DNA of 64,000 nt, from the NCBI GenBank assembly GCA_014905635.1, contig CM026547.1:4774001-4838000 (forward strand). The letters run 5' to 3'. The notes under the pieces are model-generated. The model worked only from the letters and a program-made list of their open reading frames with translations. It ran no database searches and was not told the origin of the DNA. The stretch comes from Scenedesmus sp. PABB004. Lineage: Eukaryota. Position numbers and translations under genes: made by a program. Position 1 is the first letter of the stretch. Each line of letters opens with the position of its first letter. Below, one piece after another: positions 1 through 64,000 of the stretch.

Positions 1-134
1 GCCGCAGTGGCGGCCGCTCAGGGCCTGGCGCCGCAGAAGCGCCGCACCGGCTCGGCTCAACCCCGGCGCGCGGCGCTGCGTGTTGCAGCAGCGCGGCCGC
101 AAACACAGCGCAGGCCCCTCCCGACCGATGAGAA

Positions 135-1592
135 TCAATGTTGCACAGCCCTGCGCCGCGGCCTCTCACGCCGCGAGCTGCCACGCCACGAGCGCGACCG
201 CGCCGAGCAGCGCCCAGCCGCCCGCGGCCACGCGCCCGCGCGCGCGCGACGCGGCCGCGCCGCCGCCCCGATCGGCGCGCCCGGCGCGAGCGCCGCGCCG
301 CCGGCCTCGCGCAGCCCGCGCGCGCCGCTCGACGCCGCGGGCGCGGCGGGGCCGGGGACGACCTTTGCAAACGCGGCGGCTGGGTCGTCCTTGCTGATCG
401 CATCCATGAGCGGCCAGTGCAGCGCGATGTTGGCCGGCGCGAGCTCGGGCAGGCTGCCCTCGATCGCGCGCAGCACCGCGGCCGCGAGCGCGTCGTTGCC
501 CGCGGCGTTGAGGTGCAGCTTGTCGGGCAGGAGATACTTGGTGTGCCACGCCGGGTCGGCGCCCCAGGCGGTGAAGATGTCGACGTACGCGGCGCCGTTG
601 GCCGACGCGAGGCGCGACAGCGCCGACACGTACTGCGCGGTGTGCGCGTTCTCGCGGTCCCACGGCTTCTGCGCGGCGGCGGCCGCGGCGCGCGGCGCGG
701 CGCGTGTGACGGGTGTGCAGCGCCACGGAGCGCGGCGCGCGCGCCGGGGGAAGGGCCCGGGGAGGCGCGGCGGCGCCGCGCCGCGCACCGGCGTGCTGCC
801 CTTGCAGGCTTCGCACACGGGCGGGGGCGTGATGATGACCCACTTGCTCACGCCCGCGCGCTTGCCAGCGTCGATGATGGCCTGCACGTTGGACTCAAAC
901 TGCGACGGCGAGACGTAGTGCGACCTGCGGCGGCCGCGCGCCCGCGCGCGCGTCGGCCAGCGGCCGCAGCTGCCCAGGCGGCGCCGCTGTCGGAGCCTCC
1001 GCCCCTGCCCCCGCGACCGCCGCCGCTGCTCGCTCCCCGGCGCCGCCGCGAGCGACGCCGCGAGCGCGCGCGCCGCCGCACCCCGCGACCGCCTGCGTGA
1101 TGGAGTCCTTGACGCCGAGGAAGATGATGCCGAGCGTGGGGTTGGCCGCGGCCCAGAGGCTGCCCAGCATGCCGTAGTCGGTGAACCAGGGCGTGTAGAA
1201 GCCGCCAAAGCCGCGGTTGATGATGTCCGCCTTGCGCGTGTAGCGCCCCTGCAGCGTGAGGCCCCAGCCCTTGTTGTCGGGCGAGAACGCGCTCTCGGTC
1301 AGGCCGTCGCCGACGGCAATGAACGACGGCCGGTTGGCCACCGCCGGGTAGGGCGCTGCGCAGCAGTCCGGGCGGCGGCCAGGGGCGCGTCGGCTGCGCG
1401 GCGGCAGCGCTGCCGCCGGTCGCGCTGCAGCGCCGGCGCCGGCGCACGCCGGATGCTGCGCCAGCGCGTGCGCATCCAGGGGCCCGCGCGTGAGCCCCCG
1501 CGCGCGCAGACCCACGCACCTGCGGCGCCCTGGCCGGCCAGCAGCACGAGGCAAACGCCGGCCGCGCAGGCCAGCGCGGCGCAGCGCATCAT
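135..1592 (-). CDS. SGNH/GDSL hydrolase (IAH1-like esterase), likely secreted; multi-exon
   Basis: Exons give MMRCAALACAAGVCLVLLAGQG (signal-like), FIAVGDGLTES (block I), DIINRGFGGFYT (block II), IIFLGVKDS (block III), VIITPPP and LPDKLHLNAAG (DxxH). The 3' end is uncertain. Confidence 0.8.
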
Positions 1593-2204
1593 GGCAGGAA
1601 CTGCACGCCGTGCGCGCGAGTGACGCGACGCCAATGAGCTGCGCAGGAAGCTGCTCCGGCCGCGCGCTGCAACCGTCGCGACGCCTTGGCGAGCGCACCG
1701 CCAGCTCCGGTGGGCGGGCTGGTTGGTTGCGTGCGCGTAGGTTACACGGCGCAGTGGATGCCCAGGGCGATGCGGCAGTTACGAGCGCGGCGCAGGGCGC
1801 AAGGCCCTGGTGCCAGGCCCTGGCCGCACGGCGCACGCAGCGCTCTGCACGCCCAGCCGCTGCGTACAGCCCGGCCACGCCTATGGCAGATCAAGCAGCG
1901 AGAGGCCGTCGTCAAGGCGGCGGCGCGAGCGCGGTGCACAGCCGCAGGGCTCTTTCGCGCAGCGCCCGCGTAGAGTGAGATACGTGCATCAGCAAGAGAT
2001 CATGCTTGCAGCTGGGTCCGACTGCTGCAGCAGGCGCTAGAGGGGTCATCGGCAAGGCAGGGGGTCAGCAAGTGCGTGTGAAAAAGCTGAAAGATCGATC
2101 ATCAAGTGCGTGCCGTCGTCACCGATCAGCGCGTGATGCGCGGTGCACAGAAAAAGCTGACATCATCAGTGCGAGCGCGCCGCGGCGGCGTCCTGCGAGC
2201 CTGC

Positions 2205-3959
2205 TCACAGCGCGGCGTTCACGCGCCGCGCCGCGGCCGCGCCCGTGGACCACGCGCCCTGCACCGTCGAGGGGTAGTCGGTCGCGCACGCCTCGCCCGC
2301 AAACACGAGCCGCCGCCCCGCGCCGTCGGCGCCCCCGCACAGCGCGGCGCGCGAGCCGCCGTTGGCGCCGGGCGGCACCATGGAGTAGGAGCCAAGCGAG
2401 TAGGGGTCGGACGCCCAGCGCGTGATGGCGACCGCCTCGGGCTCGGGCACCGCAGCACCAAACATGGTGCGCAGCGCGCGCACCGCGCCGTCCCGCAGCG
2501 CGGCGTCGCTGAGCGCCTCGGCTGCGATCGCCGAGTTGCCGGCCTGGAACGCCACGATGATGGGCTGCCCAGTGGCCTGCTGGAGGCTGTAAAACTCGAG
2601 CCACTGCACCCCCGGCTGGCTCACGGTGTCGCCCGCGGGCAGCGCGTCGATCCAGTCGGCGCTGTCCGTTGGCTTGGCCCAAAAGTTGGTGGGGAAGCGC
2701 AGCACGACCTGCCGTGCGGGGGCGCGGCGGGGGGCACGTGAGCGACAGGGCGCGTGCGGGGCCGCAGCAGCCACACCAGCCCGCCGCGCCGCGCCCGCCG
2801 CTGCACCTTGTTCAGCAGGCCCATGCCGAGTCGCTCGATCGCGGTGGCGCGCGCGCGCGCGAGCGGCGGCGAGAACATGGCTTGGTGCTTGGCCTTGAGC
2901 ACGCCCAGCGGCAGCGTCACGATGACCTGCTTCGCGGTGAAGCTCTGGCTGCCGCCCGTCACACGGTTCAACGCCTCGACCTGGGGCCCCGCCGGCGGCG
3001 CGCGCTCAGCGCTGCGGGTGTGGTGCGACGGGGCGCGTGCGCGCTGCGCGCCCGCGCCCAGCGCGCGCGCGCCCGCACCGTGGCGCCCGCGGCGGTCGTA
3101 GTGACGCGGCGGACCTCGGTGTTGAGCCGCACCGCGCCGCCGAGCTTAGCGAGCATGGGCGCAAACACGCTCGCGTAGCCGCCCGGCGCGATGCTGTCGC
3201 GGCCCACGATCTCGCGATCATTATCAAACCAGTTGAGGCTGAGGCGCTCCGGGCTGGCTGCGTAGTCTTGCACGTAGTTGCTGTCGATGCGGCCGAGGAA
3301 GCCGCGCCGCGCCTTGACCGTGCGCAGGCGGCCGAGGTAGCCCGACACCGCGCTCGAAAGCGCCGCGCTGTTCTCCGCACGGTTCTGCGTGGCTGCCAGG
3401 TAGTCCTCCCACGCGTCAAAGCTCGCCTGCCAGGCCGCGACGTCGGCGTCGCTCGCGCGCGCGGCGCCGTCGTAGGTCACGGAGTCGTCGTTGCCCACGA
3501 TCGGCTTCATTCCCAGCACGCGCGTCGCGTAGTCGTACACCACGTTGCTGCGCCCGTCGCCGTGGAACCACTGCGCCCCGAGCTGTGGGCACGGGCGGTG
3601 CGGGCGGTGCCAGGCGCAGGCGGTGCGGGCGTCGGGGTGAGGGCGCGGGTGCAGCAGCAGCCGTCAGCAGCAGCGGCGGCGGCCGCGCCGGGTGACGCCG
3701 GCGACGCCGGCGCCGGCGGTGCGCGCACGTCGAGGGGGACGGTCCAGCCGGGCAGCTGGACGGTGTCCACGCGCCCCAGCGGCCGATCACGAGCCTCCAG
3801 GAGCGCGACGCTGCGGCCGCTGGCCACAAGGTCTGTGGCCGCCTTCACGCCCGCGACGCCGGCACCGATGATGATGACGTCGAACGACTCCGCCTGCGCC
3901 ATGGCCGGGCAGGCCAGGCAGGCCAGGCAGGCCAGCAGGGCCGAGAGCGGCCGGCGCAT
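2205..3959 (-). CDS. Flavin-containing amine oxidase (polyamine oxidase-like) with signal peptide; multi-exon
   Basis: DVIIIGAGVAG...LLEARDRPLGRV FAD-binding motif, VIVTLPLGVLK, LGMGLLNK, TRWASDPYSLGSYS, LVFAGEA...TVQGAWSTG. Confidence 0.9.
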
Positions 3960-4363
3960 GAGCGCGGCGAGTCCTGTTGCGCAGGGGGCAGCCGCGGGTG
4001 GACCGCAGGCGTGGAGAGGTGCGTTAGTCTGCCGGCAGCAGCCCGCGCCGGGCAGGACCCTCCGCGCTGCACCCTACGCACCGGTCGCAAGTGACGCCAC
4101 TGCGCCGCTCCCCGCCGCCTGCTGCGGCTGCTCGCTCGCTTCGACGCAGGTCTCGGCACCTCTGCGGGCGCGCGAGAGAGCTGCCCTGCACCTCCCTGGC
4201 AGGGCAGCACCGCCGCCGCCGCGCGCGACCCGCGGCGTCAGGCGGCCAAGGCTGGCGGCAGCGGTCGTCGGCGCGTGTGCTGCGGGCGTAGCAGCACCGC
4301 TGCGTTACAGCGGCGCCACACACCTGTACACGGCGGCGCCTTGCGGCGCCGCGGGGGCCCGGG

Positions 4364-5675
4364 TCAGTCGTCAAAGTCGCTGCTCTCGTCCTCGCTGCCG
4401 CGCGGCGCGCCGCCGCGCCGTATGCTGCTGCGCGGCGGCGGCGCCTCGTCGTCGCTCGCGTCGTCGCGCCGCGCCGCGGCGGCGGCGCTGCTGCTCACGA
4501 CGTCGGCCGCGCGCAGGCGCGCCTCGAGCGCGGACGTCGAGAAGTCGTCGCGGCCGCCGAGGCCCTCGAAGCCCACGACGCGGTCCACGCTCACGCCGTG
4601 CTTGAACATCACCACCGCCGGCAGCACCTTGATGCCCAGCTTCACGGTGAAAAACGGCGCATCCTGCGCGGAGCGGGCACGGCCGCGGGCGCGGTCACGG
4701 CCGCGGGCGCGGTCACGGCCGTGGGCGCGGTCGCGGGCGCCGCGGGTGAGCGCCGGCGGCGCCGCCGTGCCCCCGCCCGCCGCGGCCGCCGCCGCGCGGC
4801 GCGCGCGGGCGCGGGCGCGGGCGCGGGCGCCGCCGCACCGGCGCGGAGAGCTTGACGAAGCGCGCGTCGATGTACTTTGCCGCGAGCCCCGCGAGGTGCT
4901 TGTCCACGATGCGGCAGCGCTCAAACTCCTTGTGGAAAAAGTGCACGACCACGTTCTCCGCCTTGGTCACCGTCTCCAGGAACTCGCCCTCGGTGATCTC
5001 CTCGTACCGCCCGTGCCCCGCCGCCGCCAGCGCGGCGCGGCGCTCCGCCTCCTGCCGCATCGCCGCGAGCCGGTCCCTGCGCGCGGCCGCGGCGCGCGCG
5101 CCTGGTGGTGCTGCTGCTGGTGGTGGTGCTGGTGGTGGTGCTGTTGCTGACTACTGCGGCAGCTGCCGCGGCGGCGGCAGCGCGCCGCGCCGCGCCGGCG
5201 TCCGCGCGGGCTCGCGCCTGTGCAGCGCCTCCAGCTCGGGGTCGTCCAGCAGCTCGTCGACGTTCACGTCGGTGCCTGCGTTGGGGTCGCCGCGCTGCTG
5301 GCTCTCCTCCAGCTCCTGCGGCGCGGGGGCGGCGCGGCGCGGTCCGCCGCTGCTGCGCCGGTGCCGCCCGGCGGCGCCGGGCGGCGCGCCGGCGGCGCCG
5401 GCTCTTGCCGGGGCCGCGGCATTCAAACTTGTGCGCTCCCGGCACGCCGCGGGCCGGCGCGGGCGCCCCGCGGCGCCGAGGGACGGCTTTGGCGCGCCGG
5501 CCAGCGCCCACCTGCGCGTAGTCCCGCGCGGCCGCCATGAAGGCCTGACCGTACGCGATCGAGTTGAACGCACTGCCCAGCTGCTTCTTGTCCTGCGGAC
5601 CCGCGCCCAGCGTGAGCGCAGGCGCCGGGGCGCGGCGGGGCCGGCCCGTGGCCGACGCGCGCGCACCAGCGCCAT
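4364..5675 (-). CDS. TXNDC9: Phosducin-like / thioredoxin domain-containing protein 9 (PLP3); multi-exon
   Basis: DELLDDPELEALH, GHGRYEEITEGEFL, VVVHFFHKEFERCRIVDKHL, APFFTVKLGIKVLP, DRVVGFEGLGGRDDF; TGTAA on the minus strand at 4305-4309. Confidence 0.9.
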
Positions 5676-6221
5676 GGTGGGCGAACTTCCAGCTGCTGGG
5701 CACGCGCCCTGGCGCCGGGGGCGGCGGCCGGCGGGCAGGCCGGGGGCGGGGCGGGGAGCGCGATCGCGGAGCGCCGTGCGCTTCGTGGCGTGGGCGGGCT
5801 GAGCGGGACGGAGATGAGGGGGAGCGACAGCGCGAGCGGGCGGGCGAGCTGCCGCGGCGCGCGCCGCGGGCGGCGGCCGCGCGGGCGCTTCGTGCGGCGC
5901 AGGCCCGCGGCGCAGCGCGGGCGGCGGCAGGCCGCGGAGCCCCCGCCCCAGCTCACTCTCTCCCACTCTCCCACGCGCCACTCGACGCGGCAAACGCGGC
6001 GCCGCACCCCGTCCGCCGCGCGCGAGTAGCGGCGAGCGGCGGCGGCGAGCGGCAGCCCCGCGCCGCGCCGTCGCCGCGCCGCCGCCGCTGCATTGCGGGC
6101 GTGCGCGTCTGCTGCAGCGCGCACGCCCACCCGCAGCGCGGCGCCCGCGCTGGGCAGGGCAGTGCCAGCAGAGCAGCAGCAGCGGCGTGAGCAGCAGGTC
6201 CGGCCGACGCAGCGCCGCCCG

Positions 6222-7289
6222 ATGGCGGCCGCCCAGGCGCAGCCGCGCCGCGCCGCGGAGCTGCGCGAGGCGTTTGGCCTGCCCGCGAGCGAGGAGCTGC
6301 AGGGCGGGTTCAGCTGCGCCCACACCGCGCCGCGCTGGGGCGCGCACTACGCCCAGGGCGTCCTCTACGTCTTCTCGTCCGTCCTCGTCTTCCACGCCAA
6401 CCTGCTCGCGGTCATCAAGGTCGAGCGCATACGCTTGCAGGACGTGCGCGTCGTCCGCAAGCGCGCCTTCATGCGCCTGCCCAACACCATCGCGGTGCGG
6501 CGGCGCCGCGCCGCGGCACAGGGGGGGGGGGGGGGGGGGGCACGGCGCCGCACGGCTCGCGCCCCCTCGGCGCGCGCTGCCGGCCTGAGCGCGCCCGCGC
6601 GCGCAGGTCGCGTGCTGCGACGGCCGGGGCGGGCTGCGTGAGCACGTGTTCACGTCGTTCCTCTTTGCCTCGCGCCGCCGCGCGTACGACCTGCTCGTCT
6701 GCCGCTGGCGCGCCGCAAAGTGCGCCGCGCCGCGTGCGGGACTGGCGGCGGCGCGCTGCACGCGGCCGCCCCGCGGCCGAGCGCCGCACCCGCCCGCCCG
6801 CGCGCCCGCCCGCGCGCCCGCGCGCCCGCCCGCGCCCGCAGCCCCGCGGCGGCGGAGGAGTACCTGGCACGCGCCGCCACGCTCGGCGCGCGCCTGGCGG
6901 CCGAGACGGCGCGCCTGCACGGCTGCGCCGACGGCGCGGGCGGCGACGCCGACGGCTGCGGCGGCGCGCGGCCCCTGCTGCACGGGCTCGGCGGCCGCTC
7001 GATGCGGCGCGGCAGCCTGGGCCGCGCGAGCGGCGCCAGCTCCGGCCACGCGCCGCCGGGCGCGGCGCTGCCGCCGTTCCCCGCGTGGTGCGAGCTCGAC
7101 GCCGCCGACGCGGCGGGGCTGCTCGGGCCGCCGGCCGCGGGGCTCGCGCTCGTCGCGGCGGCCGAGGTGCCGGGCGTGACCGCGCGGCAGTTTGCCGACG
7201 TGCTGCTCGGCGACGGCTCGGGCTTCATGCCCGCCGCGCTCCGCGCCCAGGGCAACGAGGTGCTCTCGGTCACGCCCTGGGCGGTGCGC

Positions 7290-7332
<43 letters not shown>

Positions 7333-9184
7333 GGCGCAGCGCGCAGCGGCACAGCGCGCGGCGCGCGGCGCGGCCTGCTGCACGGGGCCCAAGCGCCGCC
7401 CGCCCGCCCGCGCGCCGCAGGCCGTGGGCGCCGGCCCGGGGCAGCGCCGCGCCGTGCACACGCCCGCGCCGCCGGGCGCGCTGCTGCGCTCGCTGAGCTA
7501 CATGCACCGCAGCGGCGGGCGGCTCGTGCGCGTGGAGCAGGAGCACGTGCTGCTGCCGGGCGCGGGCGGGCGGCTCGTGCTGCTGGTCAGCCAGCGCATG
7601 CCCGACCTGCCCGCGGGCGTGGGGCGCTGCTTCAGCGTGATCTTTCGATTCGACGTCGCGCCCCGCCCCGGCCGCGCCGCGGCGGCGGAGCCGCGCACGC
7701 CCGCCGCGCAGCCGCGCGGCGCGGCGGCGCCCGGGAGCCCCTGCGCCGCGGGCGGCGCCACCAGCAGCGGCGCCAGCGGCGGCGGCGCGGCGTCGTGGGC
7801 GCCCTCGGGCACGGAGGCATCGACGTGCGACAGCACCGCGCCCTGCAGCGACAGCGGGGACGAGAGCTGCAGCGGCGGCGGCGGCGGCGGCGGTGGCGGG
7901 GTGGGACTGCCGTTGCTGGCGGAGGCCGCGCCGGCGGCTCGCTGCGGCGGCGGCGCGCCCAGCGCTGCGAGCGGGGACGCCAGCGTCGCCGGCGGCAGCA
8001 GCAACGGCGGCGGCGGCGGCTGCGTCGCCGCGCCCGCGAGCCTGGCCTGCCCTGGCGGCCGCGGCGCCAGCCCCTTTGGCGGGCGCGCGCTGAGCCCGCT
8101 CGGCGAGACGGCGCGGGGGCTGACGAGCAGCATTCGGGCGCACTGCAGCAGCGCGCGCCAGGGGCTGCGCGAGCTGCGGCGCGGCAGCAAGGCCGCCGCC
8201 TCGCAGCCGCTGCCTGCCCTGGACCTTGGCGACGCGCCGGCGCGGACGTGCACCGGGTCGGACCCCGCGCTGCTGGCGAGCCCGCCGGGGGCGCCGGGCG
8301 CCGCGCGCGGCGCGCGCGACGGAGCGCTGTCGGTGCTGACGGCGCCGCCCAAGGCCGGGGAGGCGGGAGCGCCCGACCCGGGCGGCTCGCCGCCCGTGGC
8401 GGCCCGCCCGCACGCCCTCCAGGCCGCAGCCAGCAGCGAGCTGGGCGGCGGCGGTCCGCCGCCGCAGGGCAGCCCGCTGGACGCGTCGCCCGCGCCGCCG
8501 ACGCCCAAGCAGGTTCAGCAGGCCGCGCCGGCTGCCGCCGCCGCAGCGGCGGCCGGCGGCGGCGGGCTGCACACGCCGCCGCGCAGCGCAGGCGGCAGCG
8601 GCACCTGCAGCGGCGGCAGCGCCGACGCGTGCGCCGAGGCGTGCGCCGGCGGCGGCCCCGACGGCGGCAGCCCCGGCGTGTCGTGGTGCGTGCGGCTGTG
8701 CGTCGAGTTCAGCCGCTACCACGTGGCGCGCGCGCGCGTCGAGCGAGACTGCTTCGCCGGCGCCGCCGCTTCCCTGGAGGGCATCGTCGCGCTGGGCGTC
8801 GCGTGGCTGGCGGACGAGCGGCTGCGGCTGACGCTGGCCGACGTCCGCCTGGCGGGCCTGCGCGGCCACCACCGCCGCTCGGGCAGCGCCGGCAGCGCCG
8901 GCGCGCACCCGGCGGGCCCGCAGGCCGGCGACGCGCCGCCGGACGGCTGCGGGCCCCCGCCCCGCGCCGGCGCGCTCGCGCGCGCGCTGGGCGCCGGCGC
9001 GCGGCGCTGCGGGCGGGCCTGCGGCGCCGCGTGGGCGGGCCTGGGGCGCGTGGGCGGCTCGCCGCAGCTCGTCGCGGTGCTGGTGCTGGCGCAGCTGCTG
9101 CTGCTCGCGCGGCTGGCGGCGCTGCAGGGCCGCCTCGTGGCGCTGCTGGAGGCGGGGGGAGGCGGACGCGGCGGTTCAGTGTGA
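6222..9184 (+). CDS. GRAM-domain plus VASt-like sterol-transfer protein with C-terminal TM helix; multi-exon
   Basis: LREAFGLPASEELQGGFSCA...QGVLYV...VFHANL...PNTI...HVFTSFLFASRRRAYDLL (GRAM). FADVLLGDGS...VTPW...RSLSY...MPDLP..CFSVIFRF (VASt-like). C-terminal LVAVLVLAQLLLL. Confidence 0.7.
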
Positions 9185-9496
9185 CGGCAGAGGTTCAGGG
9201 CCTGGTTGGCGCAGGTGTAGCTTGACGCGTGGGCCCCTCCCCATCCCCCCTCCCCTCACCCGGCTTGCTCCCGCTGACGCCGCTGCGCAACGCAGCGCCG
9301 CCGCCAAACGAACGCCGCTGCGCGCCGCTGCTCGCAACAGCAGCCCGTCCCGCTCGCGCCAACGGGACGTAAGGCGCGGGAACGCGATCCCCGCTGCGCC
9401 CTGGACACAGCTCGCCGCTGCGCGCGCCGCTCGCCGCTCGCCGCGCGCCGCTGCTGCCGCCCGCGCCCGCGCCCGCGCCTGCTGCGCGGCGCCGGC

Positions 9497-10485
9497 ATGG
9501 CGTCCGTCCGCGTGCGAGCCCAGTGCGGCTGCTGCCCGCCCAAGCTGTCCAGCCGGCGCGCCTGGTGCGGCACGGCCGGCAGCGTCCCGCGAGCGGGTCG
9601 GCCCAGCGCGCTGCTGCCGCCACCCCGACACCGTGCGCGGCGCCAGGTACGACAAGCTTTATGCCGGCCTCATCAGCCGCTCCGCGGCGCGCTACAACCA
9701 GCTCCTGGACGGCCGCAAGCGCGCGCTGCTGGCGCCGGTGGCGGAGGGCGAGGGGCGCCTGGACGTGCTCGAGCTCGGCGTCGGCTCCGGCGCCAACCTC
9801 CCCTATTACGCCCGCCGCAAGGTGACCGGCAGCGCGCAGCACGCGCAGCACGCACGCGCGCACGACAGCCGGCGGCCCGGGGCGAGCTCTGCGCTGTGCG
9901 CACGCAGGGCCTGCGCCTGACGGGGCTCGACCCCAACCCTGCGATGCAGCCCTACCTGCAGGCCACGGCGGCGGCGCAGGGCCTGCCCGCCGACGCGCTG
10001 ACCTATGTGCAGGGCGTCGGCGAGGCGCTGCCGCTGCCAGACGCGTCGCAGGACGTGGTGATCTCGACCCTGGTGCTTTGCTCGGTTGAGAGCCAGCGGG
10101 AGGTGTTGGCAGAGGTCCTGCGCGTCCTCCGCCCGGGTGCGCGCCGCCGCGAGCGCGGCTCTCCCGTGCTCCGCCCGCGCGCGCGGCGGCCCGCAGCGCT
10201 CCCTGCCTCCTCCTTACGCCCTGCCCTCCCTCCCCCTCCCCAGGCGGCGCGTTCCTGTTCATGGAGCACGTCGCCGCGCCGCTCGGCAGCTGGCCGCGCA
10301 CGCTGCAGGAGCTCGCCAACCCGGTGTGGTCGCGCGTCGCCGACGGGTGCTGCGTGAACCGCGAGACCTGGCTGACCATCGCCGGTGCTGGCTTTGACTC
10401 GCTCGCGCTCGACCACTTTTCTGCCACGGCGAACCCGCTGGCCGCGCTTATCACGCCACACATCGCCGGCCGGGGCGTCAAGTGA
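9497..10485 (+). CDS. SAM-dependent methyltransferase type 11 (METTL7-like); multi-exon
   Basis: VLELGVGSGANLPYY, GLDPNPAM, GEALPLPDASQDVVISTLVLCSV, EVLRVLRPGG, FLFMEHV, DGCCVNRET. Confidence 0.9.
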
Positions 10486-10654
10486 GCGGGCGGCGGCCGC
10501 CGCCGCGCGTGGTTGACAGCGGCGGCGCAGCGCGGCGCCCGTGGAAAGGAACTGGCTTCAGGCTCATGCCCGCCCCGCTCTCGCACGGGGTTTAGGTCCG
10601 GCGGCGCGCGGCGGCGACGCAAAGGCGCGCGGCCTTGTGCTTGCCCTCGCGCAC

Positions 10655-10856
10655 CGCCCACCCAGAGCCGCAGCAGCCGAGCTGGCCGCCGCACTCCGCC
10701 GTGCTCCGCAACCGACGCCGCTGCCACACGCCGCCGCGGTGCGGGCAGCGCCAGCGCTGCGCTGCGCGGCGCCAGCCATGATCGCGCGCTCCCAGTGCGC
10801 CCGACCGGCTCCCCGCCTGGCCGGAGGGCCGCGGCCGCGCCTGCGCCGGCCCCGCG
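10655..10856 (+). repeat. Copy 1 of a duplicated 5'UTR + transit-peptide module
   Basis: Aligns with 12475-12688 (cagagccgcagcagccgagc..ccgccgcactccgccgtgctc..gccgctgccacacgccgccgc..atgatcgc..tgcgcccgaccggc..gcctggccggagggccgcggccgcgc). Confidence 0.9.
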
Positions 10857-12385
10857 GCGCGCCGGCGGGGGCTGCGGGCGAGGCAGCGCCACCGCTGGGC
10901 GCTGCCGGTGACGCGCTCGGTGGCTGGCCGGAGGGCGTGGACGAGCACACCCTCAGCTGGCGCGGCCACGATCGTCCCGAGCCCGTGGCGGCGCCAGCCG
11001 ACGCGCCGGCGCTGGTCATTTTGCCGGGTGCGGCGCGGGCCGCTCCTGTCGACCCGCTGCCGTGGCGCTGGCGCCGCGCTACCCGGCGCAGCAGCAGCTG
11101 CCAAACGCCCACGCCCACATCGCCGCAGGCTTTGGCAACTGCACCACCGACTACACGGCCCCGTTCGGGCGGCCAGATGCCAGCATGGCGGCAGCGCTCG
11201 AGCGCCGCGGCTGGCTCGTCACGGCGGCAGAGGTCGAGGTGCGCGGGGGAGGGAGGAGCTCGCTAGCAGCGCCGCCGCTGCCGCCGACCGGCCCACCGCG
11301 CTTGCTGCCTACCGGCCCACCGCGCGTGCCGCCAACGCCCGCGGCCGCGCAGCGCAAGGATTGGTTTGCCGTGGCGCGCAGCCTGCTGCGGCCGATTAAG
11401 TTTTCTCGGGGCGAGTTGACGACGGATCCGGGCTACACCTGGTGCGGCGCGCTTGCGGCGTCGGGCTGCGCGCGCGGCGGCGGGCTGGCGCGCGTGCGCG
11501 GCGGCGTGGCGCAGGGCGCGCTGCACGCGCCGCCCAGCGCACGCGCCTGGGCCTGGCGCCGCCCCCGCGTCGCGCGCGCCGCTCGCCAGGTACCTGAAGC
11601 GCGTGGCGGCTGCCGTGGACGCGGCGCGCGAGGCGAGCGGGCGGGAGCGCGTGGTGCTGCTGGGCCACAGCGCAGGCGGCTGGCTCGCGCGCGCGTTCCT
11701 GGCGGACGCAGAGTTCCTGCCGCCGGAGTTGCGGGACGAGGCCCGCGAGCGCCGGCGCGCGGCCGACGCGGCGGCGCGCGCCAGCGGCGACGGCTGGGAC
11801 AGCGACACGCTGGGCAGCACGACGTGGGAGGAGGAGGAGGCGCTGGGCGGCGGCGTCGCGCTGCTGCCCAACCCCGCGGTCGCGGCGCTGGTGACGCTCG
11901 GCACGCCGCAGCGGCCGCCGCCGGCGGGCAGCGGCGCGCGGGACATGACCGGCGGCGCGCTGGGCTGGGTCGACGCCGCACTGCCGGGCGCCGCGCACGC
12001 GGCCCGCGGCGTCGCCTACGTGAGCGTGGCGGGGCGCGCGGTGCGCGGCGACGACGGCGCGCCCAAGGGCAGCGCGGCGCACTACGCGGCGGCGAGCTAC
12101 CGCCAGGTGTGTGGGTCGGGGACGGGCGTGGTGGGCGACGCGGTCGTGCCGCTGGCGCTCGCGCACCTGCCGGGCGCGCGGCGGGTGACGCTCGACGGCG
12201 TGATGCACAGCATGGCCCGGCTGAGCACGTTTGACGAGGAGGCGGACGAGGGGCACGTCTGGTACGGCAGCGACGCCGTGCTCGACGCCTGGCTGGGCGC
12301 GCTGGTCGAGGAGCTGCGCGAGGCGCGCGCGCCCGCCGCGGCGCCGGCCGCTGCGGCGCCGGCCGCCGCGGCGCAGCGCGGCTAG
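10778..12385 (+). CDS. Alpha/beta hydrolase (PGAP1/lipase-like), probably plastid-targeted; multi-exon
   Basis: LVILPGFGNCTTDY, VVLLGHSAGGWLAR (GxSxG), LVTLGTPQ, YVSVAG, GDAVVP, LDGVMHS, WYGS. Confidence 0.85.
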
Positions 12386-12474
12386 CGGCGGCGAGGGGTC
12401 GGGCGTGTGCCCTGGAACGAGGTTCACCGGCACGCGGCGCGCGGCGGTGCCCCGGACGGCGCTGGGCCCGCTCA

Positions 12475-12688
12475 GCGCCCACGCAGAGCCGCAGCAGCCG
12501 AGCCCGCCGCCGCACTCCGCCGTGCTCGCGCCGCGAGCGGCGCCGCTGCCACACGCCGCCGCCGCGGGTGCCGGCGGCGCATGCAGCGCTGCGGCGGGGC
12601 GTCATGATCGCTCGTTCGTCCCAATGCGCCCGACCGGCGCCCCGGCGCCTGGCCGGAGGGCCGCGGCCGCGCGTTCGCCGGCCCCGCG
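12475..12688 (+). repeat. Copy 2 of a duplicated 5'UTR + transit-peptide module
   Basis: See 10655-10856; encodes MIARSSQCARPAPRRLAGGPRPRVRRPR. Confidence 0.9.
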
Positions 12689-14369
12689 TGGCCCCGCGCG
12701 CAGCCCAGCAGCAGCGGGACGCCTCCTCGTCCATGGACCTGCTGGACAGCATCCTGGGCTCGCGCGATGAGGAGCCGCTGCGCTCGCTGGACGAGCCGGC
12801 GGGCGGCGGCGGCGCGGCGCCGCTCACGCTGCTCCGCGCGCCGGGTGCGGGCCGCCGCGGCGCCAGCGGGCGGGCGCACCCCCAGCGCCGCTCCCCTGCC
12901 AGGCGCTGGCCGTGGGCGGCGCTGCTGTCTGTGCGCGCGCTGCGCCGTCGGGGGCCCCACGCTACGCCGCGCACGTGTGGCCGCGCCGCCGCAGGCTGGG
13001 CGTGGGCGGAGCTGCAGGAGCCGCGCGTGGTGCCGCTGGCCTCCACGCTGCTGTATTACCTCCTCATCATCGTGAGCGCGCCGCCCAGGGGGGCGCGGCA
13101 CGCGCGCGAGCGCCGGGGGCGGCGCGGCAGCAGCGTCGCGGCCGCGCATCCCGCGTCCTCGCCCCGCCGCACCCGCCCGCTCGCCCACCTGCCGGCCCAC
13201 GCACTCGCGCGCAGGTGTACTCGTCGTACTACGTGGTGCAGCTGAGCAGCGGGCCGGAGGTCGCCGACGACCTGCTCGCGCGCCTCGCCAACGACCACGC
13301 CGCCGTCGCGGGCGGCGACACGCTGCGCCTGTTCACCTCCTTCTTTGTCACCGACAGCGTGCAGCAGCTGCTCATCGCGCTCGTCGCGCTCGCGACGATG
13401 TCGGCCGAGCTGGAGAGCCTGCTGGGGTACAGCGCCTTCTGGGCGCTCTTCACGCTCACCACGCTCACCGGCGCGCTCGTCGATGCGGGCGTGGGACAGC
13501 TCCCCATCACCGCGGTGCGCACCGGCCGGCGCGGCGGCGGGGCCGGGCGCGGCGGGCGCCGGGGGGGGGGGGGGGGGGGCGGCAGCGGCGCGCGGCGCGC
13601 GGCGCGCGGCGCGCGGCGGCGACGCGGGCCCGCCGCCGCCGCTGCCGACGGCGCGCCGCACACCGCGCCGCAGGGCCCCGCGGCGGGCGTCGGCGGCGTG
13701 GCGGCCGCGCTGCTGGCGCACCACCTGCACAACTGGCGGCTCGAGCAGCTGCTCGCGCAGGCCAAGCGGGGCGAGGTGCCGGAGGCGCTGATGCAGCTGG
13801 AGCACCAGTTCAACCGGCAGCAGCGCCTCGCCGCGGCAGCGGCGGCGGCGCCGCCCGACGGCGCGGCGCAGCGCGGCGCGCCGCCGCCGCCCGAGCCGCT
13901 GCACGCGCCGGCGTCGCGCCTCGCGTCGGACGACGCGCTCGTGGAGACGGAGCTGGAGGGCCCCGTGGGGCTGAGCGTGAGCCTGTGGCTGCCGCGCGAG
14001 GGCAAGGCCTTCCTCACGCTTGGGGGCACCGCCGTCGCGGTCATCGCGGCGCTCAAGGACGCGGCAGACACCGACGTCGCAACCGACTGGGCCGCCCTCG
14101 TCGCGGGCTTTGTCGCGGGCGGCGTGCTGGGCTGGATGACCTGCCCCGTGTACGCGCTGGAGCTGCTGCCGGCCAGCAGCTCGGCCGCGCGCGGCGGCGG
14201 CGGCGCCGCCGGCGGCGGCGACGCGCCCGCGGCGCCGCCCGACCTGCTGCTGCCGGTGCTGCTCGACGCGCGGCCGGGGCCGGAGCGGGCCAACGTGGTG
14301 GTTGGGTACGGCTCGGCGCTCTTTGCGGCGCTGGGGCTGTGGCTGGCGAGCGAGGGCCTCCTGAGCTAG
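12604..14369 (+). CDS. Rhomboid-like membrane protein, predicted catalytically inactive; multi-exon
   Basis: GDTLRLFTSFFV, ELESLLGYSAFWALF, ITAGPAAG (at the GxSG position), DWAALVAGFVAGGVLG (at the AHxGG position); several TM helices. Confidence 0.7.
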
Positions 14370-14616
14370 TGGGCAGCGGCGCTAGCTGGCGGCGGCGGCG
14401 GCGGTCTGTGTATCATCAGCGGCTCTAGGTAGCAGGCGGCGGCCCTGTTTCGGTTGCGGCGTTCCCTTACGGCCACCACGTCATCCCATTGGACGCCGTG
14501 GCGTGGCGTGTGTTTTGACTGCTGTGGCTGCGCGAGCCGCGCTGTGTGCGGCGACTGGCACCGGCGTGAGCTGGCTCTGGGGAGGGCGGGCACGCTCGGC
14601 GTGCCTCGGGTGACAT

Positions 14617-16829
14617 TCAGGCCTCGTCGCCGTCCAAGCCGTACAGGGCGGCCAGCTGCTCCGGCGTGACCGCGCTGGGCGGGCCCTGCGCGGCCAGCTG
14701 CTCCAGCGCGGCCGACCAGCGCGACACGACGTCGCCGCAGCCGGCGAGCGCCGCCTTCTCCGCCAGCAGCGCGCGCAGCACGCCCACACGCAGCACGCCG
14801 CCGCCGCCGGCGCCCGGCTGCGCCTGCAGCAGCTGCGCCAGCTCCGCCGCGTCCGCCTCCGCGCTGGTCTGGTAGGCCGCGGCGGCCGCCGCGACCGCGT
14901 TTGCCAGCACGCCCAGCACGCGGCGCTCGGTGGCGAGCGAGGCTGGCGACGAGAGGCGGCCCATCACGCGCGCGCACAGCGCCACGTCGCCGCCGCCGCC
15001 GCTGCGGCCGCCTGGCGGCGCGGCCCCGGCGCCGCCGCGCCAGCCGGCCTTGATGAGCTCCGCGTCGCTCGCGAGCCCGGCGCGCAGCGCGGCGAGGCAG
15101 GTGACGTCGGGCCCCGCCGGCGTCAGCACGAGCGCGGGCGGGCCGCCCGTGAGCGCTTCCAGCGCGGACAGCAGCGCCGCGTTGCGCGCGCCGCGCGGCT
15201 TCAGGTGCTCGCCCAGCACCGCGTCGTAGCTGGCGCGCAGCGGGAGGGGAGGGGGTCAAGAATGGGCGGGGCGTGGGCGGCGCGCGTGCGGGCGGCGGCA
15301 GCAGCAGGCGCCGGCAGCGCGGCCGCGCACGGCTCACCGCGCGTTGGCGGCGGAGTCCTCCCGCACGCAGCCGTGGTCAAGCAGCAGGTCCGAGGGGCTC
15401 AGGCCGGGGCCGTGGCTGTCAAACACCTCGGCCGACGGCGCGTACGCGGTGTGCGCGACCGCCACCGCCGCGCACGCCTCCGGGTCAAACGCCAGCATCG
15501 CCGCCTCGTCTGCGTCACGCGCACGCGGCGCGCGCGCGGAGCAGGCGCGTGGGCGTGAGCGCGCGCAGGCCGGGGCGGGGCGCGGCGCGCGCGCAGGCGC
15601 ACCGGCCTCGCTGCTGTGCCGAAGCATGTCCGCCCACGGCACCAGCGCCAGCACCCACTCGCTGCGTGGCTGCCAGGTGCCATAGTAGCTCATGTCAGCC
15701 TCCTGCGGGACAGGGCAGGTCAGGGCAGCGCCAGGCGGCGCCGGCGGTGCGCTGGCAGGGGCAGGCGAGGGGCGCGGGTGCCCCCCGCGCCGCGCGCCGC
15801 TGCGCTGCGGCGCGCACCAGGGGCATGTCTGGCTCGCCCATGTCGAGCTGGAAGCTACGGCCGAGGACGATCGCGGCCGCCCACGCCACCGACGCCGGGG
15901 TCACCAGCGGCGAGTGCGCCTCCTGCTGCCAGCGCCGTGCAACCTCCAGCTCATTGGCGCCCGCCGCGATCAGCAGCTCCGTGTCCTGCACGTGGCGGCG
16001 GCGGCAGCCACGCCCTCTCGGCAGCCAGCCCTGCCGCACGGCTGCCGCCGCCGCCGGCGTGCAGCCCCCGTGCACGCAGCGCCCGCGGCGCGCACCTCCT
16101 GGACCTGCGCGAGGCGGTCGGTCAGCACGCGCAGCATCGGCGACCCCGTGAGCTGCCCCTGCAGCTCGCTGCTCCACAGGAGCGGGTGGTGGCTCTGGTC
16201 GCCCAGCACGGCGATGTACGGCGCCCAGAAGCTGTCCGCGCCGGCCGCGCGCTCGCAAAGCAGGTGCAGCAGCAGCGCCGCCCACTCGTTGAGCGCCGCG
16301 CCGCGCACGAGCTGCCCGCACAGGCCGCTGCGCGCCGCCGACTCGGCCGTCAGGAACAGCTTCGCCGGGATCTGCAGCAACACCTGGCCCTCCGCGATGG
16401 GCGCGCCCGCCAGCATGCGGTGCTCCCTGTGCGCCGGCGCGCGGCGACGGGGCGTTGGTGGCGACCGGGCGTCGGCGGCGACGGGGCGTCGGCGGCGACG
16501 GAGCGTCGGCGGCGACGGGGCGTCGACGCGCCGCGCGGCGCTGCCGTCGCTGCTCCGCCGCCGCCGCACCCGCTCGGGCCGAGGAGCTCCGGCTCTAGCT
16601 GCGCCGGCCAGGGCGAGCAGTGGCCCGCCACCCAAGCCTTCAGCGCGGCGCACTTGGCCAAGTCGAGCCCCGCCGGCGGCGGCGCGGCGGCCGCTGCCGC
16701 GGCGCCGGCCGCTGCCGCGGCGCCCGCCGATCGCCGCCGCGGCCGGTGGCGCTGCGGCACCGCGCGACATCGCGGACCGGGTGCGGTGCGGGAGGGGGGA
16801 TGCCGGGCGCGGGCCGCCAGGCCGTGCAT
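14617..16829 (-). CDS. SET-domain protein (Rubisco LSMT/SETD3-like) with transit peptide; multi-exon
   Basis: PIAEGQVLLQIP, LLLHLLCE..SFWAPYIAVL..HPLLWS, WAAAIVLGRSF, LALVPWADMLRH, EVFDSHGP..DLLLDHG, YQTSAEAD. Confidence 0.8.
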
Positions 16830-17147
16830 CGCGCGGCCGCCGGCGCTGCTGCGAGCTGTCGCTGCGGCGAGCTGCCGTGCGCCGCAGGGCGATGTGTGGG
16901 TCGAGCGCGCCCTGCCGATGCCGGGCGAGTCTGAGTCGGGAGTCAGGCGAGTCGACTCGCGAGCCGACAAGCAAGCGTGGTGGGTTCGCCGGCGCGTCCG
17001 CGAAGCTGCCGGCGCGCCGCCAGTGGCCGACTGCTCCGCCTGCCTGCCCGTACATCCTGACAGCGCCGCCACCACGCTCCCGCCGGGCACGCCGCCGTCG
17101 CCGCTGCACTCGGCGCGGCGGCGGCCGCCATTGACCGCTGCGCTCCG

Positions 17148-20100
17148 ATGCGCGTGGCCGTCTACCCGGGCGCCGGCTACGTCGCCGCGGAGCTGCTGCG
17201 GCACCTGGCGAGCCGGGGGCACGATGTGGTCGCCGCGGCGCCGCCCGACGAGCCCGGGGCGGCCGACGCGTGGGCGGGCGCGGTCGAGGTGCGCGCGGCG
17301 CAGCGCGCGTGCGCTGCCAGCCGCCGCGCCGAGCTCGACCCGCCGGGCGGGCCTGCGGCGACCGTCGTCGCCGCGGCCGCCACCACCGCCGGCGCAGGGC
17401 GCGGACGCGGTGTTCCACGTCCTGCACGGCCACGAGGCGCACGCTCGGCGCACCGTGCAGCGGCTGCTGCGGCGCGTCCGCGCCCACGGGCCGGGCGAGG
17501 GGCCGGCGCCCGTCTTCGTGGGCATCAGCACGCCGCTGACCTGGGCCGCCACGCCGGCGGCGGCGGCGGATGCGGGCGCGTCGGGCGCGCGCGCGTCGGG
17601 CGAGGACGACGCGGGCGCCGGCGGCGCGGCGCCGCAGACCGGCGCGGGCGGCGGGCAGCAGCTGACGCACCGCGACGCGGCGGCGCGGCGGCCCGCCGCC
17701 GCCGCGCTGGAGGCGTGGCACGTGGAGCAGCTGCTGCTGCGCTGCGCGCGGTCAGGGCGGCTCGCCGCGTACGTCGTGCTGCCGGGCGTGCTCTACGGGT
17801 CGGGCGAGGACGACGCGCAGCTGCATGGCCTCTTCCGCGCGGCGTGGGAGGGCGGCGCAGCGCCGCTGCGCGTCGCGGGGTGCGGCGCCAACCGCGTGCC
17901 GACGTGCTGCGTCGCCGACCTCGCCGCGTTCTGCGCCGCCGTCGCGGAGCAGCGGCCGCCCAGCCCCTACCTGCTCGCCTGCGACGATGAGGCGCCCACG
18001 CAGGCGGCGCTCGTGCGCGCCGTCGCGGCGGCGCTGGGCGGGCGGCGCGTCGAGGCGGCGGGCGCGGGGGGCCCCGGCGCGCTGCTCGCGGCGCCGCCGC
18101 ACGGCGCGCTGCTGCTGCTGGACCTGCCACTCGCGCCCAGCCACGGCGCGCTGCCGCGGCCGTGGGAGGTCGAGCGCGTGTGCCCGCGCGGGCTGCTGGG
18201 GCACCTCCCCCAGGTGCTGGCGGAGCTGGTCGCGGCGCGGCGGCTGGCGCCGCTGCGGCTCGTGCTGCGCGGCCCGCCGGCGAGCGGCAAGAGCCGCCTC
18301 GCGGCGCGGCTGGCCGCGCGCTACGGGCTCGTGCACGTCGACGCGGCCGCCATCCTGGCCGAGCTGCCGCGCGCCGACGGCGACACCCAGAAGGCGGCCG
18401 CGGCGCAGCTCGGCCGCGAGGGCCGGCTCTCGGCGCCGCTCATGGCGCGGCTGGCGCAGCAGTGCCTCGCGCGCGACCCCGCTGCGGCGCTGCAGGGCTG
18501 GGTCCTGGACGGCTGGCTGCGCAGCCTGGCGGCGGCGCGCGCGTTTGCCGCGCAGCCCGACGAGCGCCGCGCAGCGGGCGAGCGCGGCGGGCGGCGCGCG
18601 TCGATCCTGCTGTCGGACGGCGGCGCCGCGTGCGCGCGCCGGCGCACCGCCGCGTTTGAGGACGGCGGCGAGGGCGCGGCGCCGCCGCTCAGCGCCGAGC
18701 TGCTGCCGCACTTTGTGATCGAGGTGCGGCGCGGCGCCGCGGCGCGTGGACACGCGCGCCACTGCCTGCCAGCTGGCTGCAGCGGCTCACGCGCCCCCGC
18801 GCCGCCGCCAGCTCGACGCGCCCGACGAGGAGCTGCTGCGCCGCGTGTTCGCGCTGACGGCGGCAGAGGCGGCGGAGGCGGCGGCCGCCGCGGCGGAGGG
18901 CGCGAGCCAGGGCGGCGGCAGGCCGAGCAGGAAGCCGGCGTCAGCGGGCCGCGGGAAGGACGCGGCGGGCGCAGCGGGCGCGCCGCCGGGCTCGCACAAC
19001 AACGAGCGCGACTGGGCGCGCCGCATGGAGGCGCACAGGGCGCTCCTGGCCGAGGACGCAGCCGACCTGGCGGCCAGGGTGGGCGCGCACGCCGCGCGGC
19101 GCCGCGTGCGCTGGCCGCAGCGGCCTCGGAGCGCGCGAGCTGGCCCGCGGCCTCACCCCGCCGCCGCCGCCGCCCGCACGCGTGCCCCCGCAGCGCGCGG
19201 CGGCGGCCGCCGTGCAGGCCGCGCAGGCGGGCGCAAGCCCGCTCAACACGCCCGGCCGCGCCGCGCGCTCCGGCGCGCCAGCCCGGCTGCCCGCGCCCAG
19301 CCCCGCCGCGGCCGGGCGCGAGGCGGGCGGCGCGGCGGCGCCGCCGGACGCGCGGCTGCCGGAGCACGGCGGGTTTCTGGGTTTTTTCGCCGACGCGGGT
19401 GCGCCGCCGCGGCGGCCGCTTCCCCGCGCGGGCCGTGCGCGCGGCTGCGGCGGCCGCCGACTGCCGGGGCCGCCGCTGCGGCCGCAGGCGCGCAGGTCAT
19501 CCGGCTGAGCAGCGCCCGCGAGGGCGGCGGCTGCTGCGGGCCGCAGCCGGCGGCGCTGCCGGCGGCCGAGGCGCAGCTGGTCGCGGTGATCGGGGCGCCG
19601 CACAACTACCGCGGCTTCCCGCCAGACCCGCAGGAGCAGCCGGAGCAGCAGCAGTCAGGGCAGCAGCAGCCGCAGCAGGCGCAGGCGGGCGGCGCAGCCG
19701 CGGTGCAGCGGGCGGCGGCCGGCCCGCCGGCGGCCAGCGCGGAGCTGCTGGCGGCGGCGGTGGCGCTGGCGGCGGAGGGTGCCGCGCGGCGCGCGGCACG
19801 GGTCAAGGCCGCAGCGCGGCCGCTGGTCGCGTCCCTCGTGTCCGGCGTGATGCCGGCGCTCATGGCGGGCCTGGTCCGCGCCGCGACCAGCCGCCCCGCC
19901 GACCCGCTGGCGGTCATCGCGGAGCAGCTGCTCGCCGCGGCGGCGGCGGCCAGGGCGGGGCGCGTCAGTCCCGACGACGCAGACCCCCACGACGAGCAGC
20001 TGCGCGCAGAGGTCGAGGCCGCGGCGGCGGCCGCGGCGGCGTCCGCAGAGGCCGGGGCGTCGCGCGAGGCGGCTGCACGCGGGGCAGCAGCAGCGGCTGA

Positions 20101-20284
20101 GGCAGAGGCGGCGCCGGCGCCCGGGGGCGCGCGGGAGCCCGGCTGGCAAGGCGCGCCAGCGGCAGCGGCTCCGGTCGCGGCTGCGCCGTCGCCGGCGGGC
20201 CTTGCGCGGCCTGGGTCGGCGGCGCCGGGCGGCAGGGGGCGGCGCGCGCCAAGCCCGCGACGCCGGTGCGCGCGCGCTGACTGA
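17148..20284 (+). CDS. AK7: Adenylate kinase 7-like (N-terminal Rossmann-like domain, AK domain, Dpy-30 motif); multi-exon
   Basis: FVGISTPLTWA, YVVLPGVLYGSGE..LFRAAW..GANRVPT, GPPASGKS P-loop, QGWVLDGW, IGAPHNY, VMPALMAGL..RPADPLAVIAEQL (Dpy-30). Confidence 0.85.
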
Positions 20285-20536
20285 TCAAGGCAACTCTCCG
20301 TTGCCGCGGCGGGGCCGCCGCAACTCATGAACCGCGCCTCGCGGCCCGGGCGCCGCGGCGCCTGTCTCGGCGCCCGACAAGAGCAATGCAACCCAAGCAG
20401 AGCAGCAGCACACGCACCATCAAGCGCAGCGACCGCAAACACTCTCCCCCCGCGCCTCGCTGCAGCGCTCTCGCATGCGCTGTGAAGCCTGCTCCGATCC
20501 CGGCCGCGCGCGCTCGCAACCCTGACGCTGCCGCCG

Positions 20537-23500
20537 CTACGACCGCGCCGGCGGCGGCGCCCGGCCCTGCGCCGCGGCCAGCACGCGCTGCAGCTCCTCC
20601 GCCTCGCGGCGCACCGCAGCGAGCACGCGCTCCGCCGCCTCCGCGCGTGCGCCCGTGCTCGTCGCCCGCCGCGCCTCGCCGCCGGCCTCGGCCGCCGCGG
20701 CGCCGCCGGGCTCGCCCGGCCACTGCTGGTCGCGGGGCGGCGCGGCATCGCCGCCGTTGCACGCGGGCGCGGCGGCGCGGGCAGCGTCTGGCTGCTGCTC
20801 CAGGCCGCCGGCGCTGTCGTCGCTGCTGCGCTTGCCGCTGTCGGACGACTTGGAGGAGGGTATGGTGGTCAGGCCGTCCCTCTCGGCCTGCCCCGCGCCC
20901 CCCGGCGCGGGGCCCGCCGCGCCACCGCGCGAGAGCGGCGAGCACGGCGGCCTGCACGCCGCCGTGCGCGGCGAGGGCGGCGCGCAGGTGCTGCCGCTGC
21001 CCGACCGCGCCGCGGTGAAGGAGCGCCGGCCCAGCGAGCTCCAGCTGCCGCCGGTCAGGGCCGCCGGCAGGCCGCGGCCGTCGCTGAGGCCGGACAGCCG
21101 CGACCACGTGCGCCCAGGCAGGTCCGTAACCGTTCGGCGCAGCTGCTCCGCCTGGCCGCGGCCCACGCTCGGCACGAGCGACAGCCTGTGCAGAGAGGCG
21201 CGCGGCGGCGCGCAGCGCTGAGCCCGCCGCGGGCCGCGCCCCGGCCCCGCCGCGCCTGGGCCTCTCCGAGTCCCCCCTGCCCGCCCGCCCTCCCGCGCGC
21301 GGCCCCGCACCGCTGTGTGAGGCTGCCGACGTCGTGCAGCAGCGAGCGCGCCGCGCTGAGCGTGCGGTCGACCACGGGCCCGGCGAGGCGCGCGACGAGG
21401 GAGCCCGAGCTGTCCAGCAGGTTCCGCACCTCGGCCATGAGGCCCGCCTTGCTCTGCGCGTCCAGTAAAAACGCGCCGTGGAAGAGGTGGGGGTTGATGA
21501 TGACCTGACCGCCCCCGCGCCGGCCCCGCGCGCGCGGGCGCGGCGGCGGGGAGGCGTGAGCGCGGCGGCGGCGACGGCGCGGCGCGCGGCGGCAGCGCGT
21601 CGTGGAGGCGCCCGCACGGCGCAGCGCGCGCTGCGCACCTTTGTGTTTCCCGCGAGGCCGAGCATGCGCTCCACCTCCTCCGCGGGGCAGAGGTCGTCGT
21701 TGCCCGACAGGATCACCGTGCTGAGGCCGGGCGGCAGCTCGTCCGGCCAGCAGTTGAGATCGGTCCTGCGCGGGCGGCGGCGGCGGCGCGCTCGCGGTGA
21801 GGCGGCGCCCGGGGTGCAGCGGCGCGCAGAGCAGCAGCGCCGCGGGCGCCACAGGCCGCGGGGGGCGGCGCACCAGTAGAAGCGCCGCGCAAACGTCGCC
21901 GCGATGTGGACGTCGCGCGACGCGAAGCGGAGCGCCAGGTCGCGCAGGCACACGTCGGGGCTGCGGCGGCGCCGGCGGCGGCGGCGGCGGCGGCGAAAGG
22001 CGGGTCACGGCGGCTGGGGCACGCGCCGCGCGCTGTGCCTGCTGCGCTGCGCTGCGCCGCGCCCCGCCGCGCCGCAGCTCACTGGCGCCAGTCGATGCGG
22101 GGGCGGCGGTACAGAAAGTTGTTGAGCAGGCTGGGCATGAACATGCCTGCAGGAACATGCGCGCGCGCGGGCGGGCGGTGGGAAGCGGGGAGGGGTCGGC
22201 GCCGCGGGCGCGCCGGCGGCGCGGGGTGGCGTGGGGCCTGCGGGGCCGGCGCACCCAGGCAGACGGGGTCCACGAGCACGACGGAGTGCACGCGCTGCGC
22301 GAAGCGGCGGTTGAGCACGCTCGCGACGAACGACCCGTACGAGTGCGCGACGACGCACACGCGAGGCAGGCCCTCCGCCTCGAGCACGCGCACGACGCCC
22401 TCCGCCACCTCATCAACTGGGGGGATGTACGAGCTGCGCGGCGCCGCGGGGCGGGCGGCGGGTGGGTTGACAAGGCGTGGGCGGGCGGGGGCGGGGCGTG
22501 AGACGGCTGCGGCGGCTGCGCCGGCGCGGGCGGGCGCGACGGGCGGCGCGGCGCGGCGGCGCGGCGCGGCGGCGCACGCGGGCGGGCGCGGCGGGCGGCG
22601 CGGCGCGCACGTGACGCGCATGGACACGTGCTTCATCTCCACCACGATCACGGGGTGCCCCAGGCCCACCACGTGGCGCAGCATCTCCAGGTACAGCACC
22701 AGGCCGCCCACGCCGTGCAGGAAGAGCACCGGCACGCCCGCGTCGCCCGCGCCGCCCGGCAGCGCGCCGCGCAGCGGGTTGGCGCCGCCGCCGCCGAGCT
22801 GCGGCGGCGGCGGCGGCGCGGCAAAGGGCGTCCAGTCGTCGTCGCCGCCGTCGCCACCGCCCACGCACGCGGCGCCGTCGGCGCCGGCCGCGCCGGCGGC
22901 GCGGGGCGCGTCCTGGGTGGGCCAGTCGAGGCCGAAGCGCAGGGTGTAATACGTGTGCAGCCCCAGGCGCTTCTGGCGGAAGCCCAGCCCCGCGAGCAGC
23001 AGGCGCTGCCCCGCGGCGGCGGCCTCGAGGCCCGCGTACAGCGCCAGCGGCCGCCAGCTCGCCCGCAGCGGCTCCCACAGGTGCGCCTGCGGCGGGAGGC
23101 GCGCACGCTCGGGGCGGGCGCGCACGCGCGCCGCCCGCGCCGCGCCCTGCGCCGCGCCCTGCGCCGCGCCCTGCGCCGCGCCCTGCGCCGCGCCCTGCGC
23201 CGCGCCCTGTGCCGCGCCCTGCGCCGCCGTCGCACCATGAAGCGCAGGCCCGGCGTGTACCCCGGCGCAAAGGCCACGCCCAGCGCCTCCTGCAGGGCGT
23301 TCACCATGCGCCCCGGCTCGCCGGCGAGCTCGCCGACCATTTCGTCGCTGCGGCGGCGGCGCGGCGCGCGGCGCGCGCGCACCGCTCAGCGCCGGCGGGG
23401 CGCCCCAGGCCCTCAACCCTCAACCCTGAGCCCTGAAACCCGTCTAAAACCGTCTCAACGCACATGCGCCGGTAGTAAAACCCGTAGGTCAACATCTCGG

Positions 23501-23921
23501 CCACGTTGTCGCGCCGGATGTCGGCGAAGGGCGCGCCGCAGAACCAGGTGACCAGGTAGGAGCGCGGGTCAATGCCGCCGGGCACGTGGGCCGCCACGTG
23601 CAGGAAGCGCGCCCAGGTCGCGCGCGCCTCGGCGGCGGTGTAGCCCGCCGGCTCGCAGCGCGGCGGCTGCCCGTTGAACGCGGCGAACGTGGGGCGCCAG
23701 TACAGGGTGTAAAACGCCCACTCCACAGCGCACGCCGCTGCCAGCAGGGTCCACTTGACCGCCCACGCCGCGAGCGCCGCGCGCCACGCGAGCCACGGGC
23801 CGAGCGTCGCCGCCGCGGCGAGCACGGCCGCGCCGAGCGCGCGCTTGGCCAGCGCCCGCCCCGAGAGAACCCTAAGGCCCTCTGCTCCCTCCGGGCCCTG
23901 GGGGTCCGCCGCCGCCGCCAT
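20537..23921 (-). CDS. Alpha/beta-fold hydrolase with N-terminal TM segments; multi-exon
   Basis: WFCGAPFADIRRDNVAEML.YGF, HLWEPLRASWRPL, PVLFLHGVGG, VVAHSYGSFV, VVLVDPVC, RDVHIAATFARRFYW, VILSGNDDL, FHGAFL. Confidence 0.8.
23139..23227 (+). repeat. Intronic minisatellite (GCCGCGCCCTGC) x~7
   Basis: Tandem 12-mer read directly from the sequence. Confidence 0.9.
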
Positions 23922-24348
23922 GACGGCGCCTGAGCGGCAGCAGCGCCGCCCGCCGCGCGGCAGCAGCGCCCGCCGCCGCCGCCCGCCTGCTGCCGGTGCG
24001 CAGGCCGCTTGCGGGGCGGGAATCGTGCGACACACTGCCTGGCGCGATCGCAGGCGCGCGGAGGCGGCAGGCAGGCGCGATGCAGGAGCGCCCGCAGCGG
24101 CGGCGCGGCAGGTGCGCGCGGCTGCTCTGACACTCGCGGCCCCGCGGGCCGGGCGGCCGCCGGCTTGCGAGCGTGCGGAACGGCGAGCGATGTGGGCGGC
24201 GGCGGCGGCGATCGCGCTGGGCGGCGGGCGCTTCGCGCGCCGGCAGGTGTGAGGCGCGGGTCTCAGGGCTCACGGCCGTTGCCCGAAAGCGCCGCCGCCG
24301 CCGCCGCCGCCCCTGCCCGGCGGGCATGCGCCCGCGCTGCGCGCCGCC

Positions 24349-26525
24349 TCACGCCACGGCATCGTCGGGGAAGGGTCGCAGCACGACCTCCTTGATGTCC
24401 GGGAACGCGTCGCGCACCGCCGCGGTCACGCCCTTGCCGATCGCGTCGGGGCCGCGGTATTGCAGCACCGCGACGCCGCCGCCGACGCTCGCGCACTCGA
24501 CCGCGCCGCCGAGCCCTGCGACCGCGGAGCGCAGCATGCCGAGGTGGAGGTTGACGCCGTCGACGTCGGCCGCGGGCCGGGCGCCGCTGTCGACCTGGAC
24601 CACGTCCACCACCTGCGCCCCAAACACCGCGCGCAGCTGGCGCTCGATGCCCATCTTGAGCGTCGCGCTGCTGCTCGCGCAGCTGCTGCACGCGCCCTGC
24701 GCGCATGCGACGCCCGGCGGCCGCGGCGGCGGGCGGCGGGCGGCGGGCGGCGTGTGGGCGCGCGGCGCGGCCCCCCGGGCGCTCGCCTCCCTCCTCCCCC
24801 GCCCCCCCCCCCCCCCCGCCGCCGCCGGCGCGCCCGCACCTGCAGCGCGACCGCGACGATGCCGTCCTCCACGCCCACCACGCTCACGTCGCCGCCGTCG
24901 GCCAGCAAGTACGGCCGCACCTCCTCCAGCGCCGCGTCCACCGCCTCGACCGTCATCGCCGGCGGGCCGCCGCCGCCCTGCGCGGCGCGGCGGGCCGCCA
25001 GTCAGGGCCGCACCCCTCCGCGGCGCGCGCGTGCAGCGCCATGGCGCGCGGGGCACCTGCGCCGCGCCCCCGCACGCCCCCCCCCCCCCACGCAGCCCCT
25101 CATGAGCTCGCCTCGTCGTGCGCAGCCGCCTCGCCGACCTTGCGGTGCACGCCGGGCTGCGCAAACGGGCTGACCACGGGCCCGCCGCCCGGCCCCGCCG
25201 CCGCGGCCGCGACCGCGAGCTCCATCTCCTGCGCGCCCAGCTGGCGCCCGCCCAGGCGCCCGCCGCCCGCCTCGACCGCCTCGTCCAGCGTCTCCTGCGC
25301 GGCGCACACGCGCCGGGGGGGGGGTGCATTGGCGGGGGCGGGGCCGACGCGGGGGGCAGGCGGGGGAGCGGCGGTGACGCGCGCTGCATGGGCCGCGCCT
25401 GCGTCTGCCCCGACACCACGGCGCTCCAGTTGTCGCCGCTCACGGCCGCCAGCAGCGCGAGGCGGCGCCGCTCCGCGTCCACGTCGGCGTCCTCGTCGTC
25501 GTGCAGGCTCTCGCCCTGGCGGCCCCGGGCGGGGCGGGGGCGCGGCGGCGGCGGCGGGTCGGGGGCAGCGGCGCGGCGCCGCGCTCCGAATGTTCATCCC
25601 CTCCCCCCCCCCCCACACACACACACGCACCACATCACCAAACACACACCACACACGCACACGCACACGCCGCGCACCATGGCCTTGCGCAGCTTGAGCT
25701 TCTTCTCCTCATACGCCTCGCGCTCCGCGTCGCTGAGCAGGCTCACGTCCAGCCCCTCCTCGCTCGCCGCGCCGCCCCAGAGCTCGGCCTCGGCGCCGTT
25801 GCCCGGCGGCGGCGCGCCCGCCTCGGCCAGCCACGCCGCGACCTGCGCCTCCATCGCCGCGCGCGTCGCCATGGCGCGGTTGGCAAACACCATCGGACGC
25901 ACCCACGCGACGCGCTCGCCGCCCAGCCGCGCGAGGTGGCCCTGCGCGCGGCGGGTCGCGCGCGGCGGCGGCGACGGCGGCGGCAGCGCACGGGTCAATG
26001 GCGCGCGCCGGGCACGCCACCCCTCGCACCGCGCCACGCTGCAGCGCGCTGCGCCGCGCCGCGCGCCCGCGCCCCCGCGCCGCGCTGCGGCACCTTGATG
26101 GCGAGCACCATGTTGCGGCTGTAGCCGACGTACTGCAGCGCGCGCGCCGCGTCGAGCACGGCGTACACGCCCAGCGGCTTCTCGCCGATGCGGCTCGCGA
26201 GGTAGTCGTCCACGCGCAGCAGCGCGCTGCCGTCGTCCTCGCCCTTGCGGAACTCGTACCGCGCCGCGCTGTGCGCCGCCGCGGCGTCGCCCTCGCCGTA
26301 GAGCAGGCCGTGCAGGCCCTTGTGGCCCTCCGGCACCGCCGCGTCCGTCACGGGCGCCGGCGCGCTCGCCGGCAGCGGCGGCGCAGCCGCCGCCGCCGCT
26401 GCCGGCGAGGCGTCCGCCTCGGCCGCGCGCGCCTGCAGCGGGCAGCGACGCGGGAGGGCGCTGCGCGGGCGCGATCCCGGCGCCCTCACGATCCCGGGCG
26501 GCTGTCGGAGGTGCAGGCTCGCCAT
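24349..26525 (-). CDS. NFU1: Plastid NFU-type Fe-S carrier with N-terminal GIY-YIG-like domain; multi-exon
   Basis: Transit peptide; GVYAVLD...LQYVGYSRN (GIY-YIG); TVEAVDAALEEVRPYLLADGGDV..LQGACSSCASSSATLKMGIE (NifU CxxC); second, degenerate NifU repeat. Confidence 0.88.
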
Positions 26526-26810
26526 CGCCGAGCTCCTGCGGCCTGGTTGGGCGCCGGGTGGGGACGGCAGCTTGAGCGTTGCGGAGCGCAGTGGGGGCCC
26601 GGAATGCGTGGCGTTGGATGGGCGCAGATCCTGACCTTACGCCGCGTGCAGCGGCGGCGGGGCTTTGGCTGCAGCGCCGCCGCAGCGCGCCCTGACCTCC
26701 CCGTACGCGCCGAGACGGCCGTGCGTTCAGGCGGCGCCCAGTGCGCTTCAACGCGCCCGCTGGCGCAGCGCTGCAGCCGCCGCCGAGCGGCGGCGCGCGG
26801 CGGCGCGCGA

Positions 26811-28240
26811 ATGGCCGCGGCGCCCGCCGCCGCGCTCCTGGTCGTCCTCGCGGGCCTGCCGGGCGCGGGGAAGACGGGCGTCGCCGCGCTGCTGCAGGAA
26901 GCCGCGCAGGAGCACGCGGGTGCGCCGCGGCGGCGGCCGAGCGCTGCTGCCGTCGCTGGCGCCGCTGGTCACGCGCGGGCGGGCCGCCACGCAGTGGCCA
27001 TCCGCCGGCTGTGCTTGGACGAGCTGCAGCAGTCAGCCAGCGGTGCAGGCGCGTTCAGCCCAGACGCCTGGCAGGTGCGCGGGGTCTGGCGGCCGACGCC
27101 GCGCCGGCACCCGCGGTGCCGCAACCTTCTCCCCGCGGCGCCCCCGCAGGCGAGCCGGCGGCAGCTGGTCCAGGCGGCGGGCGACGCGCTGGCGCAGCAC
27201 GCGCGCGCGCGCCCGCAACAGCAGGCGCCGCAGCAGCGCCAGCTGGTCGTGGTCGTGGACGACGTGCACCACCTGCGCAGCATGCGCCACGAGCTCGCGC
27301 AGCTGGCGAGGGCACGTGAGCGCGCCAGGGCGACGCGCCGCGGCGCGCGCCCAGCGCGCGCAGCACTGCGCGGCGGCGGCTGACGCAGCGTGCTTCACCC
27401 TGGCCCGCCCCGTGCCCCTGCAGACGCCGCGGCGTTCATGCAAGTGTTCCTGGACTGCCCGCTCGTGCGGCGCGCCGCGCCGCGCAGCAGGCCGCAGCAC
27501 GCGCCGTCCGAGCGGGACGCCGCACGCACCGCGAGCGCCTCACCCCACGCGCCGCGCCTGCCCACCTGCAGGAGCTCGCGCTGCAGCGCAACCGCGCGCG
27601 TGTCGGCGCCGAGCGGGTGCCGGACGCGGTGCTGGCCCGCCTCGCCACGGCGTTCGAGCCGCCCGCGGCCGACGCGCGCGCGTGGGAGGCGCAGCACACG
27701 CTCACGCTGGCAGCCGGCGGCGCGGCGCTGGAGCCAGCGTGGTGCGCGCGGCGCGACACCTCGGCTGTGCCGTGCTGCGGCGAGGCGCCGCGGCCGCCGA
27801 GCACGCCGCCGCCGCCGCCCCGCAGGCTCTGGGCGCAGGTGCTGCGCCACTGGGGCGGCCCGCTGCCGGCGCCGCCCTCGGAGCAGGAGCTCGCGGCGCG
27901 CCGCGAGGCGGGCACGGCCGCCAATGCCGCCAGCGCGGCGCACGGCTTCGACCTGCGCACGCGCAGCGCGCTCAGCGCTGCGCTGGCGCACCTGCCGCCG
28001 GTGAGCGCACGGGCGGCGCCGGCCGCGGCGCACGCACCTGGGCAGCTGCGCTCGCCGGCTGCCCCGTTGGCCGACTGCGCCCATCTGCCCCGGCCGCAGG
28101 ACGGCCGCGCCGCCGCCGCGGCGCGCCTGAACGCCGCGCGCAAGCAGCTGCTGGGGCGGCTGCGGGCCGCGCCCGGCGACGGCGAGCTAGCGCAGGAGCT
28201 GCTGGACGCGTTTGCCGCAGAGTGCGCCGGCGTGGGCTGA
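26811..28240 (+). CDS. PSTK: L-seryl-tRNA(Sec) kinase; multi-exon
   Basis: LVVLAGLPGAGKT, VVVVDDVHHLRSMRHELAQLAR, FMQVFLDCP..LALQRNRAR..VPDAVL..FEPP..WE, ANAASAAHGFDLRTR. Confidence 0.85.
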
Positions 28241-28402
28241 AAGAGGCGTCGAGGCGAGGCGCAGCGAAAGAGGGGCGTTCAACAAAACTCCCAGGCGGCC
28301 TGCCCGGCGGCTGCCTCGCGGCAGCGCGCCCCGGCTGGGCTCCCCGACGCCAGCGACAAAAACAACAGGCGCGTCGCTGCCGCGGCGGCGGCGACGGCGC
28401 GG

Positions 28403-28774
28403 TCACGCGACCAGCTCCGCCTTCTTGCCCGTCTTGGCGACGGTGGCGAGCACGGCCTCCGGCGTGAGCGCGGCGCCGCGCACCACCACGCGCTGCTGCT
28501 CCAGGCTCACGTCGAAGCTCTCCACGCCCTCCATCTTCTTCAGCACGCGCTCCACGGCGCCGGAGCAGCCCGAGCAGGCCATCTCGACCTTGAGCACCAC
28601 CTGCGCAGCAGCAGCGGCGGCGGCGCGCCGCGCGGGCGCCGTGGGCGCCCGCGGCAGCGGCAGCAGCGGACCCGCACCCGCGGCGTCCGTGACGGCCCCA
28701 GGGCACCGCAGCCGGCGGCGCGCTGGGGCGTCGGCGGGCGACGCGCATGTGCAGCGGCGCCACACCTCCGGCAT
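28403..28774 (-). CDS. ATX1: Copper chaperone ATX1 (HMA domain); 2 exons
   Basis: [50 protein letters not shown] (MxCxxC and KTGK). Confidence 0.93.
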
Positions 28775-29580
28775 CGTGCAGTGCGTTCTGCCTGGGCGCG
28801 CTGGTGAGCGGTGGCGCCGAGTCGCGCTGCTGGAGCGTGCGAGGGCGCTCCGATCGGGCGTGTGGCGGCAGCAGGGCGCCGGCGGCGCGGCGCGCAGGTA
28901 CAGCGGTGCGGGGACCGAGAGAGCGCGAGAGGGCGAGAGGGCGTGCGTGCGGCTGACGGGGAGACTGACGACTGCCGGCGGAGCGTGGCTTTTGATTGGG
29001 CGCGGCTTTGGGCGCGGAGCCGCCGGCAGGCGCTCGGCAGGCGCCGCCGACCCGCCGCGTGGCCGCTGCGCCGCTGCCGCCTGCGGGCGCGCTGCCAGCT
29101 GCGCCCCCGCTGCCGACGGGGCAGCAGCACGCGCCTCCAGCCGTCAGCGGCTGCGCCACGCGCCGGCGGCCGCGGTCCGCGCGGCGCACCCCGCGCCCGC
29201 GCCGGCCGCGCCGCCCACGCGGGCCGCGGATCCCGCCGCCGCGCACCTGGTTGGAATGAGGCGGCCCGCATTGCTAACGCCGGCAGCTTAATGCGCGCCA
29301 GGCGGCGGCCAACTCAAAAAATACCGACAGCTTTTCGGTCGCCGCATTTTGCATTCCAACCAGCTTTCGGCGCCCCGCCCCGCCCGCACTCCGCCTGCCT
29401 CTCCCACCGGCGCATTTCCGCGCAGGCGCCGCGCAGCTCGCGAGCTCGGGCGGGGCAGCTCGCGCTCAACAACCGCCGCCCGCGCGCCGCGCCTCCCCCC
29501 CTGGCCGCCGGGCCCCTGCCGGGCCACGGGCGCATGCGGGGCTGCCCCTGACAAGCGCCCAGACCCGGGACCAGGGCGCC

Positions 29581-31027
29581 ATGGCGTCAGCCGCAGCCGC
29601 CGCAGCCGGGGCGCCGCCGCCGCGGAGCAGCAGCTCGTGCGGCGATGCGTGGGAGGAGCAGCTGTCGGCCTGCATGCTCATGGCGCAGGCGGCGCTGCAC
29701 GTGAAAAACTCGGCGCTGGAGACGCTGGCCAGCGAGCTGGCGGCGCTGCAGAGCGAGAACGACCAGCTCGTCGCGCTCGCGGCGGCAAAGGGGGTGCGCG
29801 GCGCGCGACCCATTCCGACGCGCGCGCGAGCGGGCGACGCGGCGCGGCGCGGGCGGCCCCGCTCGGCCGGGCGGCCCTGCCGTGCTGACCGCCGCCGCCG
29901 CCGCCGCCGCCGCCGCGGCGGCGCAGGGCGACCAGGTGCCCTCGCTGCTGCGCTCGCTGGCGGCGGCGCGCGCCGAGGCGCGGCGCGCGCAGGCCGAGGC
30001 GGACGCGCTGGGGTGCCGCCTGAGCGAGGAGGTGGAGCTGCGCGCCGACATCGAGCGCGAGCTCGAGGACACCGCGGCCGCGGCGACGGAGCTGTGGGAG
30101 AGCATGACGCGGCTCTACCCCGCCGCGCCCGACACCGCGGGCGGCGGCAGCAGCCAGGCGGAGAGCGTGTCGGCGGACGAGTGGGGCACGCCGCCCGGCG
30201 CCGCGAGCCCGCTGCGCCCCGACGCGGACGCCGCGCCGCAGGCCAGCCCCGCGGCCGTGCCGCTCGCCGAGGCGGCCGCCGCGGCCGCGGCCGCGCGCGC
30301 CGCGGCGGCGGCCGCGCCGCGCCCGCGCACGCCGCCGGGGGCGCCGGCGCGGCGCCTGAGACGCGCGGCGCGCCGGGCGTGTCTGCCGGCATTCTCACGC
30401 CGCTGGAGAACAAGCTCACCTCGCTCTCAAACAAGCTCGTGGTGCGCGCGGCGCCGCCTGGCCGTTGCGCGTTGGCGCAACGGGCCGCGGCGCGCGCCTG
30501 CGCCGCGCCCGCCGCGCGGCCGCGCCGCCCAGCGCCCCAACGCGTGCGCCGCCGCGCCGCAGGGCCTGGTGTCCTGGCTGGACGCGCGCGACGGCGCGTC
30601 GCCCGCCTCGACGCCGCGCAGCGCGCTGGGCACGCCGCGCTCGCGCGCCAGCCCCGCGCCAGGCAGCGGCGGCAGCGGCGGCGCGTCCGGCGGCGCGCGG
30701 ACGCTTGGGCGGCCGAGCCCGCGCGTGGCGCCGCTGCCGCTCGGCCTCTGCAGCCCGGCGGGCGGCGCGGCCGCGCCCTCGGGCGGCCTGGGCAGCCCGC
30801 TGGAGGGGGGCAGCCCCGACGGGGCGCGCGTGCGCGCCCGGCCCGCCCGCGCCAGCCCGCGCATCAGCCCCCGCCTCATGACCACCCTCGCCGCGGCGGT
30901 GGCGGCCGCCGCAGACGGCAAGGCCGCCGCGGGCAGGCCCGGCGGCGACGCGGTGCGCGCCGCCGCGCTCGACGTGGCGCGCCCACGCGACGCGGCGGGC
31001 AGCCCGGGCCCCCGCAACGGGCGGTGA
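29581..31027 (+). CDS. Hypothetical coiled-coil protein; multi-exon
   Basis: Heptad-rich exons (VKNSALETLASELAALQSENDQL; LSEEVELRADIERELED) bounded by canonical splice sites; TGTAA at 31237-31241. Confidence 0.6.
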
Positions 31028-31344
31028 CCTGGCGCGTGCGCGGGTCACGAGCGCCCTCGCGGCGTGGCCGCACTGTGCAGTGAGTGGGGTGTGCGCGGGC
31101 AGGGGCAAGGATGGGAGGGGGTGCTGGGCGCTGCTCTGGAGGGGGTACTGGGTCTCGGGCCGCACAGTCTGGGCCGCGCAGACCGCGGCCGAGTTTGTTG
31201 CTCTCACGACAGCTGCGGCGCGGCGGCTGCGGGGGCTGTAACCTGCTGCACTGCGCCCGCGCCGCGCGCCCGCCAGGACAGGCGTGCGCCCGGTTACATG
31301 CGGCCGCGGCGCCGCAGCAGTGGCGCACGCGCTCAGCAACGCGC

Positions 31345-34300
31345 TCAGAACGCGGTGCGGCTGCGCACGGCGGCGGTCATGCGGTCGATCACGTCGCCCA
31401 CGGGCAGCGCGCCGAGGTCTGCGCCGCCGTACAGGCGCACCGACAGGCTGCCGGCCTCGGCCTCCTTGGCGCCGATGACGGCCATGACCGGCGTCTTGGC
31501 GCGCTCCGCGGTGCGGACCATCTTGGCGATCGACGCGCGCTCCATGACCTGCACGCGCAGGCCAGCGCCCCGCATGCGCGACGCAACCTGCGCGGCGGCG
31601 GCCGGCGGCCGGCGGCCGGGCGCGGGGCGGAGCGGTCGGTGGCCGCGCGAGCGGCGGCGGCGGCGGCGCGGGCGCGCGCGGCGCAGGGCGCAGCAGGCGC
31701 GGCGCGGGGCGTGCTGTGCGCGCCGCGCGCCTCGTTGGCGTAGGGCACGACCGCGTCGTTGACCGGCATCAGCCGCGCGTGCACGGGCGCGAGCCAGAGC
31801 GGGAAGGCGCCCGCGTAGTTCTCGACCAGGATGCCGAAGAAGCGCTCGATGCTGCCCAGGATGGCGCGGTGGATCATGATCGGGCGCTGCTTCGCCGCGC
31901 CCGCGTCGGTGTAGGTCATGTCAAACCTGGCCGCGCCGCCGCGCCGCCGCGCACACGCCGCGGGGCGACGGGGCGCGCTGATGAGCAGGGCGCCCGCGGC
32001 GGCGCGGCGCGGCGCGCGGGCGGCGGCGGCGCGGGCGCGCGGGCGGCGGCGGCGCGGCGGCGGCGCGCCGCGTGGTCACCGCTGCGGGAGGTTGAAGTCG
32101 AGCTGGATCGTGGAGCACTGCCACTTGCGCCCGATCGCGTCCTGGATCTTGATGTCGATCTTGGGGCCATAAAAGGCGCCGCCGCCCTCGTCGACGACGT
32201 AGGGCCAGCCCTTGGCGCCCAGAGCCTTGACCAGCGCGGCCTCGGCGGTGTCCCAGATCTCGTCGCCGCCGACGTGCTTCTCCGGCCGCGTGGAGAGGTT
32301 GACCTCGTACTGCGTGAACCCAAACGCGCTCAGCACCTCCTGCACACCCACAGCAGCAGCGCCGGCCGCGGCGGCGGCGGCGGCGGCGCGGGGGCCAGGG
32401 GGTGAGCGCATGCGCGGACCGCGGGGCGCCCGTGCCGCGCGCCGCCGCGCCGCCGCGCCGCGCCGCGCCGCGCCACGCCGTGCCGCGTGTGGGCACGCCC
32501 CCCCGGCGCGCACCTCCACGAGGTCCAGCACGCCGCGGATCTCTCCCTCGATCTGGTCCGGCAGGCAGAAGATGTGCGCGTCGTCCTGCGTGAAGCCGCG
32601 CACGCGGAACAGGCCGTGCATGGTCCCGCTGCGCTCGTACCTGCGCGCAGCGCGGCGGCGGGGGCGGGGTGGGGCGCGGCGCGGCGGCGGGGCCGCACGG
32701 CACTGCGTGCCGCCGCGTGCTGCCGCTGCGTGCTGGCGCGTGCGGCGCCGCGGTGCGCCGCACCGGTAGACGGTGCCGAGCTCTGCCCAGCGGAGCGGGA
32801 GGTCGCGGTAGGAGTAGTGGCCGTCGTTGAACATCGCGACGTGGAAGGGGCAGTTCATGGGCTTGAGCTGGTACGCCTCCTCCTCGACGGTCATGGAGTC
32901 AAACATGCTCTCGCTGTAAAACTCGAGGTGCCCGCTCGTGACCCAGAGGTCGCGCTTGGCGATGTGGGGCGAGTACACGAGGTCGTACCCGCGGCTCAGG
33001 TGCAGGTCCTTCCAGAAGCCCTCCAGCACGTGGCGCACGATCGCGCCCTTGGGGTGCCAGAACACCAGGCCACCGCCTGCGCCGCGGCGGCGGCGGGGCG
33101 GTCAGTCGGCGGCGGCGGCGGCCGCCGCGGCCGCGGCGGCGGGCAGGGCGGCGCCGGCGCCGCGCCACAGCGCCGCCGACGCCGCAGCCAACGCCCTCGC
33201 CCGCGTGCGCGGCGCCTGGGAGCGCATGCGCGGTCTCACCCGCGCTCTCCTGTATGCTGAACAGGTCCAGCTCCGCGCCCAGCTTGCGGTGGTCGCGCCG
33301 CGCCGCCTCGGCCTTGAGCGTCGTGTACGCCGACAGCTGCGCCGCGCTCTCCCAGGCCGTGCCGTAGATGCGCTGCGCGCGTGCGTGGAGGCGGCGCGGG
33401 GCGCGCGGGGCGGCTCAGGGCGGGCGCTGCGCTGCGCGTGCTGCGCGCGCCGTTCCGGGCCGGCGCCGGGCGGGCGCCGGCGGTCAGCACGCGGGGCGGC
33501 GCCGGCGGTCCGCGCCTGCAGCATGGGCTTGGTCTCGTCGCCGCGCCAGTACGCGCCGGCGACGCTCTCCAGCTCAAACGCGTCGGCGGGGATGTCGCCG
33601 GTCGTCTCCACGTGCGGGCCGGCGCAGAGGTCCCACCAGTGCGCGGGGTGGTCGGTCTCACCGATGTGGTAGATCGTGATCGCCGCGGCCGGGTCGCGCG
33701 CGGTGATGGACTCCAGAATCTCCAGCTTGTAGGGCTCGTTGATCGCACGGATGCGCGCCGCCGCCTCCTCCGCGCTCACCTGCGGCGCGGGGGCGGCGTC
33801 GGCGGCGCGCCGCGCGCCCCAGCTGCGCGCGCCGGCTGCGCGCCCCGGCCGCCGCTGCTGGTCCGCCGCACGCCGCCGCCGCCGCGCGCGCGCCCGCTCG
33901 GCCCCGCGGCCGGCCGCACCTCCTCGCGCACGAAGGGGAGCTTCATTTTGATGATCTTCTGCATCTCCTTGCGGATGGCCTTGAGCTCCTTGTCGCTGAG
34001 GGGCGTGGGGAGGTCAAAGTCGTAGTAGAAGCCGCGCTCAATCCAGGGCCCGATCGTGACCTGCGCGTCCTTGTGCAGCCGCTGCACCGCCATCGCCATG
34101 ACGTGCGCGCACTGCACGACGGCAAGCGCGGCACGGCCCAGCAGGCGCGGGCGGGCGGGCGGGCGGCGGCAGCGGGGTGTGGGATGCTGCCGCGGCGGGG
34201 CGCGGCCCACCAGTGCGCCGCGGCGCGCCGCGCCGGGTGACCGGCCCGGCCAGTGCTGAGCGCGCGCCGCGCCCGGGTGCGCGCCGCACAGCCGCCGCGC

Positions 34301-34720
34301 GCCGCGGCGCGGCGCCGCTGAGGAGCCCGGCCGCGCCCGCCCCGTCCCGCGGCCGCGCCGACTCACGCTGTGCCGGATGCGCAGCAGGCGGTCCGACTCG
34401 TCGCTCGTGGGCAGCGGCACGATCTCCGCCGCGCCTGCCTGCGCCGCCGGCGGCGCGGCGGCCTCGGCGGCCTCCACCGCGCCCGCCGCGGCGCGCAGCT
34501 GGAAGATGTTCTTCCCGGCCAGCCGCGGCGCGGCGCTCGACGCGGCGCCGCGCCGCGCCGCCAGCCATGCCGCCGGGGCGGCGGGCGCCAGGGCCTCGCA
34601 CGCGCCCGGCCCCGGGCGCCGGGACAGCGCGGCGGCGGCGGCGCGGCCCAGCAGCCGCGCGGCGGCGCGGGAGGTCATGCGGCTGCTGCTGCTGCCCAGT
34701 GCCGGCGCGTGGGCGCGCAT
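31345..34720 (-). CDS. thrS: Threonyl-tRNA synthetase, organellar; multi-exon
   Basis: [97 protein letters not shown]-terminal targeting peptide. Confidence 0.97.
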
Positions 34721-35305
34721 TGCGGCGCCTCGGGCGAGTCCACGAGCTGCTTGCGAGAGGCGCGCGCCACTCAGGCGCTGCGCATGGCGCGGCTGCCAGG
34801 CGGGGGCGCGAGCACCACACTCTGCTGCTGCGGGGCTGGCGGTGCGCGGGGGCAGACGCTCGGCGCCGCGACTGGCTTCCTGGGACGTGTGAGCGACCCG
34901 CCCGCCAATTGGACTGCTGAGCGGTCGGCGCGCGCAGACCCCGCTCCGCCGCTCCCGCTCCCGCTGCGCCGGTCGCCCCCAGCCCGCTGCCGGCCACGCA
35001 GTCCAGCGGCACCGGGAGCGGCGGGGGCGAGCGACGAGCTCGGCGGCCGCGCGGTCTGGCGGCGGCGGCGGCGTAGCCACGCGCGACCGGTCGCGCGCGG
35101 TGCCACGCCGCGGCCGCGGACGACTGCGGGGGGGGGGGGGGGGGGGGGGTTAAATTACCCGCGCACACGCTGCTCGGTGCGCAGGAACGCACTGTTGTTG
35201 TTGTACACGCGCGCGCGCGACGGCTGCAAACTCAGCCGCGCGCGGCGCGAGCGCGCGCCGCGAGCACGCGCCGCGAGCGCGCCGCGGACCGTCCCGCGCG
35301 CCGCC

Positions 35306-35558
35306 TCACAGCTCGTCCTCGGCGCGCAGGTACTCGCCGACGTCGGCCTGGTGCAGCACGACGATGCCCGACGGCTCCATGCCGCGCGCCTCGTTGGTCG
35401 ACTTGGCGGTGAGGCCGAAGCCGAGCGGGATGTCGGCCATCGAGTACACCACGACGCCGGCGTACGCGGGCGTGCTCTCGGTGATGCGCCCAAGGCCCGA
35501 CTTGAGCACGTGGTTGCCGTACAGGTACTGCATCTCCGCCGACGGCTTCAGCCACACC
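35306..35558 (-). CDS. NIP7: NIP7 60S biogenesis factor, C-terminal PUA exon only (N-terminal exons not found)
   Basis: [63 protein letters not shown]; begins after a CGCAG acceptor. Confidence 0.88.
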
Positions 35559-35716
35559 TGCGGCGCCAGCGAGGGAGGGGCGCGAGCGAGCGAGCGGGCG
35601 GTGGGCGGCGCGGCGCGGCGCGGCACGGCGGCAACAGGCGGCGGGCCAGCCCACACACGCGCGCACGGCAATGGCAACGTCAACGGCAGGCGCGCCACCG
35701 GCGGCGGCAGCGCGCG

Positions 35717-35808
35717 GCGGCGCCCTCGGCTGGAGAAAGATGCAGTCGTTCACGGGTGAGTCAGGTTGAAGACTGAAGGTGATCTGGTTCTTCGTCATCG
35801 GGCGCCGC
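35717..35808 (-). ncRNA. Box C/D snoRNA with two guides antisense to LSU rRNA
   Basis: Perfect 9-bp terminal stem GCGGCGCCC/GGGCGCCGC; C box AUGACGA (35792-98); D' CUGA (35761-64); C'-like GUGAACGA; D box CCGA (35726-29). Guides are complementary to UUGAAGACUGAAG and UGGAGAAAG, recalled as adjacent in LSU rRNA. Confidence 0.8.
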
Positions 35809-35827
35809 GCCGCCCGCTGCACGCGGC

Positions 35828-36035
35828 CGCCAAAATTCGCCCTCCCGCGGCGCCGCCCGGCCAAAACCCGGCCCCGCCCGGCCAAAACCCGGCCCCGCCC
35901 CGCCAAAATTCGCCCTCCCGCGGCGCCGCCCGGCCAAAACCCGGCCCCGCCCGGCCAAAACCCGGCCCCGCCCGGCCAAAACCCGGCCCCGCCCCGCCAA
36001 AATTCGCCCTCCCGCGGCGCCGCCCGGCCAAAACC
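35828..36035 (+). repeat. Compound minisatellite with A (31 bp) and B (21 bp) units sharing a GCCAAAA core, order ABBABBBA
   Basis: A = cgccaaaattcgccctcccgcggcgccgccc; B = ggccaaaacccggccccgccc. Confidence 0.9.
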
Positions 36036-36432
36036 GACCTCGACACGCTCCTCCGCAGGCGCGCTGCCCTCGCAGCCAACGCCGGCAACAGCAGGCCTCC
36101 AGGCCTCCATCGGCCCCCAGGCCTCCCAGGGTGCGCGGCAGGCGCTCTCGGCGACGGCCCGGCCTCCAGGCGCCTTTCCGGCAGCGGCGCGGCCCTGCGC
36201 CGGGCCCCGGCGGCGCCGCGGCGCGGGCGAGCGCGCCAACCGCCGCGCTGCTGCTGCTGCCGCGGCCGCGCCGCACGGCCCGCGACGAGCGGGCGAGGGC
36301 CGCCAGCCGCGGTGCTGTGGTCGTCTCGTGATCGGGCCCCCGCGCCACCACCGCGGCGGCCACCGCCGCCGCCGCAACCGCCGCCGCGCGCAGGCCACCG
36401 GCGCGCGTGCGCGAGCGCTGCCGTCGCGCGGT

Positions 36433-36734
36433 ATGTCGGACGCCGAGGAGCTCCCCAACCCGGTGCCCGTGATCCTGGGCATCGTGGTCGGCATCGTCTT
36501 GCTGGTCGTGGGCGTGAACGTCACGCTCTGGTGGATCGCGCAGCAGGTGCGCGGCCGCGCCGCGCGGCCGCACGGGCGCGGAGCGCGCACTGCGCGGCCC
36601 GCGCGCCGACGCGCGCCCGCCCCCGCGCCCGCGCCTGTCCGAAGAACATGCCCGTGGTGAAGCCCAAGCGCGTGGGCGCGAAAAAGGCGAAGCGGGAAAA
36701 GCTGAGCCAGGGGATGCAGGTGCTCGGCGACTGA
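36433..36734 (+). CDS. S1FA: S1FA-family small protein (TM helix plus basic tail); 2 exons, intron 36547-36644
   Basis: MSDAEELPNPVPVILGIVVGIVLLVVGVNVTLWWIAQQ|NMPVVKPKRVGAKKAKREKLSQGMQVLGD matches the plant S1FA pattern N..L..YAQKNLPP.KKK.VSKKK.K.E.LKQG. Confidence 0.8.
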
Positions 36735-37096
36735 GCCGCCGGCGCCGCGGCGGGGCGCGGAGGCCCCGCCTGGCCGCCCGCGCGCGAGACGCGCCGCCAG
36801 CGCTGCGACAAGCGCTGGCGGCGCGGGCGCGAGCGCACCCCTCGGACCTGTGTTGTGGCGGCGGGTGATCAGCGGCGCTGCTGCCGGCGGGGCGGCTGAT
36901 CGCGGCGGCGCCGCGCGTGCGCGGCGCGGCGCGTCGTGTCGTGTCGCGCACGCCCGTATGTTACAGAGCCCCGACCGCGCGCGCGGCCGCGAGCTCCACG
37001 CGCGCAACCGCACCGTGCAGGGTCCGCAGCAGCGGCGGGAGCACGCGCAGGCTGCGCGCCCCCCGCCGCGGCTGATGGTGCGCCGCGCCGGCGCGC

Positions 37097-38332
37097 TCAG
37101 GTCGCGGCCGTGCCCGCGCCGCCGCCCGCGCCGCCGCGCTTGGCCGCCTCCGCTGCTGCCTTGTCGGCCTCGACCTCCGCCACGAGCGCGTCGAGCTCCG
37201 CCTCGGGCAGCAGGCGCAGGCCGGACGGCTCCATGACCGCGATCTCGATGTTCTTGCTGCTGCCCTCCACCGTCTCCATGAGCGCCCGGATCGCGAGCTT
37301 CACCGTGTCGCGCCCCGACGTCTCCACGTACTGCTTCTCAAGGAACTCACGGATCTGCGCGCGCGCGCACGCAGGGAGAGAGGGGGAGCGTGGGCGGCGC
37401 GGGCGCGGGCGCGAGGGCGCACGCTGGCGCCGCCGCCGGCCGCGCCGCCGCCGCGGGGCGCCGCCGCGCGGGCGCGGGGCGCGCCGCCGCGCCGCTGCAC
37501 CGTCTTGCTGTTGCGCCCGATCGCGTTGGCCTTCCACGCGCTGAAGGTGCCGCTGGGGTCGGTCTGGTACAGCGCGGGCGAGCCGTCGGGGTTGAAGCCC
37601 ACGATGAGCGTGGAGATGCCAAACGGGCGCACGCCGCCGCTCTGCGTGTACTTTTGCTGCACGCCGGCGATGAACTTGGTGATGTAGTCCACCGACACCG
37701 CCTCGTCGAGCGTGAGCCGGTGGCTCTGCGCCTCCACGCGCGCGCGATTGACCAGCACGCGCGCGTCCGCGGTCAGCCCCGCAAACGCGAGGCAGATGTG
37801 CTCGTCGAGCGACACGATCTTGCGCACCGTGCGCGCGTCCTGCAGCCGCGCCGTCGACTTGCGCTCCACGCCTGCGCGCGGCGCGGTGCGATGCGAGCGG
37901 CGCGGGGCGGGAGCGGCGCGGGAGCGGCGCGTCGGCGGCGGCAGCGGCGTGGGGCGCGCGCCCAACCTCCCCACCGCTGCCGCGGCGGCTGCCGCTGGCG
38001 CACGGCTGCCGGCACCGCCGGCGGGGCCACCGGCGCGGCTGGCTGGCTGGCGCCGCACGCGCGGCGGCCGCGCGTGCGCGGCGGTTGCAGCAGCGGCGCC
38101 GCACCGAGCACGATGGTGTCGGTGCCGCGCACGCCGACCGCCAGCGCGCCCTTGCGCACAGCCTCCAGCGCGTATTCCACCTGGAACCTACAGGGCCGCA
38201 GCGGCGCGGCGGGCCGGGCGCCGTGGGCCACGCGAGGGCGTGGGGCGTGCTGATCCCCCGCCGCCCCGCCCCGCGCGCTCACAGGTGGCCGTCGGGGCTG
38301 AACACAGTGATGGCCCGATCATAGCGCGCCAT
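37097..38332 (-). CDS. PSMA7: 20S proteasome subunit alpha-4 (alpha type-7); multi-exon
   Basis: [85 protein letters not shown] on the minus strand at 36961-65. Confidence 0.97.
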
Positions 38333-38667
38333 CTCGGCCGCGCCCCCGCGCAGCTGCCGCGATCAGGCGGGCCGGGAGCGGCGGTGCTGTCTCGCTGCCG
38401 AGGCAAGTGGATGACGAGAGCTGGCGGGCGGGCGGCTGGCTGGCGTGGATCGACGTGCGGGAGTGGCCTGTGTGCGCGCTGGTGCCGCCGAAGCGCGGGC
38501 GGGGCCTTTGGCGGGCGGCGGCGCCCGCACACAACCGCGCCGCTGCGCCGCCGTGGCGCAAACGCCGCACGCCGCCGCCCCCCTGCGCCGCACACCGCCG
38601 CACCCGCCCAGTCGTGCCGGGCGCGGCCAGCAGCACGCCAGCGCACCAGCACACACACAGCCGCACC

Positions 38668-39341
38668 ATGGCGGGCGTGCCGCGCGAGACGTACCGCGCG
38701 CTCGTGCGCGACGTCGACCTGCCGGCGATGTGCTGCGCGCACCTGGGCCTCCTGGCGGCGCGCTACCCGGGGTGGGCGGCGGCGGCGGCGGCGCGGGGCG
38801 CCGGCTCGCGCGCGGCGGCGGTTGGCGCCGGTCGCAGCAGCGGCGGCGCCCGGCGCGCCCACCGCCGCGCCGCGTCCGCGCCCGCCGCCGCACGGGCGCG
38901 GCGCCGCAGGGTGCGCCCGGACACCATCTGCGCGGTGTTTGCGCAGGAGAGCCAGTTCAAGGTCATCAAGAGCCACCACGTCCACAAGGCGGCCATGCCC
39001 GCGTACGTCGCGCGCTACGTGGGCGGCGCCGACGTGCTCGCGCTCTGCGCCGACGTGGACTTCCCGCCCTGCCTCATGATGCGGCGCATGCTGGAGCTGC
39101 TGTTCAAGCTCAGCAAGCAGCGCGTGGGCGACGTGCTGAAGGACCCGCGCCTGCTCGCCGGCCTGGACCGGCAGGCCTGCCTGCTGGAGTGGCTCGCGGC
39201 GGCAGACGCCGCTGCGCCCGCGGCGCCGCAGAGGCAGGGGCAGGGGCAGCAGGCGGCGCAGCAGCAGGCGCAGGCACCGGCGCAACAGCAGCAGCGGCAG
39301 CGGCAGCAGCAGCAGGAGCAGCAGGCGGCGCAGCAGGCGCA

Positions 39342-39381
<40 letters not shown>

Positions 39382-40269
39382 GCGCAGGCGCAGGAGCGCC
39401 CGGACCAGCCGCAGCCGCCGGACGGCGACGGCCGCGTCGCGGCGCTGCTGGCGCGGCTGCAGGCGGACGTGGTGCGCTGCGTGCACGCGGACCGCAGCTA
39501 CTCGCCCTTCAGCGACATGGCCAAGTCGCTCGCGGGTGACCGCGCGATGGCGCGGCCCCGCCGCCGGCGCGGCCCCGCCGCCGGCGCGGCCTCGGGCGCG
39601 CGCGCGGGGCGGCGCGCGCGCGCCTGGCCTCACGCCGTCGCGCCGGCGCAGGCCTGGAGCACGAGGCCAAGCTCTACGCGGCGCTGCAGCGCGCCGACAT
39701 CCCGTACTGGAGCGAGGAGCAGCTGCGCCAGCGCGGGCTGTTCAAGACGCCCGACGCGCTGCTGCAGGCGCGCACCGTGCGGCGCCCGCCGGCCGGCGCG
39801 CGGCGCGCCGCTGCCCGCCGCGCCGGCGCGCGGCGCGCCGCTGCCCGCCGCGCCGGCGCCCGCGCCCGCGACCGCCGACGGCCGCGCGCGCGCGCAGGTG
39901 CCCATCTGCGTGCGCGCGTGCGCCGCCGACGGCGGCGAGCGGTCGTGGCACCTGGTGCACTGGATCGACAGCAAGGCGAGCTTCGGCGACGACCGCGCGC
40001 ACGGGCAGGCGCTGGAGGGGCAGTACCGGACGTACGTCAACCGCTACGGCGCGGGCCTGGTCATCTACTGGTTTGGCTTCCTCGCCGGCCTCGACAACGA
40101 CCCCGAGGTGGCGCTGCTCGACGGCTTCCCCGCCCCGGGCGACGTCCTGCAGCTGCCGCGCCTGCCGGCGCCGCGGCCGGCCGCGCGCGCGCCCGCCGGC
40201 GCCGCGCCCGAGCCGGCGCCGGGGGCGCTCCCGGCGCCCGCGGTCGCGGCCGCCCTGGCGCCGGCGTGA
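38668..40269 (+). CDS. CDIN1: CDAN1-interacting nuclease 1 (C15orf41 / TPD domain) homolog; multi-exon
   Basis: [72 protein letters not shown]-rich insert with (GCGCAGACG)x5. Confidence 0.88.
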
Positions 40270-40597
40270 CGCCCCGGGGCAGCCGGCGCCCGCCGCCCGC
40301 GCGGCGGCGGCAGCAGCGCCACCGCGCGCAGCGGCGCGGGGCGGCGCGGGGCGCCAGGCGCCGCGGCGCCTCGGCGCGGGCGGCGCGTTGGGTCGGCGCG
40401 GGGCCGTTGCGTTACAGGGTCTGTCAGCGACCGGACAAACGCTAACGCTGATCCCTTGCAAGCAAGGGGCGCCACCAACGGTGGGTTCCCCTCAGGGGCA
40501 CCGTGTGTTCAAGGTTTGGGCGGGGCGGGCCTGCGGGCGCGCGGACAGGCGTGCGGGGTGGTGAGGGACAGCGCGGTGCGGGCGCTGCTGCAGGGCG

Positions 40598-40978
40598 GCC
40601 CGCGTCCGGCGCGCACCTCCAGCCCCAACATGTTCTCGTCGATCCCCGTCGGGCGATGAGAGCCTCGACCATGCCCCGAGCGCGGCTGCGGCGCGGCGCG
40701 TTGCCGGCCGCCCCCGCGCGGGCGTGGCGCCAAGTCCTGCAGTCAACCCTGCGGCCGCCGGCGGGCGCGGGCGGGGGCGTCGCTCAGCGGGGGCGGGCCG
40801 AAGGCCCGCGACCGCCCACGCGGCGCGCGGGCTCGCTGACAGCCGCTGCGCGCGAGGGTGGCCGCTGGCGCACCGCGCATGCGCCCCCCCGCGCCCCGGC
40901 CGCGCGCGGGCCCGCCCGCGTCCGGCGCGCACCTCCAGGCCAGCATCTCGTCGATCCCCGGAGGACGATGAGAGCCCC
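40598..40978. repeat. Two ~70-bp direct repeats (40598-40668 and 40913-40978), each containing a hairpin
   Basis: gcccgcgtccggcgcgcacctccag...tctcgtcgatcccc...cgatgagagcc occurs twice. Confidence 0.85.
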
Positions 40979-41196
40979 GGCGGGCGGCCAGGCCGATCCG
41001 GGGGGGGAGGGGGGGGGGGGGGGGGGCGCGAAGCGTCGCTCTGGCGCGGCCTGCGGGGCGCGCCGACGGACGTGCGGGATGGCGGGCGTGAGTCCGGTGG
41101 GCGGCGCGGTGCGCGGCGGGCGCCCTGGTCGATGGTGCTTCGCGAAGGGCGGGAAAGCGCCGCCCCCACCGCGGCGCGCCGCGCGTGGCGCCGCGC

Positions 41197-41222
41197 GCGC
41201 CGTCCCGACGTCGGGACGGCGC
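41197..41222. repeat. Perfect 26-bp palindrome, with a partial second copy at 41344-41362
   Basis: gcgccgtcccgacgtcgggacggcgc. Confidence 0.9.
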
Positions 41223-41989
41223 CCCCACACACCTGGCGGCCGGCTGGGCGAGCTTGCAGCGCCGGCGCCGTCCAGGCGCGGGTCTGGGCGCCCGCCGGGA
41301 GGCGGGCGCCCTCGCCGCGTCGCCTGGGGGGCGCGTGGGGTCGCCCGACGTCGGGACGGCGCGCGGGCCGGGGGGAGAGAGAGAGGAGCGCAGAGCGACG
41401 GCGAATTTATTGGCGGAGAGAGCGAAAAATCGGCGAGGTCTGCGCCGAACCCCTGCTGGATTTTTTTGCAGAAAGCTCCGGCTCGGCCCGCCCAGCCGCT
41501 GCAGAGCCTTCGGTGACCGCTGGCAAGCCGCTGAGGTGCGCCCCGGGCACGGGCGGGCAGGGGCTGCGTGGGGGGGCCAGGGGGGCTTGAGCAGGCCCTT
41601 CCCCCCGCGGCCGCCCGGGCGCCCAGCGGCTGCCAGATTCCCCGTGCCGCCATGGTCGGTGTCATACCGCCATGATCACGCCCGCCCGCCACCCGCCGGC
41701 GCCCGCAGGAGCGACAGCAGCGGTGAGCGTGGACCGGCCTTCCCCGCGCGCCCCGCTCGCCACACGCCCCGTCAGAGCGGCCTGGTCTGCGGGTCAGACG
41801 TAATCAGGCACTGGTGCGGCGGGCCCCCGTGCGGCTGGGGCAAGGGGCGCGGCGGCGGCGGCGCTGCGCCGCCGTGCACCCGCGCACGCGCACGCGCCAC
41901 GCCGCGCGCCGCGCGCCCCGCCGCGCGCCCCGCAGGACCGAGCAGCACCCAGCGGCGCGCCCCCCGCGGCACGCCGCCGCGCGGGCACG

Positions 41990-43072
41990 ATGCTGCTGCA
42001 GAGGTGCGCGGCAGTGGTCGGCGGCGGGCCGTTGCACGCGCGCGTCTCACGCCGCGCCCGCAGCCCTGCCCGCAGCTCGATGCCCCGGCGGGTGCGCCTC
42101 GAGCCGGCGAGCTTGATTAATGAATCTGATCAGTCGCGGGGCGGCGCGCTGCGCATCACCACCGGGCCGGCCCACCACCGCGACGCCCAGGCCGCTGGGC
42201 TGGCCTGGTACGCCACCCTGCCGGCCGCCGGGGACCGCGGCGCGGCGGCCCTGGCAGACATGGGCCTCGTCGCGCACAGCCCGTCCGGCGAGGGCAACCG
42301 CTGCTGGGCGCGCGCGCTGGCGGCGGCCGCCGCCCAGCGGGGCAACGGTAAGCTGTGCGGCGTGGACTGCCGCGCCGCGTGCGCCGCCGGCGGGGCTGCG
42401 TTCGAGGCCGCCGTCGAGCAGCTGCTCGCGCTGATGGTCGGGGTCTGGCGGCTCTGCAAAGAGCAGGTGCGGCGCCGCCGCGCGCGGGCAGCTCGGCGCG
42501 GCGCGGCGAGGCCTGCGCCGGCCGCGCGCTCGCGCTCGCGCTCGCTGCAAGGCCCGCCGCGCTTGCACACACTGCCCGCCGCCGCCGCTGTTGTGCGTGC
42601 GCCACAGGCCGAGCCGGACAGCGGGCTGCTCAAGCTCCTCACCGGCGCGATCTCGTCAGCGAGCAACGGCGAGATGCTCACCGACGAGGCGGTCGGCATC
42701 GCCGCGGCGGCGCTGCTCGGCGAGCCGGTCATGGTCGTGCGCCACGCCGACGAGCGCGTCACCGCGGCGGTCCACTTCCCGCCCAACGCCATGCCCAGCC
42801 CCGTCGAGGTCGCCGCCACGCGCGAGGTGACGGCGCCCTGCGCGCTGTGGGTGGAGCGCGACCACTTCAGCGTGCTGCAGGCGCAGACCGGCAGCGGGGC
42901 GCGCGTGTTTGGGCTGTTTGACGGGGCCGTCAGCATGCTCGGCCACGGCGTGTACGCCGCGGACGTGCTCATCTGCGCCGAGGCGGCCGTCGTGCGCGCG
43001 CGCGACGCCGACGGTGAGCGGCGGGCGCGCGGGAGCAAGCGCGCGGGCCGGCGCTTTACAGCAGCGCTGTAA
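41990..43072 (+). CDS. Hypothetical protein with a divergent OTU-like cysteine protease domain; introns 42004-42075 and 42467-42607
   Basis: SPSGEGNRCWARALA (cf. GDGNCLFRAL), EAVGIAAAALLGEPVMVV, LWVERDHFSVL (cf. HY..L); frame-preserving canonical introns. Confidence 0.55.
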   Translation: MLLQRCAAVVGGGPLHARVSRRARSPARSSMPRRVRLEPASLINESDQSRGGALRITTGPAHHRDAQAAGLAWYATLPAAGDRGAAALADMGLVAHSPSGEGNRCWARALAAAAAQRGNGKLCGVDCRAACAAGGAAFEAAVEQLLALMVGVWRLCKEQVRRRRARAARRGAARPAPAARSRSRSLQGPPRLHTLPAAAAVVRAPQAEPDSGLLKLLTGAISSASNGEMLTDEAVGIAAAALLGEPVMVVRHADERVTAAVHFPPNAMPSPVEVAATREVTAPCALWVERDHFSVLQAQTGSGARVFGLFDGAVSMLGHGVYAADVLICAEAAVVRARDADGERRARGSKRAGRRFTAAL

Positions 43073-43189
43073 AGCAAAACCCTGGCGCTCGACCGCCGGC
43101 GATGGCGCTGCCGCACTTGGCCCGCCCGCGCCGCCGGCCGGCCACCTTTTGCACGCCTCCTGGGTCCAATCTTCTGGTCACCCGGCACC

Positions 43190-45283
43190 ATGGCGTTCGC
43201 CCTCAAGCAGTCCGCTGCTGCCAGCGTGGCCGGCGCCCGCGCCGCGCCCGCGGCCCGCCGCGCCGTGGTGGTCAAGGCCACCAAGTACGACGATGAGCTG
43301 ATCAAGACCGCGGTGCGCGCGGCGCGCGCGGCGTGCGCGCGCTGGGGCCGCGCAGCGGGCGGTGCGCCGATCTCAACCCCCCGGCGCGCCGCCCGTGGGC
43401 GGCGTGGCGGGCTGCGGCCACGCGCATTCACGGGCGCATGCGCGTCCGGGGGTGGGAGGGGGCGCCAATTGGCCAATCCCCGCGCGGGCTGGCGCTGAGG
43501 GCCCGCCCCGCGCCGCATGCGTGGCGCGCGCCCGCAGAACACGATCGCCTCCAAGGGCCGCGGCATCCTGGCCATGGACGAGTCCAACGCCACCTGCGGC
43601 AAGCGCCTGGAGAGCATTGGCCTCGAGAACACCGAGGACAACAGGCGCGCCTACCGCGAGCTGCTGGTCTCCACGCCCGGCCTGGGCCAGTACATCTCCG
43701 GCGCCATCCTGTTCGAGGAGACCCTCTTCCAGTCGACCTCGGGCGGCAAGAAGATGGTCGACTGCCTCACCGAGCAGAACATCGTGCCCGGCATCAAGGT
43801 CGACAAGGGCCTGGTGCCCCTCGCCAACAGCAACGGCGAGAGCTGGTGCATGGGCCTCGACGGCCTCGACAAGCGCTGCGCCGAGTACTACAAGGCCGGC
43901 GCGCGCTTCGCCAAGTGGCGCTCCGTGGTCTCCATCCCCGCGGGCCCGTCCACCATCGCGATGCGCGACTGCGCCTACGGCCTCGCCCGCTACGCCGCCA
44001 TCGCGCAGGCCGCCGGCCTCGTCCCCATCGTCGAGCCCGAGGTGCTCCTCGACGGCGACCAGGACATCGACCGGTGCGCGCGCGCGCCAGGCTGCGCCGC
44101 CGCGCCCGCCCCGGCCGCGCCGGCCGCCCGCCGGCGCGCCGGGGCGCGCCAGGGCGCGGTGGGGGGCGGGGGCTGGGGGGCCCGCGGCGGGGCGCGCGTC
44201 CCCAGACGCCACAGCGCGCGCCGGGCAGCCGGGCAGCGCGCGCGGCCGCCGCTGGTGCGCGCGCCGGCGCGCCCCTGCGGCGCGCCGCGCGAGCGACCCA
44301 GCACGCCCGAGGGCAGCCTGCAGCCGACCAGGCAGCCCGGTCGCGGCGCGGCGCGAGGCCGTCGCGCGCCTGCGCGGGGCCGAGCGCCCGCCCCGCAGCC
44401 CGGCGCGGCCAGCCGCCAGCCAGCTCCCACCGCCCACGCAGCACAGCCCACGGCGCGGCGTCGGCGCCAGCAGCCAGCGCCAGCGCCCAGCGCCAGCGCC
44501 CAGCGCCAGCGCCCAGCGCCAGCGCGCCAGCGCCGGGGGAGGGCACGCGCCGCCCGCGCGCGCGCAACCGTCGCGCAACCGCCGCGCCGCGTCGCGCAAC
44601 CGCCGCTCACCCCGCCCCGCCCCGCCCCGCCGCCTCCCTCGCCCGCCGCGCCCGCGCAGCTGCCTGGAGGTGCAGGAGGCGATCTGGGCTGAGACCTTCA
44701 AGTACATGGCCGACAACAAGGTCATGTTTGAGGGCATCCTGCTCAAGCCCGCCATGGTGACGCCCGGCGCCGACTCGTCGGCCAAGGTGCCCCCGGAGAC
44801 GGTCGCGAGCTACACGCTCAAGATGCTGCGCCGCCGCGTGCCCCCGGCCGTGCCGGGCATCATGTTCCTCAGCGGCGGCCAGAGCGAGCTCGAGGCGACG
44901 CTCAACCTCAACGCCATGAACAAGAGCCCCAACCCGTGGCACGTGAGCTTCAGCTACGCGCGCGCGCTGCAGAACAGCGTGCTCAAGACCTGGCAGGGCA
45001 AGCCCGAGAACCTCAAGGCCGCCCAGGACGCCCTGCTCAAGCGCGCCAAGGCCAACAGCGACGCGCAGCTCGGCCAGTACGACCCCAGCAACGAGTCCGC
45101 TGACGCCGGCCAGCGCACCTACGAGAAGGGCTACAAGGTGCGCGCGCGCGCACGCGCTGCCCCTGTGGCGGCCCTGCGCGCCCGCGGCGCCGCTGCGGCG
45201 GCCGCGCGGCAGCGCGCCGCGCCCGCGCGCGCCGGCGGCCGCCTGACGCCTCGCGCCGCGCCGCGCCTGCCGCGCAGTACTGA
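43190..45283 (+). CDS. FBA: Plastid class I fructose-1,6-bisphosphate aldolase; 4 exons
   Basis: Transit peptide [81 protein letters not shown], terminal KGYKY; TGTAA at 45657-61. Confidence 0.98.
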
Positions 45284-45656
45284 GCACCTCCCCGGTGCTG
45301 GAGTGCTTGACGGCAGCCGCATGGACAGCAGCAGGAGCTGCGGGCCTGGACTGGCTGGCTGGCGGCTCGCGGGAGCAGCAGCTGCTGCCCCGGCGCGGGC
45401 GGGGCGTGTGGGGCGTGTGAGTGGTGTTTGAGCGTGGTCGTCGGGACGAGGCGCCGGCCACTCTGCTTTGCGCGAGGCAGGATGTCGGCGGGCCGCCGCG
45501 CCCGCCGCGCACGTGCCCCGCGGCGCGTGCGGCGGCGGGCCGGCGGCGCCAGCAGGTGTTGCGTGTGGCGCGGTGGGCCAGCGGCTGCACAACGGTGCTT
45601 CGGTTGGTGCCCGCCACCGGCGGCTCGGCTGCGGGCGGGCGCGCACGCGCGACCGC

Positions 45657-45661
45657 TGTAA
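45657..45661 (+). promoter_or_regulatory. TGTAA polyadenylation signal of the aldolase gene (representative of several)
   Basis: Chlorophyte UGUAA signal. Equivalent sites lie downstream of TXNDC9 (4305), thrS (31294), PSMA7 (36961) and GT paralog 2 (48256) on the correct strands. Confidence 0.75.
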
Positions 45662-45940
45662 CCGAGGCGTCACATACCGAGTTGCACGGGGCCCGCCTGA
45701 TCCGCGGCTGATCCGTGGCCGCTCCGCGCCGCGCCCCAACGCAGCCCGGCCCCTCGCGCCGCGCCGGCGGCCTGCCGAGTCCAGTCCCCAGCCTGCGCTG
45801 ACCCGCGCGCCGCGCCGCCCCCTCTGCAGCCCCGCCCCTGGTCTTGGCAGCAGCGCCCGCGCGCGCCGCTGCATGTACAGGGAGCGAGCCAGCCCGCGCC
45901 AGCGCGCGGCACAGCACGAGCAGTCCCGCCGCGTGCCGGG

Positions 45941-47734
45941 TCACGTGACGGCGGGGAAGCCCGCGCGGCTCTGCAGCTCGTTGATGGCCGCCACGGGCAG
46001 CGTTCCGTTGTCGTTGACCGGCGTGTGCCAGTGGCGCAGCCGGAACATGCCGACGCGGTTGATGTAGTGCTTGTACGGGACGTGGATGCCGATTGCGTTG
46101 GGGTTGAGCAGCGCCGCAGACATGCTGAACATGGAGTTGCTCATGACCACGACGTCGGCGGTCGCCATCATCTGCCAGCTCCACAGCATGTCGGTGTCGA
46201 TCAGCATCACGCTGTTGGGGATGAGCTGCCGCAGCACGCGAATCTCCTCGACGCCCTCGGGCGTGCGCGGCGACTCAATGTACACCTCCATCGCGTAGTC
46301 GCACCCGAGCGGCTCCAGCACCTGCGCGCGGCGCGCGCGGCTCAGCCGCCCGTGCCTGCACGCTCGCCGCCAGCGGGCGGCGCGCCCAGCCACAGCGCCT
46401 TGGGCGCCGCGGCTCACCGCCGCGATGGCCTTGGCGATGTTGATGTAATACTGTGTCGACAGCACGCGCTGGTGCCAGTTGTCCGTGATGACGTCGCCGC
46501 GCCGGATGTGGATCGCGACGCGCAGCGCGTCCAGCAGCCACGACCGGCCCCTGCCCACGATCGGGCTGGGCACGCCGCCCTGGTCTCGCCGGCGGCACTG
46601 CAGCGGCGCCTGCAGCGGTACGGGGCGCGGCGGGCCGGCGCGCGGTCAGCCACACAGCGCGCGCCGCGCCGCGCGGGCCGGCGGGCGCGGGCGCGCGACC
46701 GCGCGCGACCGCGGCGGGCGCGGCGCGCGTGCGCACCGGCGGGTTGGCGGGGCGCAGGGAGGGTATGGTGAGGAAGATGTCTGGGAAGTAGCGGATGATG
46801 TTGTTGAGCCGCTCCACCTCAAACAGCGTCGGCCGCCGCCGCTTGGCCGCCTCGGCCACCTCCTTTGCAAACGGCGTAAAGTCGAGGGAGGGCAGGTACT
46901 TTTTGTCCCACGTCTGCACGTCCGCCTCGGTCGTGTCGCCCGGCAGCGTGATCATGTGCTGCGCCTTGGTCAGCAGGCGCCGGTCCGCGTCGTTGGAGAA
47001 CTCGCAGCCCGTGTCGCGGTAGTGCACGTGGCTGCCGATGTGGCCCACGCAGCCGAGCGGGCGGAAGAGGTGCCGCACGCCCAGCGCGCTCGAGAGGGCA
47101 TAGACCGTGATCATGCGCAGCGTCTGCGACCCCACGCCGTCCTGCACCTGGTGCCCGTACGTGACCGCGATGTTCTGCCGCACCCAGGGGTCGGCAAAGA
47201 CCGGGTCGCTCGGCAGGTTGAGCCCGCTCACGTTGCGCCCGGCGCCGCCGCCGCCGCCGCCGCCGGGCTGCTCGAGTTCGGGCTGCTCCGCCTGCGGCTA
47301 CGCGCGGGCGGCGCGGCGGCGCGGCGCGGTCGGCGGGAGCCGCCCGCGCAGCTCGTGCGCGCCGGCCGCAAGTGCTGACGCCGCGGCAGCTGCTGCTGGC
47401 GCTGACGGCCCTGGCGCGCCCTGCGCGCCAGGCACCGCAGCCCGCAGCCGCCACCCAGCTGCTGCTTGGGCGTGAGCCGCCAGCGCGGCGTCGCCGGCAG
47501 CGCGGCAGCTTGCGGCGACCGCTGCTGCAGCTGCACCGCCCCACTGGAGCACTGTCGGGCGCGGCGGGCCGGCACGCCCCGCACCTGCTCCGCCGCACCG
47601 AGATCCCCGCACGCCGCGCCACGGAGCAGCGCCAGCGCCGCCAGCGCCGCCAGCGCGAGACAGCCCGCCCGCGCGCGTCGCCGGCGCGTGTGTGCGGCGG
47701 CTTCGGGCCCCGCATGCGCGGCTCGCGGCCGCAT
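45941..47734 (-). CDS. GDP-fucose-type glycosyltransferase-like protein (GT11/GT23-like), paralog 1; multi-exon
   Basis: Signal/TM segment, DGVGSQ (cf. GLGNQ), VAIHIRRGD, MMATADVVVMSNSMFSMSAALL. Confidence 0.75.
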
Positions 47735-48305
47735 GCCGCCTGCTGCGCAGTGCCGGCAGGGGGGCGCACGGCTGGCCCGGCGGGCGGGCGCGGCGAACGC
47801 GCGCGCGGTGCGACCAGCAGCTGGTTGGGATGGTGAGGCAGCCGCACGGCGCAGGCACGGGGCGGCGCGCGCGCCCGGCGGGCGGGGAGACGGTTTCGCG
47901 CCCTGCTGCCGCTCGCCAACCGCTGCACCTGGCCTGTCTGGGCGGTCTCGTGGCCCGGCGGCAGTGAGATGAGCTCACGGCGGAGCTGCAGGGGCCACGC
48001 ACCGGGCCCGCGGGCGGGCGCGGTAGGGCGCCTGACCCGCGGCCTTCCCGGGGCGCTCGCGGCCGCAGGCGCTGCACGCGGCCTCAATAGTGCATTGGCT
48101 GGAGCCCCGGGACCTCTCCCCGGGCTTGCGCGAGCTGCTGACCAGCCAGCGGCGCGGCGCGTGCCGCCGGACGGCCGCGCCGAGTGCTGCTGCTGCTGCC
48201 GGCCGGCGCCCGCTGCCGGCGGCGCGCGCGGCCGCTTGCGGTGGGTGTGTGCGTGTTACACGCATCCGCGCGCAGCAGAGCCACCACGACTGCGCTGCTT
48301 GGGGG

Positions 48306-49844
48306 CTAGGCGATCGGCGCGTAGCCCGCCCGGCGGCGGAGCGCGTCGAGCGTGTGCGGCGCGAGCGTGCCGCTTTCGTCCATTGGTGTGTGCCAGTGGC
48401 GCAGCCGGAACATGCCGACGCGGTTGATGTAGTGCTTGTACGGGACGTGGATGCTGAAGGCGTTGGGGTTGAGCAGCGCCGCGGAGAGGCTGAACATGGA
48501 GTTGCTCATGACCACGACGTCGGCGGTCGCCATCATCTGCCAGCTCCACAGCATGTCGGTGTCAATCAGCATGACCGCGTTGGGCACCTCCTGCTGGAGC
48601 TGCACGATCTCGGCCTCGCCCTCGGGCGTGCGCGGCGACTCAATGTACACCTCCATCGCGTAGTCGCACCCGAGCGGCTCCAGCACCTGCGCGCGGCGCG
48701 CGTGGCTCAGCCGGCCGTGCCGGCGCGCTGGCCGCCGGACGGCGCGCCCAGCCCCCTGGTGCCCCGGGGCCGCGGCTCACCGCCGCGATGGCCTTGGCGA
48801 TGTTGATGTAATACTGTGTCGACAGCACGCGGCGGTGCCAGTTGCCTGTGATGACGTCGCCGCGCCGGATGTGGATCGCGACGCGCAGCGCGTCCAGCAG
48901 CCACGCCTTGGTGTTGCTGCTGGGCACACCGCCGGCGTCGTGCCCCGCCGGGCGGCACTGAAGCGGAGCCTGGGGGCAGCAGCGGCGGGGCGGTGGGCAC
49001 CGCCGCTCGCGGGGCAGGCCTCTGCCTGCCCCTGGCCGCAGGGCGCCGTGCTGCATGGTGTGGCGCAGCGCCCCCTGCCAGCGCCGCTGCCGCCGCCGCC
49101 GCCGCGGCGCGTGCGCGTCGCCGCGGCGCGTGCGCGGCGCACCGGCGGGGCGGTGGGGCGCAGCGCTGGCGCTGCCTGCAGTATGTCTGGGTAGAAGCGG
49201 ACCAGGCTGTTCACGCGCTCCACCGCGTACAGCGTCGGCCGCTTGGCGCGCAACGCCTCGCCCACGGCCTTGACAAACGGCGCAAAGTCGAGGGAGGGCA
49301 GGAAGGTGTGGTGCCAGACCGCGACGTCGTCCTCCGACACCGTGGACGGCAGGCTCACCATGCGGCGCGCCTTGGTCAGCTGCCGCACGTCCGCCTCGGC
49401 CGTGAAGTTGCAGCCCGCCTCGCGGTAGTGCACGTGGCTGCCGATGTGGCCCACGCAGCCGAGCGGGCGGAAGAGGTGCCGCACGCCCAGCGCGCTGGCC
49501 AGGCCGTGCACCGCCAGCATGCGCAGCGCTTGCGACCCCACGCCGTCCTGCACCTGGTGACCGTACGTGAGCGCCACGTTCTGCCGCACCCAGGGGTCGG
49601 CAAAGACCGGGTCGCTCGGCCAGTGCCACTGCTGCTCTGCCAGCCCGGCGCTCGCCTGCGCGCGCGGCGGCGCGCGTGCGTGAGGGGCAACGACGGCGGC
49701 GGCGGCAAGCGCCCGCGTGCAGTGCGAGAACGACCCAGTCGTTCGCCGTGACCGCACCTGCAGCTGCAGGCCGCGCGCCGGGGGGAGGAGCAGCAGCGCC
49801 AGCAGCAGCTCGGCCGCTGGCGCCGGCGGTCGCCGCCGCAGCAT
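48306..49844 (-). CDS. GDP-fucose-type glycosyltransferase-like protein (GT11/GT23-like), paralog 2; multi-exon
   Basis: Same motifs and intron positions as 45941-47734; TGTAA on the minus strand at 48256-60. Confidence 0.75.
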
Positions 49845-50361
49845 GACGACGCCCAAGCAGCTAGATGAGGCTACCAGCGCTGCTCAGGCGCCACTGGGGG
49901 GCCGCACACGCCTCGCGCGGGGCGGGGCGGGCTGCGCCATCCCTGCACACCAGCCCGCGTCCAGCTGGCGCGCACGTAACCCGGGTCGGCCCGCCGAGCT
50001 GTCAGGGCGCTACAGAGCTTGCCGAAACGACCCAGGGACCAGCTCCAGCAGCCAAGCGGGCTGGGACAGCGCGGGAGAGCGAAAACAGCAGCAGCAGCTC
50101 TGGTGTTGGGCTGGCTGGCGCGGAGTTCACGGCGGATGGGGGCCCCGACGGAAGATTACTGGCCGCTGATGGCGCGGCCACGCGCAAGCAGCGGCGGCGC
50201 AGAACCGCGGCGCCGAGGTCAGGTCTGCGCGCGGCGCCCAGCCGTGTGCAGTCATTCAGGACTGTGTCGTCAAAGCAGAGAGGAGGGAGCCAATTGGCAA
50301 GCGATCGTGAGCCCAGCACCAGCAGTGAGCCCAGCGCCCGAGCGTGCGCCAGCGCGCGCTG

Positions 50362-50610
50362 CTAGCGGCGGCGCAGCGCCGCGTACGAGATGGACAGCAG
50401 CACGCACACAAACGCGGCCAGCATGCCCATCGCGCCAAACGCGCCGGGGAAGGCGTCACGGCGCATGCCGTAGAGCTCGGCGACGTAGTCGGACACCGCC
50501 ACGGGCGCGCCGGTGACGGGGTCGGGGATGGTGCTGCGCAAGCCGCCGAGCATCTCGCTGCCGATGCCGATGAAGACGTAATACCTGGGTGGGTGGGTGG
50601 GTGGGTGGGT

Positions 50611-50641
<31 letters not shown>

Positions 50642-51319
50642 CGGGGGGGGACCAGGGGGGCAGGCTCAGCGGTGTGCGGCGAGTGCGTGTGTGTGGAGCC
50701 GTGGAGGGCGGCAGGTGCTGTCGCAGCGCCGCGCGGGCCGGGTGGGCGCTGCCGCGGTGCCACGCGGGCCTGCCGCGCGCCGCGGCGGCGGCGCGGGCTC
50801 ACGTGGGGTTGAGGAAGTAGGCGCCCCACCACGCGGGCGGCGTGGCGGGGAGGGGCTGCGTGAAGCCGCTGACGAGGCCCTGCAGGTTGCTGAGCACGCT
50901 GTAGACGGTCGTCGCGATGAAGACGACGCGCGAGACGTGGATGAGGGCCTGGCTGGTCGTGAACGACACGCTGCACGCGAGCCAGACGAGGGCGAGGACG
51001 TAGAAAAACTTGTCGGCCGCGACCTCAAAGCCGACCATAAAGTACGTGACGACCACGTAGACCACCACCTGCACGCTCACATACTGCATCGCCACGCCCG
51101 CCTGCGCGACCAGGAACGCGCCGGGGCCGTACGTGCCCGCCGCGCGCTCGCGCACAAACACCGCGCGCTCCTTGGCGAGGCCGGACTGGCAGGAGAAGCC
51201 CACCTGCGCAGACGGGGGGGGGGGGGGGGGGCAGGGGGCAGAAGGGGGGCGTCAGCGCGCGCGCGCGCGCGCATGCGTGTGTGCGCCCGAGCACGTGCGC
51301 GCGCCGCCCGGCCCTGGCC

Positions 51320-51355
<36 letters not shown>

Positions 51356-54300
51356 CGCCTCTGTGCTGAGCGCCGACGCGACCATGTAGAGCGCGCCGAG
51401 CGTGTTTTGCACGCCGCGCGCGCTAGTGATGTGGTCGCTGCGGCCCTTGCCCCACTCCATGCTGCCCACGACCAGGGAGATGGCGAGCGTGATGGCAAAG
51501 CGGCTGAAGTTGGTCCCCGGGTTGCGCCAGTAGCTCCGCCGCGTGCGCGCGTGCAGCAGGCGCAGCTGCGTCAGCGCGCTCGCCGGCGCGGGGGGCGTCA
51601 GCTCCGCCGGCACGTCACGGCCGCGCGCGTCCGCGCCATCGCACAGCCGCGCGGCCTCGGCCGCCGCCGCCTGCGCAGGAGTGCGCCGCCGGGCGGCGCC
51701 AGGCTCAGCGGGAGTGTGGCACCGCGGTGCCGTGCGCGCTGCGGCAGGGGGCGCTGCGCGCTGCGCTGCGCGCCGCGTCCCGCGCCGTGCCCCCGCGTGG
51801 CCGCGCCTTGGCGAGGGCGCTCGAGGCGTACGCGGCTGCGAGGTCTGGGTAACCCGGCAGCTGCGCCGCGGGGCCGCCCACGACGTCGAGCATCCACGCC
51901 GACGGGTTCTGGCCCTGCACGCGCGCGGCGCGGCGCGGCGGCGTCCCCCCGTCGGGCCGGGGCGCGGGGGCCGCGACGGCGCGCCGCGCGGCGCGCCGCG
52001 ACGGCGCGGCCGCGCACCTCCTGCAGCGGCGGCGTGCCCGGGAGGGAGGTGAAGTAGGAGACCAGCCCCGCCGCGCCGGGGCCGAGCGGGCCGAAGAACA
52101 CGACGCGCCCGCCGCGGCGCAGGAGCAGGAGGTCGTCAAAGAGCCCAAAGATGGCCGCCGAGGGCTGGTGCACCGTCGCGACGACCGTGACGCCGCCGCC
52201 GCTGATGCCGCGCATCACGCGCGCGACGTTGGCCGCGCTGCGCGCGTCCAGCCCGCTCGTGGGCTCGTCCAGGAACAACACGCGCGGCGCCGTGACCAGC
52301 TCGACCGCGATGGTCAGCCGCTTGCGCTGCTCCACGCTCAGCCCGTCAACGCCTGCGGGCCGGCGGCGCGCGCGCGGCCGCGTCGGAGGCGCGCGCGGCG
52401 GCGCGGGCGCGTCCGCGGCGTGCGCGCTGCGCCGGTGCCCCGGGCGCGGCGGCGCGGGCGCGGCCGCGCACCGGGCGTGCCCACGAGGCGCTGCGCCAGG
52501 GGCGCGAGCTCCACCACTTCCAGCACCTCGGCCACGTGCGCGCGCCAGTCGGAGCCGCGCGGTGCGCGCAGCGCGGCGCTGAACTCCAGGCTCTCTGAGA
52601 CCGTGGCGAGCGGCGCGTGGATGTCGGCCTGCTCCACCTGCGGGCGCGCGGCGCGCGGCGCGGCTCAGAGGGGCGCCGGGAGCGAGCACGAGCGCGCGCG
52701 CGCGCGCGCGCGCGCGCGCTGCACAGCCCGGCGAGCCGGCGCGGCGCGGCGCGGCGCGGGTGCGCACGTATCCGGCGAGGCGCGAGAAGGCGACGCGGTC
52801 CACGGGGAAGCCGTCGACGGTGATGGTCCCGGTGACGCGGCCGTGGGTCTTGCGCTGCGCGAGGACGTCGATGAGCGTGCTCTTGCCCGCGCCGCTCGAC
52901 CCCATCAGCGCGCACAGCACGCCCGGCTTGAACGCGCCCGTCACGCCGTGCAGCAGCTGCAGCTCCTCCTTCCCGCCGCCGGGGTGGGGCACGTAGTAGC
53001 AGAGGTCGGCAAACGCGATGCTCACGCCGCCCGGCGCAGCAGCGCGCGCCGCGCCCGGCGCGCCGCCGCCGTCGCGGGCCGCCGCCGCTGCGGGGGCCCC
53101 GGGCGGGGTCGCGGGCGTGGCGTCGGCGCGGGGTCGGCGCGGGGCCGGCGCGCGCCGCGCGCGTGCGCGGGCCGCGCCACGCGCGCGAGCAGGCCCCGCC
53201 GCGCGCGCCCCCACCGCCGGTCACCTGGCAGCTCGATGACCGCCGCCGCCGCCGGCGCCGCCGCGCCCTTGCCGCCGCCGGCGCCGCCGCGCACAACGGC
53301 CGCGCGGCGCTCCTCGTCGGCCTGCTCGCGCTTCTGCGCCGCGAGCACCGCGGGGCTCTCCGGCATGCGGCCAAAGCTGAACGCGAGCAGCGCGGCGCCC
53401 GCGCACGTGGCGGCCATGCCCGCGAGCACCGCCACACCCGCCCAGACCCAGGTCCAGCCGGGCGTCAGCTCAAACATGTCCAGCACCGCCTCGCCAAGGC
53501 CCACGCCGCCGGCCGCGCCCGGCGCGGCCGCCCAGCGCGGCTGCATGAACTCGTTCAGCGCGAGCGCCCGGAAGGCGTAGGCGAGCGGGTTGATGTAGTA
53601 CGCCCACAGCCTGGAAGACACGCGCGGGGGCGCGCACGCGGCGCTCAATGTCAGTGCGCGGCGCGGGGCGGCGCGGCGCGGCGCGGCACGGCGGGCGGCC
53701 GCGGCGGGCGGCCGCGGCGGGGGCGGCGCAGCGCGCGCGCGCGCACGGCCCGCGGCGGCGCGGCGTGGGCGCGGGGGCGCGGGGGGCGCACCAGTACTTT
53801 GGTATGGCGCCGTGCGTGACGACAAAGCCGGCGAGCATCTCGTTGATGATGCCGTGGATCACGCCGATGCCCATGGCCAGGCTCATCACCTGCGCCGCGC
53901 CCCCGTACACCCTGCGCGGCGGCCCGCGGCGGTCCGCGGTCGGCGGCCCGCCCCGTGCGCACGCCCCGTCTGCGCTCAACCCTCGGCCGGCGGTGCGCGC
54001 CTGTAGAGGTTGTCGCAGAGCAGGCTGAACATGAAGAGGATGGCGAGGAAGGTGAAGAAGGGCGGCGCGGCGCAGGTGAAGCCGGCCATAAAGTACCTGC
54101 GCGCGGGGCCGAGGCGGCGGCGGCGGGGGCGCGTGGGCCCGCGTGCGCGCGCGCGCGGGGCGGGCGGCGCCCCCGCCGAGCTCCTGCCCGCCCGCCGCGC
54201 CGCGCCGCCGTACATGGGCGTCCCGTAGATGATCACGTCGACCACCACGACCGGCACGTTGAGCAGGACCGCGGGCAGCCACTCCACCCAGGCCGGGTGC

Positions 54301-56681
54301 CAGAGCGTGTCGCGCTCCTTGAACAGGATGGGCCGCTTCTCGTGCGTCAGCTCAATCGTGGGCACAGAGAGCATCTGCATGAAGAACAGCGCGTTGAACA
54401 GCATGCCCAGCAGGCTCACGCCGCCCTGGCGCGCGGCGCGACGGCGCGGCGCGCGGTGGGCGCCGGCGGGGGCGGGGCGCGCGCGTGTCGGCGGGGCGTG
54501 CGGTGGGCGCCGGCGGGCGCGCGGGCGCCGGCGGCGGCGCGCGGCAGCGCAGCCCGCGCACGCGGCAGGCGCCGCGCCGCACCCCAAACGTGAGGGGGAG
54601 CTGCCAGAAGAGCGTGCCGGTGGTGACCGAGATGAGCAGGGCGAGCGCCCAGCGGATGACGCAGCCCTCCCAGTTGCGGGCAAAGTCGACCCTGAACATG
54701 CGCGCCGCGCAGCAGCGCAGCAGCACCAGCAGCGGCGTGGTGCGGCGCCGCGTCTCCAGCCCCGCCATCGCCTCCGCGTCGGGCGCGTCCACCGCCTCGG
54801 CCGCCGCCCGCAGCTCCACGCCCGCCTGGCTCTCCCAGAACCGCCGGCTCAGCTCTGCCGGCGGGACAAAGGCGCCGCCCGGCGGCGCCTGCAGCGCGGG
54901 CTGGTCGGCGGGCGACGCGACCTGCTGCAGGAACTCGGCCAGCTCCTGGCCGGGCAGCGGGCGGAGCCCGCACGCCGCAAAGTGCGCCGCCGCGCCCGCG
55001 ACGGGGCCGTGCCACAGCACGCGGCCCTCGCCGAGCAGCAGGATGTCGTCAAACGCCTCCACCACCGCCGGCTCGGGCTGCAGCAGGGCCATCACGACCG
55101 TGCTGTTCAGCAGCTTCGCCCAGCGCCGCATCGAGTGCACCAGCGCCAGCGTCGACGCGCTGTCCAGGCCTGCCGGGCGGCGGCGGCGGCGGCGGCGCGT
55201 GGGCGTGCGCGCGTGCAGGCGTGCGGGCGTGCGGGCCGCGCGCGCCGCACGGGCCACAGGCAGGCTGCCCGCCGCGAGGCAGGCTGCCCCCCGTGCGGGC
55301 CCTCCCACCGGTGGATGCCTCGTCCAGGAAGAGGGCGTACGCGGAGGTCGCGAGGCCCTCGCCCACCGCGACGCGGCGCTTCTCGCCGCCCGACACGCCG
55401 CGCAGCACCGCGTCGCCGACGAGCGTGTCGGCGGCGTGGCTGAGGCCCAGGATGGCCAGCGAGTACTCGGTGAGGAGGAGGTTGTCGGGGCGCATCATGC
55501 GGACCATCATCACGTCAGCCTGACACCACGCGGGCGGCCAGGCGGCGCCACGCGGTCGGCGGGCAGGCGGCGGGCGGCAGCGGGCGGGCCGCCCCAGGCG
55601 TGTGCCCCCCCCCCTTCTCCCCTCCCCGCTCCCCCCGCTGCCCGCTCCCCGCGCCGACCTCGTCGTCGAGCGGCACGCGCTCCGCCGCCAGCTGCGGGTG
55701 CGCCGCCTCCCAGCTCAGGAGCTTGCTGACCGCGTCGATGAGCTGCGCGCGCTCGCCGGCGCAGGTCTCGCTGAACGCAAGCGTCTCGCGGCAGGTGAGT
55801 GTGGGGATGAGCATCTCCACCTGGTCCACGTACGCCGCGGTGCGGGGGAGCACAAACGCGTCGCGGCGCCAGCCGTTGTAGCGGATGGAGTCGCCGCCGA
55901 CGATGTCGACCATCTTGCTGGCGCCCAGGCGGCCGCTCAGGACCTTGAGCAGCGTCGACCGCCCGCACCCGGGCGGGCCGAGCACGAGCGTCATCGACGC
56001 GGGCCTGGCGGCGCGACGCGGCGGGCGCGCGCAGGGGCGCGCGCGGGCGGTCGGCGGCGCGCACGGGCCGGCGGCGGCCCGCCCGGCGCGCGCGGCGCGC
56101 CGCGCGCCGTGGCAGCAGCGCTCGCCTGAGCACGCCCGTGACGCCGTCGAGCGCGCGCACGCTGCTGGACGTGCGGCGGCGCAGCAGGGACTTGAGCGGG
56201 TCGAACAGCCCCGGCAGCGAGTCCTCCACGCTCACGGCGCGCCGGACGACGCTGAGGTCGGCGTACGTCACCTCCACGCCCGGCAGCCGGTAGCCGCAGC
56301 GGTCAAAGCGCTGCTTGATGCGCTGAAGCAGCGCCTCCTCGCCCTGCGCGAGCGGGCCCGCGACCGCGCCCGTGCGCTCCGCCGCCTTCAGGCGCTTCTC
56401 CTTTTTCTGCCGCCGGATGGCCTGGCCACCGGCAGCCACACGCAGGACGGCGGGCGGAGAGGCGCACACGCGGCCGTGAGCGGCGGCACCGGCAGAGGCA
56501 GCGGCAGCGGTGGCAGCAGCGGGCGGCGGCGCTGGTGGGTGAGGCCGCCCGTGCTCCTCACCTCGGCCACAGCCTCGGCCTCATCTTTTGCCGCGCCACT
56601 GTACTCGTCGCGGCTGCTGGCGCTGCCCGACAGCGCGAGGGTCGCGCGCAAGTGCAAAATGTCGGCACCGGTGCCCGCCAT
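50362..56681 (-). CDS. Full-size ABCG (PDR-type) transporter, NBD-TMD-NBD-TMD; multi-exon
   Basis: MTLVLGPPGCGRSTLLK, RGVSGGEKRRV, LFLDEASTGLDS, ALLQPEP; LMGSSGAGKSTL, GYVEQADIH, GLSVEQRKRLTIAVELV, LFLDEPTSGLD, TVHQPS, NPSAWML, SYWRNP, ERAVFVRERAAGTY. Confidence 0.95.
50587..50650 (+). repeat. Intronic (GGGT)n followed by a ~30-nt poly-G tract
   Basis: Read directly from the sequence. Confidence 0.9.
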
Positions 56682-57048
56682 GGCGCTCCTCCCGCCGCTG
56701 CGGCACCGCGGTCGGGTGCTGCGCGGTCTCCCGCGAGAGTGGGCGCTGGCCGGCGGCGCGCCTGGCGGTGGGCGCGCGGTGTGGGGCGAGCTGCTGTTCT
56801 TCTCACACTGAACAGCGGATTAGCTGCCCATAACCCCATCCGCTCACGCTGCTCGAATGCGGCAGTTGATCGGAGACCGCTGAGCCGAGGCGCGGTGGGC
56901 AGGCAGTGCGGTCACCGGCCGAGCGCACGCCGCTGCTCGCGCCGCCGCTCACGCCGCACTCTCGCACGCTGCGGCGGCCTGGCGGCGGCGCACGCAGCCG
57001 CCGCCGCCGCCGGGGGCCACTCACCGCGCCGCCACCACTCTCGGCCAC

Positions 57049-60000
57049 TCAGGCGGCGGCGCCCTTGCGCCGCAGGCCCCCAGCTGCGCGCGGAGGCCGT
57101 CCAGCTCGGCGGCGCTGGCGGCGATGGCCGCGACGAGGCGGTCGCGCTCCGCGAGCGCGGCGCGGCGGCGCTCGAGGCCGTCGGAGGCCAGCGCGCCGCG
57201 CCCCGCCAGCACGCCTGCCTCGAGGTCGCGCTGGGCGCGCGCGAGCTCCGCGGTCAGCTCCAGCGCGGCGGTGTTTTCGCGCGACAGCGCGAGCAGCTCG
57301 CGGCGCTTGGCCGCAATCCTGGCGTCCCAGTCCGCCAGCTCCCGCGTCCCCGCCAGCGCCTGCGACACGCGGCGAGGCTCAGCGAGCTGCGCAGCGGCGG
57401 AGCGCGGCTGCCGCCGGGGCGGCGCGCCGCGCCGCGCCTGCTGCCGCAGCGCGTCGCGCAGCTCGTCGGCGCCCCGGTTGCGCACGCCGATGGTGTCCAG
57501 CAGGGCGACGTCGATGACCTGCCCAAACTTGAGCAGCTGCATCTCCCTGCACCGCGCCGCCAGCTCCGCCAGACGCGCCTCCTTGGCGGCCTTGTCGGCC
57601 GCCAGCTGCGCGTGCGCGTGCTGCAGCTCCTTGTGCTGCCGTCGCAGCGCGCTGCGCTCCTCGTCCAGCTCCTGCGGACCCCGCGGCGCCGCCCGCGGCG
57701 GAGCGGGGCTCGCCGCAGGCGGCGGGCGCTGCGCGGGAGGCCGCTGCGTGCGCCTGCGGGCCCGCGTCCGCGCCGGCCGCTGCGCGGCGCCCACCTGCAT
57801 GCGGCGCTGGAGGCGCGACAGCTCGTGCTGGCTGAACACCAGGGCGCTCGACAGGTCTGCCGGCAGGCGCCGGTCGGCCAGGAACTCGACCTGGTGCAGG
57901 CGCAGGCTGACAATGGCTGGCAGCTGGTTCAGGCGCCCCTGCTTCTCCTGCTGGAACTCCATCACGCTCTGCGGCGGCGGCGCAGCGCGGCACGCGTCGG
58001 CGGCAGCAACACACAAGCCACCCGCGCAGCAGGCCGCCTGGCGACAGAGCCGCCGCAGCCCCACACGCGACTGCCCAGGCAGAGCCGCCCCGCGCGCGCG
58101 CCGCCAGCCTGGGGGCCGCGCGCCGCACCTGGGTGGCCCCCGCCAGCGCCTGCTCGAGCAGCTTGGCCTTCTTGGTCAGCAGCTCGCGCTCCTTGCGGAT
58201 GCCCTCCAGCGCCTTGCCCACTTCTGCACCCTCCTCCTCCTCGCCCAGGCGGCGCTCCCGCAGCTCCACGACGCGCTCGTACAGCGCGGGGTCGCACCCG
58301 GGCGGGCACACCTCCTCGCCCCCATCGTCGTCGCTGTCGTCGTCAGCGCTCTCGTCCCCCGAGTCGCTCGCCCCGCTCGCGTTGTCGTCGTCGTCGCTGC
58401 CAGCCGTGTGCCTGTGCAGGCGCTTGATCCGCCTGCGCCGGGGGCGGCGCGACAGGGCTGAGCGCCGGCGGTCGGCAGCCGCGCCCGTGGGGCCGCGCGC
58501 GCGCTGCGGCACGCGGCTGCGCGCGCGCCTCTGGAAGAGCTTGGCGAGCGCGTCTCTGAAGGCGTCGGCGTCCGCGAGCAGCGCCTCCAGCTCGCCCACC
58601 ACCGCCGCGCGCCGCTGGCTGGCGGCCTCGCCCTCGGCCTGCTTGGCCTCCAGCGCGCGCCCCACCTCGGCCAGGCAGCTCGCCAGCTCAGCCAGCTCCT
58701 GCGCCTTGGCCGCCCGCTTGCCCTCCAGCACCAGCTCGCGCACCTCGGCATCCTGCGAGGGGCGGCGGCTGGCCTGAGGCAGCAGCCCAGCACGCAGGCG
58801 TGCCCCGCAGCCGCAGCGCGCCAGGCGGGTGCACCCACCACGAGCACCGCAAGCTCCCGGTGCATGACCAGCAGCTGCCCCTCGGCAGCGCTCAGGTTGG
58901 GGGCCAGCTTGAGCTGCGCCGCGCGGCAGGCCGCCAGCGATGCATCAAACGTCGAGCGCATGCCCTCGATGTCGCCTGGCGGCGCGCAGCAGTGTCCGCG
59001 GCAGCCGCGTCAGCGGCGTGCTGGCCGATGGCCGCGCTGGCAGCGCAAGCGCAGCCGCGCTGGCAGCGCCGGCGCTCACCAAGCAGCTGCAGCCGCTCCA
59101 TGCGCAGCTGGCGCAGCTCGGCTGGCGAGCGCGGCGCTGCCTGCTGCGCCGGCGCCGCGTCGCGCCCAGGCCAGGCGGCCTGGCCGCCGCCCCCGGCGCA
59201 GGCCTTGCTGGCGGCGCCCTCACAGGCTGGCTTGCCGTGCTCCGCAGCCCCGGGGCAGGCACCAGCGCTGCTAGCAGCGGCGCCGGGCAACGTGCCCCCC
59301 AGGCAGCCGCCGCCCGTGCCGGCCCTGGCTGCAGCCTTCTTGGCGGCCACGTGCTGGGCGATCTGGGCGTCGCTCACCGCCGTGAGCTCCTGCTCCGGCT
59401 CCTCCTCGGGCAGCATGCCCAGCACAGGCAGCGGGCCTGCGCCGCGGCGTCAGGCAGCTTAGGGAAGCCCTTGCGCATCACCAACAGGCAGGCCAGGCAT
59501 GCCTGGCGAGCAACACGCGCGCACCTGCCGGTTCACCCAGTGCCTCGCTGACCGCCATCAGGCGGCCCTGCAGCGCATTCAACCGCGGGAGCAGGCTGCG
59601 CTTGGCCTCGCGCAGGCGCAGCACCTGGGCGTTGAAGCCCGCCTGCGCAGCCGCCACGTCGCGCACAAGCAACAGCATCTCCCGCCGCTTGCGGGCCGGC
59701 GTCATGCGCTGATCCTGCCGGCGCAGGCGGTTGAGCAGAGGGGGAGGGGCGACTAGCAGGCCGGCGGCGCGTCGGCGCAGTCCAGACCCCTCCTCTGCCG
59801 GGTGTGCCCGCACCTCGGGCAGCACGTGGCCGGGGTCGGTCTTGAGCTTGAAGTCGCCGATGCTGGCCGCCGCCTCGCGCAGCGCCGCCGCGTCGGCGGG
59901 GGCCTCGTAGTCGTCGTCCGGGCGCGTAACGTCAAACGCCGCCCACTCGGCGGCCCGCTGCTGCTTGGCGTGGCGCCAGAGCTCGGCGCGCGACGCAACG

Positions 60001-63000
60001 GCCGACGAGCCCGCCGCCGGGAGGCTGGCGCCGGAGGGCGAGCCCTCCACGGCACCTGGCGGCGCGCGCTGGGCATCCAGAGGCGTGGACGGGCCTGCAC
60101 CGGTTGCGCTCACCACGGCAGCCTCCTTGCTGAGCTGGCGCCGCAGCAGCTGGTCTGCCTCCTCTCGCTCGGCCTCTGCAATGGCCACCTGGTGGCGCGC
60201 GGCATGGCACGTGAGCGCGCCCAGGTGCCGCTGGCGGCGGCCGCGGGCAGCCCGCGGCAGGCGACCAGCACCAGGCGCCCAGGCCGCCTGGACTGCTGCC
60301 GAGTCTGCAACCACGTCGCCTCACCTGCAGAGCCTGCGGCAGGTCCGCCTGCCGCAGCGTGCTGACTGTGGCGCTGCCAGCCAGGCTGTGCAGCGTGAGG
60401 CGATGCACTGCCGGCGCGGTGAAGAAGCCCTGGAGCTTGGACAGCTGCAGCGCCGCGAGCTCCGCGTCGTGGGCCACCTGGGCGCGCGCGTCGGCCAGCT
60501 TCTGCTGCCGCTCCGCCTCCACAAGCGCGTCCAGCCCTGCGCGGCGCCGCCGGACGGAGAGCTGGGCGAGGCGCGGGCGCGCCGCCGCACGCGCGCGCGC
60601 GCTCGTGCGCCCCCGTTCCTGCGCGCAGCGCTCTCGCGCGCACCCGCATCGAGCTGCAGCATGTGCTCCGGCACGCGCTCGCCAGGCGGGCGCGCTGCAT
60701 TGTCCGCCAGCAGCGCGGCGTGCTCGCGCCGCATGTCCTCCACCGCGGCGACCAGCGCTGCGCGGGCCGAGGCGGCGGCTTCGGCCTGCCGGCCAAGCTG
60801 CGCCGCCTGCTTCGCCTCCTCCAGGCTGGGCGCAGCGGGTGCCAGGTCGGGGGCATCTGGCAGCCCGCCCGCCGCCGCATCCTGAGCCATCGTGGGCAGC
60901 TGCTCGTCGAGCGGCGCCGGGCTGGCGCCCGGCGCCGCGGCCGGCTCCAGCGGGTTGGCCAGCACCAGCAGCGTGCCGTCGCTGGCGGCGCTCAGCAGGC
61001 AGCTGTCGTCGTACGCCAGGGCCAGACCGGTGACGCGGCCGTCGTGCATGTCATGCAGGGCGTGCTGCCAGTGCCTGCATGCCGAGGCGCAGCGCCGGCG
61101 CGGGTGAGGCCGGCGCGTGGCAGCCATCGAGCTGGCGCCTGGCGCACCGGCGCGCGGCGCGCACGCCTGCCTGCCGCCACACCCGCACCTGCCGTCAGCG
61201 CCGCCCGACGTGTCGCGCCCCTCAAGCCGCACGACACCGTCGGCTGATCCCACCAGCGCATAGCGCCCTGAGCAGCTGCTGGCCGCGGCGGTGACGGCGG
61301 CCCCCGACATGACGCGGCTGCTGCTGAGCGGGCCGGCCTGGCTCCAGCAGCTCTCCAGCACCTGCACGGCACCAGCGGCAGCGGCCAAGCAGCAGCAGCG
61401 ATGCGGTCAGCGGCACACTCGAGCTGCGTGGGCACGCAGGGATGCCACCAACGGCGTGTTGCTCACCTGCCCAGCGCCCTGGCCGCCCACCCAGAGCAGG
61501 AAGCGGCTGCTGTCGCCGGGCTTGTAGGCGGCAAGGGTGATGGGCAGCGCGCCTGCTGCCTCGTCACTGGGCTGGCCTGCCGCCGCCGCCGCCAGCTCCG
61601 CCTCCTCCTGCGCTGAGTGCAGGGCCTGGCCGCCTGCCGCACCGCCGGGCTCTCCCGCTTGCGCCCGCTGCTGCGCCTCCTGCAGCTCCTGCAGCTGCTG
61701 CGCCTGCTGTTTGTGCTGCACCCACCGAGGCACGAACGAGCGCGTGGGCACCGCGTGCTGAAACGTGCTGGGCGCGGTGCGGCGGCGTCGGGCAGGCCCC
61801 CGTCAGCCTCGGCGGCCCAGTCCCCACCGCGCGCGCAGGGCGCAGCTGCTTGCCTGCTCGTGTCGACGCTGCCCGCCAGCGGCGGCGCGGCCTCGACCGC
61901 GACCCCGCTGCTGAAGCCAACGAGCAGGCGCGCGCCGTCAGGCGACCAGCAGCTGCAGGCCGGGCCGCTGCCGGGCAGCGCGCACGCCAGCTGCGGCGCC
62001 AGGGCGCCCGTGCTGCTGGCCACGCCAAAGAAGAACGCGCGCCCATCGCTAGCCACCGCTGCCAGGCGGCTGCCGTCGGGGCTCACCGCCACGCTGACCA
62101 CGGCCGCCTGCGCCAGGCGGCGCGGTGCGCAGCGGCGTCAGCCCGGCACAACACCAGGCGGCTGGGCTGCGCGGCCCCGCCGCTGCGGCGGCCAGCGCAC
62201 CTTGTGGGGCCTGGCGACAGCCAGCAGGCGCCAGCCGTCCGCGCAGCGCCGCACCACGCGCACGGTGCCATCAGCAAAGCCCAGCACGGCGGTGCGCTGC
62301 GCCGCGTCGGCCGCTGCCGGCAGCACGGCCACGGCAGTGGCAGCGCTGCTGAACTGGCGCTGCTGCAGCACCTCGTTGGACCTGCGACGCGGAGGGGCGA
62401 GAAGCCACGCGTGAGCGCGCTCAGCGTCGCGTAGCCGGCGCGCACGCGCCGACGCGCGCCGCCGCCTGCACCGCGCGTTGCGCACTGGTACGCAATGGCC
62501 TGGATTGCGCCGCTGCCGGACGCCGTGACGACCACATGGCGGTCGGGGCATGCAAACAAACCGAGCACGCCGCCAGCGTGGCCGTGCAGGTCCAGCAGCT
62601 TTGTGGGCGCGTACGCGCGCGAGTCCAGCAGGTTGAGCGGCAGCGCGACGCGGAACAGCGAGCCGCCGCTCGCCACCAGCCACGCGCGCCGCGCCCAGAG
62701 CGCGCCGCACACGGCGCCGCCGCCCGGCAGCGCCACCTCGGCGGCGGGGCGCACGTCGCAGACGTTGTTCGTGCCGTCCGCGGGCTCGGCGTCCAGCAGT
62801 CTGGCGAGCTCCCACAGCCGCAGCACGCCGTCGTCGCCGCCGCTGAGCACGAGGCCCGAGGCGCGGTCGTGCAGCAGCACCGCCACCGCCCCCGCGTGGC
62901 AGGGCGCGCCGCCCGGGCGGCGCAGCACCGCCTTGACCAGGCCGCCGTCCCAGAGCAGCAGCGCGCCGGACTCGCTCCCGCTCAGCACCTTGCCGTCGGG

Positions 63001-64000
63001 CGCCTCCACGACTGCCGCAACGTCACTGAGCTCCAGCGACCCAAACTTGCCGAGCGCGCCCTGCACAGCGCGGCGGGAGAAGGAAGATGGGCAGGAGGGA
63101 GAGGGGGAGGGGTGGACGTCGCCCGGCGTGCGCCGCCGTGCCGGCGCCCGCGCGGCTGCAGCGCGCGCGGCCCGCGCAGCACGCCTGCAGCTTGAGGCCG
63201 GTGAAGGTGGTGGCCATGCGCCAGAAGCGGATGTGCCCCGTGCCGCACGTCACGAGGCTGCCGGGCGTGTGCGGCGAGAAGGCCACGGTGTAGACCTCCT
63301 GGCTGAACGCCTTGCAGCGCAGCAGCGTCGCGCCGCTGGCCGCGTCCCACAGCGTGAGTTGGAAGTCGGGCGCGCCGCCCACGCCCGCGACCATCGCGCC
63401 GTCGGCGCTGAACGCCGCGCACGAGTAGGCGCGCTCCGTGCCGCCGCGCAGCGTCTGCACCAGCTGCAGGTCGCGGTCGTAGACGTAGCTGCGGCGCGGC
63501 GGCGGCGCGCGCCGGGGCGCTGTGAGCGCGCAGCGCGCAGCGCCGCGGCGGCGCCGCGCGCCCGCTCGCGCTCACATGCCGGGCGCGCCCCGCCGGCGCT
63601 TTTCGGCCACCAGGAAGCGCTGCCCGCTGGGGTGCGCCGCCACCGCGGCCACGCCGCCGCCGTCGCGGCTGGGCAGGTGGCGCTGCTGCAGCGTCGGCAC
63701 GTGCAGCAGCAGCACCACGCTGCCGGCGGCCAGCAGCAGCGTGTCGTCGTCGAGCAGGTGCAGGTTGTTGCGCTTGGCGCCGTCCAAGCTCAGCACGCGG
63801 CGCAGCGCGGGCAGCGGCTCCCCGCGCTCGGCGTCAGCAGCAGCCCCTGGGGCGTCCGCCGTGTCGCCGCCGCCGTCGCCGCCGCCGCCACTTGCCACGG
63901 CGGCGGCATCGTCGCGCCCGGCTGCCGCAGCTGCCTCGCCGCCGTGCGCCGCGAGCGGCGGCTCGGCCGCGCCGGCCGCAGCTGCGGGGTCCTGCGCGCC
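57049..64000 (-). CDS. CFAP44: Cilia- and flagella-associated protein 44 (WDR52); 5' end lies beyond the window; multi-exon
   Basis: WD40 region with [89 protein letters not shown]. Confidence 0.93.

Follow-up and report, generated by a model that had tools for sequence, protein, structure and literature searches.

The window analysed here, a 64,000-nt stretch of the Scenedesmus sp. PABB004 genome, very likely contains, judging by its sequence, a box C/D snoRNA gene on the minus strand (35717..35808), and this element is a copy of one that lies intact in the last intron of NIP7 elsewhere in the same genome. We propose that the two copies belong to a green-algal family of box C/D 2'-O-methylation guides hosted in that intron, whose conserved job, we are confident, would be the methylation of A1451 of the large subunit (LSU) rRNA via the D' guide. 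The explanation as a whole, in which this conserved guide has more likely than not been joined by a guide for A1464 and the window copy is a silent duplicate, we regard as probable. The mechanism itself is textbook: at the intact locus the RNA would be made as part of the NIP7 transcript, freed when the intron is spliced out and shortened to about 80 nt, and would associate with Snu13, Nop56, Nop58 and fibrillarin, as the known pathway would have it. A preliminary description of the DNA had proposed a double-guide box C/D snoRNA within a NIP7 intron; the RNA class, the targets and the conservation in NIP7 introns have held up, whereas the double guide is not conserved and the window has no intact host intron.

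Architecture of the element

The element is closed by a 9-bp terminal stem, whose 5' arm (35800..35808) and 3' arm (35717..35725), like all parts of the element, are on the minus strand, and it would yield a mature RNA of about 80 nt. From the 5' end, the stem is followed by a variant C box, AUGACGA (35792..35798), which aligns with the C boxes of the relatives described below, by a 13-nt D' guide (35766..35778), which is the family's conserved guide, and by a clear D' box, CUGA (35761..35764). A putative and divergent C' box, GUGAACGA (35746..35753), was placed by its position, and an 11-nt D guide that includes one G-U pair (35731..35741) precedes the variant D box CCGA (35726..35729), recognized by its sequence. 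The stem is present in the minimum free energy fold and none of 200 shuffled sequences folded as well (z = -3.76), while the GC content is 63% in the 100-nt bin that holds most of the element (35700-35799), as against 80% and 83% in the flanking bins. The AT-richer 92-nt island originally described, with its 9-bp stem, boxes and guides, is therefore present in all its parts on the minus strand.

The C and D boxes each depart by one change from RUGAUGA and CUGA and keep their GA cores; the C' motif, divergent here, also varies among the relatives. The variant D and C' boxes count against our explanation, as does the fact that the D guide forms only 9 consecutive Watson-Crick pairs. AUGACGA and CCGA, correctly described earlier as variants, are not unusual in green algae: the same pair occurs in Ot-CDsno61 and Ot-CDsno93 of Ostreococcus tauri, with about 500 and 2300 TPM (PMC7671301). 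Because these two RNAs are expressed, the variant boxes are no argument against function, nor are they novel. The Ot-CDsno set and the Chlamydomonas CrCD set of Chen et al. (2008, as given in PMC5122169), the closest known intronic box C/D snoRNAs of green algae, are also similar in size, box layout, terminal stem and location in introns of ribosome-biogenesis genes. As anticipated, standard models miss the RNA: searching the window with Rfam produced nothing at the gathering score, relaxing the threshold to E<=10 brought up nothing beyond chance-level hits near the element and the intact intron, and the family is absent from that database.

Chance was gauged by counting 13-nt rRNA complements that stand one base before C(U/C)GA in the window and in 20 shuffled windows; there were 2 in the window compared with a mean of 0.1 per shuffled window. 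The second of these matches (about 42112-42129, plus strand) is a perfect complement to small subunit (SSU) rRNA followed by one base and then CTGA. As a snoRNA candidate this match, at 42126, was rejected, having no clear C box or stem, and it is probably due to chance.

Predicted targets in the host rRNA

The LSU rRNA of the host carries the complementary segment that had been predicted, the 22-nt target being matched exactly in 5 rDNA copies of its own genome and the reversed control in 0. In a numbering that uses our own start on one rDNA unit, with four intron-like inserts removed (3339 nt, positions being relative), the D' guide pairs over 13 of 13 Watson-Crick positions with LSU 1448-1460, which places A1451 at D+5, and the D guide pairs with LSU 1461-1471, which places A1464 there. 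These are the two adenosines named earlier, now computed on the host's own LSU rRNA. Both duplexes are the best matches in host rRNA at their respective boxes, and at neither box was an SSU duplex of at least 8 nt found in host rRNA.

The second target had been equated with human 28S A2388, the SNORD68 site, and the comparison bears this out. The A of the U24 sites is host position 1426, and A1464 lies 36 nt after the U24 C site, host C1428, just as A2388 lies 36 nt after human C2352 (PMC6124571). By eye, 20 of the 22 bases of the published A2388 primer agree with the host from 13 nt downstream onwards (PMC6124571), and, provided that no indel intervenes, spacing and primer match make A1464 the SNORD68 site. 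In human, A2388 is a genuine Nm site of fractional occupancy (PMC5027482).

For A1451 the family yields a precise prediction, namely a chlorophyte-wide rRNA methylation site beside the helix 47 region. An equivalent Nm is not known from human or yeast. The Arabidopsis map gives 1459, 1460, 1479 and 1518 in this region (PMC8053127), the tomato and tobacco maps resemble it (PMC11542601) and the Dictyostelium map gives 1685, 1686, 1689 and 2132 (PMC8817022), with no equivalent of A1451 among these positions. Arabidopsis Cm1479 sits in H47 (PMC11542601).

The intact NIP7 locus and the truncated duplicate

A second copy of the element, identical at 91 of 92 nt, lies at G000:C1:3634579-3634670 (L002 1508-1599), and these two copies are the only matches to the D' guide in the genome. 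This copy is situated in intron 2 of NIP7 (L002 intron 1249-1758), a complete and spliceable intron of a three-exon gene whose only complete copy is found at G000:C1:3633881-3635081, 1.17 Mb from the window copy. That gene is the likely source of the RNA. The NIP7-intron location originally assigned to the element thus applies to the intact locus; the window copy lies in a 5'-truncated duplicate that has no 5' splice site.

The duplicate spans 818 bp (35013..35830, minus strand; 811 of 818 columns identical, 99.1%) and comprises intron 2 of NIP7 (3' half only), exon 3 and the DNA that follows, copied from about G000:C1 3634557-3635370 and inverted in the window. It begins 22 nt before the stem, ends about 290 nt past the stop codon and differs from its source by 3 substitutions in about 814 nt and by 4 gap columns, the single substitution within the element falling in the C-D' spacer (C at window 35787, T at the intact locus). 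The 3' splice site and exon 3 are kept, the latter as an orphaned last exon of NIP7 that encodes the UPF0113 PUA domain (35306..35557, minus strand), while the NIP7 promoter and the 5' splice site are missing, as are exons 1-2, which occur nowhere but at the intact locus. Two database proteins that are 98-100% identical to the orphan exon bear a Scenedesmus label. We propose that a DNA-level duplicate was captured beside a dispersed satellite and in the process lost the promoter, the first two exons and the 5' splice site; a retrocopy was considered and rejected, as it is made unlikely by the retained intron sequence and by a junction without poly(A). The truncated copy illustrates a duplication route for intronic snoRNA genes.

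The window copy, a recent duplicate, is probably a silent passenger. It might instead be a second active snoRNA gene, whose transcription would start in the satellite or between the neighbouring divergent S1FA-like and threonyl-tRNA synthetase (ThrRS) genes and whose RNA would be trimmed to its mature form by exonucleases, no splicing being needed. Its boxes, both guides and its stem are intact, the lone substitution lies in an unconstrained spacer, and it is located upstream of ThrRS on the same strand and head to head with the S1FA-like gene. So few substitutions have accumulated over the whole duplicate, however, that this intactness requires no selection, and together with the loss of the 5' splice site and promoter this leads us to consider an active second gene unlikely.

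An assembly artefact, that is, a chimeric join at the satellite with only the intact locus being real, is still less probable and in our opinion hardly credible. One junction is a tandem repeat, two or more of the four gap columns fall in homopolymers as is typical of read error, and the metagenome contigs that match perfectly agree with the intact locus. Yet the three substitutions that tell the copies apart are outside homopolymers, the right junction lies in unique sequence, and other satellite arrays likewise bear copied edge pieces. The sequencing runs matched to the stretch were two DNA metagenome runs with small shares and included no RNA run; three short contigs from metagenomes reproduce the intact locus without a single difference across L002 1387-1709, at a depth too shallow to test the window copy.

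Conservation in NIP7 introns of green algae

Scanning metagenomes with the D' guide and its box returned at least 120 loci and a viral scan 3; the 123 loci listed are a partial sample of relatives that contains no close relative able to test the D guide. Most matches among the loci listed are chance or bacterial repeat (118-119 of 124 matches of the 18-nt pattern). NIP7 is present in 4 of the 123 listed loci (L067, L072, L096 and L098), all of which have C/D boxes, and all 4 carry the guide in an intron that occupies the host's exon junction, in keeping with the suggestion that the RNA would be conserved in NIP7 introns of other chlorophytes. In a NIP7 tree the host groups with Chromochloris and Monoraphidium (Sphaeropleales), L067 and L096 fall in Chlorophyceae outside the host group, L098 joins Coccomyxa and L072 is placed on a prasinophyte branch; NIP7 identity among the five green algae is 62-80%.

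When a C-like box, a D-like box and 5 bp or more of stem were demanded as a fixed rule, 5 of the 124 matches passed, these being the four NIP7 loci and L056, while L062, which was picked by eye, narrowly fails it and folds with a 7-bp terminal stem. The terminal stems measure 6-10 bp in five relatives, and their arm sequences differ in every case yet pair; L096 and L056 have canonical C and D boxes. Since the search itself dictated the guide sequence, independent evidence comes from intron position, boxes and stems alone. The expected conservation of boxes and guides in relatives is accordingly borne out for the D' guide, but none of the 6 relatives has the D guide.

These data also bear on the notion that the element is no snoRNA, being instead an AT-rich intronic insert that arose by chance or from rRNA. 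The 18-nt pattern by itself gives many chance and bacterial-repeat matches in metagenomes, as described above, and the double-guide pattern has a single match in prokaryotic genomes, which lacks a C box and which we take to be chance. Against such an origin stand the occurrence in the same NIP7 intron of five green algae with boxes and co-varying stems, and the order of the guides, which is opposite to that of a simple antisense rRNA copy and has boxes in between. Positional conservation largely refutes this idea, and we consider it extremely improbable.

The family is apparently unlisted and shows deep positional conservation in Chlorophyta. Rfam searches of the six related loci identified neighbours (U36a, U18, snoR12-like and Z105-like RNAs) and not the NIP7-intron snoRNA, and no NIP7 relatives were found in viral contigs. 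A model, R1, built from sequence alone and applied to 99 of the 123 loci and the window found no new member and is circular, with training sequences scoring 44-60 bits and the rest at most 27.5. L056 and L062 carry the same D' guide without NIP7, in snoRNA clusters beside U18-, snoR12- and Z105-like RNAs according to Rfam; by eye, the gene whose introns hold L056 is ABC-F-like. Both seem to come from non-green eukaryotes, and they may be homologous or convergent. The L072 NIP7 locus holds two U36a copies and, in the last exon, two repeated introner-like inserts, which we take to be introners of the Micromonas type.

A putative, lineage-specific second guide

Complementarity at both boxes was as reported in the preliminary description, but the D guide should be viewed as lineage-specific and putative, given its absence from all six relatives. 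None of the 4 algal relatives forms a duplex longer than 8 nt at the D box when scored against host rRNA, which was used in place of their own. In the same scoring the D' duplex extends to 15 nt in L072 and L067 (with two G-U pairs in L067) and to 18 nt in L098, while L056 has a 10-nt complement to LSU 1464-1473 that overlaps the D box. Because the relatives have no D guide, the family is best described as a single-guide RNA for A1451, to which the D guide is a lineage-specific addition; in the host lineage, the D-side spacer would have become complementary to the rRNA segment that directly follows the D' target.

The 9 Watson-Crick pairs reported for the D guide are confirmed, and the duplex can be extended to 11 nt (9 Watson-Crick pairs, one G-U and one further Watson-Crick pair). 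Among 200000 shuffled D-side spacers, 198 gave a 9-nt match no more than 50 nt from the D' target and 5501 gave one anywhere in rRNA. Between the D guide and the D box there is exactly one base, the spacing expected of a methylation guide. In vitro, duplexes of 9-10 bp are methylated best and those longer than 10 bp poorly by fungal RNPs (PMC7229835), for which reason the 13-bp D' duplex must fray or shorten. Were each duplex to span no more than about 10 bp, the two could occupy a single rRNA strand, joined by a 3-nt link.

On balance we lean slightly towards the D guide also directing methylation of A1464, as its register and pairing suggest. The competing idea, to which we give somewhat less credence, is that of a single-target snoRNA in which the D-side complement only helps the RNP to dock on, or open, the rRNA beside A1451, leaving A1464 unmethylated. 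The D guide's want of conservation fits such an accessory role, as do the other ways in which relatives pair with the downstream segment (L072, L098 and L056) and the finding that extra pairing beside the target in yeast, often by the second guide region, boosts methylation up to five-fold (PMC3116282). Still, counted upstream from the D box, the first paired base is exactly position 2, which is the guide register; accessory elements seldom have this placement, those of yeast not being adjacent to a D or D' box with one exception (PMC3116282); its 9-10 bp are a length well methylated by RNPs, and the predicted base is methylated in human. The family offers a compact case of guide turnover, one guide being fixed across Chlorophyta and the other free to gain a target, possibly converging on a human site.

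Relation to described snoRNAs

The D guide predicts the equivalent of the LSU adenosine targeted by human SNORD68 (HBII-202), A2388 (PMC6124571). The other SNORD68 target is 18S U428 (PMC4288182), whereas the algal element forms no SSU duplex of 8 nt or more at either box, and the conserved algal guide points to a different base, so that the likeness is convergent at most. Homology to SNORD68 was rejected, there being no Rfam match at E<=10 and only the LSU-equivalent site in common.

Several RNAs approach the same rRNA stretch. The guide of Chlamydomonas CrCD18 overlaps it, with CAGTCTTCAA in common (PMC5122169), but CrCD18 uses its D guide and places host C1446, five bases upstream of A1451, at D+5. 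Plant snoR147, which is assigned to Arabidopsis Cm1479 (PMC8053127), marks the equivalent of host C1446 by the D+5 rule. The D' guide of Ot-CDsno64 overlaps the segment too, and differs in having 25S A1363 as its target, which is host A1458 (offset 95 from the U24 sites) and lies between our two sites, and in being hosted by a cullin gene (PMC7671301). As in the present element, yeast snR75, snR76 and snR69 have a second rRNA complement directly beside the main target (PMC3116282); the algal complement differs from these extra pairings in its exact guide register before the D box. Taken together, LSU 1446-1466 (host numbering) is a 20-nt stretch targeted at differing bases per lineage: C1446 in plants and by CrCD18, A1451 by the NIP7-intron family, A1458 in Ostreococcus, A1464 in human and possibly A1466 by CrCD06-5.

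The 131 rows covered of the Ostreococcus tables (PMC7671301) list no NIP7 host and no such guide, and the Chlamydomonas CrCD set of Chen et al. (2008), to the extent reproduced in PMC5122169, has no entry with the D' guide; that a Chlamydomonas ortholog has already been described seems to us doubtful. Full-text literature searches revealed no description of a NIP7-intron snoRNA, none of the terms sought is present in PMC11014333, and a full-text search for the guide strings together with snoRNA retrieved one paper, concerning a Toxoplasma probe against an rRNA fragment. In Mamiellales, a C/D motif without a consistent host gene has been reported (PMC12218528).

All this could be combined into one far-reaching claim: that an undescribed family has resided in one NIP7 intron since the prasinophyte/core-chlorophyte split, with guide-sharing RNAs in two non-green eukaryotes, and marks an LSU adenosine unmapped in plants and Dictyostelium; that its lineage-gained second guide independently recreates human Am2388, so that one RNP would use its two active sites to read 24 nt of rRNA without a break; and that capture linked to the satellite has only recently produced an intron-free second copy of the gene. 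As a joint proposition we think this unlikely to hold in full.

Surroundings of the duplicate

The duplicate abuts, via a shared GCGG, a GC-rich satellite array with periods of 21, 73 and 94 nt (35827..36035), and longer related arrays occur on six other contigs among the 39 of 77 candidates scored. On C24, the piece bordering an array (one of the set L012, L013, L015 and L018) matches window 37515-37547 exactly, presumably an exon of a proteasome alpha subunit; on C11, some 155 bp at the edge of an array come from the vicinity of the C17 array. Because two arrays thus carry edge pieces copied from near another array, the satellite is suggested to be a mobile repeat with templated capture at insertions.

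The insertion site lies between two genes that stand head to head. A two-exon S1FA-like gene (36432..36734, plus strand) is transcribed away from the snoRNA copy; its second exon matches Pfam PF04689 at 21.4 bits (cut-off 21) and its first exon has no match. Downstream of the duplicate is the 5' part of a ThrRS gene (33000..34678, minus strand), which continues below 33000. A database protein, P0010 (window 33000-35557, minus strand), joins the orphan NIP7 exon to ThrRS, skipping the stop codon, and another, P0004, runs intact NIP7 into the next gene; the fusion is most likely an annotation error and the read-through a probable annotation artefact. The truncated copy accounts for the former as a probable mis-annotation.

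Other RNAs in the genome

The same NIP7 intron contains a second box C/D candidate (L002:1313-1383, plus strand; G000:C1 about 3634384-3634454) with a C-like box, AGGACGA, a D box, CCGA, and 15 of 15 pairs with LSU 350-364, which places A353 at D+5. It is single-copy, has an unremarkable fold, lies outside the duplicate and matched neither Rfam nor the published supplements. Searches of the same genome with the U18 model and with U24-type and snoR39BY-type patterns found nothing. The host U14 (L144:1501-1626) has canonical boxes and scores 61.7 bits against an Rfam cut-off of 64; a C/D-like sequence about 110 nt downstream (L144 about 1735-1830) likely forms a snoRNA cluster with it. The rDNA unit of 11.7 kb (L008/L009, G000:C17:533000-551800) holds inserts of 1059 and 467 nt in the SSU and of 446 and 450 nt in the LSU. 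By eye these look like group I introns, the longest having an ORF-like stretch, and the rDNA spacer presumably contains a 5S-like gene.
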